Shown: piece by piece, positions 1-64,000 of the stretch
Position numbering within the stretch: position 1 is the stretch's first letter
Layout: the number at the start of each line of letters is the position of its first letter
Source of the DNA: Promethearchaeota archaeon Loki_b32
GTDB taxonomy: Archaea; Asgardarchaeota; Lokiarchaeia; Sigyniarchaeales; SOKP01
NCBI GenBank assembly: GCA_005223125.1
Contig: NJBH01000002.1
Location: 171,950-235,949, forward strand
Reading direction: 5' to 3'
DNA: 64,000 bases
The notes under the pieces: model-generated
What the model saw: the letters and a program-made list of their open reading frames with translations, nothing else
The model's database searches: none
Told to the model about the DNA's origin: nothing
Program-made: the position numbers and the translations under genes

Positions 1-1
1 A

Positions 2-484
2 TTGTATATCGACCAAGGGTGGGCTCGTGAAATAACGAAAGAAGAAGCCCTGAATATTTTAGATAAAAATGAAGAAACGGGCTTAGTACTCCAGTTTGGT
101 AATGCTCAACGTCCTGGCTTTATATGCAGTTGCTGTGGATGCTGTTGTGGATTATTGAGAGATTTTAAAAAAATAAACAATCCAGCAAGACTTATGAAAA
201 CTAATTATTATGTTGAGATTGACTCTGATTTATGTGTTGGTTGTGGAATATGTGTAGATCGATGTCAAATGGGCGCTTTAACTCTCATTGATAATATCTC
301 AACTGTTAATCGAAAAAAATGCTTAGGGTGCGGTCTCTGCGTTGTAACTTGTTCTGCAGAAGCAATTGAATTAAAGAATAAGAAAAAAGAAATAAATCCT
401 CCAGAATCAACTGATGATTTAAATGCTATGATTCTAAATAAAAAAAAAGAATTAATAGAGAAATACAACAAATCAAAAAGGTAG
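2..484 (+). CDS. 4Fe-4S dicluster (ferredoxin-domain) protein, 5'-truncated by window edge
   Basis: ICSCCGCCCG cluster followed by two CxxCxxCxxxC motifs (CVGCGICVDRC, CLGCGLCVVTC). Confidence 0.85.
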   Translation: MYIDQGWAREITKEEALNILDKNEETGLVLQFGNAQRPGFICSCCGCCCGLLRDFKKINNPARLMKTNYYVEIDSDLCVGCGICVDRCQMGALTLIDNISTVNRKKCLGCGLCVVTCSAEAIELKNKKKEINPPESTDDLNAMILNKKKELIEKYNKSKR

Positions 485-496
485 ATTGAAGAAAAA

Positions 497-1024
497 TTAG
501 AGCACTGTAAGTAGGCTATCAATATCAAGCCAACCTTTTAAAGCGTGAATTATTTTTCTTTGTTCATCTACAACGAATTGTCCCGGTCCTTGCTTTTCCC
601 AACCTTCATATTCTCCATGTTCAATACCTAATTTCGTCGCTTCTTTCAATTTAGATCTCACTTTAGTGAACGCTCCAGCAGTCATCAATCCAAGTCCATA
701 TTCCTTATATAATTCATCTTTAGAACTTGGAATAACAGGAAAATCAATATTTTCTTTTTGAATATATTCATGTGCTACTTTTTCACCTGATTGAGTAATG
801 TATAAGATCTTTGCTCCCTTGTCTTCAATCTCCGACTTTCGCTTCATTAAAATGGAGAGATCCAACAAACATATAGGGCATCCAAAGTATCTTGAAAATA
901 TTAAAACAACTTTCTGTCCTTTAAATTCTGCTAAATCGACTGAACCGGTATTGTAAGAATCCAATTTAAATAAAGGGGCTTCATCTCCTTCTTTTAAGTC
1001 ATTCTTTCCCATAATTTCCCACAT
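497..1024 (-). CDS. AhpC/TSA (redoxin) family thioredoxin-fold protein
   Basis: LKEGDEAPLFKL N-terminus, FSRYFGCPIC CxxC motif, PGQFVVD C-terminal motif. Confidence 0.8.
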   Translation of the reverse strand: MWEIMGKNDLKEGDEAPLFKLDSYNTGSVDLAEFKGQKVVLIFSRYFGCPICLLDLSILMKRKSEIEDKGAKILYITQSGEKVAHEYIQKENIDFPVIPSSKDELYKEYGLGLMTAGAFTKVRSKLKEATKLGIEHGEYEGWEKQGPGQFVVDEQRKIIHALKGWLDIDSLLTVL

Positions 1025-1205
1025 CTCTTAATTTATATATATATTTCAAATTATTGGTTTCATAAAAGATTTATAATAAAATTTAGAGCGATAAAATTTC
1101 TTAATTAATTATAATCAATTAATTTTAATAATGTAAGCTCAATAAATAACATAAGAAGAAATTACAATATAATCAAAATTACAATTTAAATTAAAATCGA
1201 TATAA

Positions 1206-2009
1206 TTGGTGAAAATTATGGTAAAAAAGGAATATGTTTGTGAGAAAGGTAAGAAATCCAGTATTATTATTGATGATTTGACAGTTGAAATTAAAGAAGG
1301 AGCAACCTTCGTTTTAGGTTTTGCCGGAATTGGCCTAATAGGTCCTATTGTTGCTAATACACTTATTGAACAACTTACAGATATAAAAGAAATAGGTTTT
1401 ATTACTTCAGAGTATCTCCCCCCTATCTCAGTCTTTTATGCAGGTGTTTTAAAGCATCCCTTCAGATTGCTTTATTCTCTAAAAAATAACTTGATTGTTG
1501 GTATTTGTGAGGTACCATTTCAGATTCCAAATGCTTACAACGACCTAAGTAAAACAATTTGTAATTGGGCTTTATCTGAGGATGTTAAAGCAAAAGAAAT
1601 CGTGATTTTTCAAGGAATCCCCCAGAGAGGTATAATTGATGAATATCCAGTTTATTATGCTGCTGAAGAAGTGATGATGGACCATCTTGAAAAATTCGGG
1701 ATTACAAAAGTTGAGAAAGGGATCATCGTGGGTCCTGAAGCGACCGTTTTAAATGAAGCACTAACTAATAAATTACATGCTTATGCATTATTTACTCCTG
1801 TATTAGAAATCCCTACTCCAGAAGGGGCTGCCAGTATTTTAGAAGTACTAAATAAAATGTATGAATTAACAATTGACACAGCATCTCTTATCGAACAAGG
1901 AAAGGAAATTAAGTCTAAAATGCTAGAATTAGCCCAGAAAGCTCAACAATATCAAAAACAACAACAATTACCCGGAACTGGCAAAGAATACACAGGCTAT
2001 TTCCAATAG
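1206..2009 (+). CDS. Proteasome assembly chaperone 2 (PAC2/PbaA-B) family protein
   Basis: GFAGIGLIGPIVANTLIEQL, LPP, PTPEGAASILEVL, IDTASLIEQGKEI signatures; C-terminus GYFQ. Confidence 0.85.
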   Translation: MVKIMVKKEYVCEKGKKSSIIIDDLTVEIKEGATFVLGFAGIGLIGPIVANTLIEQLTDIKEIGFITSEYLPPISVFYAGVLKHPFRLLYSLKNNLIVGICEVPFQIPNAYNDLSKTICNWALSEDVKAKEIVIFQGIPQRGIIDEYPVYYAAEEVMMDHLEKFGITKVEKGIIVGPEATVLNEALTNKLHAYALFTPVLEIPTPEGAASILEVLNKMYELTIDTASLIEQGKEIKSKMLELAQKAQQYQKQQQLPGTGKEYTGYFQ

Positions 2010-2210
2010 AATAGATAATTATTGTATTTATTTTTAAATTCTCTAACTACTTTTTTATTAATTTTTATACTAGTATAAAAGAAACAATTAAATCTCACTC
2101 GTCTATAAAAATTGATAATCTATTAAAATTACATTTATAATTCACCTTTATTTAGATAAATTGAATCAAAATATAGCAAAGGATAATAATTGTATCTGAG
2201 GTAATTTACA

Positions 2211-2651
2211 ATTAAAGAAAAATTTGTACCTGTTCAAATTAATCAAGAATTATGTCTAAGATGTGAGCGATGTCTTCGAGCATGTAAAGCTAAAGCAATA
2301 TATTTCGAACATGGAATTAGAAAAGTTGATTACACTAAATGTAAAGCTTGTTTAAGTTGCGTTCAAGTATGTCCAAGGAATGCAATAGAGGTAACTTCTA
2401 TAACAAGTCCAGATCAAATTATTAGTATCAAAATAGATCATGAGAAATGTAATATGTGCGAGCAGTGTCTAGATGAGAATGGAAAATTCTCTCCTAAAAA
2501 TCTTTTTTATAAAGATATCGTGAAAAAAGTAGGAAGAGAGGAAGAAGGAATCAGGTATAAGTTTAGGGAAATTGTAAAATGTCAAGGATGCTTAAAGTGT
2601 GAATTATCTTGTCCAGAAGGAGCTATTAAGCCCGTGAAACTTGAAAATTAA
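2211..2651 (+). CDS. Polyferredoxin (4Fe-4S binding protein); extends 5' of the ORF-track call and probably starts at ATT
   Basis: Frame is open from 2205 (TAA at 2202-2204) and encodes CLRCERCLRAC and CKACLSCVQVCP upstream of the tracked ATG 2454, then CNMCEQC and CQGCLKCELSCP; GAGGT at 2198-2202 precedes ATT 2211. Confidence 0.8.
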   Translation: MKEKFVPVQINQELCLRCERCLRACKAKAIYFEHGIRKVDYTKCKACLSCVQVCPRNAIEVTSITSPDQIISIKIDHEKCNMCEQCLDENGKFSPKNLFYKDIVKKVGREEEGIRYKFREIVKCQGCLKCELSCPEGAIKPVKLEN

Positions 2652-2666
2652 ATCCATAATGGAAAT

Positions 2667-3245
2667 TTAGCTTTTCTCTTTAATTTTTTGTAATATAAGT
2701 TGCTTAATCTCAGAAAATTTTGAAATTACAACAATCCCTTCCATTTGTTTTAATTTTTTAATATTTTCAAGCTCAATATCTCTTATCTTTAAAACTAAGG
2801 TGGAGCCATTGGGCCGAGAAGTTACAATAGGCTCAGTATCTTGATCAGATGGAAAAATATAGACTGTCTGCCCACCTTTAATGGCTTGAGCTACACAATT
2901 TGTTATTAAAGTGTCAGCAATACCACAAACAATTTTAGCTACACTATTAGCAGAAACAGGACAGGCTAAAAACAGATCGTAATTTCCAAGTTGTAGAGGT
3001 CCTGCATAAAATGGAATATTAGGAGTTTTTTCTACTTTGACCTTTTTAACGGTTTCAGTCAATAGGAGCCATTTCTTATACCATTTAACAACTGCAGCGC
3101 CCTCTTTAGATAAAATTACAGTTATATCGATGTCATAATTATCTTGTAATTCTTTCATTAAATCAATTGATTCTCGCATTAAATACCCAGTTCCTGTTAT
3201 ACCCCAAATAAGTTTCATATCCTTCTGATCACCGTTCTTCTTCAT
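2667..3245 (-). CDS. afpA: Archaeoflavoprotein AfpA / dihydromethanopterin reductase-like flavoprotein
   Basis: KLIWGITGTG, PVSANSVAKIVCGIADTLITN, FPSD motifs of the HFCD/AfpA family; real start probably at MKLIWG. Confidence 0.75.
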   Translation of the reverse strand: MKKNGDQKDMKLIWGITGTGYLMRESIDLMKELQDNYDIDITVILSKEGAAVVKWYKKWLLLTETVKKVKVEKTPNIPFYAGPLQLGNYDLFLACPVSANSVAKIVCGIADTLITNCVAQAIKGGQTVYIFPSDQDTEPIVTSRPNGSTLVLKIRDIELENIKKLKQMEGIVVISKFSEIKQLILQKIKEKS

Positions 3246-3741
3246 ATAATCTTGGCAAAAATTCAGTAAAATATCCTATTTCTTCGATATTATGCTTTTT
3301 CAAATCTTCAATGAATGAATTTGGGACTTGAGCAGGTAAACGAAATGTTGATCGTAAGAAGGTTCCATTAGGAATTGATTGATATTCATGTAAAATCCAA
3401 CTAATAGGGTTATCTTTATTATTTAAAACACTTGCTGCATTTTTATGGTTAAACTCAGCCTTTATAGGTATTGAGTCAGGATTTTCCCATCGAATTCTTA
3501 ATGTTGTTGGTCTTCCTTCGATTATTTCAACAACACGATGTATTGCTCCCATATGGCCCTTCGCACTTTCAGGAGAGACTTCCCATTCAAATGATTTATG
3601 GTCTTTAGGATGCCATAATCTATAGCGTTCTGAATTATCAATATGATCCCACCACCAATCAATCATTTCAGGAGAAACTCTAGAGAGTTCATGTTCTACG
3701 ATTAGATCAATAGTTTCATTATTTGATTTTTTTTTATTCAT
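3229..3741 (-). CDS. DAPG hydrolase (PhlG)-like, Bet v1/START-fold protein
   Basis: SPEMIDWWW...RYRLWHPKDH, LRSTF, H..EE...EFLPRLY motifs. Confidence 0.7.
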   Translation of the reverse strand: MNKKKSNNETIDLIVEHELSRVSPEMIDWWWDHIDNSERYRLWHPKDHKSFEWEVSPESAKGHMGAIHRVVEIIEGRPTTLRIRWENPDSIPIKAEFNHKNAASVLNNKDNPISWILHEYQSIPNGTFLRSTFRLPAQVPNSFIEDLKKHNIEEIGYFTEFLPRLYEEER

Positions 3742-3894
3742 TTTTATTATTCGATTAGCGATTTTAGAAGTTAAAATTATTCCTAATTTATGAAAAATTA
3801 GCCTTATTTATAAAATCTAATGAAAAGAATTAATAATTTAAGCATGATAATTATTTAATTAGGATATTCTAATATTATAATTTTTAGATTTAAT

Positions 3895-5118
3895 ATGAAT
3901 GATTCGAAATATATTTACCTTGATAATGCTGCAACAACTCCAATGGACCCCCGAGTTATAGAGGAGGTAAATAAACATTTTAAAGAAACCTATGGAAATA
4001 CCTCAAGCCTACACTCAGTGGGACAAAAAGCGGGGCAAGTATTGTTGAAATCTCGTGAAATAATTGCTTCATTAATCAATGCTCATAGAGATGATATTTT
4101 CTTTACCTCTTCAGGAACAGAAGCGGATAATATGGCGATTTTTGGAGTTGTTTCAAGAAATAAAAAAAGAGGAAATCATATAATTACAACTTCAATTGAG
4201 CACCATGCAGTAGAAAACCCATATAAAGAATCAGAGAAAACTGGAATTGAAGTTACTTTTCTACCGGTCGATAAATATGGTTTAATTGAAATTAAAGACT
4301 TAGAGAATGCCATTACTGACAAAACCATATTAATTAGTATTATGTTTGCCAATAATGAAATTGGGACAATTGAGCCAATAAAAGAGATTGGAGCTATTGC
4401 GAAAAAACATGATATTATTTTTCACACCGATGCAGTTCAAGCTTTCGGAAAAGTTCCAATTGATGTAAATGAAATGAATATTGATCTGTTATCCGCTTCA
4501 GCTCATAAACTTTATGGCCCAAAAGGAGTAGGGATGCTATATATTCGCAATAAAGGTGTAAGAGAAGGATGGGGTAAATTTATGGACCCTCTTATGTATG
4601 GTGGTGGTCATGAAAGAGATATGAGACCAAGTACGGTAAATGTTCCCGGAATAGCGGGTTTTGCAAAAGCAGTAGAACTTGCTAAAGAAGAAATGGAAGA
4701 GGAATCTCTAAGACATATAAAATTAAGAGACAAAATTATAAAATGGGTAACAGAAAACATTGAAGATACATATTTGAATGGACATCCTACTCAAAGACTC
4801 CCAAATAACGTAAACCTCGGATTTAAATATATTGAAGGTGAATCAATTGTATTAGATTTAGATATGGAAGGAATAGCTACTTCAACGGGATCGGCTTGTT
4901 CTTCAAAAACCCTAGATCCTTCACATGTACTATTAGCAATCGGATTAAAACCAGAAGAAGCGCATGGTTCATTGAGAGTTTCTTTAGGAAGATTTACAAC
5001 TGATGAAGATATTGATTATTTCCTTGAAAAATTGCCCCCAATAATAGAGAGACTTAGAAAAATGTCACCTCTTAAAAAGGGTGTAAAGTATATGTTTAAT
5101 AATAAGGAACATAAATAA
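3895..5118 (+). CDS. iscS: Cysteine desulfurase
   Basis: YLDNAATTP, FTSSGTEADN, HTDAVQ, SAHKLYGPKG (PLP lysine), STGSACSS catalytic Cys. Confidence 0.96.
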   Translation: MNDSKYIYLDNAATTPMDPRVIEEVNKHFKETYGNTSSLHSVGQKAGQVLLKSREIIASLINAHRDDIFFTSSGTEADNMAIFGVVSRNKKRGNHIITTSIEHHAVENPYKESEKTGIEVTFLPVDKYGLIEIKDLENAITDKTILISIMFANNEIGTIEPIKEIGAIAKKHDIIFHTDAVQAFGKVPIDVNEMNIDLLSASAHKLYGPKGVGMLYIRNKGVREGWGKFMDPLMYGGGHERDMRPSTVNVPGIAGFAKAVELAKEEMEEESLRHIKLRDKIIKWVTENIEDTYLNGHPTQRLPNNVNLGFKYIEGESIVLDLDMEGIATSTGSACSSKTLDPSHVLLAIGLKPEEAHGSLRVSLGRFTTDEDIDYFLEKLPPIIERLRKMSPLKKGVKYMFNNKEHK

Positions 5119-5299
5119 CATCCTCATTAAGATTCATTTATTTGCTTAAGAGGAATTATCCCCGGTTTATTTTGATTCGTATTTCCTAATCCAAAATATA
5201 ATTTTGTTATAAGTTTAATATAAGAAATTAATTTTTATTTTTTATATCAAACACAATTATTAATAATTTTTAATTTATGTAAAAGGTTAGATTTTACTT

Positions 5300-5962
5300 A
5301 TGGACGATCAAAAAAAGCTCGCAATTGTAATATTAATAGGCGGAAAAAACATCCGCTTTGGAAACGAATCTGCTGCTGTTTTAGATGTACTCGGAAAACC
5401 GCTAATTTTACACCAAATAGAAACGCTTTCTAAATTTGACGAAGATGTTTTTTTGGTTGCTAACTCAGAATATCAGATTAATTCCTATTATAGGGAGATT
5501 AATTTTCCAAGAGACATTAACTTCATCGTTGATGATACAGAAATTATCGGGGAATCTGATGTAAGAACTCCAATGTTAGGTATATATTCTGGTTTCAAAG
5601 AACTAAATATTTTAGGTTTTGAAAAGGGCTTTCTATTATCGGGCGATATGCCTTTAATCAAACCTGAAGTGATCGAATTATTGATTAAAGAAGTCGAAGG
5701 ATACGATTGTTGTATTCCAAGATGGAATAATGGATTTTTGGAGCCATTATTCGCTATCTATCCTGTTGAAAAAACGTATGAACTTGCGAAAAAAACAATT
5801 CAAGAAAAAAATTATTCTTTAAATAGTATAATCGATAAAACTTGGAACATAAATTACATATCAGTTGAAGAATCGATAAAACCGTTAGATCAAAATTTAA
5901 TCGGCTTAATAAACATAAACGGACCAATCGATCTTGAGAAAGTAATCAAATTATACCAGTAA
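5300..5962 (+). CDS. mobA: Molybdenum cofactor guanylyltransferase MobA-like nucleotidyltransferase
   Basis: ILIGGKNIRFG, PMLGIYSG, SGDMPLI, EPLFAIY, NINGPIDL. Confidence 0.75.
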   Translation: MDDQKKLAIVILIGGKNIRFGNESAAVLDVLGKPLILHQIETLSKFDEDVFLVANSEYQINSYYREINFPRDINFIVDDTEIIGESDVRTPMLGIYSGFKELNILGFEKGFLLSGDMPLIKPEVIELLIKEVEGYDCCIPRWNNGFLEPLFAIYPVEKTYELAKKTIQEKNYSLNSIIDKTWNINYISVEESIKPLDQNLIGLININGPIDLEKVIKLYQ

Positions 5963-6041
5963 CTTTAATTTTTTCTTATTATCATTCTCTATTTTTTTTG
6001 CATCTTAATTTTTCTCAATAAACCTTATACTCTAAAAAAAA

Positions 6042-8357
6042 TTGTTTAACTTAATGGATAAAGAGGAATTTAAATTTTCAGATAAAAAAATTCCAATTGA
6101 AAGAAAAGATGAAATAGATTCTTCCTACAAAATTAAATCTTATAACTTGAAACTAAAATTTATGGAAGAAAGGAAAATTCCTCAAAGAGAAATTAAAGAT
6201 CTGCTTAATCATTTTTTTAATACTACTAAAGTTATCTCAAGAAAAACTAAAAACTCAATATCTAAAATAATTTACTCTCAAAAAGATAGAATCTTAATTG
6301 TGATTACTCCTTTGGGTAAAGATATTATTGTTAATCGAGATAGATTAAGTAGAGATTATGGATGGTTCTTTTTCATAGAAAAACCTAAAAAAAAGGAAAA
6401 AGATTTAAAAAAGAAGAAACCAAAAAAAAAAGAAGAAAGGAAAGAAGAGAAAACATTAAGTACGGAAGACTTTCCTTTTGATGATTCAATTGTTCCGTTA
6501 AAAGAAAAAATAAATATGCGTTCGTTATATCGTACAAAAGAATATGATCATTACTTGAAATTGATTAAATCTGGAGATATATCTCAATTACCTGTGAAAG
6601 ATGTCCTAAATGACTTATTCTTTAAAGATGAGACCATTCCCCTTGAAGAAAAAAAGGGAATTAGAAAAATCATATATTATCAAAAAGAAAAGGTCATTGT
6701 CATAAAGTCTCTTATAGGAGATGAACTATATGAAAATTTAGAAAGATTAGTTAAAAAGTACGGTTGGTATTTTTACATTACTGGAGTTCCAGTAGGGAAA
6801 AGTGAACTTTGTATCGCAATTGATAAAGTTGAAAAGAGATTTGAATTGGATTACTTTAAAAATATATCTCTTGCGGAAGATTCAAATAATTCTAGTGATA
6901 TAAGAGTAACAATTTATCCAATCGTCCTGAAACCTAACCATAATTGCCACATTCTAGGTTTAGGGAATCTTAATATTTTATTGGATTGCGGACTTTCGGA
7001 GAAAGATGAAGAAAATGAAATTGAAGGAGATTTTAGGCATATTGAAGATTATATGCTAAATTTACCGCAATATATTACCGAAGAAGAAAAAATTCGAAAA
7101 GAAATAGTTGATGAGGATTCAGATGAGGTGATCTTAGAAGAGATCCCAAAGAATCCAAAAATAGACGCTATATTTCTCAGTCATAGTCATTATGATCATG
7201 TTTCAGGACTTAAAGAACTAATTAAATTATATCCAGATACTCCACTTTTAAGTTCAAGAATAACATTAGATTTATATCTACTTAGAGATTCGAATTTCTT
7301 AAAACAAGAGACACATAATGAAATTGAAGAAGAAGAATACCAAAATATAGTTAAGAATATTATATATGTTGAAAATGGTACTAAAATCGAATTTAAAGAA
7401 AGAAATTGCTTTCTCTCATTTTTTCATGCTGGTCATATGCCTGGAGCATTGATGTTATTGGCAAAAATAAATGATTTTAAGTTTTTATACACAGGAGATT
7501 ATACTTATATCGATATAACTCCATTTGCGGGTACAAGACGATTTTTAGAACAAATTTCTCATCCTATTGATTATTTATTGATTGATGGTACAGCCGCTCA
7601 AGAAGATTTTGGCAATATTTCTGATCAATTTCATAGCCTAATTTTATTTTTAGAACAAAAAGCAGAATATGGGGATAATTCATTAATTGGAGCGGATCCT
7701 TCAAGTTTAGCCATAAGTTTTATGTTAACTTTTTGGAGATATTTTAGAAAGCAACAATTAAGGCGTGGTTTCAAAAAACGTCCAAATATTTATGTCGATA
7801 TGATGGTGAGGAGAAATATCCAAGTTATAAACCATCGCTATGAATATATCTATGGTCCAATTTCAAGACTAATTCGTGATAAAGCAAATCCATTTAATAG
7901 CATAAAATTTAGATGGTTTGATCATACTAATTTAAACTTTTTACGCAAGAAAAATAATATAATAATTTCCCATCCACCTGACCTTTCTTACGGATTAATA
8001 AGAAATATTATTAATGTTGTTGGACGAAATCCTCATAATTTTGTTTTTTTAGCAGGATCCATCCATGATCCTCCGGGTTCAGATCTACTAGAAGGTGCTG
8101 AAGAAATAGAATTTTCTGAGACATGGAAAATGCCATTTCGGGCATTATTACTCAATACATTTGCGCCTCACATTAAAATTAAACTCCATGCTGATAAAAA
8201 TCAGTTGCTGGAAATGATAAAAAACTTGGAGCCGAAAGAAGTTTGCTTTTTCCACCAATCAGCTAGAAAATTGGTAGAAGTAGTTGAATATGTACAAGAA
8301 TTGGGCGTTGATAAAGTCTCTTTACCTGTAAAAAGAAAGCTTAAAATATTGAATTAA
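6042..8357 (+). CDS. beta-CASP family metallo-beta-lactamase nuclease with duplicated N-terminal KH-like module
   Basis: LLDCG, HSHYDH, HAGHMPG, YTGD, IDGT, LHAD, FFHQ motifs; two ~65-aa repeats ending in YGWFFFI / YGWYFYI. Confidence 0.75.
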   Translation: MFNLMDKEEFKFSDKKIPIERKDEIDSSYKIKSYNLKLKFMEERKIPQREIKDLLNHFFNTTKVISRKTKNSISKIIYSQKDRILIVITPLGKDIIVNRDRLSRDYGWFFFIEKPKKKEKDLKKKKPKKKEERKEEKTLSTEDFPFDDSIVPLKEKINMRSLYRTKEYDHYLKLIKSGDISQLPVKDVLNDLFFKDETIPLEEKKGIRKIIYYQKEKVIVIKSLIGDELYENLERLVKKYGWYFYITGVPVGKSELCIAIDKVEKRFELDYFKNISLAEDSNNSSDIRVTIYPIVLKPNHNCHILGLGNLNILLDCGLSEKDEENEIEGDFRHIEDYMLNLPQYITEEEKIRKEIVDEDSDEVILEEIPKNPKIDAIFLSHSHYDHVSGLKELIKLYPDTPLLSSRITLDLYLLRDSNFLKQETHNEIEEEEYQNIVKNIIYVENGTKIEFKERNCFLSFFHAGHMPGALMLLAKINDFKFLYTGDYTYIDITPFAGTRRFLEQISHPIDYLLIDGTAAQEDFGNISDQFHSLILFLEQKAEYGDNSLIGADPSSLAISFMLTFWRYFRKQQLRRGFKKRPNIYVDMMVRRNIQVINHRYEYIYGPISRLIRDKANPFNSIKFRWFDHTNLNFLRKKNNIIISHPPDLSYGLIRNIINVVGRNPHNFVFLAGSIHDPPGSDLLEGAEEIEFSETWKMPFRALLLNTFAPHIKIKLHADKNQLLEMIKNLEPKEVCFFHQSARKLVEVVEYVQELGVDKVSLPVKRKLKILN

Positions 8358-8383
8358 GAATTTTTAAAAAAATAAATATTAGT

Positions 8384-8749
8384 TTATTCAGTAAAATCGC
8401 CTAGATCTTTTATAGCCATAAAATCACCCAAAAATGCTTTTTTTAGGAGTTCAGAAGCTTTTTCCCATAGATTCTCTAAAATATTTTGTACATTTATCAT
8501 ATCTTCCTTATTTTTAAATTCAATAGTAATTTTTTGAGATTCTTCATCTACATTTATATCCATTTGAATGTCTTCTGTTAAACCCCCAATTACTTTAAGC
8601 ATGTCTTTTACTTCACTCTCTTTACCTAATTCATCCTTTCTTTTTTTTTCTCCTTTAAAATCTAAACTAATTTTAAGTTTTATATCATCTATATTGATTG
8701 ATACCTGTTCTTTTAACATATTTTTTAATCCATCTATTATATTTTCCAT
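8384..8749 (-). CDS. Hypothetical protein (start at MENIIDG)
   Basis: GGAGGAGG upstream of ATG 8749 on the minus strand; the longer ORF-track start overlaps the upstream hydrolase gene. Confidence 0.65.
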   Translation of the reverse strand: MENIIDGLKNMLKEQVSINIDDIKLKISLDFKGEKKRKDELGKESEVKDMLKVIGGLTEDIQMDINVDEESQKITIEFKNKEDMINVQNILENLWEKASELLKKAFLGDFMAIKDLGDFTE

Positions 8750-8768
8750 ATTAAATCCTCCTCCTTCT

Positions 8769-10598
8769 TTAACTATTATTCTTTTTTTTAATGGGAACAT
8801 CAATATAGGACGCGTAAGAGGCATTTCGTGCAATAGTAATGGTAGGTTTTCCATCAGTTGGGTATTTTCTAAAAGTATCTTTATCAGCTCCCGCGATGGC
8901 AAGTTTGAGTCTATGTCCTTTTCGAATAAGGACAGACGTCGGTCGAAATCCGAAAGTTACTTCTGTGATTTCCCCCGGTATCATTGGAGAGGCATCTTTC
9001 TTTTTAAAAGAATGGTAGGGAATTAATATTTCATATGGGGGTGTATCCGTGGATATTTTACGGTGAATTAATCTTAAATTTCCATCTGTAAAATAATGTA
9101 TGTTTCCATTATCATCTATTTCTTCTAAATAAGCAAATATTGCTCCATCATCGTGAGTTGATCTAAGAAATAATGTAATCGTGGCATGACCTGTGATCTC
9201 CACATCCTCTTCAAAAGGCGGACTTGTATATGTCAATAACTTTTTATCTGCTTTTTCTCTATTTGAGTAATCAATTGGTAAACCTAATAATGTCCACCAC
9301 CTATTTAATCTACCAGATGTGGCGGTAAAGCTTACTTTATAATTATCTTCTCCTGCATCATTTTCAGGTTTCTTTGTAGTTATTGTATTATTTTCAGATA
9401 AATACCATTTCATTCTTGTAAATCCTTCAGGTGGCCAAACTTGAGTTTTATTCCATTTTTCTTCTCCCATTGTGTAATAATACAAAGTTTTTCCTTTAAT
9501 TTCCTCTCCATATAGAATTGAGTCAAAAAAATCAATCCATGTAGTAATACGCTCTTTTGGAGAAGGAGTGACTTCGGGTTTATCCGGATTTAAAGGATCA
9601 GCAGGATATAAAGCTCCATGATTCCATGCTCCAATTATTGCAATGTGAGGATTTTTCAAATTTATAAACCTATTTATGTGAGCATCAATATAAGCTGAAT
9701 CTAACCAAGCACACCAACTCAATATAGGCACATTAGATTTTTCAAACTGATCTTGGTAAATAAAAGAACTAATCTCATCTGGTGTTGCTCCATCTGGAAG
9801 AGAATCATCTCGAAAATCTTTATCATGAAGTAAATCATAGACATATTCATTTGAAAGATGTTCTTCCTTAGCTTCTTCTAATATTTTCTGATCTGTATCA
9901 ATATCAATAGGTTTTACCCCTTTCATCAATAACCATAAATACGGAATTAGTTCTTTAAAAGCTTTAGAATTGTTTTGATCAAGATTTCTTCCTACAAAGG
10001 ACCAAAGTTGTACAAATGCGTGATCAAAACAGCCCCCAGGAAAAGCGACATCAGTATAAGCATCCCATAACCCGTGACCCGGCATAATAGCTTTGACAGC
10101 GGGATGATTATTTACTGCTAACTGTTCCGCAGTTGTTGCAGTATAAGATATTCCATTAGAAACAACATTTCCATTTGACCAAGGTTGAGAAATAATCCAA
10201 TCTACAATATCAGCGCCATCTTTAACTTCTTCTTTTGAAAATGGATAAGGTCTTGATCCAAAAGAAGCACCGCATCCTCTCACGTCTACATACACTATTG
10301 CATAACCACGCTTAGTGAATAATGCAGGTGAAGGTGTAAAAATTGATGTTTCTTTAAGTACCCATCGAAAAGGAATTCTAAGTTTTGCAGCTCTCCAATA
10401 TCTTGTTTGATATAATAATGTAGGAAGTTTTTGTTCGGGATCTATTCCTTTAGGAAGACATATAGTAACTGCAATTTTTACTCCATCTCTCATAGGAATA
10501 TGGATATTACTGGTTGTATAATCTTTATAGGTCTTTCTTTGGGGAAAATTCCACTTCAGATGAAATGGATTATTATCACTTTCGATATTTTTACTCAT
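8769..10598 (-). CDS. CocE/NonD family hydrolase (peptidase S15-like)
   Basis: IPMRDGVKIA, VDVRGCGASFG, QPWSNGNV, GISY nucleophile, IGAWNH, C-terminal LTYTSPP..GHRLKLAI domain. Confidence 0.92.
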   Translation of the reverse strand: MSKNIESDNNPFHLKWNFPQRKTYKDYTTSNIHIPMRDGVKIAVTICLPKGIDPEQKLPTLLYQTRYWRAAKLRIPFRWVLKETSIFTPSPALFTKRGYAIVYVDVRGCGASFGSRPYPFSKEEVKDGADIVDWIISQPWSNGNVVSNGISYTATTAEQLAVNNHPAVKAIMPGHGLWDAYTDVAFPGGCFDHAFVQLWSFVGRNLDQNNSKAFKELIPYLWLLMKGVKPIDIDTDQKILEEAKEEHLSNEYVYDLLHDKDFRDDSLPDGATPDEISSFIYQDQFEKSNVPILSWCAWLDSAYIDAHINRFINLKNPHIAIIGAWNHGALYPADPLNPDKPEVTPSPKERITTWIDFFDSILYGEEIKGKTLYYYTMGEEKWNKTQVWPPEGFTRMKWYLSENNTITTKKPENDAGEDNYKVSFTATSGRLNRWWTLLGLPIDYSNREKADKKLLTYTSPPFEEDVEITGHATITLFLRSTHDDGAIFAYLEEIDDNGNIHYFTDGNLRLIHRKISTDTPPYEILIPYHSFKKKDASPMIPGEITEVTFGFRPTSVLIRKGHRLKLAIAGADKDTFRKYPTDGKPTITIARNASYASYIDVPIKKKNNS

Positions 10599-10778
10599 AA
10601 TTGTTTCTCTAATCCTAATTTAAATTCTTAAGATAATATAATACTATTTTTATCTTCTGTTATTTATTAAGTTACTTCTTCTGATAATCAATTGAATTTA
10701 TTAAATGTAAACCATAAATCTTTAAGGAAATGATCTCTTATACATCATAGAACTAAATTATTGATAAGGTGTATAAAG

Positions 10779-11159
10779 ATTTACTCTGATAAAGTCCTGG
10801 ACCACTTTAAAAATCCCCGAAATATGGGTGAAATGAAGGACGCTGATGCAGTAGGCGAATATGGAAATCCTATATGTGGCGATTTAATGCATATATATAT
10901 TAAGGTGAAAGAGATGAATGGACAAAAAATTATTGATGACATCTCTTTTCAGACTTTTGGTTGCGCTGCTGCTATTGCTACATCTTCTATGATTACAGAG
11001 ATTGCTAAAGGAAAAACTTTAGATGAAGCTTCAAATATTACCAGAGATGATGTAGCTAAATCTTTAGATGGACTACCTCCTATTAAATTGCATTGTTCAA
11101 ATTTAGCTGCAGACGCCTTAAAAGATGCTATTAAAAATTATCGAGAAAACCAAAAATAA
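10779..11159 (+). CDS. iscU: Fe-S cluster scaffold IscU/NifU (probable ATT start)
   Basis: YSDKVLDHFKNPRNMG, GNPICGD, FGCAAAIA, LPPIKLHCS; AGGTG at 10767-10771 precedes ATT 10779 and gives the family-typical MYSDKV start. Confidence 0.95.
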   Translation: MYSDKVLDHFKNPRNMGEMKDADAVGEYGNPICGDLMHIYIKVKEMNGQKIIDDISFQTFGCAAAIATSSMITEIAKGKTLDEASNITRDDVAKSLDGLPPIKLHCSNLAADALKDAIKNYRENQK

Positions 11160-11207
11160 AATTCTTTTTCCTCTTCAATTAGAAATTAAAGTTTATTCTT
11201 TACTCTT

Positions 11208-12080
11208 ATGGAATTTTCTAAACCAATAATAAACATTATTCAAGAGCGAATATCTCATAGAACTTATTCTGGACACTCTCTTGAAAAAGTTCTTAGAGAA
11301 AAGGTATTGAATTTATTGGAAAATCATGATTTGATAAGTCCTTTTAGTAAATATGCTGGAAAAGCAAGATTTAGGCTTTTAAGCATTCCAGAGTTTAACT
11401 CTAAAGAAAGGAAAAAGTTAGGGACTTATGGATTCATAAAGGGCGCTCAAGATTTTATTGTAGGAGCAGTTGAAAAATCTCAGTACAGTCGAGAACATTA
11501 TGGATATCTTATGGAAACTATTATTTTAGGTGCCACAGATTTGGGGTTAGGCACATGTTGGTTAGGTGGTTTTTTTAACAGAAGTCTATTTACTTCGAAA
11601 ATTAATTGTACATCAGATGAAATCATACCTGCTATTACACCCATTGGATATTCTGCTCAGAGAACAGTTAGAGAAAAGGTTATTCGATCATTTGCTAAAG
11701 CAGATAAAAGATTGCCTTGGGATCAATTATTTTTTGAAGGAAATCATAGTGTTTCATTATCTAAGGAAAAAGCAGGCAAGTATTCAAAACTACTTGAAAT
11801 GGTTAGATTAGGGCCATCTGCTGGGAACAAACAACCTTGGCGGATATTTAAAGTACTCACCAGAGATACTTTTCATTTTTATACCATTAACCCTAAAGAT
11901 GGACGATTTTTGCAATACAGCAAATTTCGACCTATAGATATCGGAATAGCTGTTAGTCACTTTGATCTTACGGCAAAAGAATTAGGCATTAATGGGAATT
12001 GGATAATTGAGACTCCTCAAATTCCCGGAGCAGACGACTTAATATATAAGATTACTTGGAATGGGGATGACAAAAAATAA
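11208..12080 (+). CDS. Nitroreductase family protein
   Basis: RISHRTY, GTYGFIKGA, LGLGTCWLGG, GPSAGNKQPW, IDIGIA. Confidence 0.88.
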   Translation: MEFSKPIINIIQERISHRTYSGHSLEKVLREKVLNLLENHDLISPFSKYAGKARFRLLSIPEFNSKERKKLGTYGFIKGAQDFIVGAVEKSQYSREHYGYLMETIILGATDLGLGTCWLGGFFNRSLFTSKINCTSDEIIPAITPIGYSAQRTVREKVIRSFAKADKRLPWDQLFFEGNHSVSLSKEKAGKYSKLLEMVRLGPSAGNKQPWRIFKVLTRDTFHFYTINPKDGRFLQYSKFRPIDIGIAVSHFDLTAKELGINGNWIIETPQIPGADDLIYKITWNGDDKK

Positions 12081-12100
12081 GTCAATCTAATTATTAATAT

Positions 12101-12349
12101 ATGATTTTAGGAGTAGGGGCTGTATTATTAGTAATTATTATTTTAACATACATTGTAATTCATTACAATACCCATAACGATTCAATAAATCCATTAAAAA
12201 ATGAATATTATGAAAATAATGAGATAAAATCCCCTAAAACCGATGATAAGGAGTTTTCTTTAGGAAATGCTAATTTTTGTTATAATTGCGGTAAAAAATT
12301 AGATTATAATTCAGTAAAATTTTGCATATATTGTGGAGTAGAAATTTAA
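12101..12349 (+). CDS. Small membrane-anchored zinc-ribbon protein
   Basis: N-terminal hydrophobic helix; C-terminal FCYNCG...FCIYCG. Confidence 0.65.
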   Translation: MILGVGAVLLVIIILTYIVIHYNTHNDSINPLKNEYYENNEIKSPKTDDKEFSLGNANFCYNCGKKLDYNSVKFCIYCGVEI

Positions 12350-12493
12350 TTGAAATAACTTGAAGTTTTATAACCTAAACGATTAAATACAGATTATTAT
12401 GAAACCAAAATGAGAAGTTAATTTACAAATTATAAACAAAAGGTATAATTATCAAAGTTAGTAATTAGAAATATGAGAAAAAGGTGATTTTTC

Positions 12494-15391
12494 ATAACAG
12501 AAACTAAAGAAAATATAAATATTAAGTTAGGTGGAATGACATGCGCTAATTGCGCTTTGAAGATCGAAACAAAGTTAAATAATCTTGAAGGTGTCAATAC
12601 AGCAGTAGTTAACTTTGCTAATGAGGAGGCAACAGTTGATTATGATCCTAGAACCGTTGATTTTACTGTTTTTAAGGATGCAATTCGTGATCTTGGTTAT
12701 AAAGCATCATTAGCTAAAATCGATTTAAAAGTTGTAGATACCCTTTCTGAAAGTGAATTTGAAAATTTCATTAAGAAGATAAAAACTATCCAAGGAATTC
12801 ATGATATCAGAGGGAACTACAAAGCTTCCAAGATGTTCATTGAATTCAATGAATTAATTATAGATGAAAATGGCGTATATTCTACAATAAAGCAATTGGG
12901 CTATACTATTGAGAAATCCGCAGGAGTAATGGATATGGAGATTATTAAGCATAAGAAAGAAATGAGATATCGTTTACGTATTATGTTAATTTCACTAACG
13001 TTTTCACTAATAATTACTCCTATTAGCTGGCTTGTAATAGAATCTTTCGAAAGGAATTTAGTCCTATTTTTTCTCGCAGTTGCTAATTACCTTATTTCTG
13101 GCTCTTTCTTTTTGATTGGAGCATACAAATCTTTGAAGAATAAATCTACAAACATGGATGTATTAGTCGCTTTAGGCACCACAACAGCACTTATTTATTC
13201 CATATTAACGACATTTATCATATCTGGAAATACCTTTTACGAAGCTATGAGTATGATAATTACTTTCTTACTAGTCGGAAAATATCTTGAACATAAAACT
13301 AAGGGACAGACTTCAGAAGCTATAAAAAAATTAATCGGTTTACAACCAAAAACTGCTACAATTTTAAAAGATGGAAAAGAAATTGAGATTCCTATTGAAG
13401 AAATTGAGTTAGGAGATACATTAGTTGTGAGACCTGGTGAAAAAATTCCTGTGGATGGAAAAGTTGTTGAAGGAAAAACTAAAGTAGATGAATCAATGAT
13501 CACAGGTGAAAGTAAGTATGTTAAAAAAGAAATTGAGAGTGAGGTAATTGGGGCAACAGTAAATCAGACTGGATTAATTCATATGATTGCTGAGAAAATC
13601 GGTAAAGATACATTACTATTTCAGATTATAGATTTTGTAAAACAAGCTCAAGGTAGAAAAGCAGCTAAACAGCAATTAGCCGATAAAGTTAGTAATTATT
13701 TTGTACCATTAGTTATTATAATAGCAGTAAGTTCATTTTTATACTGGTTTTTTATTGGAACTCAAGTATTCCCAGTACTTCAAGCTACTAGACTTGAAAC
13801 CTCTTTGTTAGTCTTTACTTCAGTAGTTGTTATAGCATGTCCTTGCGCTTTAGGACTTGCAATTCCAACCGCTGTAATGGTTGGTACAGGTAAAGGTGCT
13901 GAAAATGGTCTTTTAATTAAAGGAGGTGATTCACTGGAATCGATCAATACAATTAACACTATTGTTTTTGATAAAACAGGTACTTTGACGGTTGGAAAGC
14001 CAAAAGTTTCGGTAATTTTTACTGAAAAGGATTTGAATAATACAGGTTATGATGAAAATGAACTACTATTTTATGCTGGAAGTGCTGAAATGGGATCAGA
14101 ACATCCTCTTGGAAGGGCCATCATTGAAGAAGCAAATCAAAGAGGATTATCTCTCGAATCACCAAAAGAATTTGATGCTTTTCCTGGAAAAGGCATTAAA
14201 ACTAAAATTAAAGGAAAAACAGTATTAATTGGAAATAATAAATTAATGTTAGACAATGGTATATCAATTGAAGATTATAAGAACAAATTTAATGAATATC
14301 AGCAATATGGTATAACAACAATTTTAATCAGTATTGATAATACAATCAAAGGTATAATAGGGATTTCTGATAAAATAAAGGATCAAGCACCCTATGCTTT
14401 AGATAAATTACGAGAAACTGGTTTAGAAATTTATATGTTAACAGGAGATAACATGCAAACAGCTTTAATTATTGGAAAACAATTAAAAATTGATGATCAA
14501 CATATTTTGGCAGAGGTTTTACCTAATGAGAAAGCTTTAACTATTCAAAAATTGCAGGAGTCTGGAGACCATAAGGTTGTCGGTATGGTGGGTGATGGAA
14601 TAAATGATGCTCCTGCATTAGCTCAAGCGGATGTTGGAATAGCAATAGGATCTGGAACTGATGTCGCCATTGAAACTGCTGATATTGTTCTGATGAGAGG
14701 AGATTTACGAAATGTTGTTTCTGCCATTAATTTATCAAAAAAGACTTATAAAAAGATGATAACAAATCTATTCTGGGCTTTTATTTATAATGTTATCGGA
14801 ATACCAATCGCAGCTGGTGTATTTTATGGTTTAACTGGACTATTTCTGCCACCTTATTTAGCAGCAGTTTTTATGGCAACAAGTTCGGTTTCCGTAGTAA
14901 CAAATGCTTTATTTTTAAAAAAATATGAACCAAAAACACCTCAACAACTTGAAGAAGAAATGTTATTGGTTTCTCAAGAGAAAGTAACAGATCCAGTATG
15001 TGGAATGGAAATTGATCCAAGACAAGCAATTGAATATGAATATAAAAGTAAAATATATCATTTTTGCAATCCTAATTGTGAAACTCATTTCAAACGAGAT
15101 CCTGAAAGATTTAAGAATTATGATGCAATGGATCCAAAACTTATGCAAATAAAAAGCCCTGATAGTAACAAAAAAGAAGAAAGTGTAATTGAGAATGAAC
15201 AAACTAAAAAGGAGGATAAAAATATGGGAAAATTAAAATGTTCGGAATGTGGATTAGAGCAAGATCTTCCAATGCATTGTGGACAAGCCATGCATAAAGA
15301 AGGAGATCAATTAGTCTGCTGGATGGGTTCTAGCTGTGGAGCTCAACTAATTCCAGAACATCATGGAAAACATATGGAAGTTATTGAATAA
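12494..15391 (+). CDS. copA: Copper-translocating P1B-type ATPase with C-terminal YHS/TRASH and Cys/His-rich domains (probable ATA start)
   Basis: GMTCANC HMA motif, [25 protein letters not shown]; DPVCGM...HFC YHS domain; GGTGA at 12483-12487 precedes ATA 12494. Confidence 0.95.
15211..15226 (+). promoter_or_regulatory. Internal GGAGG ribosome-binding site and in-frame ATG (15224) inside copA
   Basis: GGAGGATAAAAATATG, in frame with copA, immediately before the terminal [10 protein letters not shown] domain. Confidence 0.5.
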
Positions 15392-15405
15392 TATATTAAA
15401 ACTGA

Positions 15406-15597
15406 GTGGTGAAATTGGAAAAACTTCAATTAATTTGTTGTAAGTGTGGGAATGTGATGGAAACACTTCCTAGTAGTAGCCAAGATATTATTATAGATGA
15501 AGAAACCGGAGAAATTTTATATTGGAATGGCCAAAAATGCGGTTATAGACCTTCAGATTGCCTTGTTTGTGAAAAATGTCAAGATAAAGGTTGTTAA
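15406..15597 (+). CDS. Small Cys-rich metal-binding protein
   Basis: CCKCG, KCG, DCLVCEKC; directly downstream of copA. Confidence 0.65.
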   Translation: MVKLEKLQLICCKCGNVMETLPSSSQDIIIDEETGEILYWNGQKCGYRPSDCLVCEKCQDKGC

Positions 15598-15701
15598 ACT
15601 AACAGATTTTTTACTCTAATCTTATATTTCATAAAAAATAATCTTTAAAGTAATTTTTACTTACTATATTTCGAATAAGCGTTTTATGGAGGAAAAACAT
15701 C

Positions 15702-16697
15702 ATGAAGTATTATTCAGATATATTAAAATTAATCGGTAGAACACCATTAGTCCGGATTAATAAGAGTAATCCGTATTCTAATGTGTTAATGTTAGCTAAA
15801 TTAGAAAAATATAATCCATCTGGGTCTGTAAAAGACAGAATTGCGATTTCTATGATAGAAGAAGCAGAGAAAGCAGGAATATTAACACACGAAAAAGTTA
15901 TAATAGAACCGAGTAGTGGAAATACAGGAATTGGGTTATCTTTAGTATGTGCTGCTAAAGGTTATCCTCTAGAAATTGTTATGCCTGAAACAATGTCAGT
16001 AGAAAGACGTAAAATAATGACTGCTTATGGGGCTAAAATAACTTTAACTCCCGGGAAGAAAGGAATGGATGGAACACAAGATTATGTAGAAGAAATAGTA
16101 AAAAAAAATCCTGAAAAATACTTTTTTCTTAATCAGTATGCTAACGAAAATAACCCATTGGCTCATTATAGATATACAGCCGAAGAAATAATTGAAGATA
16201 CTGATGGAGAAATTGATGTGTTTGTTGCGGGATTAGGAACCTCTGGTACTTTAATGGGGGTCTCAAGAAGATTAAAAGAACATAACCCAAACATTAAAAT
16301 AATTGCTGTAGAACCTGAAGCTGAAGCACCGATTCAAGGTTTGAAGAGTTTAAAAACTTCTTATATTCCAGAAATTTATGATGAAACGAGAATAGATGAA
16401 AAAGTGTATGTTTCTATAGAAGATGCTGCACATGCTTCTCGAATGTTAGCATTACAAGAAGGAATTTTTACTGGTATCAGTTCAGGAGCTGCTTTGCATG
16501 TTGCTATAGAAACTGTAGAAAAGATGGAATCTGGTACTTTAGTAGTATTATTACCAGATGGTGGTGAAAAATATATTTCCAATCCCATTTATGCTCCGGA
16601 AAAATGTTTAGAATGTACTAGAAGATGTAAAATCAAGACTCTATGGGATGATCAATATATAAAATCAATATCAGAGTGGTGGGAAAATAAAGAATAA
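15702..16697 (+). CDS. cysK: Cysteine synthase (CysK/CysM family, PLP-dependent)
   Basis: IGRTPLV, KLEKYNPSGSVKDR, EPSSGNTG, GLGTSGT, GISSGA, LPDGGEKY; SD GGAGG. Confidence 0.92.
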   Translation: MKYYSDILKLIGRTPLVRINKSNPYSNVLMLAKLEKYNPSGSVKDRIAISMIEEAEKAGILTHEKVIIEPSSGNTGIGLSLVCAAKGYPLEIVMPETMSVERRKIMTAYGAKITLTPGKKGMDGTQDYVEEIVKKNPEKYFFLNQYANENNPLAHYRYTAEEIIEDTDGEIDVFVAGLGTSGTLMGVSRRLKEHNPNIKIIAVEPEAEAPIQGLKSLKTSYIPEIYDETRIDEKVYVSIEDAAHASRMLALQEGIFTGISSGAALHVAIETVEKMESGTLVVLLPDGGEKYISNPIYAPEKCLECTRRCKIKTLWDDQYIKSISEWWENKE

Positions 16698-16706
16698 AAT
16701 TAATAG

Positions 16707-18002
16707 TTAGTTCTGTTTTATATCCTTCTCTTTAAATTTTATCCAAACTTCCAAAGCGATAAATACAAATAATCCAATTAGACATAATAAAGCCCCTATA
16801 AAAAAAGCCATTTGGTATGCAAAAACCTCACTCTTTCCCTCATTATATAAGAAATCAATGAGAGGACCTGAAATTAATGTACCTGCCACGCCCCACGAGA
16901 GGAAAAACGTAGTATTATACACAGCAAATAATTTCCCTCGCATTCTTTCTGGAATTAGAACTGAGGCAATTGCATATGAGGAAGCATATATTATTACCTC
17001 TGCGGCTCCGATTAAAAATGATCCTATAAAAATGATCGATAGATGAAAAGTAGTTGCTGTAATAATTAGAGCGACAATCCCTAATGAAGTTCCAATTATT
17101 AATGTTTTTGAATGACCAAATTTTTTACTTAAGAATCCTGCCGTAAATCCTATGATCAATGTTGCTACTGATCGTGTATTTGCTATAAAACTTAGCAGTA
17201 TAGGACTTACATCAAACCCAGAATCTAAAGAGAGATATTGAGAATAAGGCACTGCTATACTATTTCTTCCAAAGTTAATAAAAATCAAAGCTACAATGAA
17301 TATGATAAAAACAAATATATAATTTTGATTATTTCTTGTTTGATCTGATGATTTTTCTTGTTCTGCTAATTCTATATTAACTCCTCCCTCTGGTGTAAAA
17401 AACATCGGGATTATTGAAATAAACATTACAAATGAAGCTATAACAAAAAGTGGTCCATTTCTAAATCCAAAACCAGCATCATACAAGAATCCTCCAATAA
17501 ATATTCCAATTATCCTTCCTAATCCACCTAGACTTATTAATTGACCCATAATTTTACTTCTTTTCTCAGATGGGTATAAATCACTTAATAAGGCGCTCCA
17601 ACCAATGTTTGACATTGACCAAAACATTTCTACGCAAGTTAACCCTAATATAATTACCCAGCCTACAATAACATAATTATTAAAGGAAAAGTGAATACCC
17701 CAAACTATTAAAGTTCCTAATCCTGCTAAAAATTCACCACATATAATAAAAGTTCTTCTTCGCTGAATTTTATCACTAATTGGTCCCCAAACAAAATTCT
17801 GAAATATAACAGAAGCAATCATTGGAAACGTGGCGTAAAAAGTTGTCATTGTAACAGATAACCCTAAAAACTCTCTCATATAAATCGATAAGTAGGTATA
17901 AAAAAGTCCCCTTCTGAACATGGCAAGCATTTGAAAGGAAGATAATCCAGTAAAAATTGCGAAGGGTGATCTCTTACTAATTTTCGCAGATAATTTTGGC
18001 AT
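16707..18002 (-). CDS. MFS transporter
   Basis: About 12 hydrophobic segments, GPISDKIQRR motif A, GFLSKKFG in second half. Confidence 0.85.
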   Translation of the reverse strand: MPKLSAKISKRSPFAIFTGLSSFQMLAMFRRGLFYTYLSIYMREFLGLSVTMTTFYATFPMIASVIFQNFVWGPISDKIQRRRTFIICGEFLAGLGTLIVWGIHFSFNNYVIVGWVIILGLTCVEMFWSMSNIGWSALLSDLYPSEKRSKIMGQLISLGGLGRIIGIFIGGFLYDAGFGFRNGPLFVIASFVMFISIIPMFFTPEGGVNIELAEQEKSSDQTRNNQNYIFVFIIFIVALIFINFGRNSIAVPYSQYLSLDSGFDVSPILLSFIANTRSVATLIIGFTAGFLSKKFGHSKTLIIGTSLGIVALIITATTFHLSIIFIGSFLIGAAEVIIYASSYAIASVLIPERMRGKLFAVYNTTFFLSWGVAGTLISGPLIDFLYNEGKSEVFAYQMAFFIGALLCLIGLFVFIALEVWIKFKEKDIKQN

Positions 18003-18137
18003 ATTAAATTTATAAGTTATTTTAAATAATTAAAAGAAATCTGTTTTCTAAAAGTTTCTATTTATTTAGGATTGAATGAAAAAATTGGAAAACAATATGA
18101 ATTAAAATGAGTACTAATAAAGGGTATTTAAATTATT

Positions 18138-20600
18138 TTAAACTTGTTTCTCCTCGAATGTTTTTCTCCATTTTTCTAACTGTTTTAATAACTTTGGAGT
18201 ATCTGGAACTTGAATAAGTTGTTTTGTATATATTGGATAATATTTGTATAGATTATTTAGCAGATCTAGCCAAAATTTTTGACTTTCTGTTTGATCTGGT
18301 ATTTCTTTTTTTAATTGGAGAATTATCTTTTTCTCTTTTTTAGCTTTGAGAGATTTCAAGAAGTTTTTCATGACCAGTACTCTAAATTCTGAGTATTCTT
18401 CTGGTCTAAAATTAGCTAATGAGTAGCACATATTATCATCAGGAAATGGTAAGAATTTTATTAACTTATCTTCTGGTACTTTAGGATTATCAAGCAACGT
18501 AAGTTCTATATCAGTTTTGCTGATATTTTCTAAAATGGGATATAATTCTCCAGGAGATATTTTTGTTTTTCGCTCTATTTGGTAGGCAATTTCAGAAATT
18601 GGAATATATAGTACAGGAAATTTCTCTTGATTCTCTATTCGAAAATAATAATCCTTTGTTATGATTTGCATAATTAATTCATTTATTTCTTCAGAAAGAT
18701 CATCGGCAGTAAAAGATATTTGGGTCTCCTTCAATTTCTCTTCAAAAATTACTTTATCTTTCTGTTTTTTACCATAACCTACAGAAAGAGATGAAATAAA
18801 ACTATTTGCTGCTTCACCTTCTTCTTCTCCTTTGACTAATCGGCTAGTTTTACTTTCACCTTCCAATGCTCTTTCAAATATTCTTTCACTAAGATATTTT
18901 CTAGCTTTTTGTGCTGCAACTCCTTTTTTCTCAAATTGCTCGGTGACTGAAACAAAATCAATCATCTTTACTAGTTTTCCTAATTCCTTTTTTTCTTCTG
19001 TTATTAATATATCCATATCCTTTTTCGCTAACTGTTCAAGGAGATCATAAACATTTCCTTTAGATAACTGAGTTGCTTTAATTAGTTCTCGCTCAATTAT
19101 TTCAATAGGATAAGCCTCACCTCTTCTGATATATTCACTCCTTATAATTTTATAGACTTTATCTAGGCTTCTCTCTTCTTTACTAACAGTTTCTTTTTGC
19201 AATCGCATAAACATTGAAGTCTCATGCGGTTTTATATAATAAATTAATAAAGTTGTACCTAAGAAAAATATCATAAGCACTGAAATAATATATTTATCCC
19301 ACATTAATACCATACCCACGTCAGTTACTATTTGATTTGGAATTTTACTTGCAAGAGAGAAACGTGTCAATGTTTGAGCAAATACACAAGCTAAAAATAA
19401 TAATATCAAACCGTCTTTTTTGAAGATCAATATGCGCCATCCAAGTGTTTTACCCAGTTTCTTTACTATGCGATATAAAAAGTACATTGAAATAATAAAT
19501 TCAAATACAAAAATAAATGAAACAACAGAACCTGTTGCTCCGATAGTTGCTTGGAAAGCGCTAATAGTCTCATCTTGAAGTAACATGTAAATACTAATTT
19601 GTAGAATCTGAAAGAAAAAAATGAAGAACACTATCAATGAGAAAGTAAAATTATCAAAAGTACCAGCTCTTTTAGTTTCAGCTCGTCGTCTAGTTGATAC
19701 ATATTCAAAAATGATGAAAACCAGAGTCATTACTAAACTAAAGTAAATTAAGGGCATTATCTTGGTCATTTCTAGATTATAAACTGCGACCGCACCGCTT
19801 GGATCTTTAGGTCCGAAAAAATCTAAAGATAAAAATACTAAGAAACTTCTATAAAATAATGAAATTACAATAAGTACGCCTAAAATAAAAAATGGGATAA
19901 TTACTGCAAAAAAATATCTTGATACTGAATATTTTTTAATGAATCTCGCTTCGATTTTTGTTGAAAATTTTCTTGAATAAATATAAAAACGACTACTTAA
20001 TAAGACTAGCCAAATCATCGCTAGCGTTAATAAATACGTCATAAAGTTAATACCTGTTCCAATGTATAAAAACAGGATGTATAATAATAAAATTAGACCA
20101 CAATACAATATTAATTGTTTAATAGCACTATTATTTTCAAAAATAAAGATTCTAAATTTATCTATACTTAGTAAAATGGATAAAACTAGAAAAAAAGCAA
20201 CAATAGTAATTGAGAAGGCAAATGGATTTCCAAATGTTAATATATTAATCCAAGATCCAGGAAGATTAATTGCTGTAATCAAAACTAGCGAATAAAAAAT
20301 AAATATAGCATATAATCCAAAAAATTTCTTTTCGAAAGAATATGATTTTGGTACTTTTCCATCAACATAAACCTCTTGATGAACAATCTTATCATAAAAA
20401 CTGGTCTTAACCTTGGATTTTAAAGAACTTACTTTCCTTCTTTGTCTTGAAGAAAAGGCTTTAACCCCATTCTTAACCCCTATTTTCCCCAGTTTTAAGG
20501 TTTTTGGTAATTTTAATACCTTAAGTTTCTCTTGTTTTTTCTTGGTTTCTGCTTCAGAACCATTTGATTTTTTTGAAGAATTAGATTGCTTATCAGACAT
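18138..20600 (-). CDS. Large multi-pass membrane protein with C-terminal tandem winged-helix-like domains
   Basis: About 10 TM helices, then two similar helix-turn-helix segments (PIEIIERELIKATQLSKGNVYDLLEQL; PISEIAYQIERKTKISPGELYPILENI). Confidence 0.6.
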   Translation of the reverse strand: MSDKQSNSSKKSNGSEAETKKKQEKLKVLKLPKTLKLGKIGVKNGVKAFSSRQRRKVSSLKSKVKTSFYDKIVHQEVYVDGKVPKSYSFEKKFFGLYAIFIFYSLVLITAINLPGSWINILTFGNPFAFSITIVAFFLVLSILLSIDKFRIFIFENNSAIKQLILYCGLILLLYILFLYIGTGINFMTYLLTLAMIWLVLLSSRFYIYSRKFSTKIEARFIKKYSVSRYFFAVIIPFFILGVLIVISLFYRSFLVFLSLDFFGPKDPSGAVAVYNLEMTKIMPLIYFSLVMTLVFIIFEYVSTRRRAETKRAGTFDNFTFSLIVFFIFFFQILQISIYMLLQDETISAFQATIGATGSVVSFIFVFEFIISMYFLYRIVKKLGKTLGWRILIFKKDGLILLFLACVFAQTLTRFSLASKIPNQIVTDVGMVLMWDKYIISVLMIFFLGTTLLIYYIKPHETSMFMRLQKETVSKEERSLDKVYKIIRSEYIRRGEAYPIEIIERELIKATQLSKGNVYDLLEQLAKKDMDILITEEKKELGKLVKMIDFVSVTEQFEKKGVAAQKARKYLSERIFERALEGESKTSRLVKGEEEGEAANSFISSLSVGYGKKQKDKVIFEEKLKETQISFTADDLSEEINELIMQIITKDYYFRIENQEKFPVLYIPISEIAYQIERKTKISPGELYPILENISKTDIELTLLDNPKVPEDKLIKFLPFPDDNMCYSLANFRPEEYSEFRVLVMKNFLKSLKAKKEKKIILQLKKEIPDQTESQKFWLDLLNNLYKYYPIYTKQLIQVPDTPKLLKQLEKWRKTFEEKQV

Positions 20601-20710
20601 TGTATTAATGCTATTCTTCTATTCTTAAAATAAAAATATTATATATATATTTTATCTATAAGAATTTTTAAAATTTGATAAGTTCTCAATAAAAAAGAAC
20701 TATATTCAGA

Positions 20711-21187
20711 TTATAGCTGACTAGATAACCATTTCTCAAAAGTTTTATCATCTTCTTTTTTCTTCCTAATTGCGTCTTGGAGATGCTGTTTCTGAGCATC
20801 TGTTTTATAATAAAAATTATAACAATTAATACAAATCCATTCCTTAAGAAGTGGATTCCATACCATATCCTCACCTAAGGTTGCAATATCATGAGATAAC
20901 TTACTCATCTCGATTGACTTACATGTAATTCCTCCATGACATTTTAAAGTAGAACATGATAACGCCTGAAGAAGTTCATTAGTTTCTTTAATAAGACTAT
21001 CTTCCCTTTTTGCTTGTGAGGGAATATTTGTACCATTTAACTGTTTCTTTCTATAGAGATCTCTTAAATGGTTTAAATCCTTAAGTTCTTCATGAACTGC
21101 CTTCCTGAGGACCAACTTTAAGCTAGTCCTAACCCGTCGTAGTTTAGACGTCTTTAAGACTAATACCTTCCATTTTTCTGATCTCAT
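20711..21187 (-). CDS. Hypothetical protein with possible zinc site
   Basis: Intact 158-aa ORF; CHGGITC and WICINC. Confidence 0.6.
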   Translation of the reverse strand: MRSEKWKVLVLKTSKLRRVRTSLKLVLRKAVHEELKDLNHLRDLYRKKQLNGTNIPSQAKREDSLIKETNELLQALSCSTLKCHGGITCKSIEMSKLSHDIATLGEDMVWNPLLKEWICINCYNFYYKTDAQKQHLQDAIRKKKEDDKTFEKWLSSQL

Positions 21188-21324
21188 TATAATTAAATAA
21201 AAAATATTTATGTTTTAAGTTCACTCTAAGTTCGTTAAACAAATCTATTTATACAATAATTTCTAAAATATAAAAAAAGAAGTAATTTAACATATTAAAT
21301 TATTTATAAAGAACGTTTTAGAGA

Positions 21325-21708
21325 ATGAAAATGAATGGTAATAATAAATATTCGATTGATTTAGATTTAGAAATAAAATATCAACCATTGGAAATTATTG
21401 ATATTCCCCAATTAATAGAAGAATGTACTAGTAAATGGCAGAATTTATCCCTTTGTAATGTTAATGATTCTGTTATCAGATTGGCAGTTCTCGAAGGAGT
21501 TTTTCATTGGCATAGGCATGAAAAAGAAGATGAATTCTTTTTCGTTATTGAAGGCATACTTTTAATTGATTTGGGAGATAAGGTCTTTGAATTAAAATCA
21601 AATCAAGGTTTTACTGTACCTAGAGGTGTAATGCATCGAACAAGAGCCCCTTCTCGTACTTCAATATTAATGATAGAACAAAGTACTACAAAACCAACAG
21701 GAGATTGA
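21325..21708 (+). CDS. Cupin domain protein
   Basis: FHWHRHEKEDEFFFVIEG and VPRGVMHRT. Confidence 0.9.
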   Translation: MKMNGNNKYSIDLDLEIKYQPLEIIDIPQLIEECTSKWQNLSLCNVNDSVIRLAVLEGVFHWHRHEKEDEFFFVIEGILLIDLGDKVFELKSNQGFTVPRGVMHRTRAPSRTSILMIEQSTTKPTGD

Positions 21709-21776
21709 AGGTAATTCAAAACAAATGTGGATTTGCAATATTAAGATATTTTTCAATAATATCAAAAATCTCTTCC

Positions 21777-22091
21777 TTAGTACCAATATAACCAAAAAGT
21801 TTGCCATTCGCTTATTGTCTTTGGAGATGTTCCGTTAATATTTGCCGAAAGCTCTTCTGGATCTGCTGCTAATAAATCAGAAATTGTGCTTATACCATTA
21901 GCATTTAGATTCTCAACAGTCCTTTTTCCGATCCCCTTCACTTGAATCAAAGATACTTTCTCGCCATTACCTTTACTTCTTTCTGGACTTACTGAATTAT
22001 CTTCATCTTCATATAAAGTCTCAATCTTAAAATCTAAACCGGGAGAATCAGGAAGATCTACTTTATCGGTGTCTGCAACTCCTGCACCCAT
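21777..22091 (-). CDS. Helix-hairpin-helix domain protein
   Basis: LIQVKGIGKRTVENLNANGISTISDL..GTSPKTISEW. Confidence 0.7.
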   Translation of the reverse strand: MGAGVADTDKVDLPDSPGLDFKIETLYEDEDNSVSPERSKGNGEKVSLIQVKGIGKRTVENLNANGISTISDLLAADPEELSANINGTSPKTISEWQTFWLYWY

Positions 22092-22339
22092 AATTATTCT
22101 TAAAACTAAATGTTCAGAAATTTTTTTCTTTATATATTTTTACAATTAAATTTAGTAATATGATGCGTTTAGAAGAAAATTCAATTGTAAATGACATTGG
22201 ATTAGAACTACTATTTTGAGAGAATAAATATAAAAACGAAAAACAATGAAAGTATATTCTGTCAAATTTGATTTCTAAATGTAAATTTTAAATATACTTA
22301 AAGTATTTTATTTAATTATAGTTAAAGCATTTTGTTATC

Positions 22340-22624
22340 TTGAAAATGTATAGAGATCAAATCGAAAGTAGAGAAAGCCTGATTAAGTTAGTTAAAAAAG
22401 CAATTGAATTACTCGCCGAAAAAAATATATCTCGAACAGTGATTTTATCCTCCTATAAGATTAATTCGGTTTTGAAAGAAAGCTATGGAGTGAATATCAA
22501 AGTTGATAAAATCGGCAGAGTTCTAAGTAAAATAGCTAAGTTAAATGAATTAAAGAGGCTTAATACTAATATACCTAAATACAAATTACAGATATCCAAA
22601 GTTTCGAGTTTAAAATTTTTTTGA
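22340..22624 (+). CDS. Small basic hypothetical protein (possible winged helix)
   Basis: 94-aa Lys-rich ORF with helix-turn-helix-like spacing (SSYKINSVLKESYGVNIKVDKIGRVLSKI). Confidence 0.55.
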   Translation: MKMYRDQIESRESLIKLVKKAIELLAEKNISRTVILSSYKINSVLKESYGVNIKVDKIGRVLSKIAKLNELKRLNTNIPKYKLQISKVSSLKFF

Positions 22625-22632
22625 GTTAAACT

Positions 22633-24000
22633 TTAGCTTAAATTTCGAAAACCAGTTATTATTTTTTGAAGTTTTTCAAACAATATCTTTATTTCTGAGT
22701 TATGATCTTTAAAATGTTGTAATTCAGTGCTCAATTTTACAATTTTTTCGTCAATATTGTTCTGTAATGGAGTTAATGAAGTTTCAATCTTTTTTTCGAT
22801 ATCTTCGGCTAAGGAATTCACCTGATCATTTGTTGTTGTTATATTTGTTTTATAATTATTTACTAATTCTTCGATATGTAAGATCATTTGAGTACTTTCC
22901 TGTATTTTTTCAGACATTGAAATTCCTAAGGTCTCCAGCTCATTATTTATATCTCCAAAATTATTATCTATGATTGTTTTTATCTCTTCAATTAATTTAT
23001 CTTTTGAACTCGATATATGTTCTTTAAGATCCCTATTAACCTCAACTCGACTATCCACATATTTAGAAATACTCTTTTTAAATTCATTTACAGTTTCGTT
23101 CAATGTTTTCTTAAACCAATTATCCACCTTAATAAGCCCCGAAGATATTGCTTCTTTCATTTTACTCAGCGCTTTACTTATATATTCAGTTCCTCTAGAT
23201 GTTCCTTGATTCATTTCATTAATCCATTCTCCTATTTGAGTCTTAATCATATCCGTGACTTCTTTAGAGAAATTTTCAGTTCCTTGTTGAAACCCCGAAA
23301 TAATCGGATCCATATGCTGATAATCTTTGATTTCATCATCACTTTCTATTGTTTCTTCAGATGTAGGGATTTCTTGTAATTCTCCGGGAGGTGGTTCAAC
23401 AAATTCATTTAGTTCCTTAATAAGAATAGGATCTTTTTTATGAAAATCCTCTGAGAATTTTTGAACCCATTTAAAATACTCTAATGAAGCTGGTAGTTCG
23501 ATTTCAAAGGGAATAGTATGGTATTTTTCAGCTTTAGAATAATCATCTAATCTATAGATTTCAAATCCAAGATTTCCATTTTTGCCCATAAGTGTATGAT
23601 CGAATACAATACCAAAACCATAGGGAAATGTCTCTCCTTGGAAATACTGCAAATTATTTATATCACTTTCTGATAAATATAATCCCCATGAAGGATGAGA
23701 ATGATAATAACCAATTAAATCAGAGGAATACTTTTTCCCAATCTCCTTGAATAAAGAATAAGTATCTTTGTCAAAGCCAATTTCAGCTTTATCTCCATGA
23801 ATTAATGGAACAGCATTTTCTACAATGACCTTATCTTCGACATTATCATATTTTCCTACACAGATCCCCATTACTTCAATATTTTGCTCAAGAGCATCAC
23901 TACCAAAACGTAGTACATGAGTAAGCATATTTCTAAAAGCTTCCTTTTTAATGAAGATATTTCCCTTTTGGATCTTTTCATTAGATTCCTTTTCAGCCAT
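22633..24000 (-). CDS. JAB1/MPN+ (JAMM) isopeptidase with long C-terminal coiled coil, paralogue 2
   Basis: MLTHVLRFG, EVMG, GYYHSHPSWGLYLSESD (HxHx7Sx2D intact); ~230-aa helical tail. Confidence 0.88.
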   Translation of the reverse strand: MAEKESNEKIQKGNIFIKKEAFRNMLTHVLRFGSDALEQNIEVMGICVGKYDNVEDKVIVENAVPLIHGDKAEIGFDKDTYSLFKEIGKKYSSDLIGYYHSHPSWGLYLSESDINNLQYFQGETFPYGFGIVFDHTLMGKNGNLGFEIYRLDDYSKAEKYHTIPFEIELPASLEYFKWVQKFSEDFHKKDPILIKELNEFVEPPPGELQEIPTSEETIESDDEIKDYQHMDPIISGFQQGTENFSKEVTDMIKTQIGEWINEMNQGTSRGTEYISKALSKMKEAISSGLIKVDNWFKKTLNETVNEFKKSISKYVDSRVEVNRDLKEHISSSKDKLIEEIKTIIDNNFGDINNELETLGISMSEKIQESTQMILHIEELVNNYKTNITTTNDQVNSLAEDIEKKIETSLTPLQNNIDEKIVKLSTELQHFKDHNSEIKILFEKLQKIITGFRNLS

Positions 24001-24006
24001 TTTTAC

Positions 24007-25473
24007 TTATTCCTCTCTTTTCTCTAATTTTTCTATCTTGTTCAATAGATCTTGATTTTCTTTTTTTAATTCTGTTATATTTTTTTGTAGAGTTTTGATT
24101 TCAATATCTTGTGTGGCTAATTTGTTTCGGAGGGGTGTCTTTGAGCTCTCTAATAATATTATTGCTGCTTTCAAATCAGAAAGAAAATTTTTAGTTTCTT
24201 TATTCAAATTGATAAAATTTCCGATAACTTTATTTGTATTTTTTGTGAATTTTTCAGAGGAATCTTCAATACTTTTGTTTAGGATTTCTGGTGTTAAATT
24301 TTTTATTGAACCTAATTTATCCGATAGACTTTCTAATACAGATTTTTGTTGCTTCAAAATATCAGAAGATTCTAAACCTTTCACATTATTCTTAGTTAGG
24401 ACTTCTGTCTGTTCATAAAATTTGGTAAATTTAGAATTAAGATTGTCATTTATTTTTTGTTCAAACAAAACATTAAATTGTTCCTCAAGGTCAGTTTTAA
24501 TAGTATTAAATATATCCCTGAAATATTCCTGATCTGAGTCAAATTCTTCGAATTTATCGTCAATATACATATCTAATTCATTTAATTTTTCCTTTATTGA
24601 AAATTTAAAATCCTTTTGTAAATTAGAAATTCCTTCACTAAGGCTGTTTTTTATTGTAATAACATCTTTTCTCATTTGTAAATTATTTTCAACAGTATTC
24701 CTTATAATACCGTCGCTCCAAGAATTGATAATCTCTATTAATGGTAAAATTGATAAATCTAGGAATTTTGTCAAACCTGATTTGAGAGAAGATAAAATCA
24801 TTACCGAATTTAATTCTGGTTTCTTTGCTAGAATTTGACTTTCACTTGGAAAAGCAATGTCTCCAAAAAAATCAGGCATTTCATTAATTTCTAATATTGG
24901 GGGCTCTTTTGAATGAACAAAATTAATTAATTCTATTAATTTTATATAATATTCGAGACTATCTGGAGGTTCCAGTGTTGTTTTTACTTCGTGATAACCA
25001 GACATTTGACCTTTTGCAGGATTATCTAATCTAAATGTACGAAATCCTAAATCTCCTGGAGATTCCAAATGTGTGTGATCAAAAACAATACCTATAGCAC
25101 TTGGATTTGGGGTCTGCCATCCTAATTGGTTTCTTATATCTGTAGAAGAAAAGAATATATTTAGTCCAGGATGAGAGTGGTACCACCCACAACTAAACCA
25201 ATTTTTTTCAGCATATGCTGCATCAACCATAGAAAATGTCACATAATCCTCAGGGGCAAATGCTACTTCAATTGCACCACCATGTGAAATGGGGATAGCA
25301 TCTTCTATGATTACATCATATATTCCTTTTTTATCAGGTTCTCCTTCTATCCTGCCAATTAAAATCCCCATGACTTCTTTAAACTGCCTGCGATCCCTAG
25401 CTTTATTTCCAAACCGTAGGACATGTACGAGCATTTTATAATAGGCATCAGGTTTAATAATAACAGATGTCAA
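24007..25473 (-). CDS. JAB1/MPN+ (JAMM) isopeptidase with long C-terminal coiled coil, paralogue 1
   Basis: KMLVHVLRFG, KEVMGILIG, GWYHSHPGLNIFFSSTD (HxHx7Sx2D intact); ~270-aa helical tail; 6 bp from paralogue 2. Confidence 0.9.
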   Translation of the reverse strand: MTSVIIKPDAYYKMLVHVLRFGNKARDRRQFKEVMGILIGRIEGEPDKKGIYDVIIEDAIPISHGGAIEVAFAPEDYVTFSMVDAAYAEKNWFSCGWYHSHPGLNIFFSSTDIRNQLGWQTPNPSAIGIVFDHTHLESPGDLGFRTFRLDNPAKGQMSGYHEVKTTLEPPDSLEYYIKLIELINFVHSKEPPILEINEMPDFFGDIAFPSESQILAKKPELNSVMILSSLKSGLTKFLDLSILPLIEIINSWSDGIIRNTVENNLQMRKDVITIKNSLSEGISNLQKDFKFSIKEKLNELDMYIDDKFEEFDSDQEYFRDIFNTIKTDLEEQFNVLFEQKINDNLNSKFTKFYEQTEVLTKNNVKGLESSDILKQQKSVLESLSDKLGSIKNLTPEILNKSIEDSSEKFTKNTNKVIGNFINLNKETKNFLSDLKAAIILLESSKTPLRNKLATQDIEIKTLQKNITELKKENQDLLNKIEKLEKREE

Positions 25474-25891
25474 TTGTAATCACGATTTATGTTTTAGATT
25501 TAGATTTAGTTTGTTAATGATATATATATAGTTTTTATTTGGTTTTAAATATTTGAATAATTGAATGGAATTTAAATACTAAAATTTTCTAGTCTGATGG
25601 TTAATGGGAATTTTTGTATTATATTAAGGAAAACAGACATTAACACTGGTTAAATTTTTTTGAACTTGTATTATAAAATGCAGAGAGTTTATACTATACT
25701 AATGATAAGGCCACTAGAATCTAGTCCAATGTAAATAAGTTGAATATATAAAAGTACCATTTTTTTAGAAAAAAGGATAAAAGATCGTTTCTAACTAAAA
25801 TCGCTAATATTTTAGAGAAACGCTATTTTTAAAGAAAGAAAAATATCGTTAATTAAATTAATAATAATAATAAATTATTTGAGTGATATAT

Positions 25892-27082
25892 ATGAGCTTT
25901 AAAATAAAAAGTAATGTTTATTGGGTCGGTAAAGTAGATTGGGAACTCAGAAAATTCCATGGAAACGAATATTCCACGAATCGTGGTTCTACTTACAATT
26001 CCTACTTAATTAAGGAAGAAAAAATTGTACTAATTGATACTGTTTGGAAGCCCTTTTCGAAAGAATTTGTTGAGAATCTATCTAAAGAAATTGATTTAAG
26101 TAAAATTGATTATGTTATTACAAATCACGCAGAGAGTGATCATAGTGGAGCACTTCCGGAACTCATGAAAAAGATACCAGAGACGCCAATATATTGTACT
26201 GCAAATGGCGTAAAGTCAATAAAGGGACATTATCATAAAGATTGGAATTTTCAAGTAGTAAAAACGGGGGATACGTTAGATCTAGGAAATGGTAAACAAT
26301 TAATCTTTGTAGAAATGAGGATGCTTCATTGGCCTGATAGTATGGCATGTTATTTGACCAAAGACAATATACTATTCAGCAATGATGCTTTCGGTCAACA
26401 TTACGCTAATGAATTTATGTATAACGATCTTGTTGATCAAAATGAACTTTATGCAGAGTGCATAAAATATTATGCTAATATTCTCACACCTTTCAGTGCG
26501 TTTGTTGATAAAAAAATAAAAGAGGTTTTAGATCTTAAAATCCCTATTGATATTATTGCAACAAGTCATGGAGTTATTTGGAGAGACAATCCAACTCAAA
26601 TCGTAGAAAAATATTTAACTTGGGCTAACGATTACCAAGAAAACCAAATTACAATATTATACGATACAATGTGGGATGGAACAAAAAGAATGGCCGAAGC
26701 AATTACAAAAGGAATTCGTGAAATTGATAAGAAAGTTAATGTTAAATTGTATAACATAGCCAAAACCGATAAAAACGACTTAATTACAGAGATCTTTAAA
26801 TCTAGGATAATTCTTGTAGGATCACCTACTATTGGTGGAGGAATTCTATCTAGTGTTGCCGAAATTTTGGAGATGATTAAAGGAATGCGTTTTAAAAACA
26901 AGAAAGCGGCGTCATTCGGCTGTTATGGATGGAGTGGAGAATCAATAAAGGTTATAAAGGAACATTTAGAAAAGAGCGGTTTTTCTGTAATTAACGACGG
27001 TATACGCGCTTTGTGGAACCCTGATGATGAAAGTTTGGAAAAATGCGTAGAATTCGGCAGAGAAATAGCTAATACTAAATAA
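25892..27082 (+). CDS. fprA: Flavodiiron protein FprA (NO/O2 reductase)
   Basis: GSTYNSYLI, NHAESDHSG, HWPDSM, SNDAFGQH, SHG, flavodoxin domain YDTMWDGT..GSPT..FGCYGWSGE. Confidence 0.94.
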   Translation: MSFKIKSNVYWVGKVDWELRKFHGNEYSTNRGSTYNSYLIKEEKIVLIDTVWKPFSKEFVENLSKEIDLSKIDYVITNHAESDHSGALPELMKKIPETPIYCTANGVKSIKGHYHKDWNFQVVKTGDTLDLGNGKQLIFVEMRMLHWPDSMACYLTKDNILFSNDAFGQHYANEFMYNDLVDQNELYAECIKYYANILTPFSAFVDKKIKEVLDLKIPIDIIATSHGVIWRDNPTQIVEKYLTWANDYQENQITILYDTMWDGTKRMAEAITKGIREIDKKVNVKLYNIAKTDKNDLITEIFKSRIILVGSPTIGGGILSSVAEILEMIKGMRFKNKKAASFGCYGWSGESIKVIKEHLEKSGFSVINDGIRALWNPDDESLEKCVEFGREIANTK

Positions 27083-27160
27083 TTAAATTTTTTTAATATA
27101 TTTTTTATTTCAAAATGTTAATATCAATAAGTAAGTCATGAAAAAATAAAACCAAAAATA
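26989..27160 (+). repeat. Direct repeat copy 1 (3' end of fprA plus T-rich downstream region)
   Basis: 27010-27160 matches 29154-29304 with one mismatch; the 10-bp AATTAACGAC is also shared upstream. Confidence 0.95.
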
Positions 27161-27239
27161 AATACTTAATTCCGTTTTTTCATTTACTTTTTCACCTTTT
27201 ATATGTAACATTTTTTTAATTTGGGCTAACTGGCAATTC

Positions 27240-27440
27240 TTACGAATCAAACTTTCGGTACAATGAAAATATAATTCCATATGTCTTACGAGCATTCACT
27301 AACCCAAATTTAAGATGCTTGGATTTATCATCTTGCCATAACGCATAACAGCAATTTTCTTTCCCACTTTCTTCGATATATTGCCTTCTAAACGTAATAA
27401 TCTCTCCATTAGGAGTAATTTCATAATTCTCTATTTCCAT
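27240..27440 (-). pseudogene. Short hypothetical ORF or fragment inside islet
   Basis: 66-aa ORF with a possible RBS (AAGGGTTG) but no recognisable family. Confidence 0.35.
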
Positions 27441-27921
27441 ATTGTAAGCAACCCTTTTTCTAATATTATAAATTTATTTTGAAAATATATTTTTTTCAAT
27501 TCTTTTCGCTCTATGATACCATCTGATTCCCAATTCTGTGAGCAGGTAAAACTTCTTTATGCGACCCTAATTTAATTACGCTTTTCCTTATCTTTAAGTA
27601 TTTTTGATCAATAAAGGTCATAATTATGTTATGTCTCAAAAAAATACTTTCCTATTAAAAATTACATTTTAACGTTGATTAATTGGTCCAATAAAAAGGA
27701 TTGTCGTAACTAGTTCATTATCATCTCTTTTATTAGAATTATTCACTGCTATTAACCTTCGTTAGATTTTTCATAGGCTTTGTAGAAAAGCTCAAACATT
27801 TCCTCTTCGGTAATATTCCAATCTTTAAAAAACTATGAAGCAATTGATTTTTAAGTTTTTTTCTGTCTTTATTTATAGAAACAATAGAAAATTATTTAAT
27901 TTTGAATGAATAACTAGATTA

Positions 27922-28920
27922 TTGCTCTTGCGAATATCTAAAATATTACAAAATCTAATAGTTATATCATTAGGAATTCTATTTACCATTAGTTTATTTT
28001 ATTTGACTCTTGAGTTCGGTAATATATTACATCTATTATTAAAACCGTTAACTCCAACACCTTATTATCTTACACTTCCTCCTAATATTCAAGAAATTGG
28101 TTTAATCTGTCTTTGTATTATTATAATAATTATAATATTAGGCTTTATAATAAAAAATGTAACAATATCTTCTATTGGGTCTTTTATTTTATTTCTACCC
28201 ACTTTTGCACATTTTCTTGGGGGAATGTTCTTGCTTGTAGGTATTCAAGTATTACAAGTTATTCTATTTCCTTTGAATTCATCTGAATATGATCTATTAT
28301 CTTTTGGATCTATTATTAAATTGCCTTATATTATCATTGAATATTTTTATAATGATAATATAAAGTTAACATCGTTTTCAATGAATAAAGAGCTTTTTAT
28401 AACATATTTTAGCTATGGCATTATTTTAATTGGACTTGTAATATTTTCCTATGGAGTAATTGCATGGCTTCAAGGAGTTCTTAAAAAAAAAGATATTTTT
28501 GATTTTTCTATTTATAAATATTCACGCCATCCACAATATTTAGGATATCTTCTCTGGAGTTATGGTATATATCTCTTAACATTAATACCCAAAAGTTTAC
28601 CTCGTGGTGGGATACTATTTGAATATACTTTTGTTTGGTATCTCTCAGCACTGATAATTATTAGTGTTGCGTTATATGAGGAAGTCTTAATGAATGATAA
28701 ATTTCCAGAAAAATATGCTGAGTATAGAAAAAAAGTATCGTTTTTAATTCCAATGCCTAAAATATTTAAATCTATATTTACTATGCCAATGAGGTTGGTA
28801 TTTAAAAAAGATTTACCAGAGAACAGAAAAGAAATTCTTTTTCTATTAGTTTTCTATGGATTACTAATTATTTTTATTTCTTTTTTATTAAACCCTTTTC
28901 TAATTATTAATATAAATTGA
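27922..28920 (+). CDS. Isoprenylcysteine carboxyl methyltransferase / PEMT / DUF1295-like membrane protein
   Basis: Multi-TM, IYKYSRHPQYLG, EE..M..KFPEKYAEYRKKVSFLIP. Confidence 0.8.
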   Translation: MLLRISKILQNLIVISLGILFTISLFYLTLEFGNILHLLLKPLTPTPYYLTLPPNIQEIGLICLCIIIIIIILGFIIKNVTISSIGSFILFLPTFAHFLGGMFLLVGIQVLQVILFPLNSSEYDLLSFGSIIKLPYIIIEYFYNDNIKLTSFSMNKELFITYFSYGIILIGLVIFSYGVIAWLQGVLKKKDIFDFSIYKYSRHPQYLGYLLWSYGIYLLTLIPKSLPRGGILFEYTFVWYLSALIIISVALYEEVLMNDKFPEKYAEYRKKVSFLIPMPKIFKSIFTMPMRLVFKKDLPENRKEILFLLVFYGLLIIFISFLLNPFLIININ

Positions 28921-28946
28921 TAAAGAATATTTTTGATTTGGTAACC

Positions 28947-29132
28947 TTACTTTTTATGATGTTTTTCTCTTCCTGACCATAATAAGCCGTATAAGCTCAC
29001 AAACATGATGATCATAACGATTATTTGATATAGTTCACTAGATTCTTTTAATATGAATAAAATAAAAGCCATAGTGATTACAGGAGTAGGGGTGGTAATC
29101 ATGCTAGCCACAGCCACATCTACATGCTTCAC
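28947..29132 (-). pseudogene. Membrane-protein fragment abutting the second repeat copy
   Basis: Two hydrophobic segments; frame begins at the repeat junction. Confidence 0.35.
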
Positions 29133-29143
29133 AGCATAAAACC

Positions 29144-29304
29144 AATTAACGACTTTGTGGAACCCTGATGATGAAAGTTTGGAAAAATGCGTAGAATTCG
29201 GCAGAGATATAGCTAATACTAAATAATTAAATTTTTTTAATATATTTTTTATTTCAAAATGTTAATATCAATAAGTAAGTCATGAAAAAATAAAACCAAA
29301 AATA
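29144..29304 (+). repeat. Direct repeat copy 2 (duplicated fprA 3' end, with 11-bp deletion)
   Basis: Matches 26989-27160 except loss of GGTATACGCGC (26999-27009) and one A/T mismatch. Confidence 0.95.
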
Positions 29305-29320
29305 GAGATTATTTATTTTA

Positions 29321-29971
29321 TTAATGTTCATGTGGTAAAGGTTTTCCACAAAATGGACAAAATCTAAATCCTAAATCTTTACCGCAATAAGGGCAAAATT
29401 CCCCCTCTTTACTAACAGATCCTTTTACTTCAGCCCCCTCTTTAGGTATTGAAGGTAATTGTCTGGTTGTTTTTATTGTTGAGGTTGCTGTTTGCGCTTC
29501 CGCCTTTCTTGCTGCGACTGTCGCTTTAAACGCTTGTCGTCGCTCTTCCTCAAGTTCTCCCTGGGTTTGAGTTCCCTCTGTTTTTACCCACCCTTGAACC
29601 TGAGGCCTTTTTAATTCACTTTCTGGAACTTTGTCTAATTTTATTTCTTTAGTATCTGATAAAGGAACTACATCCTTCTTCTGAGCCCTCTTCTGCACGG
29701 CTTGTTTGGTAAGAGCTTGAGTTGTCTTCATAACTTGATGTGGATTAATATTGGGAATAGCTACAGTTCTAAGAACCCAACCCACGATAAGATTTTGGTT
29801 TGGAAAATCACCTTCGACATCTTCATCCTTAAAAACGTAAGAATCGAGTATATTTTTTCCTTTGAGCATACGCACAGCCCATTTCTCATTAATAAGACCT
29901 AATTGAAGCCTATAAGACGTACCTGGAATGCCTAACTGTCCGGAAAGTGGCTCGAATCCTTTTTCAGTCAA
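29321..29971 (-). CDS. Hypothetical protein with C-terminal zinc ribbon
   Basis: Globular N-terminus, low-complexity linker, FCPYCG...FCPFCG; TTG start with AGTGA upstream. Confidence 0.75.
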   Translation of the reverse strand: MTEKGFEPLSGQLGIPGTSYRLQLGLINEKWAVRMLKGKNILDSYVFKDEDVEGDFPNQNLIVGWVLRTVAIPNINPHQVMKTTQALTKQAVQKRAQKKDVVPLSDTKEIKLDKVPESELKRPQVQGWVKTEGTQTQGELEEERRQAFKATVAARKAEAQTATSTIKTTRQLPSIPKEGAEVKGSVSKEGEFCPYCGKDLGFRFCPFCGKPLPHEH

Positions 29972-30180
29972 TATAAATCACTTTTTTTTTCTAAATTATA
30001 TGGTTTCAGTAATACTATAATGATAAATTTTGAATTTAAATTATTTTTTATTTATTGTAAAAATTTGTCTTATAGTTTAAAATTTTTTTAATTTAGATAA
30101 GTGATTAAAAACACATAAATACAAAAAATTGTATTAATTCGTAAAAAACCATTTTTTAAAAAAAATAAGGAGATTTTACA

Positions 30181-31131
30181 ATGGTTGTTATTATTCCTAA
30201 GAGCGCATATCTAGCAGTAGTAGCTGCTTCTGTTAGATTTGCTAACGCACGTATTCCAAAAGGTGATTGGCTTGAGGTTAGCGGAATTTTTATAGGAAAG
30301 AATGAGGGTGATGATGTAATAATAACAGAAGCATATCCCATTATGCATCAAGAATTAGATAAAGATGCTGTAATCGATCAATATAAATGGTCTGATGACG
30401 ATTATGTTGCTCTCAGTATTATTGATGATGAAGCATTTGGGAAAGGAGAATTTACAATAGGATGGTGGCACAGTCACCCTGGGTTCAAAATTATGTTAAG
30501 CCATATTGACATTCAAACTACTCTCTCTTATCAACAAAATAATCCCTTAGCAATTTCACTGGTCTTCAACCCTACACGACTACTCCGGCAAATTGAAGTG
30601 GCAGATAAGAAAGGAGATCCTGATATACAATTAAAGAACGATCCAGGTTTTAAGATATTCAGGTTAGATGATGTTAATCGTGGTACTGAAGCTTCGTATC
30701 ACACAGCAGATTTCAAAATTGAGGGATACGAAAGCATGGAACAGTTAAATGCATTAACTCAGAAATTTATTGTTGATATCACAAATTTTTTCCCAAAAGA
30801 AAAGGTTCCAAAGACATATAGTAAATTCATTGATGACCGCATAACACAATTGAATAGTTTATTTCTTGGAACTGAAGAATACTTAACTACTTTGACACAT
30901 CGGGGTGAAAAGGCAAGAATACCAGAAGTACTAGAAAATCAAAGTGTAGAAATTCGTAAATTTGTGGCAGAAACATTTGTCAAAATAGAAAATATCAAAG
31001 AATTCATGAATTATTTAGAATATAAAGAGAAGGAAGTAATTATACCCCAAATTGAGAGTATTCTACACAAATGGGATGAACAAGTTGCAGGAGTAGACAA
31101 AAGATTAAAGCAAATAAAGAAGAAATTTTAA
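30181..31131 (+). CDS. JAB1/MPN+ (JAMM) isopeptidase with helical C-terminus, paralogue 3
   Basis: LEVSGIFIG, GWWHSHPGFKIMLSHIDIQT..YQQ (Rpn11/CSN5-like), GFKIFRLDD shared with paralogues 1 and 2; SD AAGGAG. Confidence 0.88.
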   Translation: MVVIIPKSAYLAVVAASVRFANARIPKGDWLEVSGIFIGKNEGDDVIITEAYPIMHQELDKDAVIDQYKWSDDDYVALSIIDDEAFGKGEFTIGWWHSHPGFKIMLSHIDIQTTLSYQQNNPLAISLVFNPTRLLRQIEVADKKGDPDIQLKNDPGFKIFRLDDVNRGTEASYHTADFKIEGYESMEQLNALTQKFIVDITNFFPKEKVPKTYSKFIDDRITQLNSLFLGTEEYLTTLTHRGEKARIPEVLENQSVEIRKFVAETFVKIENIKEFMNYLEYKEKEVIIPQIESILHKWDEQVAGVDKRLKQIKKKF

Positions 31132-31255
31132 TTTAAATCCTAATTTTCATCTTATTTTTAGTTTTGATAAATTTTTATTTGATTCCGCTTTTCTTTGATT
31201 AAATATACGATTATTTATTACAAAATCAGAGAATTTTTAGAACACGGTCCTTATA

Positions 31256-33460
31256 ATGAGAAAAATTAACTTCCCCTTTTCTGCGATTCTTGGTCAAGAT
31301 AAAATGAAGATGGGGCTAGTTCTGAATGTTATTGACCCTGCTATTGGAGGGATCCTCTTAACTGGTCACCAAGGTACTGGGAAAAGCACAGCAGTAAGAT
31401 CTCTCGTAGAATTGATGCCTCAAATAGAAGTCATTAAAGGTTGTGAATTTTCATGCGATCCTAATTCAGATATCGATGATTTATGTCAAGGGTGTATTGA
31501 GAGAAAGGAAAGGAAAACAATTGAGACTGAATTCAGGGATATGTGGCTAGTAAATTTACCTTTGGGTGTTACAGAAGATATGGTATGTGGAAGTCTATCT
31601 ATAGACAAGGTTTTAACTGAAGGAATAAGAGCATTACATCCAGGTTTACTTGCTAAAGCAAATAGAGGAATTCTATATGTGGATGAAATAAATCTGCTTC
31701 AAGATCATATTGTCGATGTCCTCTTAGACTCTGCTGCCTCAGGAGTAAATATTATAGAAAGAGAAGGCATTTCTGTATCACACCCTTCAAGATTCGTATT
31801 AGTTGGTTCTATGAATCCAGAAGAAGGTGATTTGCGACCTCAAATTGCTGATCGTCTCGGCTTAGAAGTTAGAATAAAAGCACCTCGAGATCCCGAATTA
31901 CGTGCTGAAATAACAAGAAGAGTTATAGAATTTGATGATCATCCAAAAGAATTCATTAAAAATTTTGAAGATGAACAGGAGAAATTAAGGCAACATATAT
32001 TAAATGCTAGAAATGTCTTGAAAGAAGTTCAAATTCCGAGCTCTGTTTATGAATTCGTATCAAAAATTGTAAATGAATTAGAGATATTTTCACAAAGAGC
32101 AGATATTACTTTTATAAGATGTGCTAGAGCTAATGCTGCTTTGAATAATAGAAAGGAAATATTAGAAGATGATCTAAATGTAGCAATGGATTTAGTATTT
32201 GAACATAGAATTCAATCACTTCATTATGAAATGACACCAGAAGAGATTAAATCTAAGATTGCTGAAGTTTATGGAAAAATAAAAGAAGCTTATGAGAATA
32301 CTAAAGTTCTCCAACCGAATAGAGAAACCGAGGGACCTTTAAAACATGATGATGGCTCTCAAAAGGAGTTTAAACGTCAATCGGTCGACCCTGATAAAGT
32401 TGACATTCCTGAGACTCAAGAACAGAAATTACCTCCTCCAAAATATCCAGATAACAAAAAAAGAAACCCTAAACCTGCCGGTGGTTGGAAGGTAAAGAAT
32501 ATTCCTTATGATGATGATCTTAGATTTTTTGAAGATAAAAAAACAGCAATTACATTTATTTATAAGATGGAAAAGAAAATGACATCCATCCTAGATAATA
32601 TTAGAAAAGATCGAAAGATATCTGATTATGGTGGTAGAGGAATAGGAAGGAGAATTAAAATATCGTCATCTCAAAAAGGAAGATATGTGTCTTATAGAAC
32701 CCCAATTCGTGAACAACCAAACAGGATTGCTTTAGATGCAACAATCAGAAATTATCTTAAAAATACTATTTATAATAAAACAGAGATTGATTTTCCTATA
32801 CATTTTAATAGATACGATTTAATGGATAAAATCTATGAGTATAGAGCACCATTAGCTCTCTTTTTTGTTCTAGATAGTTCAGCATCTATGCATTATGTAA
32901 TAAAACAAATGACAGATGTAATCTTATCTCTACATCGGGAGGGGTATAGAAAGAGAGATAAAATAGCATTAATAATTTTTCGTGGTAAAGAGGCTGTTGT
33001 CTTGCAGAAACCAACAGTTAATTTTAAAACAGCGGTTAATAAATTGAAAAAAATCGAGGGTAAATCATATACTCCAATGGCTGCAGGACTAAAAAAAGTA
33101 TCTGAACTAATAAGAGTTGAAAAATTGAAAGCGAGAAACATTATTCCCATTGTCTTTATCTGTAGCGACTGTGGAGCAAATATTTCCGTTAAATATCCTG
33201 ATTTAATAGCACAAATTGAGACAGATTATACTCTAATTACAAATGAATTAAAAGAGCTAACAAAAAAATTATCAAAACAAAATATCCATATGGTTGTGCT
33301 CGAACCGAAAAAATCCTATGCAACACATGCTCTGGGGGTACATACATATTCCGCAGGACATATTAAAAAGAACTTTAAGAAGTACGCAAATGCTCAGATT
33401 TATAAATTCAACAAATATAATCCCAACTCTTTAATATTAGAATTGAAAAAGATTCTCTAA
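31256..33460 (+). CDS. ChlI/ChlD-like (chelatase-type) AAA+ ATPase fused to a VWA domain
   Basis: FPFSAILGQ, GHQGTGKST, PGLLAKANRGILYVDEINLL, SMNPEEG; Pro-rich linker; VLDSSASM MIDAS, YTPMAAG, SDCGAN. Confidence 0.9.
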   Translation: MRKINFPFSAILGQDKMKMGLVLNVIDPAIGGILLTGHQGTGKSTAVRSLVELMPQIEVIKGCEFSCDPNSDIDDLCQGCIERKERKTIETEFRDMWLVNLPLGVTEDMVCGSLSIDKVLTEGIRALHPGLLAKANRGILYVDEINLLQDHIVDVLLDSAASGVNIIEREGISVSHPSRFVLVGSMNPEEGDLRPQIADRLGLEVRIKAPRDPELRAEITRRVIEFDDHPKEFIKNFEDEQEKLRQHILNARNVLKEVQIPSSVYEFVSKIVNELEIFSQRADITFIRCARANAALNNRKEILEDDLNVAMDLVFEHRIQSLHYEMTPEEIKSKIAEVYGKIKEAYENTKVLQPNRETEGPLKHDDGSQKEFKRQSVDPDKVDIPETQEQKLPPPKYPDNKKRNPKPAGGWKVKNIPYDDDLRFFEDKKTAITFIYKMEKKMTSILDNIRKDRKISDYGGRGIGRRIKISSSQKGRYVSYRTPIREQPNRIALDATIRNYLKNTIYNKTEIDFPIHFNRYDLMDKIYEYRAPLALFFVLDSSASMHYVIKQMTDVILSLHREGYRKRDKIALIIFRGKEAVVLQKPTVNFKTAVNKLKKIEGKSYTPMAAGLKKVSELIRVEKLKARNIIPIVFICSDCGANISVKYPDLIAQIETDYTLITNELKELTKKLSKQNIHMVVLEPKKSYATHALGVHTYSAGHIKKNFKKYANAQIYKFNKYNPNSLILELKKIL

Positions 33461-33503
33461 CCATATATAATTGCTTTAAATTTTACATCTTTTATATTTT
33501 ATA

Positions 33504-34745
33504 ATGGTCAATAATTCAAATTCAGTACTTCTAGTAGGTTTTAATACTCGTCCCTTAGCCTATTCATTAAGGAACGCTGGTTACAAGGTCTATACCGTGG
33601 ATTTTTTCGGTGATATGGATCTTTATCCATATGTAGATGATTATATTATTGTACTGAAAGAGTTGGAAAGTAATTATTCTTCTTTGAAAAATAAATATAG
33701 TAAGTCTTTAGCTCATTTTGCTATGGAATTGCATCGTAAACATAGAGAAGTAAGGTTTTTATTAATAGGAAGTGGTTTAGATGATGCTTATGAAGAGAGG
33801 GAACTTATATTAGAGGAAATTAAAAGTTTTAATACTATTAACGTCAATAATGATTTACAAACAATTAGGAAATCAAGAGATGTTAAATATCTTTTTAATC
33901 TTCTAAAATCAAATGGTTATAAGGTACCTTTATCGTACAATTTTGAAACATTTCAAATAAAAAAGTTAAGCATGGAATTTCCTTTCATATTAAAAAAAAA
34001 GAGAAGCGCGGGGGGGACAAATGTTTATAAAATTGAAGACATAAAGAATTTAGTGTCTCAGATACAAATCCTTGAAAAGAGAGAATTCATTCCATCAGAA
34101 TGGATAATTCAAGAATATATTGAAGGGATTCCTGTTAGTTGTACGGTAGTTTCAAATGGTAAAGAGTGTGAAATTATATCTATTAATCGACAAATCATTG
34201 GTGAAAAGTTTCTTAATGCTCCTAAAGATTTTATGTATTGTGGAAATATTGTACCTGCTGGATTATCGGAAGATGAGGAAAAAATCATAGCTGAGATGTC
34301 GATATATTCAACTATAGAATTGGGACTAAAAGGAATTAATGGATTTGATTTTGTTCTAAAAGACCAATATCCATACCTTATGGAATGTAATCCAAGAATT
34401 CCTGGCTCAATTAGAGCCTCAGAATCTGTATTGGATTTGAATCTTTTAGATCTTCACATTAAAAGCTTTATACCTAATGAATGGGAAGATATTAAAAATT
34501 TACTTAAATCAAGAGAAATTAAAACTGTTGCAACAAAGTTAATCTTTTTTGCTCCGAAAGAAATTGATAAAGATATTGTGCCTAAAATTAATTATCTGAA
34601 ATTTATTCACGATAAATCTGAACCAATTAAAAATATTTTGAAGGGTGAACCCATATGTACAATATTATATAAAGCAAAAAACTTTTCTGAATCTTATTCA
34701 GGAGCAAAAAAGATTGTAAATAAGATATATAGAATTATTGAATAA
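33504..34745 (+). CDS. ATP-grasp carboligase (COG2232-like)
   Basis: RPLAYS..AGY.V..VDFFGDMDL, SAGG, IIQEYIEG, YCGNI, GINGFDF, MECNPR. Confidence 0.85.
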   Translation: MVNNSNSVLLVGFNTRPLAYSLRNAGYKVYTVDFFGDMDLYPYVDDYIIVLKELESNYSSLKNKYSKSLAHFAMELHRKHREVRFLLIGSGLDDAYEERELILEEIKSFNTINVNNDLQTIRKSRDVKYLFNLLKSNGYKVPLSYNFETFQIKKLSMEFPFILKKKRSAGGTNVYKIEDIKNLVSQIQILEKREFIPSEWIIQEYIEGIPVSCTVVSNGKECEIISINRQIIGEKFLNAPKDFMYCGNIVPAGLSEDEEKIIAEMSIYSTIELGLKGINGFDFVLKDQYPYLMECNPRIPGSIRASESVLDLNLLDLHIKSFIPNEWEDIKNLLKSREIKTVATKLIFFAPKEIDKDIVPKINYLKFIHDKSEPIKNILKGEPICTILYKAKNFSESYSGAKKIVNKIYRIIE

Positions 34746-34764
34746 TCTGTTCTATTAAATTATC

Positions 34765-35502
34765 CTACTGAATTATTGCCTTTATCTTAGCGATATATTG
34801 GCCTAGTTTCCTCCCATCTGACTCAGGAACCGCAAGTGCTAAAACCCTATTCTCATCTAAATCATGTAATATGACTGATCCATTCTCTCCACCTATTATA
34901 GAATACTCCATATGACTTTCTAATAAGACACCAGATAAATTATATAATGCTGCAACCATAGCTGAAAGAATTGGTTCAGGCATAGTGGATTGAATTTTAA
35001 TCGGCAATCCATCTTTAGTAATTATTGCTAAAACGAGAGTATTCGGGATTGCTCTCTTTAGACCTTTAAATATTTCTTCTTTAAGAATGTCCGATGTTTC
35101 AATAATTGCAGATACTTTTAGAGCCAATCTTTGTAGTCTATTTATATATGAATCTAATCCTTCGAGTTCCGCCATTTCTCGATTTAAATAAGTTATCATG
35201 GTTATATTTTCTGCCAAAATAGATAGAACAATCTTTTCCTTACCAATAATTAAGTTATAAGATACTTCCTGATTCAGGGAGTCCCTCAGCATTTTAGATG
35301 AAAGAAATACAAGGCTACTATTTGCTGCTGTAACTTCACCTGTTGTCATCTTAATATCTTTTTTGAAAATACTTGCGATTTTTGTACCCTCCGCCGTTCC
35401 AATATTAATACCAATTATGGCTGATGCTGATTCAAGCTCTTTTTCTATTATTTCTAACACATCAGATTTTAATTCTTCTAAAATTTTTTCTTGTTTCTCC
35501 AT
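34765..35502 (-). CDS. Tandem Roadblock/LC7 (MglB/LAMTOR-like) domain protein
   Basis: Two ~120-aa units (GINIGTAEGTKIAS..; LAIITKDGLPI..LSAMVAAL..IIGGENGSVIL..LGQY). Confidence 0.8.
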   Translation of the reverse strand: MEKQEKILEELKSDVLEIIEKELESASAIIGINIGTAEGTKIASIFKKDIKMTTGEVTAANSSLVFLSSKMLRDSLNQEVSYNLIIGKEKIVLSILAENITMITYLNREMAELEGLDSYINRLQRLALKVSAIIETSDILKEEIFKGLKRAIPNTLVLAIITKDGLPIKIQSTMPEPILSAMVAALYNLSGVLLESHMEYSIIGGENGSVILHDLDENRVLALAVPESDGRKLGQYIAKIKAIIQ

Positions 35503-35745
35503 AAATCAATATTAGGATATTTGAAAATAAAAAGGTATTCTAATAATTCAGTAATAATTTTAAGAATATATGTAATAATATTAGTAAAGCTCTCAACATA
35601 AAAGACAAATTTATTACTAAAAATGGGAAAAAATGTAATCATTATAGTAAAAATTATAAATATTAAATATTATGACCTTTTTAATAGATTACATTTTAAC
35701 TTCAATTACCAATCCAATTTTAATTCAGATACAAAGCGATCTTTA

Positions 35746-36570
35746 ATGAATGATATAAATTTAATGAATGAAATCAATTCCTTAAAAAAACAATTAGAGG
35801 CTAAAGATAACCTCATCAAATTAAAAGATGAAATGGTTAAGGCCCTTGAAAATTCTCTAAAATTAAAAGATGAAACGATTGAAACTCTCGAGAAAACAAT
35901 AAAAACTAAAGACGAAAGCGTGAAAACATTAGAAAAAACTGTAGCACTAAAGGAAGAAGAAATTAAAAAATTAAGTTCTTCTACTGTTAATCAAAATCTC
36001 TTAAAAGAAAAGGATGAAACAATCGCTCAACTTCAAAAAGAAATAGAAATTTTAAATGAAGAATTAACTAAAGCAGATGAAGATTTAGAAAGCTTAGAAT
36101 TAGAAATTGAGAAACTTAGAAAGGCTCAAACTAGTTCTATGGATGTAGAAATTATTGATTTTACAAATGCAAAAATAAATAAATCTGAAATTCTAGCAAA
36201 AATGCGAGAAATATTAGAGAATGCTATTTCTAATGTTACAATTGTGGTTCCTAACATTGAAGAATTACAAGATCTTTACCTTTATGAACTTAGATCCTCT
36301 GTTTCTATGAATATAGCTTGTGGAATTAATCCAGGAATCGATCAACATGCCGAACTCCTAGATGAATTTGAAAGTCTAGATAACATTTCTCTTAGAAATT
36401 ATGAAAGAAAAGATAGGTATGTATTAACAAGAGATGGAGAAGAACTTTTAATAGCTGTTATAGGGAAATCTGAAGACAATAATCTAGTAATCCATACAAA
36501 AGATCCAAAACACTTCCGTATCTTAAATTCATTAGCCACAGAAAGTTGGATACAGAGTAGAAAAGTCTGA
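35746..36570 (+). CDS. Coiled-coil protein with C-terminal TrmB/PLD-like alpha/beta domain
   Basis: 14-residue periodic LKDE/TKDE..LE repeats, then EILAKMREILENAISNVTIVVP..RDGEELLIAV; start at MNDINL assumed. Confidence 0.6.
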   Translation: MNDINLMNEINSLKKQLEAKDNLIKLKDEMVKALENSLKLKDETIETLEKTIKTKDESVKTLEKTVALKEEEIKKLSSSTVNQNLLKEKDETIAQLQKEIEILNEELTKADEDLESLELEIEKLRKAQTSSMDVEIIDFTNAKINKSEILAKMREILENAISNVTIVVPNIEELQDLYLYELRSSVSMNIACGINPGIDQHAELLDEFESLDNISLRNYERKDRYVLTRDGEELLIAVIGKSEDNNLVIHTKDPKHFRILNSLATESWIQSRKV

Positions 36571-36626
36571 AAACTTACTCTTTTTTAGAAAACAAGACAT
36601 TTTTACTTTTTTAATTTATCCTCTTT

Positions 36627-37487
36627 TTAAATTTCTATAAACGTCCTTTTTCTTTTATTAAAATGAGCTAATTGATTATAACCAATTTTCTTCAACAACT
36701 TTAACATTTTATTAAATTCATATGCCAAATCATTTGGATGATGAGCATCTGATGCTAATAAAACAGAAATATCAAGATTAAATATTTCTTTTATGATTTC
36801 CTCGCTTGGATATTGTTCGTTTATTTCTTTTCTTAGCCCGCCAGTATTAATCTCAATCGTTAAATCTGCTTTCTTTGCTAGCTCAAGTGTCTTAATTGCT
36901 TCATTCATAACTAATTCTTTATTATTGGCTCTTTTGTTATATTTTTTTGGCAAATCAAAATGACTTAAAATATCAAAATTAAATTTCTCTGAATTTATCA
37001 TATGTTGTAGTTTATGATAATATTCTAAATAGATACTATCGATACTCTCGTATTCCTTATACATGCTTAAGAACCTCCTATCATCAAAAGCAAATAATTT
37101 TGATTTTCCGTGTAGTACATGCACTGATCCTAAAATATAATCTAATTTATCCACTCTACTATAAAATTCTTTTTCTAAATTTACTTCATGACTTCTAAAA
37201 TAATCAATTTCAAATGCAGTCCTTATCTGAATGTCATTGTTATATTTTATCTTTAGTTTTTCAATAGACGAGAGGTAGGAATCAACTTCATTTAACCTCA
37301 TCGCATATTCGTGATAAGGGACTTCTTCTATTGAAACAGGACTGTTCTCAAGATACTCATAAGGGAAATGATCACTTATTCCAATAAGATCTAAATTTAT
37401 CTCAATAGCTTTTTTAATGTAATCCTCAATTGTGCCCTCAGCATGCCGACATAATTTATTATGAGTGTGCCAATCTTCTAAAAACAT
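36627..37487 (-). CDS. Histidinol-phosphatase, PHP (HisJ/HisK) family
   Basis: DWHTH..CRHAEG, GISDH, LGSVH, SHFDLPKK, EINTGG, ASDAH. Confidence 0.9.
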   Translation of the reverse strand: MFLEDWHTHNKLCRHAEGTIEDYIKKAIEINLDLIGISDHFPYEYLENSPVSIEEVPYHEYAMRLNEVDSYLSSIEKLKIKYNNDIQIRTAFEIDYFRSHEVNLEKEFYSRVDKLDYILGSVHVLHGKSKLFAFDDRRFLSMYKEYESIDSIYLEYYHKLQHMINSEKFNFDILSHFDLPKKYNKRANNKELVMNEAIKTLELAKKADLTIEINTGGLRKEINEQYPSEEIIKEIFNLDISVLLASDAHHPNDLAYEFNKMLKLLKKIGYNQLAHFNKRKRTFIEI

Positions 37488-37552
37488 CTTGTATTTATTA
37501 AATAGTAGAAATAAGATAAAATTGATGATTAAATAATATTAGTGGATTTTGT

Positions 37553-38362
37553 TTGGAATTCAAAAATAAAGAATTTGACGGACCTTATGAAGTGAGTGAA
37601 ATTCAAATTAACAACAATGGGCAATTACTTAGAGGATTATTGTACTTTCCTTCAGAAAATTTTAAAAAACCATATTCTGTAGTTATTTACTTCCATGGGT
37701 TCCCCCAAATATTTAGTTTGACAGAAATTGTGAAAAATTATAAATTCCTTTTAGATCTCGGTTATGCATTCATAGTTTTCAATTTTAGAGGATTTCGGTT
37801 TAGTGAGGGGCAGGTATCAATTAATTCTCAAGTATCTGACAGTCTAAAAATAATTGAATTCGTAGAAATAATGATAAAAAACAACATATTCAATATAAAT
37901 GATATTAACATTCTTGGACATGATTTTGGAGCTTATATTGCACTAATTTTGTGTTCTAAAATTAATTTGATAAATAGATTATTGTTAATCAGTCCAATTT
38001 TAAATGTAAAAAAACTTGTGTATAGTGAAGATTTCCCAAAAACCCTAAGTTATATTAATAGATTTCTTCCTGGAAATGTAAAGGGAATTGAAATTATTAA
38101 CCAATTTATTGATTTAACAAAAGAAGAATTAAATAATATTGAATTTCAAATCGAAAATTTTTTGAATTATTTAAAAAATAGACTGCTTAAAATTATTATT
38201 GGCAGTATTGATAAACTCTCTCCTTTATCTGAAGTCAAAACAATATTAACCAATGCAAATATACCATATGAGTTAATATCTATAATTGATATGGATCATG
38301 ATTGTGTTGATGATGAGGAATTGGAAAAATTGAATAAAGAAATAATTAATTATTTCATATAA
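37553..38362 (+). CDS. Alpha/beta hydrolase with Asp at the nucleophile elbow
   Basis: YFHGFP, FNFRG..SEG, GHDFG, GSID, MDHD. Confidence 0.75.
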   Translation: MEFKNKEFDGPYEVSEIQINNNGQLLRGLLYFPSENFKKPYSVVIYFHGFPQIFSLTEIVKNYKFLLDLGYAFIVFNFRGFRFSEGQVSINSQVSDSLKIIEFVEIMIKNNIFNINDINILGHDFGAYIALILCSKINLINRLLLISPILNVKKLVYSEDFPKTLSYINRFLPGNVKGIEIINQFIDLTKEELNNIEFQIENFLNYLKNRLLKIIIGSIDKLSPLSEVKTILTNANIPYELISIIDMDHDCVDDEELEKLNKEIINYFI

Positions 38363-38389
38363 ACGTGTTTTCTTAGAAGGTGTCTAAAT

Positions 38390-38878
38390 TTGGCAAAATA
38401 TCATATGAGACGGATTGAAAAAGAAATCTCAAATAGAGAAGAATTGATAGGAATCCTAAAAAGTGGAAAATATACTATTATTTCCCTATGCAAAGAGAAT
38501 GAACCATATATTATCACCCTAAGTTATGGATACGATGAGTCTAAACATGCTTTGTATTTCCACTGTGCTAAAGAAGGGCAAAAAATAGATTTTATAAAAG
38601 CTAATCCCCATATATGTGGAACTGTTATAGAAGACAATGGTTATGAGGATGGTTGTGGTCAAGCATTTCGCTCAATTGTATTTAGGGGAAAAATGGTAAT
38701 TGTTGAAGCTTTAGATGAAAAAAAGAAAGGATTAGATATTTTAATAAATCACTTGGAAAAAGATCCTAATCCTATTAAGAATAAATTCTTAAAGAAAGAA
38801 AATACCTATGAAAACTTAGGGATGTTGAGATTAGATATAACTGATATTTCTGGTAAAGAGGAAAAAGCAGAATCTTAA
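38390..38878 (+). CDS. Pyridoxamine 5'-phosphate oxidase-like (NimA-type) FMN-binding protein
   Basis: MRRIEKEI, PYIITLSYG, LYFHCAKEGQKI, FRSIV, ISGK. Confidence 0.9.
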   Translation: MAKYHMRRIEKEISNREELIGILKSGKYTIISLCKENEPYIITLSYGYDESKHALYFHCAKEGQKIDFIKANPHICGTVIEDNGYEDGCGQAFRSIVFRGKMVIVEALDEKKKGLDILINHLEKDPNPIKNKFLKKENTYENLGMLRLDITDISGKEEKAES

Positions 38879-38931
38879 CATTTTACATCATATAATATTA
38901 TAATTTTCTTTAAACTTGTTTTTAATTTTCA

Positions 38932-39720
38932 TTATTGAGTTTTAACACTCTTAAAAACGATTTGCCAATGAAATTGCCTTAAAAAATTGATTTTATATAA
39001 GGGTTTTTCAATAAAATTAAGAAATTTGTAAGCAACTCTAAAAATATTAGGATTTTTCATAAAGCTCTGAATAACTCTTGCAAAAGGAGATAAAATGAAA
39101 AATTCACTATGTTCCATATTTCCAAAAATTTTTTGTGCGATCATTACATCTTTTATGAATAATGGATGTTCATGTTTTGTTCTTTTTTTTGGAGCAAAAA
39201 TTTTCCTATTTAATTCAACGATAGGATTTTTCTTTAACGGCTCTATAAAGGTAATAAACCCTTTTTTTCTAAGCAAACGTTTACATTCTCGAGTAAATAA
39301 TTCGATATCTGGTAAATGATGAATAATTCTAGATCCAACAATTATATCAAATACGTTGTCTTCGAAATCTGGAACTTGTGCATTCATAACCATAAAATTC
39401 ACTTTAAGATTTAAATCATTCCCCCTAGTTTTACATAAATCGATATGATTATTTGAAAGATCGATACCTATTACATTGGCACCTTGTTGAGCCAAATATA
39501 GGGAGAGATCACCTCTTCCACATCCGACATCTAGGATTTTCTTGCCTTTAACATTTCCTATCATTTTTTTAAATTTTACATTTACTAATCTGAAAAAACT
39601 CTGTTCCTCCAAGTTAATGATTTTACCCGGAAGGGGTTTCATTTTACTATAATACTTTTTTTCATTTTTGAAAATGTGATTGTATTTAGAAAGGATTCTA
39701 TCTCTCTCTTTATTATTCAT
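38932..39720 (-). CDS. Class I SAM-dependent methyltransferase
   Basis: ILDVGCGRG, GIDLS, FDII..IIHHL, RLL..GG-like motif. Confidence 0.9.
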   Translation of the reverse strand: MNNKERDRILSKYNHIFKNEKKYYSKMKPLPGKIINLEEQSFFRLVNVKFKKMIGNVKGKKILDVGCGRGDLSLYLAQQGANVIGIDLSNNHIDLCKTRGNDLNLKVNFMVMNAQVPDFEDNVFDIIVGSRIIHHLPDIELFTRECKRLLRKKGFITFIEPLKKNPIVELNRKIFAPKKRTKHEHPLFIKDVMIAQKIFGNMEHSEFFILSPFARVIQSFMKNPNIFRVAYKFLNFIEKPLYKINFLRQFHWQIVFKSVKTQ

Positions 39721-39916
39721 AAATATCGGATCTATTAGTATTTTTTAATTCTTATAATTAATTGTGAGTTTTTTATCTTACTATCCTATTTATTATGTTG
39801 AAAAGGCAATATTTAATTCCTTGAAATAAATATATTGAAATTGAAGCTGATGAACGTGCTTTGGAAATTGACTTTAATTTGAATAAGTAAAATTTATTGA
39901 ATAAAAAATCTCTATT

Positions 39917-40564
39917 TTATTCTATATATTTGTTGATATACCTCTGAACATTGCTTTTTGGTTGATAAATTCCAAAATGGCCCTCACATAAAATATCTGC
40001 ATTCAAATTTAAGAGTTTTCGTAAAGACCTTTGATAATCTTCAAAATTACTAACACCGGGGATAATGGGACCATGCAAATCCTGTCCAAATAGAATTTTT
40101 TTTTCTTCAATCTCCATTAGAATTGAGATTGATCCTGGGGTATGACCCGGAGTATGTAAACATTGAAACTCATAAATTCCAAAGTTCAATAATTCAAGAG
40201 TTCCTTTCAATTTTCTTTCAAGCTTAACTGGTTTATACTCAACACCATACCATAAAGCTGCAGTTTCTTTATCATGTCCTTTCTCTTCTATTGCATTTGC
40301 ATCTAATTCATGAGCGTAAAACTTTACTTTTTTATTAAAATCTTTAAGATCTGAACAAGCAGCTATGTGATCGATATGAAAATGTGTTATAATACAATGC
40401 TTGATATCCATCGGGTTCAATCCAATTTTACTTATTTTTTTTATCAAATTTAAACTCATTCCACAATCAATTAAAACAAGTCCATCTTCACTATGAGTAT
40501 TTACTAAAAATACAGAACATCCAGAATCACCTACATGATATATATCCTTGAATATTTCCTTCAT
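39917..40564 (-). CDS. MBL-fold metallo-hydrolase (glyoxalase II-like)
   Basis: LIDCG, THFHIDH, TPGHTPGS, GQD, CEGH. Confidence 0.9.
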   Translation of the reverse strand: MKEIFKDIYHVGDSGCSVFLVNTHSEDGLVLIDCGMSLNLIKKISKIGLNPMDIKHCIITHFHIDHIAACSDLKDFNKKVKFYAHELDANAIEEKGHDKETAALWYGVEYKPVKLERKLKGTLELLNFGIYEFQCLHTPGHTPGSISILMEIEEKKILFGQDLHGPIIPGVSNFEDYQRSLRKLLNLNADILCEGHFGIYQPKSNVQRYINKYIE

Positions 40565-40630
40565 TGGTATTGTTCCTCAAAATTATTCATTTAAATGAAA
40601 AAACGAAAAATATGATAATTAATATAAACT

Positions 40631-41434
40631 TTATTTTTTATTTAGATAATACTTTCTATATAGAAGGATTGTTATTACAGCAGCAAACCCAGTTGAAAAT
40701 AGGACATCAGAAGCATAATGAGCTCCAACAACAATGCGAGACAATGCTACAAATAGACCCCATCCAAGTATTAAAATAGAGCTTAGTATCTTAACAGCAT
40801 CCGTATTCTTTCGATCTTTTACTATAATCAATAAAGGCAAAAACATCCATCCCATTGCGGTATGACCGCTAGGAAAGCTTTGGTTACCAGTGATCCCCTG
40901 TGGTAAAAACCAAGGAGTATAATCTACGAAACCAAGACTAAGATCTCTAAACCGAACTCTTCCCCATAAAAGTTTAATTATTTGTACAAGTACTAACGGG
41001 TTGATAATTGCTAACAGCGAAATTATTCCTGCTAAAGTTCTATAGTTCTTCCAATCCTTATTCCACGTAATAATTACATAAAATATCAATGGAATAATTA
41101 AACACCATCCGGTATATAAATTGGTCTCATCACCTGCAAATATGATAAATAGGACTCCAACAATTACGGATATATAGGCAGGGATTTTTTGTAAATTTAA
41201 ATTATTATTAAAACTTCCTAAGAAAGTTGATAACGCTATTGCTATTAATGCATAACCAGGAACTTCACCATAATCTCTTCCGAAGATACCCCATTCTGAG
41301 CTATCATCCACAACAGCTTTTGATATCTCTAAATCTGTAAAACCAAAAACTAATGCTAATATAACCCATACTATGACTATAATTAATAATAATTTCTCCG
41401 TAAATGATTCTTTCAAATTTTCAAGCATTCTCAT
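40631..41434 (-). CDS. PAP2 family membrane phosphatase
   Basis: KLLWGRVR, SFPSGH, SRIVVGAHYASDV. Confidence 0.92.
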   Translation of the reverse strand: MRMLENLKESFTEKLLLIIVIVWVILALVFGFTDLEISKAVVDDSSEWGIFGRDYGEVPGYALIAIALSTFLGSFNNNLNLQKIPAYISVIVGVLFIIFAGDETNLYTGWCLIIPLIFYVIITWNKDWKNYRTLAGIISLLAIINPLVLVQIIKLLWGRVRFRDLSLGFVDYTPWFLPQGITGNQSFPSGHTAMGWMFLPLLIIVKDRKNTDAVKILSSILILGWGLFVALSRIVVGAHYASDVLFSTGFAAVITILLYRKYYLNKK

Positions 41435-41508
41435 ACCTTTTTAGAGTTATTTGAATCAAAATTATTAAAAAGAGAACTTTTTAATAATGATCCTAATTAG
41501 TTCTTTTT

Positions 41509-42138
41509 TTATTTAAAATATTCCATTATAAAGTCAAATAGTATGTCTGGATAATTTGTGTAAATTGCTTTTACTCGTTGATTATGATAGTTTAATTCTA
41601 TAACTTTCTTCATACCCATTTTTGTATTAACTCCCCAAACGTAACAATTAAAGCCATTATCGATTATTATTTTAAATAAATCTTCAATATTTCTTGAAAA
41701 TTTTAAGTTTATTATTTTGACATCTAATTCCTTTAATTTTTTAAAATTTTGAGTTTCATTTTTGATTATATTAATATTTCCTGTTAAAGTGTATATAAAC
41801 TTAACTTTCTTGTTTTCATTCCTTAGTTGAGACAAAACTTTTAATCTACTGTCTGTAATTTCTATTTTATTTAGGAGAGAGAATTCTTTTGCGGTAATTA
41901 AAAGTTTCACGCCTACTTCTTTATTTGCAATATCAAAGCTAAACCTTACCTCATTTGAGCTATTCCTAAATGCTTGAAAGACCTCGTCAACCAACGGAAT
42001 TTTTCTTCCATCTTTAAACTTGATTTTCTCAATCTCTTCGAAAGTTAATCTTCTTACAGAGATATATTTCTCGCCTATTTTGAATCCTCCATCGTGAAAA
42101 CAAATTAACTTTTTGTCTTTAGTTGCTCGAATATCTGT
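41509..42138 (-). pseudogene. Glycerophosphodiester phosphodiesterase, C-terminal part lacking the N-terminal HRG motif
   Basis: Frame reads TDIRATKDKKLICFHD..IPLVDEVF..YVWGVN..IYTNYPD; an in-frame TAG lies just upstream; the N-terminus is at 49589-49891. Confidence 0.85.
41963..42138 (+). repeat. Left direct repeat of island (176 bp, internal to GDPD gene)
   Basis: Aligns without gaps to 49614-49789; 12 mismatches by manual count, first 54 bp identical. Confidence 0.95.
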
Positions 42139-42141
42139 GTA

Positions 42142-42387
42142 TTGAAGAAATATTTTAAAAATCTAATTGATTTTTCTCAACTCGATAAAAAAACAATTCT
42201 CTATATTATAATCTTTATTACTTTAGTTGTATTTTCCGTTTTCTTGCTTTATTATAATTATTTTGTTGATAGAACGTTTATCTATGTAATTGTTGCAAAT
42301 TGGTTTGTAAATCCGATTTATGAATTACAAATCATTGGAATATTTCTTTTTATAGGAATCATGACAATTCAAGTTCTATTCAAGTGA
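42142..42387 (+). pseudogene. Truncated, diverged copy of the VTT/DedA gene at 49991-50842
   Basis: KKYFKNL..FVNP..GIFLFI.IM.IQ; about 44/76 identical residues by manual alignment; stops where the intact gene continues. Confidence 0.85.
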
Positions 42388-42450
42388 GAGGTTGGTGTTT
42401 TGGATCGGTTCTATAATGCTATTTTAATTTATTTGTCCTTATTATTATTC

Positions 42451-42942
42451 TCAAGGATTAAGATGTCCAAAACTGAGGATTAAGAAAATAATGAAAGGAA
42501 TCATACTAAGAACTGTTATAGTTTGAGTTATTCTTAATAAACAAAAATATCTCTTCTGATAAATTAATAAATTATTATATTGCTGTTTATCATCTTCAAT
42601 TAATTTTTTATCATCAAGATCAAATCTAAACTTCTTTGATTTTCTTGTAATATTTTCCCGATAATGCCAATTGGTTCTTTTTATTTGTTCTGTTTTTTTT
42701 GAAAATGCCCCGATACTTATAATTAAATTAAAAATGACTAAAATCATCAAAATGATTATGCCTAATCCGATTAAAGATTGACCTTCTCTATTCAGAAAAG
42801 TAGCAAAATAAGAAACTGCCACACTGATAAACCCAGAAAATATTAAATGAAATTCTAAATATTTTAATCTTGTTTCTTCATATACACGAGTAATTTTGTG
42901 CCCATATTCTATGAAATTTTTAAGTCTTTCTTCCTCTTCCAT
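42451..42942 (-). CDS. Three-TM membrane protein (Pycsar-effector/DUF5706-like layout, tentative)
   Basis: Two TM helices, soluble loop (NWHYRENI), basic helix, third TM. Confidence 0.5.
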   Translation of the reverse strand: MEEEERLKNFIEYGHKITRVYEETRLKYLEFHLIFSGFISVAVSYFATFLNREGQSLIGLGIIILMILVIFNLIISIGAFSKKTEQIKRTNWHYRENITRKSKKFRFDLDDKKLIEDDKQQYNNLLIYQKRYFCLLRITQTITVLSMIPFIIFLILSFGHLNP

Positions 42943-43393
42943 AAAGCTAGTTAGTTTGTTGATTTAAAAAGACTAATTATTAATATTTAGATAAAAATAT
43001 ATTGAAGAAGAATAAATACTAAAAATCATAGAGAATTTATCGAGCCCAGAGAACATGGTTTCTAAAATAAGAGGAAATATATATGAGAGTATTTTTATCG
43101 ATACCCAAAAATACCCGTTTTCAATAAATATAGCTTTTTTGATATGAAGAGACCATTTTAGCAAGATTGGAAAAAGACTCAATTATTTTTATCGATTGGA
43201 GCACTCTTTCTGCTATTAATAGAATCCACTTAAGATTTTTTTGTTTTCATGATAATTGAATTTTAATTTTTGTGATATTTCATTCGCTCTATGGATGATT
43301 ACTAGAGGATGGAGGAGGGAGGTTATAGAATCCCCACACTAAGAAAGAAGATAAGATAATTCAAAATAACAAATAATTCTTTTTTAGGGAGTA

Positions 43394-44452
43394 TTAAAGA
43401 TTCAATAAAATGTTTAATATTGATTGAAAGTCTGTATAAACATTTTTAATCGATTTTTTATCTAAAGGACTTCTTTCTTTTACCAATTTTGAAATATGAA
43501 TGTAATTTCTATAATCCTTTAAGACACTTTGAATTCTTTTCCAAGTTGCTCTGTGTTGTTGATTATAAATATCATTGGAACTTAATTGTGGATTCTGAAG
43601 AACTATTCTTAATTTTTCACTGAAATTTTCAATTAAATTCCCCTTCTTAAAAAACTCTTGTAGGTTATTAACTTCTACATAGTAATCAATGCAATATTCA
43701 ATGATTGCCCCCATATTGATTGCGACATCAACCCAACGGTTTTGAATAATCCAAGAACTTAAATCATCATACAATTGTATAACACGATTTCTTCCGTCTT
43801 TATTTTCAATCTTATGAAATTTCTCAAAGAAAAAAACTTCAGTCAAAAACTTATAACCGTTTCCATTTAAGCAAAATGAGTTTGGATTATGGAAAGATAA
43901 ACTTTTATTACCTAAACCAATTCCATTTATCCCCATAATATGTTTGTTGACAAAATCAGATGTAAAGTATAACTTACTCCATTTTAAATTGTCTAATTCA
44001 TAATTATAGTCATTTTTTATTATATCATTTATATCGGAAAATGGAATTTCCACTTTCATGACTCTTGTATTACTACTATCAACAATGTATTTACTTAAAT
44101 CATACTTAGAATTACCTAAGTCTCTTAAAAATCTTAGTAATTTGGATACTAAAAGAGTATACTCCCTCTTTTCACTAGGAATAATATAGGTTTTCTCATA
44201 ATAAACGAGTCCTTCTCCAGTTATCTGTAAAAATGGAGGATTTCCAAAAACCACATCTTTCCCCTCAAGAAAATTATCTTGACATAATAATTCTATAGCT
44301 ATATTAAAATTTGAATTATCCTGAATATTAATAAAGACGTTATCCACATCAATGTTATTTATCCTATTAGGCGGTTTGTTAATAAATCCCTTGTAAAGTG
44401 TTTCTAATATGAGTTTTTGATAAAATTCAACAGTATCATTTATATGCTCCAT
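43394..44452 (-). CDS. Hypothetical protein with C-terminal HEPN-like domain
   Basis: AINMGAIIE..LKDYRNYIH; N-terminal winged-helix-like segment (LQITGEGLVYYE). Confidence 0.65.
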   Translation of the reverse strand: MEHINDTVEFYQKLILETLYKGFINKPPNRINNIDVDNVFINIQDNSNFNIAIELLCQDNFLEGKDVVFGNPPFLQITGEGLVYYEKTYIIPSEKREYTLLVSKLLRFLRDLGNSKYDLSKYIVDSSNTRVMKVEIPFSDINDIIKNDYNYELDNLKWSKLYFTSDFVNKHIMGINGIGLGNKSLSFHNPNSFCLNGNGYKFLTEVFFFEKFHKIENKDGRNRVIQLYDDLSSWIIQNRWVDVAINMGAIIEYCIDYYVEVNNLQEFFKKGNLIENFSEKLRIVLQNPQLSSNDIYNQQHRATWKRIQSVLKDYRNYIHISKLVKERSPLDKKSIKNVYTDFQSILNILLNL

Positions 44453-44481
44453 ATTTACTATTATAGTCTTTAAATAATGAC

Positions 44482-44542
44482 TCTTTATTTTTACAATAAT
44501 GTGTATGTTATTATAAACTGCATTATTAATAAGCGAATAGAG
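44482..44542. repeat. 61-bp upstream element, copy 1
   Basis: 53/61 identical to 49196-49256; both lie just 5' of minus-strand island genes. Confidence 0.8.
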
Positions 44543-44627
44543 ATTAGTGGTTTGTTATTTATAAAGTTGGTTGGAGCAAAAATAGGATTGACAAAAATAT
44601 AAAAGAATAATAATAATTTTATTATTT

Positions 44628-44894
44628 ATGGGTAAAAAAAATAAAAAGACAAAAGAAAATATCTCAAATCTCCCCTCTAAAGATGGAAACTATAATCTCT
44701 TTAATAGAAAAGAAGAGATTGTCTATACTGGGCAAGGAAATATAAAGGATAGAATCTCTGCTCATTCTAATGATCCAGATATGCCATTCACATCATATTC
44801 ATACAATCTTGAACCTTCTGCTAGAAAACGGAATGAGATTGAAGAAAAGAGAATAAAACGTTATAAACCGCCTCTGAATAAACAAAAAAAATGA
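44628..44894 (+). CDS. Stand-alone GIY-YIG nuclease
   Basis: GNYNLF..IVYTGQG.IKDRISAH..E..I..YKPPLN. Confidence 0.8.
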   Translation: MGKKNKKTKENISNLPSKDGNYNLFNRKEEIVYTGQGNIKDRISAHSNDPDMPFTSYSYNLEPSARKRNEIEEKRIKRYKPPLNKQKK

Positions 44895-45016
44895 TTTTAA
44901 TAGATCTTAGTGTAAGAAAATAAAAATTCCCTATACCATTTCGCTCTCTATTTATTTAAATATTTAAATTCTTTTTTATTTACTATAATGTTAACATTTT
45001 TTGGGTGAATTGAACA

Positions 45017-45925
45017 ATGCCAAATGCAAAATTTCTTGAGGAATATCAACTTTATAGAAAATTTGATTTTCCGATAAAAAGAGATACAAAGCTTTTACCT
45101 ATTAGCCTTAATGAATTTCCAAAAGTTAATTTAAATATGTATTGCCCAAATTGTAATAACATCCGAACTTTTAAATTTAATTATAAATACATTCATAAAA
45201 AAGAAAAAAATTTATTTATTAAAAACATAGATAATCATTTTCAGATAAAGTTCGACTTTTCAAAGACACAAAGACCTTCTTTTCCAGTTTTAGAAGAAAA
45301 TGATATTGTTAATCTAAATTATATTTGTGCATCTTGTGAAGATTACTATCGGTTTTTTGCTATAAAAATGGGGAAGGGATTGAAAACTATTGAAAAAGTT
45401 GGACAATTCCCAGCATGGGATATAAGTATTGAAAAGAATCTAAAAAAGATATTAAAGGGCTATTCTGAATATTATAAAAAAGGTAAAACCTGTGAATCTC
45501 AAAGTTATGGAATAGGTGCTTTTGCTTATTATAGGAGAATTATCGAAGATATTATCGGAGAATTATTAGAATTAATTCCAGATTTAATGAATGGGGAAGA
45601 ATTAGAGAAATATCGAGTAGCATTAGAGGAAGTAAGAAAAACTAATAATACTACAAATAAAATCGCACTTGTAAAGGATTTATTACCGCCGATATTAAAA
45701 CCAGAACAGTTTAATCCTTTAAAAACGATACACGATGTTTTGAGTACTGGTATACACGGAAAAACAGATGAACAATGTTTAGAAGATGCAGAATCAATTA
45801 GAACATCATTAATATTTCTTGTAGATGCTATTTTGAGTCGAAAGAAGGGGCAACAAGAATATACGGAAAGCATGAAGAAAATTCTAGAGAAGCGAAGGAA
45901 GAAAATAAATAAAAATGAAAACTAA
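45017..45925 (+). CDS. Zinc-ribbon plus DUF4145/HEPN-like domain protein
   Basis: YCPNC, ICASC, EKVGQFP, GIGAFAYYRRIIE, LSTGIH. Confidence 0.65.
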   Translation: MPNAKFLEEYQLYRKFDFPIKRDTKLLPISLNEFPKVNLNMYCPNCNNIRTFKFNYKYIHKKEKNLFIKNIDNHFQIKFDFSKTQRPSFPVLEENDIVNLNYICASCEDYYRFFAIKMGKGLKTIEKVGQFPAWDISIEKNLKKILKGYSEYYKKGKTCESQSYGIGAFAYYRRIIEDIIGELLELIPDLMNGEELEKYRVALEEVRKTNNTTNKIALVKDLLPPILKPEQFNPLKTIHDVLSTGIHGKTDEQCLEDAESIRTSLIFLVDAILSRKKGQQEYTESMKKILEKRRKKINKNEN

Positions 45926-46047
45926 AAATATAATATAATAGTTGAAAAGGCGAAATCGAAAAGAAAAGATTAAGAACTTATGGATAAAGATGAATTTGAA
46001 AAGAAAAAATTCAGATAAAATAAAAAATCACACATGAAATAATAATA

Positions 46048-47130
46048 ATGAAAGAAATAATTCATTACGACAAGCGAAATGCTCTTAATTTACTGAATAG
46101 GCTTCTTAGAATATATCCTTTCTCGATTCAAACAACTGAAAGAAGTTATAATTCTTATCGTTATCATTCTGAAAATCCTAATAATATGGCAAACTATTTC
46201 TGGTTTGATCATATTTTCAATGAATTAGATAAAAATGGATTTAATATAGGATTAGCTCCTCATACACAATATGATATTGAAATTTACAATAAATTAATGG
46301 AAAGTATTATAATAAGAATAAAAATTTCTTTAAATAACATAAATAAAAAACCGAAAGAAGAAGGTTATATTCTGAATTATGATTTCATATTTTTAAGAGT
46401 TCTTTTCAAATGTCTTTATGATTATCTTCATAATCTAAGAACATGGTTGAGAAATGAATATTTTGGGAAAACATACATACATATTCCATTTATTTATATT
46501 GCCATAAACGACTTTTCTGATGATTTTATTGAAAATAACCTCTCGACTCAAGAAGAATACTGTGAACTAGTAAACAGAATTTTAAGCTATTTTGGTTTCG
46601 ATTTTATCTCTTTGGGGGCGGATGGAATTCTAAGATATTTTGGAACAACACCTGAAGCGGAAGAAAAGAAAAAAGCGATTGCTTTATTACATAAAAAGCA
46701 ATTCAAAAATGTTATTGAATATTTAGATACTTTTTATGATCATATTTATAAGAGAGATTATAATAATGCTCTAGCAGAAAGCAGAAATGTCTTAGAAAGT
46801 TTCTATAAAACATTGTTATTAAAACATAATATAACCGAAATTGAGAAACGGGGGAAATCTATAGGAACTGAAGATGGGGAGGTTAATCCCCTCGCAGAAA
46901 CCATTAGAAAAAATGTTGATTCTATCTTTGAATTTCCAGAATATAGTAAAAATATGGATAAGTCTGTGAAATCATTAATAGAATCGAGCAAAACTTTTAT
47001 AAGTGGAATGGCAAATCCTGCAGGTTCACACGGTCAAGTGAAAAAGCCCAAAGTTAAATTTAAAGAAGTAAAAGCGGTAGAAAGTTTTTTAACATTATTA
47101 TTTAATTGCTTATTACCATTTGAGAGATAA
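46048..47130 (+). CDS. Hypothetical protein with abortive-infection (Abi_C/HEPN-like) C-terminal domain
   Basis: DYNNALAESRNVLESFYKTLL..MANPAGSHG. Confidence 0.55.
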   Translation: MKEIIHYDKRNALNLLNRLLRIYPFSIQTTERSYNSYRYHSENPNNMANYFWFDHIFNELDKNGFNIGLAPHTQYDIEIYNKLMESIIIRIKISLNNINKKPKEEGYILNYDFIFLRVLFKCLYDYLHNLRTWLRNEYFGKTYIHIPFIYIAINDFSDDFIENNLSTQEEYCELVNRILSYFGFDFISLGADGILRYFGTTPEAEEKKKAIALLHKKQFKNVIEYLDTFYDHIYKRDYNNALAESRNVLESFYKTLLLKHNITEIEKRGKSIGTEDGEVNPLAETIRKNVDSIFEFPEYSKNMDKSVKSLIESSKTFISGMANPAGSHGQVKKPKVKFKEVKAVESFLTLLFNCLLPFER

Positions 47131-47225
47131 TTCTGTTAATTTTTAAAAAGAATATAAAAAAAAACTCCAATAAAAATTACATGTTCTTAGAATTGAAAGA
47201 AGTTCTTAAAAGAACATTTTAATTT

Positions 47226-47966
47226 CTATTTAAAGTTTCTAATAATCCTATTAAAAACGCCTTTGGTTGAAATATACCAATCATAATCAATTTCTTCTTC
47301 TTTAATTTCTTTGGAAATATGGATATAATTACGAAATTGTCTCAAGTTATTTTGAATTAAATACCAACTATTTTTTTGCCCCAAGATATCATATTTAATT
47401 GCTGATTGAATATAATTACAGAAATGTTTCTTACCTGCTGGAATAATACTTCCATCTGGAGAGGTGTATGGTTCAGGTTCAATATTATTTTTGTTACAAT
47501 ATCTAACTAATAAGAATTCAATTATAGAGCCCATTGCAATCATACAATATTTATAATCGTAAATTTTTTTGAATATATATAAAGATTTTAAATTACTCTT
47601 CAAAATTTTTTTTTCATTCTCATTTTCAAAAAGATTCATACTAGATAAATTTTCAATAATTTCTTTTATACTTGAATCTTTACGAACAATTTTCCTATTG
47701 TTATCTTTATTCAATATTTTAAAGACAATTATGGGTATTAAGGAAAATATAAATATAGTGATTAAAATTAAAACAAATTCACTGGCAACATAAATATTAA
47801 ATATTGGTGTAAAAAAGATTGATGACAAAAGGAAACTAAAAATAAATAGAATACTAAATAAAAAAAGTAGTGTAGAAATTATAAATATGGGCAAAACATA
47901 ATTATATTGATATAATCCTTTTAACAATTCTTTAAAAGATTTTTTCTTATCATTCAATTCTATCAT
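47226..47966 (-). CDS. Two-TM protein with C-terminal HEPN-like domain
   Basis: Two N-terminal TM helices; IAMGSIIEFLL..LRQFRNYIHISK. Confidence 0.65.
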   Translation of the reverse strand: MIELNDKKKSFKELLKGLYQYNYVLPIFIISTLLFLFSILFIFSFLLSSIFFTPIFNIYVASEFVLILITIFIFSLIPIIVFKILNKDNNRKIVRKDSSIKEIIENLSSMNLFENENEKKILKSNLKSLYIFKKIYDYKYCMIAMGSIIEFLLVRYCNKNNIEPEPYTSPDGSIIPAGKKHFCNYIQSAIKYDILGQKNSWYLIQNNLRQFRNYIHISKEIKEEEIDYDWYISTKGVFNRIIRNFK

Positions 47967-47986
47967 TTTTTTATTGAACCTTTAAT

Positions 47987-48349
47987 TCAAACTCTCAATC
48001 CGCCTAAATGTTTTGTTCTAATATAAAGCCCACGTCTTGAACTATCTTTTTCATTACTTACGTGCCACAGACCATCATAATCAACTCTATATTCTGCAAA
48101 ACAATTTTGACATTTCACATCAACATAATTTATTTTATCATGAAATAATATAGCCCCCCCACATTCAGTACAAATTATCTTCTCTTTTAATAAAAGTAAT
48201 CTATAACTTTCAATATGTTTTAAAATCCCGATGTTAATCATTCTATTAATTACATCTAGAGTTGAATCTTTTGACCTACTCATATCAAAAACTTCAAATG
48301 AGGCTCTGGAAGGTTTATAGAATTGGATTTTTGGATCAAAATATCTCAT
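47987..48349 (-). CDS. Zinc-ribbon hypothetical protein
   Basis: ICTECG..KCQNC. Confidence 0.55.
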   Translation of the reverse strand: MRYFDPKIQFYKPSRASFEVFDMSRSKDSTLDVINRMINIGILKHIESYRLLLLKEKIICTECGGAILFHDKINYVDVKCQNCFAEYRVDYDGLWHVSNEKDSSRRGLYIRTKHLGGLRV

Positions 48350-48370
48350 AAGTTCTATTGAATCTACAAT

Positions 48371-48658
48371 TTATATTTCTTTCTCTATCAATATCGTTTT
48401 AAATGTATTCGTCATCTGATCAACTTTTTTATTGTATTTATTAATCTCTAGCCAAAAACCGCCTTTCTCATAAACTTTTTTTAATATTTTTTCAAGTCCA
48501 TTATAGAGAATTAAAACTCCTAATGTTGATAGAATTGTATATAAGATAATGATTGGATTAAATGATTCTGTTAGGATGCTAAACATCCAAGCAAAAAAAC
48601 CAGATAAGAAACCGCTAATTGTCCATTTAATTATATCATTTTTTTCTATGTTTGCCAT
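48371..48658 (-). CDS. Small two-TM membrane protein
   Basis: Two hydrophobic helices; AAGGTT upstream of ATG. Confidence 0.55.
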   Translation of the reverse strand: MANIEKNDIIKWTISGFLSGFFAWMFSILTESFNPIIILYTILSTLGVLILYNGLEKILKKVYEKGGFWLEINKYNKKVDQMTNTFKTILIEKEI

Positions 48659-48743
48659 TTAAACCTTTCCTATGGTTATTTTTCTATTTATATAATCATT
48701 TCAAACGGGATTTAGTAAAAAAAATTTATATATCTCTAAATGT

Positions 48744-49175
48744 CTAAGAAGAAAAACCAAGTACTATAGCCAGAATAGATAAAATCAAAGAAACTCCTGA
48801 AATCACCATGGCAATAATGCCTAAAACTAAATTGAGTTTATGTTCTTTTAATTCTTGCATTATAGAGAGATATATAGTTATATTCTTTAATAGATGATCT
48901 TTATTATTATGTACTGATTCTCTCCATTTTATATTTTGAGGTTTATAATCTGCTGTATCTGTTTCCTTCTTTTGGATATATTTTATTAATTTCATAAGAT
49001 CTCTGTAACCCTTTCTTAATTCTCCCAGTTCACTAGGATAATCTGCTAGTAACTCATAGAGACTTCTAGAGATTTCTAAATAAGCATCCGCTAATGTATG
49101 GAGATCTATTTTCTCCAATTCTAGGTATTTTTTTAAATTATCTGAAGGTTTAACAATTTCTAATTCTAAAGTCAT
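48744..49175 (-). CDS. Helical protein with C-terminal TM anchor
   Basis: 143-aa ORF ending LVLGIIAMVISGVSLILSILAIVLGFSS. Confidence 0.6.
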   Translation of the reverse strand: MTLELEIVKPSDNLKKYLELEKIDLHTLADAYLEISRSLYELLADYPSELGELRKGYRDLMKLIKYIQKKETDTADYKPQNIKWRESVHNNKDHLLKNITIYLSIMQELKEHKLNLVLGIIAMVISGVSLILSILAIVLGFSS

Positions 49176-49195
49176 ATTGTTCTTTTAATTATAGT

Positions 49196-49256
49196 TCTTT
49201 ATTTTTACAATTATGTTTATATGATTAAAAATCCCATTATTAATAAGCGAATAGAG
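49196..49256. repeat. 61-bp upstream element, copy 2
   Basis: 53/61 identical to 44482-44542, including CATTATTAATAAGCGAATAGAG. Confidence 0.8.
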
Positions 49257-49382
49257 GCTATTACAAAACTAATTTAAAATGCGGTTGTCGTAATAATAGG
49301 CTTGAAATATACGAGCTTTTTAAGTTCGAAAATAATAAAAAAAGTAAAAATAAAGAATTTGATTCTAAAAGGAGTAGTGATT

Positions 49383-49613
49383 TTAATCTTTCTTCTCTTC
49401 TTTTAAACCACTCTTTTCATAAGCTTTCTTTATTGCATCTTTTACTTTAGTCATTATTTGTGGACTTGTAGCTATTTATTGCATAATCGGAGAAACATCT
49501 AAGGGAGACATTTGTGCTTGTTTTGCTTTTATTACACTTTCTACTGTAATCTTCTTTTCTTCTAAACCTAATTTCTTTTCTTCTAAATCTAATCTTCTTT
49601 TTTCAAATTCTTG
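49383..49613 (-). pseudogene. Decapitated coiled-coil gene remnant at the right island junction
   Basis: Manual translation QEFEKRRLDLEEKKLGLEEKKITVESVIKAKQAQMSPLDVSPIMQ*IATSPQIMTKVKDAIKKAYEKSGLKEEKKD*; no start, one internal stop. Confidence 0.5.
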
Positions 49614-49891
49614 TTCCTAAATGCTTGAAAGACCTCGTCAACCAACGGAATTTTTCTTCCATCTTTAGACTTGATTTTCTCAATCTCTTCGAAAGTTAAT
49701 TTACTTATAGAGCTATATTTCTCACCTATTTTGAAATATCTATCATGAAAACAAATTAACTTTTTATCTTTAGTTGCTCGAATATCTGTTTCAATTCCTG
49801 CTCCCATACTTATTGCTTTTTTAAAAGAAGGAATCGTATTCTCAATTTCATACCCCGAAGCTCCTCGATGAGCAAAAATATAAGGTTTCAT
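49589..49891 (-). pseudogene. Glycerophosphodiester phosphodiesterase, N-terminal part truncated by the island
   Basis: IFAHRGASGYEIENTIPSF..IETDIRATKD..CFHD; runs into island sequence and stops. Confidence 0.9.
49614..49789 (+). repeat. Right direct repeat of island (176 bp)
   Basis: Aligns to 41963-42138. Confidence 0.95.
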
Positions 49892-49990
49892 TTTTTATAA
49901 AAAAAGCCTAGTTTTTGATTGAATAAGCTGAAAAAAATACTTTTTATTTAAATCTAAATTACTAATATTACTTAATGTTTACTCAAGATT

Positions 49991-50842
49991 TTGATTAATA
50001 TGACACAAGACAATGGAAGTAGCCAAACAGATGATAACCAAAATTTTTCAACAAAATTGAAAAAATACTTTAAGAATTTATTTGATTTTTCTAATTACGA
50101 TGTTAAAACTATTGTATACGTTATTTTATTTATAGTCTTAATTATAATATCCTTAGTTTTATTATATTTTATATTTTTTATAGATAATACAATATTGTAC
50201 CGATTTGTAGTAGAATTTTTTGTAAATCCGGTCTACAACTTAGAATTTGTTGGTATCTTTTTATTTATAGCAATTATGGGAATTCAAGGGCTTCTTGTAC
50301 CTCTGCCCTCAGAGTTAGTCTTATTAGCAACCGGAATGATTTGGGGTTGGTTTTTAGGGGGAATAATGGGAATTATTGGTTCAATGGCTGCAGCTGCGTT
50401 ATGTTATTATGTAAGTAGACGTGGTGGACGCCCTTTGGCTGAAAAATTTGTTGGTGAAAAAGCTATTAATATTGCTGATGATTTCATTAGAAAGCATGGT
50501 ATGATGGCAATTATTATCACACGGTTTATTCCATTTATTCCTTTTGATGTAATATCCTACACTTCAGGATTGGTTGATATTGATGTGAAAAAATATTTAA
50601 TAGGAACTTTGATTGGGTCTATCTTCAGAGCATTTTTTTATGCAACATTAGGATGGTTATTGTTTATGAGATATGATCTTCCACTCCCCCTAGACTTTGA
50701 TCTTTTACCTTTAAATGTAATTATTGAGCAATCTAATTATTTCAATACTATATTAATAATAATTTTAGCAGGTCTAGGTCTAATGATAATCTTGTATTAC
50801 CTGCTAATAAGAAAATTAGAAAAAAAAAAGGAATCTAATTAA
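49991..50842 (+). CDS. TVP38/TMEM64/VTT (DedA, SNARE-associated) membrane protein
   Basis: IQGLLVPLPSE..GMIWG, RFIPFIPFDVISYTSG, GTLIG. Confidence 0.9.
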   Translation: MINMTQDNGSSQTDDNQNFSTKLKKYFKNLFDFSNYDVKTIVYVILFIVLIIISLVLLYFIFFIDNTILYRFVVEFFVNPVYNLEFVGIFLFIAIMGIQGLLVPLPSELVLLATGMIWGWFLGGIMGIIGSMAAAALCYYVSRRGGRPLAEKFVGEKAINIADDFIRKHGMMAIIITRFIPFIPFDVISYTSGLVDIDVKKYLIGTLIGSIFRAFFYATLGWLLFMRYDLPLPLDFDLLPLNVIIEQSNYFNTILIIILAGLGLMIILYYLLIRKLEKKKESN

Positions 50843-50930
50843 TGAATAAAGAAGTTAACTATTATTAGAACTAATCTATAATATTGTGATATTACTCCTT
50901 TTTTTAAAAAATTGTAATAAATAGTAGCGT

Positions 50931-51104
50931 ATGGATGAAAATGAAAAAGATTTCAAAGAAATTGATGTAAAGGGAAATTTTGAACTTATTGAAACAGAAT
51001 TTTTCAAAGCACTCAATAAAGCCATAAGTACAAATAATATAAACACAATCTATGGACTTTCAAAAATTTTCACTCGATATCTCTTTAAAAAATTAGATAA
51101 TTAA
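50931..51104 (+). CDS. Small hypothetical protein (57 aa, below the ORF-track cutoff)
   Basis: ATG..TAA frame MDENEKDFKEIDVKGNFELIETEFFKALNKAISTNNINTIYGLSKIFTRYLFKKLDN. Confidence 0.4.
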   Translation: MDENEKDFKEIDVKGNFELIETEFFKALNKAISTNNINTIYGLSKIFTRYLFKKLDN

Positions 51105-51368
51105 AGTTTTGTATATTTAAATTAAGTGATATTGATTTTTACTTCATTCTGGATAGAAGATTTTAGGACACATTTGTAAATGAACTTTCATATTTTTGTA
51201 TAAAATTTGTTTTTTTTTGTGTACAAAGATTAATTTGTTCGTAACAATAGTATAAAAAATTTTTGTTTTACGTTCATTTATTAATTGGAATTTTTATTAA
51301 AAAATTAAGTACAAGTAATTAAAAATTATAAAAATTAAGAAATAAAGATTTGAAAAATAGGAGGTTGT

Positions 51369-51629
51369 ATGATGACAGTTAGTCCACATCCACAAGACTA
51401 TGAGAGAATTTTACAAGATAACCTAAAGTCTGAACTAGAATGGTTGGTAGAAGAATTTGAGCTACTTTTTAAAAATAAAAAAGAAAAAACAAAAGAAGTG
51501 CTAATGTTAGGAAATAAAATTCTAGATAATATCATTGACAATATTAAGACAAGCAACAGTGAAGAATTGATTAATCTACTAGCAATCACTTTAAACAACA
51601 ATGAAACCTCTTATCCAGAATTCTTTTAA
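51369..51629 (+). CDS. Small helical hypothetical protein
   Basis: Strong SD (AGGAGGT) and intact 86-aa frame. Confidence 0.7.
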   Translation: MMTVSPHPQDYERILQDNLKSELEWLVEEFELLFKNKKEKTKEVLMLGNKILDNIIDNIKTSNSEELINLLAITLNNNETSYPEFF

Positions 51630-51903
51630 TTGTTTTCACCTATTCGATTTCTCTTTTCTCTCAATTTGCATTATCATTTATAATTTTGCACTTTTCTAAA
51701 CTAATTTAATTTTTTAATATCTAATGTTAGATGAATTTTATATTTTAACGTTATCTAAGATTGATTTCTAAAAAGATAATTTATTATAAGAAAAAAACCC
51801 AATATTAAAAAAGAAAAATAAAATTAAGGAACGCAAATTTACCTTAATTATAAGAAAAGAAATTCATCAAATAATCAATTTGTAAATTAAATTAACCAAA
51901 ATT

Positions 51904-52989
51904 ATGGAAAGAATAATTCTAACGCATTGGAGTTCATCGATCGGTCCAGAACCAATTATACAGTATCCCCCCGAGAAACTCTTCCCTGCAAAAGATCTCT
52001 TCTTAAAAATCTGGGCGAAACATGAATTAAATAAAGAAAATTCCGTAATTGAATTTACCCCTGAGGATGAGGATAACAGTTATGTCTCAGTTATACAGCG
52101 ATTTGAAGGAGAAGTTTACTTCCTCATTTTAGTGTATAGTAAAGAAGATATGCATGATGATATAATCAAGGAATCCCCAGAAATATTAGCTCTTATCAGC
52201 AAAAATTTAATCGAATTGATCAATACAAATAAAATTACACGTACAATATCTGAAGCATATAATACAATAAGAAACTATTCGAAATTAGACGAGGAAGAAA
52301 ATTTAATAAACTTTTTTCAGGACAGAATCAAATACACTATCTTACAAATTCTGAGAAATGGAGTAATATCTAAACAAAAACTCACTAATATTTTAAGACA
52401 TGAATATGGGTTCTCTACTGTAAATATTGATTTAATTTTAATATCCTTCTTTCATGAAAATTTATTAGTAAAAAAAAATGTACCAGGGAGTAAAGAATGC
52501 TTCTTTCTAATAAGAGATCTTTCATGTACTAGAATTCCACCCGATAATTTGCCTTCAGGACAAATAGAAGAAAATTTGTTAAGAAAATTTAAATCGGCCT
52601 TAAAGAAATATTATCAAGAATTCTATAATGCTTCAGATTTCGAAAATAAAACAATAATGCAAACAGTCCTCTTTAATAAAGATGTATTTTCTCTTTTAAA
52701 AACACTCAGAAAAAAGCAAATAACTGTTAATGATTGTTTAAATATTCTAAATAACAAGGAAGAACTATTCAATGAGCTAATAGATAAAAAATTTATTTAT
52801 GAAGCAAAGGGACATGTTTATCTCTTTTCAGATGTACGTTTTATTAAATTCAGTCCATATTACCTTATCGAAAAACTAGTTGATAGATATCAAAACCAAG
52901 AAATATCATTTAATGAATATATAGCACATTTAAAGCTCTTAACCGAGCAGATGGAAGAACCTTTCTCTCTAGATTATGAAATTGTGTAG
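51904..52989 (+). CDS. Longin/uDENN (NPR2/NPRL2-like) protein with winged-helix-like C-terminal region
   Basis: IILTHWSSSIGPEPIIQYPPE..KDLF..KHEL resembles the NPRL2/uDENN N-terminus; ILQILRNGVISKQKLTNIL..LLVKK wH-like segment. Confidence 0.6.
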   Translation: MERIILTHWSSSIGPEPIIQYPPEKLFPAKDLFLKIWAKHELNKENSVIEFTPEDEDNSYVSVIQRFEGEVYFLILVYSKEDMHDDIIKESPEILALISKNLIELINTNKITRTISEAYNTIRNYSKLDEEENLINFFQDRIKYTILQILRNGVISKQKLTNILRHEYGFSTVNIDLILISFFHENLLVKKNVPGSKECFFLIRDLSCTRIPPDNLPSGQIEENLLRKFKSALKKYYQEFYNASDFENKTIMQTVLFNKDVFSLLKTLRKKQITVNDCLNILNNKEELFNELIDKKFIYEAKGHVYLFSDVRFIKFSPYYLIEKLVDRYQNQEISFNEYIAHLKLLTEQMEEPFSLDYEIV

Positions 52990-53075
52990 TTTTATTAAAC
53001 AAGATAAATCTGTTTATCTAAATCTGTAGATTCAGATTTAATTTTAAAAAAAAAATTTAATAAAGTTAATAAGTT

Positions 53076-53786
53076 TCATTCTCGAAGTCCAAAATAAAAC
53101 AACCAAGCCGAAATGACCATGGCAGACCGTATAAATATTAAAATTATACCAGGAGAAAACAAACCATCCATTACAGCACCGAGTATGTATATAAATGCTC
53201 CTGATGATATTAGAAGAAATTTTGTTCTTATTGATCCGGTAGATTTAATCCCTTTATTAAGAAATCCAAATCCGACAAAAATAAGAAGTGATAATAAGAA
53301 CACCAAAGCGGCTATACCCGCTACAGATTCAAAAACTAGATTATCGTTGATTAAATTTTCACCCGCAATTGCAGGTTCTACATATGTAACGGAACCTGAT
53401 AAATCTAGAAAGAGAAACAATTCGAAAATTATACCCAGAATTATGTAAACCGAAAATATAAACCATTTTTTCTTTGGAGTTAGAAGAATAGTACCAATGT
53501 ACATAGCAGGAAGAACAGCTCCAGGAAACCACATCCAATTTATAAGCCCGATTATACCAAATGAATTATCTACATTGGATCCAGTTATTAAGATTGTAAA
53601 AAAATCTAAAACATCTCCCGTATATACTAGAGCAGCAAAAACATAAATTAAACCTAAATATATTAAGAGCTTTGATTTCTTTTTTAGTGCTTTAATAACA
53701 AAGAATAAACCAAAAACAAGTGAGAAAAAGAAAACTCCTAATGCTGTAATCCCACTCAACCACCCAACATAAGAAAGTGCGATCAT
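53076..53786 (-). CDS. Multi-pass (about 7 TM) membrane sensor-like protein
   Basis: About seven hydrophobic helices, no soluble output domain; SD AGGTGA. Confidence 0.65.
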   Translation of the reverse strand: MIALSYVGWLSGITALGVFFFSLVFGLFFVIKALKKKSKLLIYLGLIYVFAALVYTGDVLDFFTILITGSNVDNSFGIIGLINWMWFPGAVLPAMYIGTILLTPKKKWFIFSVYIILGIIFELFLFLDLSGSVTYVEPAIAGENLINDNLVFESVAGIAALVFLLSLLIFVGFGFLNKGIKSTGSIRTKFLLISSGAFIYILGAVMDGLFSPGIILIFIRSAMVISAWLFYFGLRE

Positions 53787-53993
53787 TAATCACCTAATTA
53801 TGAAATCTATTTTTTATAAAAATATATTTTAATAACAAGAACTAATTTCATTTTAGAATTAATAAATATTATGGGTAATGCTTAGAATGAAAAAAACTCT
53901 TTTCATTTTAATTTTAACCCTTGGATTAATAGTAGATATAAATTTGATATGTTTTAGGATTTATATCTTATAATAATTCTTTTTTTTTAAAAA

Positions 53994-54686
53994 CTAAAGA
54001 GTTAGGATCGAAGTATCTGAAATTTTTTTATCGATTGGGGCTTTACCATCTCCATATATGTGATATAATCCCGTTCTTCGTGCTATCTCATAAAAACTGC
54101 GATAGATATCCTTTTCTTGATCAAATAGTGCGCAAGTTTTATAAATTAATGGATTCCACATATTTAACTCATGTTGAGGGTCATACCATAAGTTTTCTTG
54201 TTTTAAAATTTGAATAAAATCTTCATGGTCGATTATCTCTTTAAGATCTTGTTTATTGAGCATGACTATAAATGGGATAAATTTAATGAGCTTTCCTTTT
54301 GTTATGTTTTTTAATTCTAATAAGAATTCAATATTATCTTCAAAGAATTTTATTTGGGAATCAACAACAAAAATTACAGCATCAGTTTCGGCATCAAGCT
54401 TATTAAAAACTTTAATTCTTAATGAACTGAAACCTTTTTGACCCGCTACTGTATATACTCTATAGTATACCTTCCTCTTTTTTGTTGATTGAAATATTCC
54501 TCTATCAAAATAAAGTGTTGCACCACTTGTCCTGTCGATTTTTTGTAAATCACTTACAGGAATTATTTCTCTATTACCTTCCTTAGTTAAATTGTAGAGA
54601 GTTTCTAATATGGTAGTCTTTCCACTTCTTGACATACCATAATATACTATTTTAAAAAAGATGTTTCCTTCTTTATATTGAACCAT
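53994..54686 (-). CDS. MglA/Arf-like small GTPase
   Basis: KIVYYGMSRSGKTT (G1), TLYFD (G2), YTVAGQ (MglA-type G3), DAVIFVVDS, NKQDL (G4), TCA (G5). Confidence 0.9.
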   Translation of the reverse strand: MVQYKEGNIFFKIVYYGMSRSGKTTILETLYNLTKEGNREIIPVSDLQKIDRTSGATLYFDRGIFQSTKKRKVYYRVYTVAGQKGFSSLRIKVFNKLDAETDAVIFVVDSQIKFFEDNIEFLLELKNITKGKLIKFIPFIVMLNKQDLKEIIDHEDFIQILKQENLWYDPQHELNMWNPLIYKTCALFDQEKDIYRSFYEIARRTGLYHIYGDGKAPIDKKISDTSILTL

Positions 54687-54894
54687 TCAATAACACACAA
54701 AAAAATATGATTGTAAAATACATAAAATTTCTAAAATTAAAGATTTTACTTCTTCCATTGATTAGTAAAAACTAGGATAATAACATTCTAACTTAAAATT
54801 AATAAATTACTGGTTAAACGATTCCTATTAATTTAAATATTAATATAGATATATGATACTTAATAAATCCTACTTTAAACGATAATATCTAAGC

Positions 54895-55851
54895 ATGGAA
54901 AGCACAGAATTCAAAATTAACGAATATCTTTCATTGGAATTATGGGGGGGTAAGACATTTATTTATGTGAATGGTAAGAAATTCAAGCAGTGTAAATATG
55001 TATTACTCAATATCCCTATCGAAGATATTCAGAAGTACTCCTCTATAGAATCTATTGATGAAATCATATACAACCTAGACCAATCATTAGAGGAATATCC
55101 AGAAATTCTCACTCCTGAAGTAGAGTTCTGGTCACACTGTTCAAACTTACAAGCATGGGCAGAAAATAACTATAATACTGATATATTAGATTCATTTCTA
55201 TCTTTCCCCTTATTAAAAAAGTTGACAAAAGAGGGAGATTTTCAAGCTAAAAGAGTCTTCAAAGAAGAAATCGTGAAACGATTAATAAGAGGAGATATTA
55301 ATAATGTATTATATCTAATTAATGAAGGATATCTAGAATTTTTAACAAATGAAGAAATAACCTCTGTTCTCTCTTCTGAAAACTGCCTTCTATTCGAAAA
55401 AATATTTAATATCTTTAAAAAAGGCAATTATGACCAATTTAATGAAGCTGATATCGTGTATGACGATATTGGTAAATATCTATATCTGAAAATTGAAAAG
55501 AAATTAAAGAAAGCGTTTGATACGAAAAGTATAGAGGATTTATATACCTTTCTCAATTACCAGATGCTAGACGTATTATCTGAAGAAGAAATTCTATTAT
55601 TATTCGAACACCCTATGAATTTACTGGAAAAAACATTAAATATACTAAATGGTATTGAATATAAAGAGGTAAAAATAGGAGAATATGGATTTTTCTCGGA
55701 AAAAGTCGAGAAAATTCTCGGAGATAGAATTAAGGAAAAAATCTTAGATGTGATTCACAAAGGAAACATTAAATACTCTGTATTATGGGGATTAGACCTA
55801 TTAAGATATCTAGAAAATGAGGATACGGAATACTTAGACTATTTAAAGTAA
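54895..55851 (+). CDS. Hypothetical protein with the N-terminal domain I recall from Lokiarchaeal LRR-type proteins
   Basis: EFKINEYLSL..KTFIYVNG.KF.QCKYVLLNIP..EFWSHCSNLQAWAENNY..FPLLKKL, then helical repeats. Confidence 0.6.
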   Translation: MESTEFKINEYLSLELWGGKTFIYVNGKKFKQCKYVLLNIPIEDIQKYSSIESIDEIIYNLDQSLEEYPEILTPEVEFWSHCSNLQAWAENNYNTDILDSFLSFPLLKKLTKEGDFQAKRVFKEEIVKRLIRGDINNVLYLINEGYLEFLTNEEITSVLSSENCLLFEKIFNIFKKGNYDQFNEADIVYDDIGKYLYLKIEKKLKKAFDTKSIEDLYTFLNYQMLDVLSEEEILLLFEHPMNLLEKTLNILNGIEYKEVKIGEYGFFSEKVEKILGDRIKEKILDVIHKGNIKYSVLWGLDLLRYLENEDTEYLDYLK

Positions 55852-55881
55852 ACTATTCCTATAAAAAAAAATAAAAAAAAA

Positions 55882-58800
55882 TTATAAGGCTCCAGAGTTT
55901 AGTAACCTATATATCTCTGAAAGACTTGTAGTACCAAACATAGCCTCAATAATGAAATCAAGTCGTCTTACCATTAATCTGTTAAAAAGAAGATCTCCCT
56001 CAATAGCTAACCCAAGGTCTCTTACTAATTCTGGACTTACATAACCATAATCTTTATTAGATAACGCTGTGAATATGTCTGGTGCAAATAATAACTGAAA
56101 TAACCATCTAAAAGCATTACCAGATGGACGTCCACCAGCACTAGGATCGAGATAAGGCAACTGTGAAGCCCCTTTTATAACGTCAATTAACTTCTCCTTA
56201 GTGATCAATCCGTCTGCGACCATCGCAATGAGTTGTGGCTTTAAATATAATTCAAACAAGATACTATTATACTCATCGAAACTCCCAAGAGTCCTACCGA
56301 GCAAACTCTCAACTGTCTTTCTGCTATACGGGATGATTTCAACTTGGAAAGATCTATCCTTCCAATTCTTCATAACTTCATGAGCACTTTGCTTAGTCCT
56401 GTAAAAATAGTTCTTAAGGTCGTGACTTTGCACTCCTGATTTTGCCAACTGAATCAAATAATTTGTGAGAACTTCACTCCTGATATCCTTCCAATTCCTA
56501 CTAGGATAATAATAATCTAAGATTTTATTAATGACACCTGAAGACTCTCTGAAATACCATTGTAAGTCTGCCTTCTCCAAACCAAAACGTATTGCTGAAT
56601 CTAGATTCTCCTTTGAAATATAAATATAATACTTTGCTTCATCCACCTCTATTGGAACATTACTTATCCCCTCAACGATAGCCCTTATCCTGCGATCATC
56701 ATATTTTCTCCCTATTATGGCGTTAAACTTAAGATTCTTTTCTAGATTATAATACATCCTACCATTGATCCTATTGACATAAATTGTATAGAAAATCTCC
56801 AGATTATCTCTTTGCTTCTTTGTCGCAGCCATATCAATAGGAACAGACTCAAAATAATCATTGAATCGGGCATTCTTAGGAATGGCACCTTCCGCTTTCA
56901 AGGATTTAAAATAAGCAATTCTGAAGTATACATTACTCGTACGTTTAAGACTCTCTAAAAGAGATATACTATGCCTACCTGTTATACTACGCATAGACCT
57001 AGGGCTCGTCGCATAACCTACTTCAAAAATAGGCTTTGCTAACTTAATACCAGTAAACAAATCTCGTTTCTGCATTAATGCGTAGATGACATAGAAATCT
57101 TTACGTCCTAATAAGCCCAATCTTTTTGCAGTTCTCATCAATCTGTACTGCAACTTTACTCTACGAGAAATAATAGGATCTCTGTCAAGAGGAGTTCGCC
57201 AACTCATGGTATCCATTTTCTTAAGATGACTCGTTACTTTTCTAAAGCTGTTTACGTATATACTATTAGGACGATTTTGGATAAACCAATCACAGAACTT
57301 GAGGGGGTTCATATATTCTCGGTTATTGAAGAGTAATTCCTTCTCTTCATCTGTCATCTCGTCAATTGCTTTATCAAACTCTTCTATTATTCTATCATTC
57401 TCGGACATTGCAGGCTTTGGAGGTCGTGGAACCAGATAATCAGGATTAGTTGGATTCTTTGGATCCCATGAAAGAGTATTCCCTTTCATATCAAGTTTCC
57501 CTAATAACTCTGAAGCTTCAAGCTCGCGTTCATGCTCTTGCATTGCTTTTCTATACATTTCTATATGAATTTCATCAAATACAGGTCCTACAGCAACTGT
57601 CAGACCACCATATGTGCTTCCTAAATTTTTAGTCTCTTCAACCATTTGAGATGTCGGAACAGGTCTTTGTGTCTCATCAAGCTTAGCAATATAAGCTTGA
57701 AGTTCACTAATAAGCTTAGGTCCAAGGGTGTCTATCTTTTGTGGTTGTATGTGTTCTTTCTTTAATACCGCTCCAAACATATCCTTTATGGAATCGACGC
57801 CTTCTACCGATGTTCCGGCGACTATCATGATGTTCCCGAGCGCTGTACCAATTGAACCTCCAAAACCTCCTGCCATGGCTCCGGCAAACATCAAAATGGT
57901 CGAAAGTCCTTCCTTGATATATTCTTGTCTTATCTGTTGTTGAGCTTTAGCTTCTTGAGTAGCTCGTACGTTCTCTATATTGTCCTGTATTTGAGTCTCA
58001 ATACTATTTAGCTGAATGTTGGTATCTACTTGAGTTCTGCCTCCGAAACCTGCTCGCATGAAAGAAGTTACACTGCTTAGGAATTGTTCACGCCCGCTCT
58101 CGGCAAGTCCGCTCCAAAGTATCTGTGAAATCTCACTTCCTCCCATATCTTTTATCTTGTTGGTGACGTAGGCTTCAATCATGGGGTCCACATAGAGTTC
58201 TTCTAAGGTTTCGGTAATTACAGCACAGGTGACCTTGAACATATTGAAGGCAAGACTTCGTCCCGATGTTTTTAGTGCTTGGTCAGCCATAGTAGATATT
58301 TTCTCATAGGCTTTAGAAGCCGCACCAAACTTAGTTAAAGACTTCGAGGCTGCGTTAGCATAAACATTCGCCTCAACACCGGCAAAAGCTTTATTTAAGC
58401 CCCATGTTGCGCCTATAACAATAAGCGTGCTGGTAATTGTTATAAATGTGGTATAGCAAATTTCACTCAAGCGTTCCTGAGTACGCTCCGCGATTGTATA
58501 TTGGTATGTATACTCTAAGATGGACTGATGAATCGATTGCATGGTGGCAATGCGTTGCGCCTCTTCAGGAGTAATATCGCCTCTCTCAACCGTTATATCC
58601 CGATATTTTTCAATATAGAATTCAAGGACAATATAAGCATCATACCAATAAATACCTTTATTATCTTCTTTTGCACCATTAATTTCGGAATTAAAGTACA
58701 AATCTTTATCTGAAGTAAAAGTAACCTCTCCAGTGATATTATTATACTCGTGGCTACTTACAAAATCTCCTAAAGGTCTCTTATTTCCTAATGTATCTAC

Positions 58801-59850
58801 TAACCATGCCTCAATTTTTACAATATCTGACATGAGAGGGCGATTAGTAATATATTCTTCAGGAATTAATTGAATGGTTCCTTCATCTGTAGTATCATAT
58901 ACTTTGTAAATGTGATAATACTCATCTTTTAACAACTTACCATCTTCATGATTAGCTATATATTCCTCATGATCAACATAAATCGGATAATTTAGGTAAA
59001 ACTCCGGAGCTACCATGGAATCAGAATCAACAAACTGAAGTGAAGGTTTAACTGCCATCATATATGGAATAATCCGATCATAAGACTTATCCTCGTTTGA
59101 ACTGGTCTCCGCGTAAATCTGGTCTTCAAGGTACATAATAGAATTTCTCATGAACTTGACGCGATGATCTCGTGGTTTAGTTGCAGAAATTGTCCCATAG
59201 CTTCCCAAATCATATTCAACAACTTGATAGAAGAATGGATCTAATCGCTCACCCCAATCTGAATAGGCCAAATAACTACGAGTTTGTTGCGAATAATCTA
59301 ATACAATGTTCTTAACTTCAGTACCGAAATTAGTGGTCTTTTCTACTCCAGGTGGAGCAAGAATCACCTGACCAGTATAAATATATTTATCTGTTTCTGC
59401 TTTAACTTCAGAATATATCCCACCTCTGGTCCCTTGAAGTGTATGAGTCATAGTTTCAGAGAAATATTCATCCTTCCACCATCTCTCCGATAATGTCTTA
59501 TCACTATCACTATCATAATTCTCGTTATAGGTTGTCTGATAAGCCATATAATTGTTTCTTTTTTTTGTCTGCTCAATTTGGTTAATAGAATTGATAAGCC
59601 AATAAGTAAGCATTCCAACAACAAACCCAATGGCAGTACCAAGACCCGGGACGGATGAGCCTGCTGCTGAGAATAGAGCAACTAAGCCAATTCCAACAAC
59701 TTTACCCACAACATAAGCAGTTAGTTGAGCGGCTACTTGGAATGCGATATCACCAAAGATTTTTTGTGGAGTAAGCATTTCAATAAACTGATGGGAAGTA
59801 ATTCTCATCGCTAATTCGATTAATTCACTTGATTTACCAGAGTAATCCAT
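55882..59850 (-). CDS. Large (1322 aa) membrane-associated protein with Gly/Ala-rich TM helices and a C-terminal GIY-YIG-like region; probably N-terminally truncated
   Basis: Gly-zipper hydrophobic blocks; VIYAL..EVGYAT..GRH..LEIFY..KFN; GC-richer than flanks; only 5 open codons upstream of the ATG and no SD. Confidence 0.55.
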   Translation of the reverse strand: MDYSGKSSELIELAMRITSHQFIEMLTPQKIFGDIAFQVAAQLTAYVVGKVVGIGLVALFSAAGSSVPGLGTAIGFVVGMLTYWLINSINQIEQTKKRNNYMAYQTTYNENYDSDSDKTLSERWWKDEYFSETMTHTLQGTRGGIYSEVKAETDKYIYTGQVILAPPGVEKTTNFGTEVKNIVLDYSQQTRSYLAYSDWGERLDPFFYQVVEYDLGSYGTISATKPRDHRVKFMRNSIMYLEDQIYAETSSNEDKSYDRIIPYMMAVKPSLQFVDSDSMVAPEFYLNYPIYVDHEEYIANHEDGKLLKDEYYHIYKVYDTTDEGTIQLIPEEYITNRPLMSDIVKIEAWLVDTLGNKRPLGDFVSSHEYNNITGEVTFTSDKDLYFNSEINGAKEDNKGIYWYDAYIVLEFYIEKYRDITVERGDITPEEAQRIATMQSIHQSILEYTYQYTIAERTQERLSEICYTTFITITSTLIVIGATWGLNKAFAGVEANVYANAASKSLTKFGAASKAYEKISTMADQALKTSGRSLAFNMFKVTCAVITETLEELYVDPMIEAYVTNKIKDMGGSEISQILWSGLAESGREQFLSSVTSFMRAGFGGRTQVDTNIQLNSIETQIQDNIENVRATQEAKAQQQIRQEYIKEGLSTILMFAGAMAGGFGGSIGTALGNIMIVAGTSVEGVDSIKDMFGAVLKKEHIQPQKIDTLGPKLISELQAYIAKLDETQRPVPTSQMVEETKNLGSTYGGLTVAVGPVFDEIHIEMYRKAMQEHERELEASELLGKLDMKGNTLSWDPKNPTNPDYLVPRPPKPAMSENDRIIEEFDKAIDEMTDEEKELLFNNREYMNPLKFCDWFIQNRPNSIYVNSFRKVTSHLKKMDTMSWRTPLDRDPIISRRVKLQYRLMRTAKRLGLLGRKDFYVIYALMQKRDLFTGIKLAKPIFEVGYATSPRSMRSITGRHSISLLESLKRTSNVYFRIAYFKSLKAEGAIPKNARFNDYFESVPIDMAATKKQRDNLEIFYTIYVNRINGRMYYNLEKNLKFNAIIGRKYDDRRIRAIVEGISNVPIEVDEAKYYIYISKENLDSAIRFGLEKADLQWYFRESSGVINKILDYYYPSRNWKDIRSEVLTNYLIQLAKSGVQSHDLKNYFYRTKQSAHEVMKNWKDRSFQVEIIPYSRKTVESLLGRTLGSFDEYNSILFELYLKPQLIAMVADGLITKEKLIDVIKGASQLPYLDPSAGGRPSGNAFRWLFQLLFAPDIFTALSNKDYGYVSPELVRDLGLAIEGDLLFNRLMVRRLDFIIEAMFGTTSLSEIYRLLNSGAL

Positions 59851-59971
59851 CTTCCAAACGTCAAATTATACCGATGAGCAGATCCGAGAGTTTTGGAATA
59901 AATGTATTGAATGTCGAAGATCTGGAAAACGGAAAGATTGTGCTTTCTTTAAAAAATCAGACCCTTATTAA

Positions 59972-60160
59972 TTAAAATATAAGGAATCCAAATTGGAGAC
60001 AGATATAGCCTTAATCGAGAATCTTGTAAGGGAGATCCTCAGTCCAATCGAAGAAGCCAGAGCATATATGAATAGGTGGAAAATAATGGAAAAAGATTTT
60101 AACTTAAATTTAAGTTCAGATAATATTCCAAAATTCAATTTACTAAAGAGTAAACTATAA
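59972..60160 (+). pseudogene. ParB/Spo0J fragment
   Basis: Manual translation IALIENLVREILSPIEEARAY matches the ParB ALIENxxRExLxPIEEAxAY signature; no N-terminal ParB domain and no HTH. Confidence 0.75.
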
Positions 60161-60338
60161 GAATAATCATTGTTGGAATTAATATAACAGAAATTATACC
60201 AATTATCCAGAGTTTAACATATTTCTTATTAGAACTCTTTTTAAGTTGTCTTTTTGATAATACTTTACCACCAGAGGCTTCACTTCCCTTAGAGCTTGAT
60301 CCCCGTCCTACATTTCTTTTTGATTTAACCTTACTCAT
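60135..60338 (-). CDS. Small basic protein with C-terminal TM helix
   Basis: Lys/Ser-rich N-terminus, LWIIGIISVILIPTMIILIVY. Confidence 0.5.
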   Translation of the reverse strand: MSKVKSKRNVGRGSSSKGSEASGGKVLSKRQLKKSSNKKYVKLWIIGIISVILIPTMIILIVYSLVN

Positions 60339-60729
60339 AATAAATACTAAGCAGATTTATGTGAAAAAGTCTATTATTAAATAATTAATAATTTTTTTTG
60401 AAAATTTCAAAATTTGGGTAAAATTTTATCTCAGGAAAAAATCGAATCCAGCCCGATATTTCTAACAAAAAACTAATATTTTGAGACTTCAAGCTCTCTA
60501 CTATCAATAGAAGTTGATATGCTGTTATAGGATAAATCATGATCGATGCACTATTTTTGACAAATCAAAAAGTTAAGTAAAAAGTTTAGTTAATTTTTTA
60601 CCGATCGAAAAAATATAATTTTTGCTAAAATGTTCAGAATCTCCCCGAAAATGAGGAGTTTAGAGTGATTAGCTAAGTATTCTCCCCCTGAAACATACCA
60701 AAAATTTCAAAAAAAGCATTTGTCATTTC

Positions 60730-61086
60730 ATGACAAAATTTATTAGTGCAAAAAATAAAATTTTTTTTATGGATTTTGAAAAATTAAAAGAATTGGTTTT
60801 AAGGCTTAAGTCCATTCCAGATGCGGAATCAGAACAACGATTAAAAGAATTGATATTGAAACTCAAGCCTGCCACCGATATAGAAATCTCCGAACGACTA
60901 AGGAAAAAACTGTTAGATTTGGAAGAATCGAAACCTAAAAAAGAAGCAAAGGAAATATTATTAGATTTGGCTGAAGAGCCAAGCGTGCGAATTCATAGTA
61001 GATTGAAAAATCTGAGAAAATGCTCCAAATGTGGAATTCTAACAACAAGTTTTGTATGCCTTTTATGCGGATGTCCTACAGTATAG
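60730..61086 (+). CDS. Hypothetical protein with short helical repeats and C-terminal zinc ribbon
   Basis: LKELVLRLK / LKELILKLK, LLDLEE / LLDLAE repeats; CSKCG..CLLCG. Confidence 0.55.
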   Translation: MTKFISAKNKIFFMDFEKLKELVLRLKSIPDAESEQRLKELILKLKPATDIEISERLRKKLLDLEESKPKKEAKEILLDLAEEPSVRIHSRLKNLRKCSKCGILTTSFVCLLCGCPTV

Positions 61087-61108
61087 GAAAACAGAATTGG
61101 TGATAATT

Positions 61109-61510
61109 ATGACTGTGGAAGAAAAAATAAAGAACGCTTTAAGAATAAAGCGAAAGCTAAAGGTAAAAGGCACTAAGACCTTTAAAGAGTTAGAAGTATT
61201 ATTCGACCCTGAAACGTATCATTCAGTTATCAAAAGAGATATTGCTGAAGAATTTACCTCTATACTCTATTATGATGAGCCAAAATCTATACCGATATTA
61301 AACAAGAAAGTAAACGCAATTGGTATATGTGGATTGATAATAAAAATGCAAGATTGCGAGATTGATGACAGTTTTAGAGTTGCTGAGAATATTGAATATG
61401 AAATAATAATAGGAAGTTCTACGCTCTTGAAATGAAAAATAAAGATTGTAGGGAATGAGCTTGATTTATCAGAAACAAGAAACATAGAATTTAATGTTTT
61501 TAATATATGA
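61109..61510 (+). pseudogene. Retropepsin-like (clan AA) aspartic protease, degenerate, with in-frame TGA
   Basis: EVLFDPETYHSVIKRDIAEE (DTG degraded), EIIIG, TGA at 61433-61435 where Trp is expected, frame continues KIKIVGNELDLSE to 61510; GGTGA upstream. Confidence 0.6.
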
Positions 61511-61579
61511 TAATGCCTGAAATGGAAAGAGCAGAAAGGTAAGAAATAGGTTATTTTAAGGTTATACTTAACACTAATC

Positions 61580-62017
61580 TTATTTGACAGCAATTTCAAC
61601 TGTTTTTGTAAATTCAAATTCGCCCCCTAAAAACCTTCTTTTTCCAACCCCTACAATAAACTTTATTTCATGAGTTCCTGAAGGAGGCTCTACCAGTTTT
61701 TCCCTTCTCTCGATTATTTCATTTGGATTTATAACTGCATCATCTATGGGAATATGCACTACTCCTTCAGCATAAGAGTATGTTATATATAATTTTGGTT
61801 TGTAAGCAATGGATGATCCTGTATTCTGAATACTAATAAGAGTCTTTGTATTCCTGTCTTTATAGGGGGGCAGTTCATTTAGAGAAATATTTATAGTAGG
61901 GATTTGTGTTCTCTTTTTAGATATATAATTTAACAAAAAATGAAGGATACTAATAATAATAGCGAATATAGAGAAAATTAGTGGAATATCTACAGTTTCA
62001 GACATTTTGATTACCAA
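61580..62017 (-). CDS. Membrane-anchored Ig/CARDB-like beta-sandwich protein
   Basis: N-terminal TM, ISIQNTGSSIAY, INPNE, GTHEIKFIV. Confidence 0.55.
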   Translation of the reverse strand: MVIKMSETVDIPLIFSIFAIIISILHFLLNYISKKRTQIPTINISLNELPPYKDRNTKTLISIQNTGSSIAYKPKLYITYSYAEGVVHIPIDDAVINPNEIIERREKLVEPPSGTHEIKFIVGVGKRRFLGGEFEFTKTVEIAVK

Positions 62018-62907
62018 ATCATTATTTTAAACAATGAAACCTAAATAATAGTATCTTATTTATGATCTCTTTTATTAGAATGTCTATTTTTTTTAATCTT
62101 ATTTCTGCGTGTAACAGTAGTTTTAACAATCTTTCCCTTATCAGGGTCACTAACTCTTATTATTTTATTTTTTTCTTCCAACCATTTCACCTTTTTTAAT
62201 CTTTAAATTTATCTTCTTCTCTTACTCTATTTCATATATATAAATTACAATATTTATTTCTTCTTATTACTTGAATTTCAAAGATAAGATATTCAATTTT
62301 TATAATTTATTTCAAATAAATTTCGTCGGAATCCTTAAGAAGAATAATTTTTTATATAGTAGTGGCAAATAATAAACATATTTTTGACTTAGAGGGCAAT
62401 AGTTCTTAATCTTTTAAAATAACTTTGAAAGTCAAGTCAAGTATTATAATTTTTATTTTAATCAATAAAGAAAATATAGTTTCATTATGCTTAATCATTA
62501 TATTTTTTAGCGTTTTCAAGGCATTGATTAGAGATAAAATAATTTCTTTATTCATTCTCATCTCCTTTTTCTTCTTGTTTGAATAAAAATTTAGTAACCT
62601 AAATTCTGACATAAAGAGAAGGGAAGAGAAAAGAAATTTGAGCAATTAAAAAAAATCAGGGAGAGATTAAACTCAATAGAGTTTAATAGAGGGCGAAATC
62701 CAATGTTTAGCTCAAATTATCTTGAAATAAATTTCCCTTCCCTATTTTTATAGATACATTCAAATGTTAAAGCATTTTCATTTTGTGGATGTGACTCAAT
62801 AAATTGCAATTTTATTCTTTCTAGTATATTTACTAAGGTTATGGAAAAATCAATAATTATTCGGAAACAACGAGAGAATTCTAAATTAATAGACATTTAA
62901 GTAATTA

Positions 62908-63102
62908 CTATTCTTCTTTCACTTCCTCCTTCTCTTCTTCTTTTACTTCTTCCTTCTGTTCTTCTTTTACTTCTTCTTTCTCTTCTTCTTTTACTTCTTC
63001 TTCTTTCTCTTCCTCTTTCACTTCTTCTTTCTCTTCCTCTTTTACTTCTTCTTTCTCTTCTTGCTTCCCTTTCTTCTTCTTTTCTTTCTTTTTCTTAACC
63101 AT
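62908..63102 (-). CDS. Lys/Glu low-complexity protein with about 6 tandem EEEKEEVK repeats
   Basis: AAGGTGA SD, ATG, poly-K head, ~24-nt tandem repeat. Confidence 0.55.
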   Translation of the reverse strand: MVKKKKEKKKKGKQEEKEEVKEEEKEEVKEEEKEEEVKEEEKEEVKEEQKEEVKEEEKEEVKEE

Positions 63103-63267
63103 TTTTTAGTCACCTTTTTTCTTAATTTTATTAATAATATAATGAACGTTTTAATTCCCTAACAAATAATAAATATTCAACTTCAATATTTAAACACTTT
63201 TGTATATTATATACGCTTGATATATTGATTGCATTAATTTTTTATATAATGAATATATAATTTATAC

Positions 63268-63441
63268 ATGGTAAATGAAGAAGTAGTAATTTTTCCTGCA
63301 AAACCACAAAAACAAGGAAATTATTATAAAATTGCGATTCCACCAGATTTAATTACAGAAGGAATAATTGATCCAAATGCATTATACGAAATTAGACTAA
63401 GAAAATTAACGAAATATAAAGAAGTAAAAGATGAATCTTAA
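63268..63441 (+). CDS. AbrB/MazE-like small DNA-binding protein (57 aa, below the ORF-track cutoff)
   Basis: FPAKPQKQGNYYKIAIPPDLITEGIIDPNALYEIRL swapped-hairpin pattern. Confidence 0.6.
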   Translation: MVNEEVVIFPAKPQKQGNYYKIAIPPDLITEGIIDPNALYEIRLRKLTKYKEVKDES

Positions 63442-63492
63442 AGCCTTTTTTTAGAGGATAAAATATCAATAGCAAGAAAGAATTATTAAAAA

Positions 63493-63696
63493 ATGAACGA
63501 AAAACATACAATAAAAGATAAAAATATTAGAAATGGATTACGCTGTTTAGCATGTTTTACCTGTGATCAGTATCTACCGTTAGATTATAAAAATGTTGAA
63601 TTGGAACAAGATATAAAAAATTTTAAGGAAAGGCATAGAACCCACATGACAAGCGTAATTGCGCTAAGTGAAATGACCCAATCATACTTGCCTTGA
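63493..63696 (+). CDS. Small CxxC...HxxH zinc-binding protein
   Basis: ACFTC..FKERHRTH. Confidence 0.55.
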   Translation: MNEKHTIKDKNIRNGLRCLACFTCDQYLPLDYKNVELEQDIKNFKERHRTHMTSVIALSEMTQSYLP

Positions 63697-63727
63697 CTTG
63701 CATGTTTATTACCAACCATAGCCATAT

Positions 63728-63904
63728 AGTTTCGATTGCCATGTATATTGCATTATTAATGTTAATAATTATAAAGCTATACAATTATTACAACAATTTG
63801 AGAAAACACATCGTGGACATAGAACTCAAATAATAAACATTGATGAATTAAAAACAAAAGCCCCATCGGACATTGGTTATACATGTGTATCAGACTTGAA
63901 TTGA
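63728..63904 (+). pseudogene. Degraded tandem paralogue of 63493-63696
   Basis: SFDCHVY..QQFEKTHRGHRTQIINIDEL aligns to CFTCDQY..KNFKERHRTHMTSVIALSEM; in-frame TAG at 63719, no start. Confidence 0.55.
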
Positions 63905-64000
63905 GAGGAGTAATATAAAATACCATTCCCAACTAAAAGAGAAATGGAATATATGAGGAAATATATCTATGATCATTTAGATAACTTTCATGGAACATTA

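Follow-up and report, generated by a model that had tools for sequence, protein, structure and literature searches.

The window analysed is the whole 64,000-nt stretch of contig NJBH01000002.1 (assembly GCA_005223125.1, positions 171,950-235,949, forward strand) from Promethearchaeota archaeon Loki_b32, an uncultured Asgard (Loki-type) archaeon of 30% G+C whose genome, assembled from a metagenome, is a draft in 71 contigs. Within it, three genes, encoding a small poly-ferredoxin, the scaffold protein IscU and the copper ATPase CopA, are almost certainly translated from ATT or ATA codons behind a strong Shine-Dalgarno (SD) site, as judged from gene sequences and their conservation. ATH denotes ATT, ATA or ATC, and spacing was counted from the T of the GGT core of the SD to the start codon. 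The features are as follows.

2197..2204, + strand: SD site TGAGGTAA of the poly-ferredoxin gene, read directly from the sequence.
2211..2651, + strand: small poly-ferredoxin gene, 146 aa, several 4Fe-4S motifs, putative ATT start; no canonical start before ATG 2454.
10766..10771, + strand: SD site AAGGTG of iscU, with its T at 10770, read directly from the sequence.
10779..11159, + strand: iscU, NifU_N scaffold, 126 aa, putative ATT start; based on the NifU_N match and orthologues.
12481..12487, + strand: SD site AAGGTGA of copA, read directly (6-nt match, spacing 9).
12494..15391, + strand: copA, P1B-type copper ATPase, 965 aa, with HMA, E1-E2 ATPase, HAD and YHS domains, putative ATA start; based on the HMA domain and orthologues.
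38377..38392, + strand: reference case, AAGGTG followed by the canonical start TTG 38390, spacing 9, from the sequence.
63920..63922, + strand: ATA after GAGGAG, unsupported as a start; judged from near-identical copies in other genomes.

A sequence-only reading of this DNA had proposed that the three genes share one SD spacing, and this was borne out: the spacing was 9 nt in all three and at TTG 38390, and the modal value for ATG starts in the genome was 9-10. No workable canonical start was found in any of the three; two have none ahead of the conserved domains, and the only candidate in iscU, a TTG that precedes the SD, is not conserved. Pfam domains began 2-11 residues past the proposed starts, far upstream of usable ATGs. 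Orthologues from 17-23 genomes of this genus, each assembled independently, were compared; ATT, ATA, ATG and GTG interchanged across the three aligned positions, and the SD spacing was retained. A pseudogene or frameshift fragment was rejected for all three genes, since the profiles were matched from positions 2-3 and the ORFs were intact in the 17-23 relatives; the truncated-domain pattern expected of fragments does occur in some other long-leader ORFs of this genome.

In the poly-ferredoxin gene, TAA 2202-2204 lies inside GAGGTAA and closes the upstream frame two codons before the start, and the next in-frame ATG, GTG or TTG after ATT 2211 is ATG 2454, 81 codons on. The earlier description of this site (TAA 2202, then ATT 2211 after GAGGT, with no canonical codon ahead of two 4Fe-4S motifs) agreed with the re-read sequence and with Pfam, in which Fer4 (4Fe-4S) domains cover residues 8-30 and 38-60 when ATT 2211 is taken as residue 1. 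The SD was kept as TGAGGTAAT in at least 14 same-genus orthologues, and the aligned start codon was ATT in 15 genomes and ATA in two. Among the ATT orthologues, L071 has a TTG start three codons upstream, and L068 and L069 have an ambiguous TTG at that distance; in four further genomes TTC or TTT occupies this position, and the start is a TTG a few codons ahead of it.

For iscU, the NifU_N match covered residues 2-125 (profile positions 2-124 of 127), in line with the start previously proposed at ATT 10779. Orthologues had ATT (10 genomes), ATA (6), ATG (1) or GTA (1) at the aligned position, the single GTA being a case for which we found no explanation. An AGGTGA-type SD at unchanged spacing was present in the 16 ATT/ATA orthologues and in L033, and in the sole ATG orthologue (L030) the site is GAGGT and its spacing differs. 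The sequence-only reading overlooked a TTG in frame at 10761, which was considered as a start and rejected: it lies upstream of the SD and is unconserved, and the orthologues that can be read most clearly have an in-frame TGA at -9.

In copA, TGA 12485-12487, an in-frame stop inside AAGGTGA, precedes ATA 12494 by two codons, and the next ATG, at 12536, supplies the Met of GMTCxxC. Pfam matched HMA to residues 11-70 (profile positions 3-62 of 62). Same-genus orthologues had ATG (10 genomes) or GTG (1) exactly at the ATA position, and three others had ATA one codon upstream of it. The public protein record for this contig has 951 residues and begins at ATG 12536, which is the truncation by gene callers that had been predicted; a relative more than 90% identical is recorded at 965 residues, starting exactly at the ATA position, and together with the HMA match it upholds the earlier choice of ATA 12494 behind the in-frame TGA. 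The protein collection searched contains neither the poly-ferredoxin nor IscU in its exact shortened form.

A fourth and weaker case, ATA 63920, is present as had been written and was not supported as a start. It lies in a patchily distributed multi-copy repeat at the contig end, near-identical copies elsewhere carry in-frame stops 3-7 codons later, and an ORF of roughly 50 codons begins downstream at an ATG.

The use of such starts was then estimated genome-wide in a cleaned set of 3,440 ORFs, scored for an SD of at least 5 nt at spacing 8-10. ATH codons were found at 78 such positions (ATT 39, ATA 32, ATC 7) and canonical codons at 185 (ATG 134, TTG 39, GTG 12), and A/T-matched control codons passed the same filter rarely (AAT 5, TAT 9, TTA 8, TTT 4). 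The 71 ATT and ATA sites against 26 for the four controls gave a binomial p of about 5e-13, and the excess was specific to ATH. The net number, about 61, corresponds to about 25% of strong-SD starts and to at least 1.8% of genes. The excess was concentrated at spacing 9-10, a narrower range than for ATG, and it depended on a strong SD, the ATH share behind 4-nt SDs being much weaker (about 7.5%). The consensus SD was AGGAGGTGA; no 16S rRNA gene is present in this genome, and the anti-SD was therefore deduced from the SD motif. Paralogue pairs have the ATH start in common. Segments from ATH to the next canonical start gave coding scores of 0.33 and 0.27, against 0.35 after real ATGs, a measure that shows only that these segments are coding and was discarded as a discriminator between ATH sites and other codons, because other SD-like sites also lie within coding sequence. 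With the interchange among orthologues, these counts support the earlier suggestion that the lineage routinely uses ATH initiation, and we conclude from the sequences that almost certainly about 2% of genes or more begin at ATT, ATA or ATC behind a strong SD. The usual gene finders would therefore shorten these proteins.

The same suggestion gained support from Pfam. The forty ATH candidates lying farthest from the next canonical start were taken; 25 matched Pfam, and in 18 of these the domain began ahead of that codon, the match opening at profile positions 1-29, mostly 1-5. Domains cut in this way included Ras-family GTPases, the ribosomal L16/L10e family, the N-terminal domain of aldehyde:ferredoxin oxidoreductase, short-chain dehydrogenase, aminotransferase, NikR and rubrerythrin. 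About 12 of the 40 were short ORFs with no Pfam match and may be spurious.

An SD-independent estimate from 247 long-leader ORFs was rejected for contamination by antisense shadow ORFs and redone with a non-overlapping gene set. In a random sample of 20 long-leader ORFs without a strong SD, Pfam indicated gene fragments in 4-5 and clear non-canonical starts in 4-5; fragments being as frequent as clear starts, the total number of ATH genes is uncertain and this estimate was discounted. Leaderless initiation, for which a TATA/BRE signal would be expected about 25-30 nt before the start codon, was considered as well and not borne out: no usable TATA signal was obtained, ATG genes without an SD had no promoter signal at a fixed distance, and all three ATH genes have an SD. 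Outgroup samples, at 400 kb each, were of insufficient size to be decisive: in another family, two genomes of 30% G+C hinted at ATH starts, and none were seen in the sample of a 53% G+C genome.

ARAGORN and Rfam recovered only 15-25 tRNAs, because of introns, and the initiator was located by its anticodon-stem pattern. After splicing it was an ordinary tRNA-Met(CAT), having A1:U72 and an anticodon stem with three G:C pairs, and a quick, non-exhaustive scan with the same pattern gave no second initiator-like tRNA with another anticodon. The archaeal factor aIF1 proofreads the start codon. Its own gene began with ATT in 58 and ATC in 3 of 61 representatives of related species, with no canonical alternative before the zinc knuckle; the ATT lies 12-15 nt from the best SD-like motif, so that the spacing is not optimal. 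In Sulfolobus solfataricus, aIF1 is reported to favour discrimination against non-canonical starts (cited in PMC6237735).

Very probably, then, these are genuine translation starts at near-cognate AUU, AUA and less often AUC, placed by the SD and taken by the ordinary initiator Met-tRNA. The SD of the mRNA would pair with the 3' end of 16S rRNA and set the ribosomal P site 9-10 nt past the T of GGT, where initiator Met-tRNA (anticodon CAU) would be accepted despite the mismatch at the third codon position; the proteins most likely begin with Met. In a lineage of 30% G+C, mutation pressure would convert ATG to ATA or ATT, and a strong, optimally spaced SD would hold the complex so that the weaker codon is tolerated and retained. 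Proofreading may be relaxed or titratable in this lineage. The ATT or ATC start of aIF1 throughout the clade suggests, by analogy, a feedback loop like that of bacterial infC, in which less aIF1 would allow more AUH initiation and hence more aIF1; such a loop would render the whole ATH gene set sensitive to the aIF1 level.

That the starts are real and served by a specialised mechanism (initiator tRNA modified at C34, changes in aIF1 or aIF2, or Ile as the initiating residue) is improbable. There is a precedent in mitochondria, where f5C at C34 lets tRNA-Met read AUA, and the constant ATT or ATC of aIF1 would fit. So would the ATH share of about a quarter, far above what seems tolerable from E. 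coli, where AUA, AUC and AUU reach 1-2% of the initiation seen with AUG (10.1101/063800). Against this stand the ordinary initiator tRNA gene and the lack of a second initiator-like tRNA within the limits of that quick scan. If the SD-like motifs were chance matches and translation began at the next canonical codon, shorter proteins would result, as in the public annotation of copA, and SD-like 5-mers are indeed frequent within coding sequence. This reading is already contradicted by the present results and very unlikely: downstream starts would remove two 4Fe-4S clusters of the poly-ferredoxin, beta-strand 1 of the CopA HMA domain and 15 NifU_N residues, and would cut the domain in 18 of the 25 Pfam-positive candidates, while control codons were not enriched, the segments after ATH score as coding, and orthologues carry ATG or GTG exactly at the ATH position. 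A consensus error hiding a third-position G is conceivable in a draft metagenome assembly; it is scarcely credible given ATT or ATA at the aligned position in 16-17 independently assembled genomes (iscU, poly-ferredoxin), ATT or ATC before aIF1 in all 61 species, and the agreement of paralogue pairs. Equally scarcely credible is recoding, in which translation from a canonical start further upstream would read through the TGA or TAA within the SD, or another genetic code would apply: ATG 12473 (copA) and TTG 2190 (poly-ferredoxin) are in frame with one stop between each and its gene, but in copA orthologues two or three stops interrupt the frame and the upstream ATG is not conserved, on which ground read-through from ATG 12473 was rejected, the mini-frames span 4 codons and run into the SD, and all three stops end long ORFs at normal frequencies (TAA 2930, TGA 886, TAG 641).

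Initiation at SD-placed ATH codons, probably by ordinary Met-tRNA, has counterparts elsewhere. Mitochondria have no SD and a modified tRNA-Met. The codons they use (AUA, AUU and AUC in NCBI tables 2 and 5), like the rare ATT, ATC and ATA starts of table 11, are the same and also occur in A+T-rich genomes; unlike in mitochondria, the starts described here are SD-dependent, the tRNA gene is standard and internal ATH still encodes Ile. A close likeness is to infC (IF3) and pcnB, the only E. coli genes for which a natural start of this kind, AUU in both, is confirmed (10.1101/063800): a near-cognate AUH stands behind an SD with a normal initiator tRNA, although here we infer the decoding from the genes. 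As with infC, the gene of the proofreading factor itself has the weak codon. The differences are in extent, two confirmed genes against at least about 60-90 and about a quarter of strong-SD starts, and in the host, an archaeon with the eukaryotic-type factors aIF1, aIF1A and aIF2, for which autoregulation would be a prediction. Eukaryotic eIF1, homologous to aIF1, likewise polices start choice and is autoregulated via a poor start context (PMC4705826, background), the start of aIF1 being weak too; here, unlike in eukaryotes, there is neither scanning nor Kozak context, and SD spacing would set the selection. The literature searched held only one single-gene remark on such starts in Asgard archaea: the deposited protein of the tubulin gene AtubA of Kariarchaeaceae lacks its first beta-strand, which is restored by taking a 'rare ATT start codon' further upstream, plausibly spaced from a ribosome-binding site (PMC13394414). 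That was a one-off correction for cloning, whereas the present starts are genome-wide, conserved, quantified and in another Asgard family.

Work on Asgard archaea relies mainly on proteins predicted from metagenomic sequence. Should at least 2% of their genes use starts that Prodigal-type callers ignore, many deposited proteins, eukaryote-like GTPases and cytoskeletal proteins among them, would lack a first strand, helix or metal site, and proteins shortened in this way distort predicted structures, expression constructs and phylogenies; CopA of this contig, as deposited, is an example, and the 2026 tubulin paper repaired one such gene by hand (PMC13394414). With about one in four strong-SD sites occupied by AUU or AUA and aIF1 itself behind AUU, the lineage would offer a natural system for studying start-codon stringency, its setting and its regulation. 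More tentatively, ATH initiation could go beyond tolerated drift and form a regulon tuned by the level of a self-regulated aIF1, an archaeal counterpart and possibly forerunner of the near-cognate initiation that eIF1 controls in eukaryotes, a proposal we regard as possible rather than likely. If it is true, several percent of genes would have starts that depend on the amount of a proofreading factor, and the regulon would take in Ras-like GTPases, genes of metal and Fe-S homeostasis, a ribosomal protein and aIF1 itself.

The source genome (G000) was a draft of 4.13 Mb in 71 contigs with 29.9% G+C, in which no 16S rRNA gene was found; the window corresponds to C21:171950-235949 of this draft. 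Its Ras-family GTPases, Roadblock proteins and multi-intron tRNAs fit an Asgard (Loki-type) placement. Three genes in the window were read as starting at ATH codons (ATT, ATA or ATC, as distinct from the canonical ATG, GTG and TTG), each with a spacing of 9 nt from the T of GGT in the Shine-Dalgarno (SD) core to the start codon; the canonical TTG at 38390 has the same spacing. The relevant positions were as follows.

2202: polyferredoxin, in-frame TAA within the SD GAGGTAA, by direct reading
2211: polyferredoxin, start codon ATT; the earliest in-frame ATG, GTG or TTG is ATG 2454, 81 codons downstream
10779: iscU, start codon ATT, preceded by AAGGTG
12485: copA, in-frame TGA within the SD AAGGTGA, by direct reading
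12494: copA, start codon ATA; the earliest ATG is 12536, the Met within the GMTCxxC metal-binding motif

Pfam matches were located relative to these starts: two Fer4 domains in the polyferredoxin (residues 8-30 and 38-60), an HMA domain in copA (residues 11-70, profile positions 3-62 of 62) and NifU_N in iscU (residues 2-125, profile positions 2-124 of 127). These confirm that starts further downstream would destroy the domains of all three proteins. Across the genome, the stop triplet contained in the SD (TGA in GGTGA, TAA in GGTAA) was very often in frame with a start 9 nt later, as at 2202 and 12485, so that the SD itself shuts the upstream frame. The commonest ATH position was two codons past the stop (9 of 40 candidates).

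Each of the three genes was searched in 40 relatives, 24 of them of the same genus, and the start regions were aligned. At the iscU start, ATT was found in 10 sequences, ATA in six, and ATG and GTA in one each; all carried an AGGTGA-type SD at equal spacing except the ATG-bearing orthologue, whose GAGGT site is spaced differently. An in-frame TTG at 10761, upstream of the SD AAGGTG, had been missed in the sequence-only reading; in the most clearly readable iscU orthologues the TGA of GGTGA lies in frame at -9, so that no start further upstream is possible there. The GTA was observed at locus L033 (G017:C30, a relative), behind an identical SD and with no in-frame canonical codon nearby. In the polyferredoxin the aligned codon was ATT in 15 sequences and ATA in two, most of them preceded by TGAGGTAAT. 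In one ATT genome, and in four genomes whose aligned codon is TTC or TTT, the start is instead a TTG lying a few codons further upstream; two further ATT genomes had an ambiguous upstream TTG. The position of the copA ATA was occupied by ATG in 10 genomes and by GTG in one, and three more distant orthologues had ATA one codon upstream at a spacing of 8-9. Interchange of codons at the start was seen for iscU (ATT/ATA/ATG), the polyferredoxin (ATT/ATA) and copA (ATG/GTG versus ATA). Consensus error at the start codons was excluded because the genomes of the relatives were assembled independently. Read-through into copA from ATG 12473 was ruled out by two or three stops in the upstream frames of the orthologues.

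For the genome-wide scan, an SD consensus was derived from unambiguous ATG genes (AGGAGGTGA), every match was anchored in register, and the codon at each spacing was tabulated. Sites were kept if an open frame of at least 100 codons followed and no canonical start occurred back to the upstream in-frame stop; removal of overlapping shadow ORFs gave 3,440 ORFs. With SDs of at least 5 nt and spacings of 8-10, the counts were ATG 134, TTG 39 and GTG 12 for canonical codons, ATT 39, ATA 32 and ATC 7 for ATH codons, and AAT 5, TAT 9, TTA 8 and TTT 4 for composition-matched controls. ATT and ATA together exceeded the control codons (binomial p ~5e-13), bearing out the proposal that ATH initiation may be routine in this lineage. 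The net number of ATH starts was about 61, which makes up 25% of all starts behind a strong SD and corresponds to 1.8% of genes. For SDs of 4 nt the net ATH excess came to about 27, compared with 334 canonical starts (7.5%). ATH codons peaked only at spacings of 9-10, and ATG was spread over 7-12. The excess at 9-10 and its weakening behind 4-nt SDs indicate that ATH starts accompany strong, optimally spaced SDs.

Pfam was run on the 40 ATH candidates that lie furthest upstream of the next canonical start, and 25 gave matches. In 18 of these 25 the domain began before the next canonical start and near profile position 1 (rubrerythrin, PLP enzyme, HepT, two ferredoxins, short-chain dehydrogenase (ATC), two Ras-family GTPases, aminotransferase, Roadblock, condensation domain, ribosomal L16/L10e (ATC), NikR, DUF134, the aldehyde:ferredoxin oxidoreductase N-terminal domain (AFOR_N), phosphodiesterase, ADH_N and FAA hydrolase); one of the others was ambiguous and six were left without a decision. 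About 12 short candidate ORFs lacking a match may be spurious. ATH starts were also common to both members of paralogue pairs. Two adjoining paralogues at G000:C22:21716-23286 both have ATT behind AAGGTGA and nearly identical N-termini, and the Ras-family paralogues at C65:21242 and C18:121-648 both start at ATA.

An SD-independent estimate was obtained from ORFs with at least 20 codons ahead of the first canonical start. There were 335 such long-leader ORFs, and in about 196 the leader looks like coding sequence. Twenty of those lacking a strong SD were drawn at random: four to five had clear non-canonical starts, four to five were broken-gene fragments, and the rest remained without a decision. 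The internal or C-terminal fragments sampled (two MFS transporter pieces, DUF354, a beta-eliminating lyase and GDPD) indicate that broken genes, or frameshifts left uncorrected, are fairly numerous in the genome. Since the sample mixed starts with fragments, only 1.8-2.6% is given as a minimum: ATH starts account for at least that share of genes, and a share of about 3-7% is plausible but unproven. A GDPD (glycerophosphodiester phosphodiesterase) ORF lies in the window (41509-42162, - strand), and no canonical start occurs in it before codon 56; its Pfam match runs from residue 9 at profile position 29, the catalytic N-terminal part being missing, and it is probably a broken gene and not an ATH start.

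A fourth, weaker case proposed in the sequence-only reading, ATA 63920, was unsupported. The contig ends in a repeat that takes up the final ~270 nt of the window (63729-64000) and is found in only six of 30 same-genus genomes, in 1-4 copies that are 81-93% identical. In near-identical copies the frame past the ATA shuts after 3-7 codons, and the repeat carries a conserved ORF of ~50 codons from a downstream ATG. The repeat probably marks one end of a mobile element, which would explain why the contig stops at this point.

Breadth was sampled with 400 kb from each of two 30% G+C genomes of another family, in which 4 and 8 ATH codons stood behind strong SDs, compared with a total of about 3 control codons in each genome; an FtsX-like permease and a TsaA-like protein are among the convincing cases. 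A 400 kb sample from a genome of the same order with 53% G+C showed no ATH starts. A systematic description of ATH starts was not found in the literature searched; a paper of 2026 used a 'rare ATT start codon' to repair one Asgard tubulin gene (PMC13394414). The public copA protein of NJBH01000002.1 has 951 residues and begins at ATG 12536, the form in which nine of its 10 cluster mates are likewise recorded; the entry for one relative has 965 residues and begins exactly at the ATA position.

Two components of the initiation machinery were located.

G000:C48:102824-102968: initiator tRNA-Met gene, with two introns
G000:C48:127289-127606, - strand: gene of aIF1, the start-codon proofreading factor; ATT is the third codon past the upstream stop

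The tRNA gene was missed by ARAGORN and by the Rfam tRNA search (15-25 tRNAs were detectable genome-wide); one intron, of ~32 nt, interrupts the canonical 37/38 site, and the other, of 34 nt, falls in the T-loop. The spliced product is tRNA-Met(CAT), which has A1:U72 and an anticodon stem containing three G:C pairs, and its CAT rules out an altered anticodon as the cause of ATH starts. In the simplest reading, the SD would position the P site over a near-cognate codon, which would escape rejection. In E. coli, initiation at near-cognate codons reaches 1-2% of that at AUG, and infC and pcnB are the sole confirmed natural cases (10.1101/063800). According to work cited in PMC6237735, aIF1 favours discrimination against non-canonical starts in Sulfolobus solfataricus. 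The aIF1 gene of G000 has no ATG, GTG or TTG from the upstream stop to the zinc knuckle, and the same arrangement was present in all 22 same-genus genomes with readable sequence. Among 61 species representatives (loci L232-L329) the start was ATT in 58 and ATC in three; other genera of the order have ATA, GTG or TTG, and no ATG start was seen among the genomes examined order-wide. The motif AAAGGTTGTGATAA upstream of the start is almost invariant, and the protein is 80-98% identical across more than 60 species of Promethearchaeota/Promethearchaeia. The placement of aIF1 behind ATT or ATC mirrors infC of E. coli. By this analogy, the start codon suggests feedback through aIF1, in which the factor policing ATH codons would act on its own ATH start.

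Follow-up and report, generated by a model that had tools for sequence, protein, structure and literature searches.

It is probable, though by no means certain, that the lokiarchaeal genes B and A encode an independently evolved MPN heterodimer with one active and one often dead subunit, and that the third MPN gene, C, is a neighbor of separate function. The window analyzed was a stretch of 64,000 nt from Promethearchaeota archaeon Loki_b32 (GCA_005223125.1, contig NJBH01000002.1, positions 171,950–235,949), and its three MPN/JAMM genes were named A, B, and C (Table 1). The B and A products would form a co-translated heterodimer, born by tandem duplication within one Lokiarchaeia order. B would be a zinc isopeptidase and the constant catalytic subunit, and A may serve mainly as its structural or activating partner. 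If A was retained mainly as a partner, its zinc site would be dispensable and could be lost repeatedly. Loki_b32 would then represent a sub-lineage in which this site is still intact.

Table 1. Features of the MPN locus, with positions in the 64,000-nt window.
Feature	Position	Strand	Remarks
94-aa conserved gene, convergent with A	22340..22624	+	without family match
A (455 aa)	22633..24000	-	sister paralogue of B; MPN domain and ~220-residue rod
Rod of A (residues ~230-452)	22645..23313	-	~33 nm
B (488 aa)	24007..25473	-	TTG start; MPN+/JAMM 1-~165, helix 4 173-187, linker, ~240-residue rod
Rod of B (residues 243-484)	24022..24747	-	~36 nm if a single straight helix
Inserted block: flavodiiron/FprA-like protein and PEMT/DUF1295-like membrane protein	25883..28920	+	
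216-aa zinc-ribbon protein	29321..29971	-	conserved N-terminal domain without match, motif-bearing linker, C-terminal zinc ribbon
C (316 aa)	30181..31131	+	MPN+ domain, longer Ins-1 loop, C-terminal three-helix bundle
Three-helix bundle of C (residues 209-315)	30805..31125	+	spectrin/BAG-sized
ChlI/ChlD-like AAA+-vWA gene	31256..33460	+	usually just 3' of C within the family

The original prediction of three MPN/JAMM reading frames with intact catalytic motifs was borne out bioinformatically. All three matched Pfam JAB above the cut-off (E = 1.9e-9 for A, 1.8e-11 for B, and 1.5e-12 for C), and the catalytic residues were E42/H100/H102/S110/D113 in A, E33/H99/H101/S109/D112 in B, and E32/H97/H99/S107/D110 in C. 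The additional shared motif held for all three as VF(D/N)...GF..(F/Y)RLD, except that C reads SLVFN instead of the predicted G.VF. Of the 13 occurrences of the HxHx7Sx2D pattern in the open reading frames of the genome, 8 were in JAMM proteins; shuffles gave 0–3 occurrences. The genome contains eight JAMM genes, and three further paralogues on other contigs fall either with A, B, and C or in their sister clade. The A and B genes are separated by 6 bp, and a purine-rich GAGAGGA lies inside the last codons of B, ahead of the ATG of A. C lies 4.7 kb away from B and is encoded on the other strand. A bacterial-type promoter and terminator scan of the locus gave chance-level results.

The expected clustering of the three genes was retained through the family. 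B was directly followed by A in 177 of 186 informative loci in a redundant set, and five of the nine remaining loci belonged to other families or contained a missed divergent A. In 29 of 30 genomes, the B–A intergenic gap was between -8 and 57 nt. B and A are apparently a translation-coupled tandem pair in nearly all relatives. The 216-aa zinc-ribbon gene was immediately 5' of B in 146 of the 171 loci showing it, which makes its product a candidate third member of the B–A operon. This protein matched Pfam DZR below the cut-off, and its N-terminal domain had no match in PDB or Atlas. In Loki_b32, the block between the zinc-ribbon gene and B is a lineage-specific insertion that parts the two and lies outside the system.

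Catalytic motifs were surveyed in 122 distinct B–A pairs. The E/H/H/S/D residues of B were intact in 120 pairs and the other two B sequences were N-terminally truncated; no catalytic residue of B was ever changed. The motif was intact family-wide in B and C but not in A, where only 44 of the 122 pairs retained it and some 29 different broken patterns were found. A was dead in about 60–64% of pairs, so that 75–78 of the 122 combine an active with an inactive subunit. The site of A was lost at least six times independently (6–7 changes by parsimony), or 11–12 times if it was never regained. Dead A copies were full length and retained the interface-region residues W178, E184, and P170. Their median dN/dS in the MPN domain was 0.15 (25 disjoint pairs), compared with 0.13 for live A (14 pairs). 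A thus remains under purifying selection after loss of its site. Unlike most related pairs, Loki_b32 has both A and B intact. Because the A motif survives in only 44 of the 122 pairs, the claim that all subunits are still active is true only of the sub-lineage of Loki_b32, whose A is an incipient MPN- partner.

The B+A complex model scored 0.63, compared with 0.01 for the best of three controls. Of 80 solved complexes, 58 reached the mark used for this score, as did 2 of 110 mismatched pairs. The model runs agreed in at least 26% of contacts, with a partner pLDDT of at least 63, and the confident contacts were limited to the heads (106–131 of ~630). The modeled heads contact each other via helices 1 and 4 through a near-symmetric interface, with helix-4 contacts in register (175-175, 182-182, and 186-186), i.e. 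parallel. The B and A heads are thus predicted to pair by a parallel helix-1/helix-4 bundle. The model supports the proposed heteromer as a predicted B–A pair, and the score does not separate B–A from B–B or A–A. Likeness to solved MPN dimers may drive the pass, and the mark is also reached when a true partner is replaced by a close relative, as in 10 of 12 colicin pairs.

A and B could instead form co-regulated homodimers or freely mixing dimers, with dead A acting as a substrate-trapping or dominant-negative regulator. The near-symmetric interface fits this alternative, as it lies on the same helix-1/helix-4 surface as that of the CsRpn11 crystal homodimer (PMC6043591). Other Lokiarchaeia families also hold single active long-tailed MPNs of 470–500 aa without a tandem twin, which would need to self-pair. 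However, the B and A genes are tightly coupled, and A without B was never met in the loci examined, a biased set mostly fetched with B. Covariation between the two genes was weak but specific: the 25 best modeled contacts had a mean z of 0.49 against 0.16 when permuted (p = 0.009, relatedness not controlled; Neff ~59). The top-ranked covarying pairs were phylogenetic noise. On balance, we consider the homodimer alternative unlikely.

Regarding the helical tails predicted for all three proteins, A and B carry long, mostly hendecad rods, whereas the tail of C is a compact three-helix bundle. AF2 modeled the B tail as one helix (B243–484), and its hydrophobic period was 3.65 (hendecad) at the start and 3.53 (heptad) at the end. 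The A rod had a period of 3.58–3.68 and a nearly constant length across relatives; this periodicity and the homology to the B tail (40 bits) suggest that the A tail is also helical. Rod segment lengths did not vary across all 118 pairs, at 59 and 48 residues. The tail lengths of A and B were not correlated (Spearman 0.08). In the favored heterodimer, the two tails may run together as a mostly hendecad coiled-coil stalk of ~33–36 nm that spaces or tethers the heads.

The substrates of B are somewhat more likely than not to be ubiquitin-like conjugates from the Ub/E1/E2 operons of the host, which lie elsewhere in the genome. The Ins-1 loop, which clamps the substrate C-terminus in Rpn11-type enzymes, was invariant in B at P61, S63, H64, G65, E69, and V70. 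Furthermore, the sister clade shares operons with Ub/E1/E2 genes. Both observations argue against a reading that accepts the pair but gives it a main role other than deubiquitination. In this view the rods would do the main work, forming a tether, a filament, or a scaffold that shapes membranes, and B would cut a non-ubiquitin substrate such as a SAMP/Urm-type modifier, the zinc-ribbon protein, or a pro-peptide. This reading gains from the ruler-like segment lengths and from the gene content: no Ub, E1, E2, or E3 gene was found in the locus, and two MPNs of Loki_b32 already sit inside E1/E2 operons. We hold it to be quite unlikely.

C is probably a stand-alone enzyme and would represent an older paralogue, compact and of MPN+ type, that differs in its Ins-1 loop and has a three-helix bundle of its own. 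Its model (pLDDT 92.6, pTM 0.88) placed the tail helices at 209–240, 244–276, and 281–315. Homology of this bundle to the A and B rods was not detectable, and it matched spectrin-type bundles at Z 10–11 only, a common arrangement. In 39 of the 42 cases where C and B share a contig, they lie no more than 5 kb apart, a proximity compatible with a functional connection. C may owe its position near B to the divergent intergenic region that it shares, and not to a role as subunit. C was also present without A and B in a 93% complete single-contig genome (G051). The ChlI/ChlD-like gene, whose functional tie to C is putative, does not adjoin C in G051, G016, and G037. A 206-aa neighbor of C in G051 and G016 was considered as a zinc-ribbon homologue and rejected, as its sequence is TATA-binding-protein-like. 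The three-subunit assembly that was originally proposed is thus without support, since the tail of C folds differently, its gene is transcribed divergently, and C is also found where A and B are absent.

In the tree, which included Rpn11 and CSN5 as its only eukaryotic members, A and B were sisters (99/87). A, B, and C fell inside a Lokiarchaeia-only clade (99/98), and Rpn11 and CSN5 formed their own clade without them (100/100). The nearest outside clade holds the genome's own MPN from a Ub-Ub-E1-E2-MPN operon, and A, B, C, and the Ub-E1-E2-operon MPN form one Asgard clade (96/95). The predicted Asgard origin and Rpn11/CSN5-type JAMM fold were supported, and the proteins did not branch among unrelated prokaryotic JABs, as the short JABs formed a long-branch outgroup (100/100). 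A, B, and C are 316–488 aa long, compared with ~140 aa for short single-domain prokaryotic JAMMs (JAMM1 desampylases). The nearest folds to the MPN domains were Rpn11, CsRpn11, CSN5, and BRCC36. The B model matched BRCC36, CSN6, and Rpn11 in Foldseek (E = 4e-8 to 2e-6), and the C model matched Rpn11 (4o8x_B; Z 17.3, rmsd 3.5, 152 aligned). In profile searches, BRCC36 scored no higher than Rpn11 or CSN5. An EMC8/9 (UPF0172) affinity hinted at by the Pfam match of B was not supported, as no EMC chain was among the best 60 PDB profile hits.

We regard it as very improbable that A, B, and C join in a single multi-MPN complex whose sites are all active and which survives from a precursor stage of the lid, CSN, and BRISC cores. 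The three intact motifs of Loki_b32, the gene clustering, and the fold neighbors are in line with it, and a whole Loki clade sister to Rpn11+CSN5 was not rejected (p-AU 0.135). However, A is mostly dead, C is set apart by its tail and its solitary occurrence, and A+B as sister of Rpn11+CSN5 was rejected (p-AU 0.015). In the A/B/C clade, helix 1 is followed by an insert of 8–9 residues, which is absent from Rpn11 and CSN5. RPN11_C, CSN5_C, MitMem_reg, and BRCC36_C had no Pfam match in A, B, and C, and 34 C orthologues matched none of the listed eukaryotic MPN C-terminal families at E<=1; the same library detected RPN11_C and CSN5_C in eukaryotic proteins. In a set of 81 Asgard genomes, tails >400 aa were confined to Lokiarchaeia, and other Asgard MPNs were much nearer to Rpn11 (87 vs 34 bits). 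The precursor claim is therefore disfavored, because the duplications fall inside a Lokiarchaeia-only clade, the A+B sisterhood was rejected, the tails are unlike those of eukaryotic MPN families, and other Asgard MPNs are nearer to Rpn11. On present evidence, the A, B, and C genes do not reveal the ancestor of eukaryotic MPN complexes. There is a slim chance that B–A is an archaeal MPN+/MPN- deubiquitinase heterodimer in transition and that the wider Asgard clade is sister to, or source of, eukaryotic MPN subunits (Rpn11/CSN5 or Rpn8/CSN6/BRCC36/Abraxas). The transition would lead from a single active gene through two active twins (Loki_b32) to an enzyme with a pseudo-enzyme. If true, the paired-MPN architecture would be older than eukaryotes.

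Active/pseudo-enzyme MPN pairs are the core of the proteasome lid, signalosome, eIF3, and BRISC. Their eukaryotic origin is ancient and fixed, so the step from a self-pairing enzyme to a pair is hard to study there. One family here holds natural active-active pairs (Loki_b32) and about a dozen (at least six) separately derived active-dead pairs, and other families hold candidate single-gene relatives of the pair. These steps can thus be compared biochemically. When the short MPN of the Ub operon was used as a query, no homologue was found among longer proteins. Of the solved MPN proteins returned by searches, none has a stalk comparable to the predicted ~35-nm ones of B–A. These stalks suggest a tethered step of deconjugation in Lokiarchaeia that is so far undescribed. 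Literature searches, with incomplete coverage, found no description of this stalked MPN pair family.

CsRpn11 of Caldiarchaeum subterraneum (6FJU) is an archaeal Rpn11-like DUB whose two copies in the crystal pair in parallel via helices 1 and 4 (PMC6043591), as in the B–A model. It was the top PDB sequence match of B (41 bits), and its nearer Asgard relatives were another group (100–127 bits). CsRpn11 is short, monomeric in solution, and encoded beside a Ub-E1-E2-E3 operon (PMC6043591). The MPN encoded in the Ub-E1-E2 operon, found in several Asgard classes, is 275 aa long in Loki_b32 (contig C44). It matches A, B, and C in the insert after helix 1 and in the helix-4 region, but has an N-terminal helical extension and no C-terminal tail. 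Rpn11-Rpn8 and CSN5-CSN6 resemble B–A in the EVxG and GW(Y/W)HSHP JAMM context, the fold, and, for most relatives of the Loki_b32 pair, the combination of an active with an inactive subunit. However, their tails are unrelated and the B–A locus lacks lid-type PCI subunits; the best PCI match of the genome was a 795-aa protein with tandem winged helices, which scored as UFL1/DDRGK-like. Rpn8-Rpn11 is arranged antiparallel (PMC6043591), whereas the modeled B–A helix-4 contact is parallel. An Rpn11-Rpn8 type organization was described as not known in archaea (PMC6043591). BRCC36-KIAA0157/Abraxas, the core of BRISC and BRCA1-A, combines, as predicted for most B–A pairs, an MPN+ enzyme with a pseudo-enzyme paralogue, with a pseudo-two-fold head contact involving helix 1 and helical extensions behind both domains (PMC4579573). 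Its bundle has two short helices per chain folded onto the heads (PMC4579573), compared with the predicted ~35-nm rods of B–A. Unlike BRISC, the B–A locus has no BRCC45/MERIT40-type partners and no BRCC36_C match. The pseudo-enzyme is always dead in BRCC36-KIAA0157, whereas A is only mostly dead. The likeness of B–A to Rpn11-Rpn8, CSN5-CSN6, and BRCC36-Abraxas would reflect parallel evolution.

The results moderately favoured an architecture in which B and A form a stalked pair, with B as the enzyme and A as its helper, and C is separate. The host genome, Promethearchaeota archaeon Loki_b32 (4.13 Mb, 95.5% complete, 29.9% GC), contains eight JAMM proteins, namely A, B, C and five others; therefore, the window covers half of a larger expansion. 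Named relatives were mostly from Promethearchaeota. The ORF coordinates bore out the three positions of the original prediction and its 6-bp gap between B and A, and the catalytic Glu and HxHx7Sx2D were intact in all three host proteins.

JAMM genes of the host genome and features near A, B and C (window coordinates unless stated)
Feature	Position	Strand	Length	Remarks
A	22633-24000	-	455 aa	ORF; Pfam JAB above cut-off
B	24007-25473	-	488 aa	ORF; Pfam JAB above cut-off
C	30181-31131	+	316 aa	ORF; Pfam JAB above cut-off
Insert site of C orthologues	30486/30487			HSHPGF/KVM boundary
Zinc-ribbon gene	29321-29971	-	216 aa	GC 39.9% vs 29.4% for window
ChlI/vWA gene	31256-33460	+		Downstream of C
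Family-wide conserved neighbours	18138-20600 and 34765-36570			820-aa membrane protein (winged-helix-like C-terminal part), tandem Roadblock protein, coiled-coil protein
JAMM paralogue	Contig other than the window's		373 aa	
JAMM paralogue (L004)	Contig other than the window's (G000 C2:13230-14804)		524 aa	
JAMM protein			275 aa	Within Ub-Ub-E1-E2-MPN operon
JAMM protein			164 aa	Ahead of E1-E2
JAMM protein			225 aa	Distant

Helical-repeat (TPR-like) fusions were observed in the MPN clade of A, B and C, C-terminally in the host 524-aa paralogue and N-terminally in other families (L085, L086, L111, L362). Genome G002 contained a motif-less C-like MPN paralogue (L355:502-1398) near an intact copy. 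Genome G043 contained a degenerate MPN fragment near C (L064:1-406) and a 291-aa A/B-like copy with a short tail (L359:5588-6463).

The usual order in the host family was the zinc-ribbon gene, B and A on a single strand, with C and the ChlI/vWA ATPase gene running divergently from the zinc-ribbon gene. A followed B at a spacing of -8 to 57 nt in 29 of 30 genomes, and the two genes were also adjacent at 177 loci in a larger, redundant set. The zinc-ribbon gene lay immediately upstream of B at 146 of the 171 loci that show the position. By synteny alone, its product is the best adaptor candidate; no known match was found for the highly conserved N-terminal domain (~95 aa). In each of the 42 cases with both genes on one contig, C ran divergently from B, at a median distance of 1.15 kb; the host distance was 4.7 kb because a flavodiiron/PEMT-like block was inserted. 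In the sister family this association was lost: B-A and C were on different contigs in G037, and G016 as well as G051 (one contig, 93% complete) had C with no A/B-length match. Thus, B and A are closely linked, and C is associated with them more loosely.

In G051 and G016, C diverged from a TATA-binding-protein-like gene, not the zinc-ribbon gene (L079:10356-10976 and L080:10882-11511). In two genomes, the ChlI/vWA gene occurred as frames of ~531 and ~197 aa with a similar breakpoint (L071:1405-3640 and L074:5011-7250), which could be a split gene, a frameshift or a further small intron.

The B motif was intact in 120 of 122 distinct B-A pairs, the other two being without the N-terminus. The A motif was intact in 44 of these pairs, and A showed 29 other residue patterns (e.g., EIRTT, EHRSD, ESHSA, and QHHSD); an independent protein search covering closer relatives gave 74 of 121 intact. 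With the catalytic columns left out of the tree, parsimony gave 6-7 site changes in A, or 11-12 losses if the site was never regained. Dead A copies were full length, with a median MPN-domain dN/dS of 0.15 compared to 0.13 for live A and 0.10 for B, and their modelled interface was conserved at 0.69 compared to 0.60 for the remaining domain. C kept E32, H97, H99 and D110 in 34 of 34 full-length orthologues. Since A is broken in most relatives' pairs, the expectation that all subunits are active describes the host genome, not the system.

The AF2 model of B (mean pLDDT 73.9, pTM 0.40) showed the MPN domain, a helix at 173-187, a low-confidence linker and a single helix at 243-484, about 36 nm long if straight. 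The tails of A and B were homologous, with hendecad-type periodicity turning to heptads near the end, and segments free of indels in 118 of 118 pairs. Sequence comparison found no homology between them and the C tail. Helical tails had been assigned to all three proteins; those of A and B are predicted long rods, but C was predicted as a compact unit of MPN and three-helix bundle (pLDDT 92.6, pTM 0.88), nearest to Rpn11 (Z 17.3, rmsd 3.5, 152 aligned).

The B+A complex prediction scored 0.63 compared to 0.01 for the best control. Among 80 solved complexes 58 attained that mark, as did 2 among 110 mismatched pairs. Runs shared at least 26% of contacts, with partner pLDDT of at least 63. The confident interface in the model would be helix 1 and helix 4 of both chains in register, i.e., parallel. 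The CsRpn11 crystal dimer is likewise parallel, whereas the Rpn8-Rpn11 arrangement is unlike this model (PMC6043591). The score agrees with the proposed heteromer, but it may stem from resemblance to solved MPN dimers and by itself would fit a homodimer as well. Inter-gene covariation at the 25 best contacts was modestly above control (0.49 vs 0.16 column-permuted, p=0.009, kinship uncorrected).

The MPN tree (126 rows, 143 columns, LG+C20+F+G4; bootstrap values rough) represented eukaryotes by Rpn11 and CSN5, with identity checked via C-terminal Pfam domains in sample members; the absence of Rpn8, CSN6, BRCC36 and Abraxas limits the test. Rpn11 and CSN5 formed a single clade (100/100). A and B were sisters (99/87) within a Lokiarchaeia-only clade with C and other long paralogues (99/98), which together with the E1/E2-operon MPN belonged to a broader Asgard clade (96/95). 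The tree gave no firm placement of this broader clade relative to the eukaryotes (85/88). As for the suggested precursor of lid/CSN-type complexes, A+B as sister to Rpn11+CSN5 was rejected (p-AU 0.015), but the whole Lokiarchaeia-only clade in that position was not (p-AU 0.135). This clade has an insert of 8-9 residues after helix 1 that is absent from Rpn11 and CSN5. Compared with yeast Rpn11, another Asgard MPN scored 87 bits and B 34 bits. Among the MPN frames listed from 81 Asgard genomes, every one >400 aa was in Lokiarchaeia. Other Lokiarchaeia families had single intact MPNs of 472-501 aa without a twin and with weakly similar tails (12-19 bits); these may represent the pre-duplication state, but the tree gave them no sister position to A+B.

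In other Asgard classes, many CsRpn11-like MPNs ended in a hydrophobic stretch, membrane-anchor-like by eye (L115, L117, L121, L127, L130, L131, L138, L141-L144, L146, L150, L151, L153). A 795-aa protein (L351:735-3122, G000 C22) gave the best PCI match of the host genome; its tandem winged helices scored as PCI, UFL1 and DDRGK, and its C-terminus was Vps28-like.

Ten distinct inserts of 30-32 nt were present in relatives' C orthologues (L013, L018, L020, L041, L196, L212, L219, L220, L242, L259), always at a single position within the zinc motif; 96 distinct copies, the host's included, had no insert. The central helix was 4-of-4 paired in every insert, with 3-nt bulges and including a compensatory GGTT/AACT form, and excision restores the reading frame. 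These inserts are candidate bulge-helix-bulge (tRNA-type) introns in an mRNA, of like kind to that in crenarchaeal cbf5 mRNA (PMC2738675).

We propose that B and A would be co-produced and pair through their heads, and that their tails would most likely form one long parallel coiled coil that keeps the catalytic head a set distance away from an anchor. B would strip a ubiquitin-like modifier, as suggested by family membership and the sister clade's operon context. A would stabilise or activate B, so its own zinc site would be dispensable and could be lost. C would be a separate deconjugase, probably monomeric, with a differing Ins-1 loop in its MPN domain. The literature search found no paper describing the B-A system. 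The membership tests run, orthology and C-terminal helices, placed B-A outside the lid/CSN subunits. B-A is proposed to work like eukaryotic MPN+/MPN- pairs, in that A would act on B as KIAA0157 does in stabilising or activating BRCC36 (PMC4579573).

Follow-up and report, generated by a model that had tools for sequence, protein, structure and literature searches.

NPRL2 and NPRL3 of the GATOR1 complex (Npr2 and Npr3 of SEACIT), which also has a DEPDC5 subunit, act on RagA/Gtr1. In the Rag/Gtr GTPases, the GTPase domain is followed at the C-terminus by a Roadblock domain that serves dimerisation, and the catalytic arginine of NPRL2, Arg78 in the human protein, lies in the longin domain. Longin platforms usually function as dimers. 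In actinobacterial conservons, CvnA-D comprise a membrane sensor kinase, a Roadblock protein, a DUF742 protein and an MglA-like GTPase. Group 1 MglA GTPases carry TVPGQ in the G3 motif and an invariant intrinsic arginine by the G2 Thr (PMC4316618). Members of MglA groups 2–5 (e.g., the conservon GTPase CvnD) are without this arginine, the finger position being Thr and G3 reading GTPGQ, and their GAP mechanism is unknown (PMC4316618). As such arginine-less groups have already been described, an arginine-less MglA is not new in itself. NPRL2-like longin families have previously been reported in Asgard archaea (10.1101/2020.10.19.343400), in which GTPase genes are generally found outside the operons of their longin and Roadblock genes (PMC10933270).

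We examined a locus of a Loki-type Asgard archaeon at which three genuine adjoining genes are confirmed, encoding a small GTPase, a membrane protein and a longin-wHTH protein. The preliminary description had placed three neighbouring genes at positions 51904–54686 of the window (the whole 64,000-nucleotide stretch of DNA that was analysed), and all three open reading frames are present there. The features of the locus are as follows.

51369–51629, + strand: s86, a small helical ORF of 86 aa, conserved family-wide as the gene just upstream of longin
51904–52989, + strand: protein of 361 aa with a longin domain and two wHTH domains, in an NPRL2/NPRL3-like layout
53076–53786, − strand: membrane protein of 236 aa, by hydropathy about seven helices, without a soluble domain
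53994–54686, − strand: MglA-family small GTPase of 230 aa, paralogue A of a Lokiarchaeial A/B subfamily
54438–54452, − strand: G3 motif TVAGQ of the GTPase, in which Asp gives way to Thr as it does in MglA group 1; the catalytic Gln83 is kept
54516–54533, − strand: switch I residues R52-T-S-G-A56-T57 (RTSGAT) of the GTPase, with Ala56 at the MglA arginine-finger position
54612–54638, − strand: P-loop (G1) GMSRSGKTT of the GTPase, with a Ser-Arg pair shared by only a few close relatives

The 230-residue protein (GTPase A) is a member of the MglA family by both sequence and fold. Its closest PDB sequence is MglA (phmmer, 58 bits, E 1e-14), with Arl3 far weaker (5e-4). The best 11 matches of its predicted fold are all MglA (VIA; Z 21.6–23.3, 180–188 residues aligned), and the first non-MglA match follows at Z 18.5 (VIA). 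GTPase A resembles group 1 MglA (PDB 6h17 and 3t12; 28–30% identity, Z 21–23; PMC3199381, PMC4316618) in the Thr that replaces Asp in G3 (TVxGQ), in the catalytic Gln and in the TLxFD of G2. The MglA-type G3 noted in the preliminary description reads TVAGQ in the sequence, and this motif recurs in nearly all of 120 close homologues. Neither the catalytic Gln nor the G motifs vary, and GTPase A itself retains the P-loop, Thr57, the glutamine of TxxGQ and NKxD. Unlike group 1, which is described above, the subfamily has Ala (A) or Ser (B) in place of the finger, is archaeal and found in Lokiarchaeia only, and is set apart in GTPase A by extra inserts (seven residues between G1 and G2, and another after G4) and by a conserved C-terminal tail (YGDGxAP). 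Again unlike group 1, no Roadblock/MglB gene adjoins GTPase A; a genome scan found the nearest PF03259 match, a protein of 245 aa, at 34768–35502, 18.5 kb away, in agreement with the earlier statement that no MglB is adjacent.

Two further statements about the GTPase fared less well. G1 does read GMSRSGKTT, the atypical motif that had been pointed out, but this is no family feature: the consensus is GMAGSGKTT, and GMSRSGKTT is found in only 2 of 113 sequences. Because of this rarity, the G1 arginine is ruled out as a cis finger. Beyond the G domain, the AlphaFold model contains only one helix and a disordered tail; no C-terminal Roadblock domain was found, and Gtr1_RagA was not among the 11 Pfam hits. 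By fold, sequence and Pfam, the GTPase is MglA-type and not Rag-type, which does not support the proposal of a design intermediate between the Mgl and TORC1-upstream systems.

The loss of the arginine finger is well defined. Ala or Thr precedes the G2 Thr in 120 of 120 close homologues of GTPase A, and the SGAT of GTPase A aligns opposite the VGRT of four canonical MglA-like paralogues in the same genome, so the finger position is truly substituted (GRT to GAT). The alanine claimed by the preliminary description is confirmed by the motif, by these homologues and by the four canonical GRT paralogues. The sister paralogue B has Ser at this position. Judged from the motifs, the loss in A and B looks like an independent event within a group-1-like lineage, because Ala or Ser is combined with the group-1-type TVAGQ, unlike the Thr and GTPGQ of groups 2–5. 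Lacking the arginine, GTPases A and B should bind GTP, hydrolyse it slowly alone and rely on a partner in trans.

An alternative is that Arg52, five positions upstream on a lengthened and flexible switch I, reaches the γ-phosphate and replaces the finger. Hydrolysis would then stay intrinsic or MglB-positioned, as in MglA, with no finger supplied in trans. HMMER pairs the DR of the query with that of M. xanthus MglA, leaving TSGA as an insertion, and position 52 is Arg or Lys in most of the 120 close homologues, with a few differing upstream. Residues 53–56 have pLDDT <50 in the model, so the switch I loop is predicted to be flexible, as this alternative would have it. However, the canonical MglA paralogues of the same genome put Ala56, not Arg52, opposite the finger, and position 52 is not constant: many A orthologues have Lys, those of genus g10 have Ser, and paralogue B, which is just as conserved, has Met. 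Given this variation, Arg52 is no family-wide catalytic residue, and we consider it very unlikely that it stands in for the finger.

The 361-residue protein comes from a Lokiarchaeial family of which each genome has several paralogues. Its AlphaFold2 model (pLDDT 86.7) has a longin domain at residues 1–130 and wHTH domains at about 130–211 and 245–316, with secondary structure β-β-α-β-β-β-α-α followed by the two wHTH domains. Like NPRL2 and NPRL3, it places an N-terminal longin domain before winged-helix domains (361 versus about 380 aa), the resemblance of the wHTH domains being one of layout. The longin domain finds its best structural match (VIA) in the Lokiarchaeal Roadblock-Longin protein 8yqg of the same phylum (Z 12.9, 128 residues), which combines longin with Roadblock and not with two wHTH domains. 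Lst4 follows at Z 11.2 and NPRL2 chains at about 10, where NPRL2 ties with many other longins. Foldseek with the whole longin model returned GATOR1 chains as the best matches (1.1e-3, probability 0.99), with none below E 1e-3.

Sequence membership of NPRL2/NPRL3 was not detected. The 361-residue protein matched neither Pfam NPR2/NPR3 at E up to 1 nor any Pfam or NCBIfam family, and a profile of 53 longin-family members searched against the PDB retrieved no GATOR1 chain at E up to 10; the profile did match an ArsR-type wHTH (E 9e-5). The longin domain (residues 1–130) was found to have no family-wide conserved Arg. The near-invariant residues are W9, G14, P22, H40 and S62; Arg66 in the β4–β5 turn varies even between orthologues, R3 and R113 are conserved in orthologues only, and no longin-domain Arg separates the orthologues of GTPase-bearing from those of GTPase-less genomes. 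For the earlier suggestion that this NPRL2-like neighbour acts as a GAP in trans, the layout of longin plus tandem wHTH fits, but no longin-domain arginine is conserved or tracks the GTPase. When the GTPase (alignment A2) and the longin protein (alignment A1) were modelled as a complex, both runs scored 0.00, a result that carries no weight either way. In genome G000, 0 of 10 longin-family genes have a GTPase as immediate neighbour and 2 of 10 have one within three genes (P 0.17); enrichment of the longin family near GTPases in this genome was unsupported in a permutation test (P 0.17–0.41).

In the 236-residue protein, whose gene is 207 nt from the GTPase gene, about seven hydrophobic segments are seen and no further domain, as expected of the output-less 7TM protein that had been described. 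Its family is Asgard-specific and multi-copy, and the 131 homologues are all unnamed and without a precomputed Pfam domain. Membership of HisKA_7TM (PF16927) is not established: one 7TM paralogue reached E 1.1e-4, below the cut-off, and there was an Atlas lead of 0.86 and one UniRef name, while Pfam scans of the window 7TM protein, 18 orthologues and 11 proteins of the type we call mid252 were without a match.

Orthologues of the window 7TM gene occupy the slot between the longin and GTPase genes in only about nine genomes of the genus. In relatives, the same slot holds the remote homologue mid252 on the opposite strand; the two families align over 224 columns (hhalign, Prob 97.6%, E 4e-12). 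The slot usually contains a 7TM gene of this one superfamily, and otherwise nothing or an unrelated dehydrogenase. In most relatives, GTPase-less ones among them, the longin and mid252 genes run in the same direction with 80–120 nt between them. We conclude that the ancestral slot copy was replaced in the window lineage by another paralogue of the 7TM superfamily on the other strand, a random insertion being improbable because the 7TM family makes up only about 0.1–0.4% of genes. In G000, 3 of 4 7TM-family genes immediately adjoin a small GTPase (P about 1e-4), and 2 of 4 do so in G092. The adjacency is not enriched in G053 (about 1/17, within 2 kb) or G115 (about 1/11), and around eight orthologues of the window 7TM gene found elsewhere, a GTPase is the immediate neighbour once and lies within 3 kb in two more cases, the neighbours being mostly unrelated. 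Since it is not reproduced in G053, in G115 or around these eight orthologues, the family-level association between 7TM proteins and GTPases is suggestive only.

GTPase A is found beside the longin orthologue in every assessable genome that has it (about 55), and this linkage spans three genera of one family only. Genera g1 and g4 are collinear over GDPD, VTT/DedA, s86, longin, the slot, GTPase A, Fer4, CCG, ferredoxin and HcyBio, with the Fer4-side flank as well conserved as the longin-side flank. An s86 orthologue lies upstream of the longin gene at 16 of 20 related loci and at four further loci; a Pfam scan of s86 found no known domain and no significant match. The block occurs without GTPase A in genus g6 and in three genomes of the window's own genus (G001, G041 and G094), and longin orthologues in genera g3 and g5 and family f2 have unrelated neighbours, with the GTPase absent. 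At least 10 genomes have no 7TM gene between longin and GTPase, which abut with a gap of 30–80 nt. Each component of the trio is thus dispensable. The trio has also outlasted three independent flank rearrangements (the right flank of the window, the insertions in L016/L020, and L017). The preliminary description had named synteny as a check and had allowed that the linkage may be chance. The linkage is conserved across three genera, but within a longer housekeeping block whose trio parts are each dispensable; with all assessable orthologues linked, the doubt about conservation was too pessimistic, whereas the caution about co-function was right. The longin gene is convergent with the GTPase gene, so the two are not co-transcribed. 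Paralogue B lies in a different and more widely conserved cluster, convergent with an MglA(GRT)-p298-Roadblock operon. Like a conservon, the locus encodes a membrane protein and an arginine-less MglA-family GTPase together with a protein of the Roadblock/longin superfamily. Unlike a conservon, it has a 7TM protein without a kinase domain, no DUF742 protein, no single operon and a far less conserved linkage.

The reading we favour, at an even chance, is that the three genuine genes stand together by inheritance and do not form a dedicated circuit. The GTPase comes from a Lokiarchaeial branch of MglA that is highly conserved, comprises paralogues A and B and has lost the finger. Paralogue A, which may have arisen when B was duplicated in the ancestor they share, sits in a turnover-prone slot between the longin-wHTH gene and a housekeeping block. 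The neighbouring longin protein is one candidate platform for GTPase A, and Roadblock/MglB-type proteins encoded elsewhere are at least as likely partners, for example the 333-aa Roadblock protein from the conserved B cluster. Several observations run against a view of mere neighbours. About 55 genomes keep the adjacency of GTPase A and longin, through the three flank rearrangements, the gene found in the slot is usually a 7TM member of one superfamily, and 3/4 of the 7TM-family genes of G000 adjoin a small GTPase; longin domains are, moreover, established GTPase platforms (PMC3747258, PMC10933270).

The same observations can be read as the trio forming a functional, membrane-associated GTPase module without an NPRL2-type arginine finger, in which the longin-wHTH protein serves as a platform for docking or regulation, whether as GEF, GAP co-factor or scaffold, and the 7TM protein as a membrane anchor or sensor. 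The constant pairing of GTPase A with longin, the close co-directional spacing of longin and mid252, the displacement of the slot 7TM by its own paralogue, the 7TM-GTPase pairs in G000 and G092, and a longin fold whose nearest matches are regulators of GTPases (Lokiarchaeal Roadblock-Longin, Lst4 and NPRL2) all agree with a module. We nevertheless find it rather unlikely, given that the linkage does not extend beyond one family-level clade and forms part of a longer collinear stretch, that every component is dispensable, that longin and GTPase are convergent, that 7TM-GTPase adjacency is not enriched in G053 or G115, and that most window-7TM orthologues elsewhere have unrelated neighbours. A proto-GATOR circuit would go further, with the NPRL2-like longin protein giving the GTPase an arginine finger in trans and the 7TM protein acting as the receptor. 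The cis arginine is indeed missing from the GTPase, longin with tandem wHTH is the layout of NPRL2/NPRL3 (PMC5681675), and GATOR1 chains lead the Foldseek list. However, the longin domain offers no Arg that is conserved family-wide or that sets apart orthologues from GTPase-bearing genomes, Arg66 being variable; there is no Pfam NPR2 match, the NPRL2 Z score is shared with many other longins, and the GTPase is MglA-type, without the C-terminal Roadblock domain, and not a Rag heterodimer. The proto-GATOR reading of the locus is only partly supported, the evidence that the trio acts jointly as a precursor of the eukaryotic nutrient-sensing switch is weak, and the full circuit, with finger donor and receptor, strikes us as extremely improbable.

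It is also quite unlikely, in our estimate, that the 7TM protein, the longin-wHTH platform and the finger-less, MglA-derived GTPase make up one membrane-coupled Lokiarchaeial switch. If they do, the design would stand between bacterial MglA/MglB and the eukaryotic longin-regulated GTPases of the Rag/GATOR type, and where other paralogues in these genomes recur as 7TM-GTPase pairs, they would be variants of that design. What is firmly gained is modest: an arginine-less A/B subfamily of archaeal MglA is now defined, and a turnover-prone slot beside it is mapped. The control of the many small GTPases of Asgard archaea is an open question that bears on eukaryogenesis, and gene order rarely matches Asgard regulators to GTPases (PMC10933270). 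This locus offers one concrete and testable pairing, of a conserved MglA-derived GTPase with a neighbour of NPRL2/NPRL3 layout. If the pairing is false, it would be a warning against treating Asgard gene neighbourhoods as circuits; if it is real, longin-based GTPase control would predate eukaryotes in a defined pair.

Three neighbouring open reading frames, which a preliminary description had proposed from sequence alone, were found in the window:

51904–52989, plus strand, longin protein of 361 aa
53076–53786, minus strand, membrane protein (7TM) of 236 aa
53994–54686, minus strand, GTPase of 230 aa (GTPase A)

The longin gene faces the other two in convergent orientation; these run in the same direction and are separated by 207 nt. 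The window belongs to a 4.1 Mb genome (G000) of Lokiarchaeia/Promethearchaeota type, where it spans C21:171950-235949; homologues of its proteins bear these names in the source databases.

GTPase A has only a generic Arf/small-GTPase match in Pfam (45.9 bits). Its assignment as MglA-like is upheld by solved structures, amongst which MglA is clearly the best match (58 bits, E = 1e-14) and Arl3 the next family (5e-4), and by its AlphaFold model (pLDDT 84.6), for which the top 11 fold matches are all MglA (Z 21.6–23.3, 180–188 residues, 23–30% identity), followed by Asgard ArfR (Z 18.5) and Ras/Rab proteins (~18). The G3 motif, TVAGQ, includes the catalytic Gln, and this residue together with Thr in place of Asp is the signature of group 1 MglA (PMC4316618). 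The atypical P-loop noted earlier (GMSRSGKTT) is present but is not a family trait, as it occurs in just two of 113 sequences, the consensus being GMAGSGKTT.

An Ala precedes the G2 threonine (RTSGAT), and GTPase A had been described as lacking its own arginine finger. Pairwise HMMER alignment with Myxococcus xanthus MglA pairs ‘DR’ with ‘DR’ and treats TSGA as an insertion, in which case the upstream Arg would remain a finger candidate. The genome also encodes four canonical MglA-like paralogues with the sequence ‘xGRTLFFD’; in an alignment of GTPase A with these, ‘SGAT’ lies opposite ‘VGRT’ and the additional residues are placed further upstream, which upholds the description and, as judged from aligned sequences, indicates that the finger position is truly substituted. 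The pattern I-D-[RK]-x-S-G-[AT]-T-L-Y-F-D is almost fixed over 120 close homologues. At the upstream basic position, many orthologues have Lys and genus g10 has Ser, while a second paralogue (GTPase B) has Met there and Ser at the finger position; thus, no cis arginine is conserved across the subfamily. GTPase A is predicted to hydrolyse GTP slowly and to require a factor in trans.

Genomes of the window’s family carry both copies of the Arg-less GTPase. Orthologues of A share 63–91% identity, while B is 62–68% identical to A and 73–92% identical among the sampled genera. Among the matches listed, full-length A-type sequences come from the window’s own genus (g1) and from g4, g10 has a copy of 60% identity, and B-type sequences come from all genera of family f1 that were checked. 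GTPase B lies in a cluster (G000:C61:107000-114219, locus L028; also L036–L043) that comprises a Zn-ribbon gene, a TFB-like gene (340 aa), a small ORF (79 aa) and GTPase B. Convergent to this cluster is an operon encoding a canonical MglA-like GTPase (203 aa), a 298-aa protein of no family and a Roadblock protein (333 aa), and the whole arrangement is kept in six genera. In nearly all assemblies the contigs end 0.4–1.7 kb past this Roadblock gene, a hint of something non-assembling there. The Roadblock gene nearest to GTPase A is 18.5 kb away (window 34768–35502, minus strand); its 245-aa product has a Roadblock/LC7 domain at residues 19–104 (29 bits) and has the length to accommodate a second domain.

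The longin protein has no sequence match in Pfam, NCBIfam or PDB, and its family is small (130 cluster representatives in an exhaustive search, mostly 340–380 aa). Its AlphaFold model, built with an alignment of 53 of these representatives (pLDDT 86.7), shows a beta-beta-alpha-beta-beta-beta-alpha-alpha longin domain (residues 1–130) followed by two winged helix-turn-helix (wHTH) units; the C-terminal half of the family profile matches ArsR-type wHTH proteins (E = 9e-5). In fold comparisons, a Lokiarchaeal Roadblock-Longin protein scores highest through its longin (Z 12.9), followed by Lst4 (11.2), several NPRL2/Npr2 chains (~10) and many other longins (8–9), while Foldseek places GATOR1 chains at the top (probability 0.99, E only ~1e-3). 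This layout agrees with that of NPRL2 and NPRL3, in which a longin domain is described as joined to at least two wHTH domains (PMC5681675). Asgard archaea were earlier reported by Liu et al. to have NPRL2-like longin families (10.1101/2020.10.19.343400). W9, G14, P22, H40 and S62 of the longin domain are almost invariant. The longin plus wHTH module also occurs within giant ORFs of 2095–2678 aa (G053:C9:430355-464784, G092:C1:414822-415907 and G125:C60:79540-80583), five of them in tandem ~8.3 kb apart in G053.

The linkage of the genes was surveyed by using each of the three proteins to search 151 genomes of the class and by reading 20 + 12 loci. On contigs that are long enough, every GTPase A orthologue is convergent to the longin orthologue, across a gap of ~0.9–1 kb or just 30–80 nt. 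Genera g1 and g4 share the block GDPD, VTT/DedA, s86 (a small 86-aa ORF), longin, slot, GTPase A, Fer4, CCG, ferredoxin and HcyBio+CBS, so the housekeeping flank is conserved equally with the longin flank. The block also occurs without the GTPase in g6 and in three genomes of g1 (G001, G041 and G094), and the longin orthologues of g3, g5 and family f2 lie among unrelated neighbours. The slot between the longin and GTPase A genes holds one of the following:

252-aa gene running the same way as the longin gene, most genomes
the window’s 7TM gene, opposite strand, about nine g1 genomes
empty, at least 10 genomes
short-chain dehydrogenase, g6

To the right of GTPase A, the window has a 318-aa ORF without family and a GC-richer 1322-aa ORF (37.6% vs ~27%) in place of the Fer4, CCG, ferredoxin and HcyBio genes of its relatives; this region (54895–59850) is probably an insertion, and the contig ends where the window ends. 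The GDPD gene (49589–49891) is only a 100-aa N-terminal piece of a gene that is intact (~243 aa) in the corresponding block position of relatives.

The membrane protein contains roughly seven hydrophobic segments and lacks any soluble domain; its homologues are all unnamed Asgard proteins, with 2–18 family copies per genome searched. Unexpectedly, the 252-aa slot protein is a remote homologue of this family (hhalign Prob 97.6%, E = 4e-12, 224 columns), so one superfamily usually fills the slot, with a paralogue swap in the window’s lineage. Part of the family has a C-terminal RING-like finger, as in two paralogues of 340–376 aa (L044:2646-3728 and L045:1880-2905, both minus strand) with sub-threshold RING/C1-like matches in Pfam (E = 2e-4 to 6e-4). 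A possible relation to HisKA_7TM is suggested by a single paralogue match below threshold, an atlas lead and the name of one UniRef entry, and no match was found in orthologues of the window’s protein. In G000, three of four 7TM-family genes lie immediately beside a small GTPase (permutation test, P ~1e-4), from three families (MglA-like, 174-aa Arf/Roc-like and 349-aa Rab-like), as do two of four in G092. About one such neighbour each, the chance level, was found in G053 (17 loci) and G115 (11 loci), and orthologues of the window’s 7TM gene elsewhere have mostly unrelated neighbours. The association is real in some genomes and is not general. Two further co-directional pairs in G000, 7TM gene then GTPase gene (C21:99897-101289, L050, and C39:33863-35771, L051), involve the Arf/Roc-like GTPase and the 349-aa protein, which has a C-terminal Ras/Rab domain (156 bits); the latter pair is also present in G092 (L046).

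The preliminary description had cast the longin protein as an NPRL2-like trans GAP in a proto-GATOR circuit. The domain layout agrees with this, but the catalytic idea is unsupported: even orthologues differ at Arg66 in the beta4-beta5 turn, and no Arg discriminates longin orthologues of genomes with GTPase A from those without. The full mechanism is very improbable. Compensation in cis for the lost finger, for which the HMMER pairing leaves the upstream Arg as a candidate, is rather unlikely given the Lys, Ser and Met found at that position. That longin, 7TM protein and GTPase form a genuine module lacking any arginine finger is a possibility of some weight, consistent with the constant adjacency of GTPase A and longin genes, but the equally conserved housekeeping flank and the blocks without the GTPase speak against it.

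Arg-less MglA relatives (groups 2–5; PMC4316618) and Asgard MglA-like GTPases (10.1101/2024.02.28.582541; PMC10933270) are already known. We found no description in the literature of the A/B subfamily, with its group-1-type G3, Ala/Ser finger position and conserved tail, or of its gene beside a longin-wHTH gene and 7TM slot. With about an even chance, the three genes would represent an inherited neighbourhood, and the partner of GTPase A would be encoded elsewhere. As the Arg-less switch I is common to A and B, a Roadblock-type partner encoded elsewhere is also a serious candidate for GTPase A.
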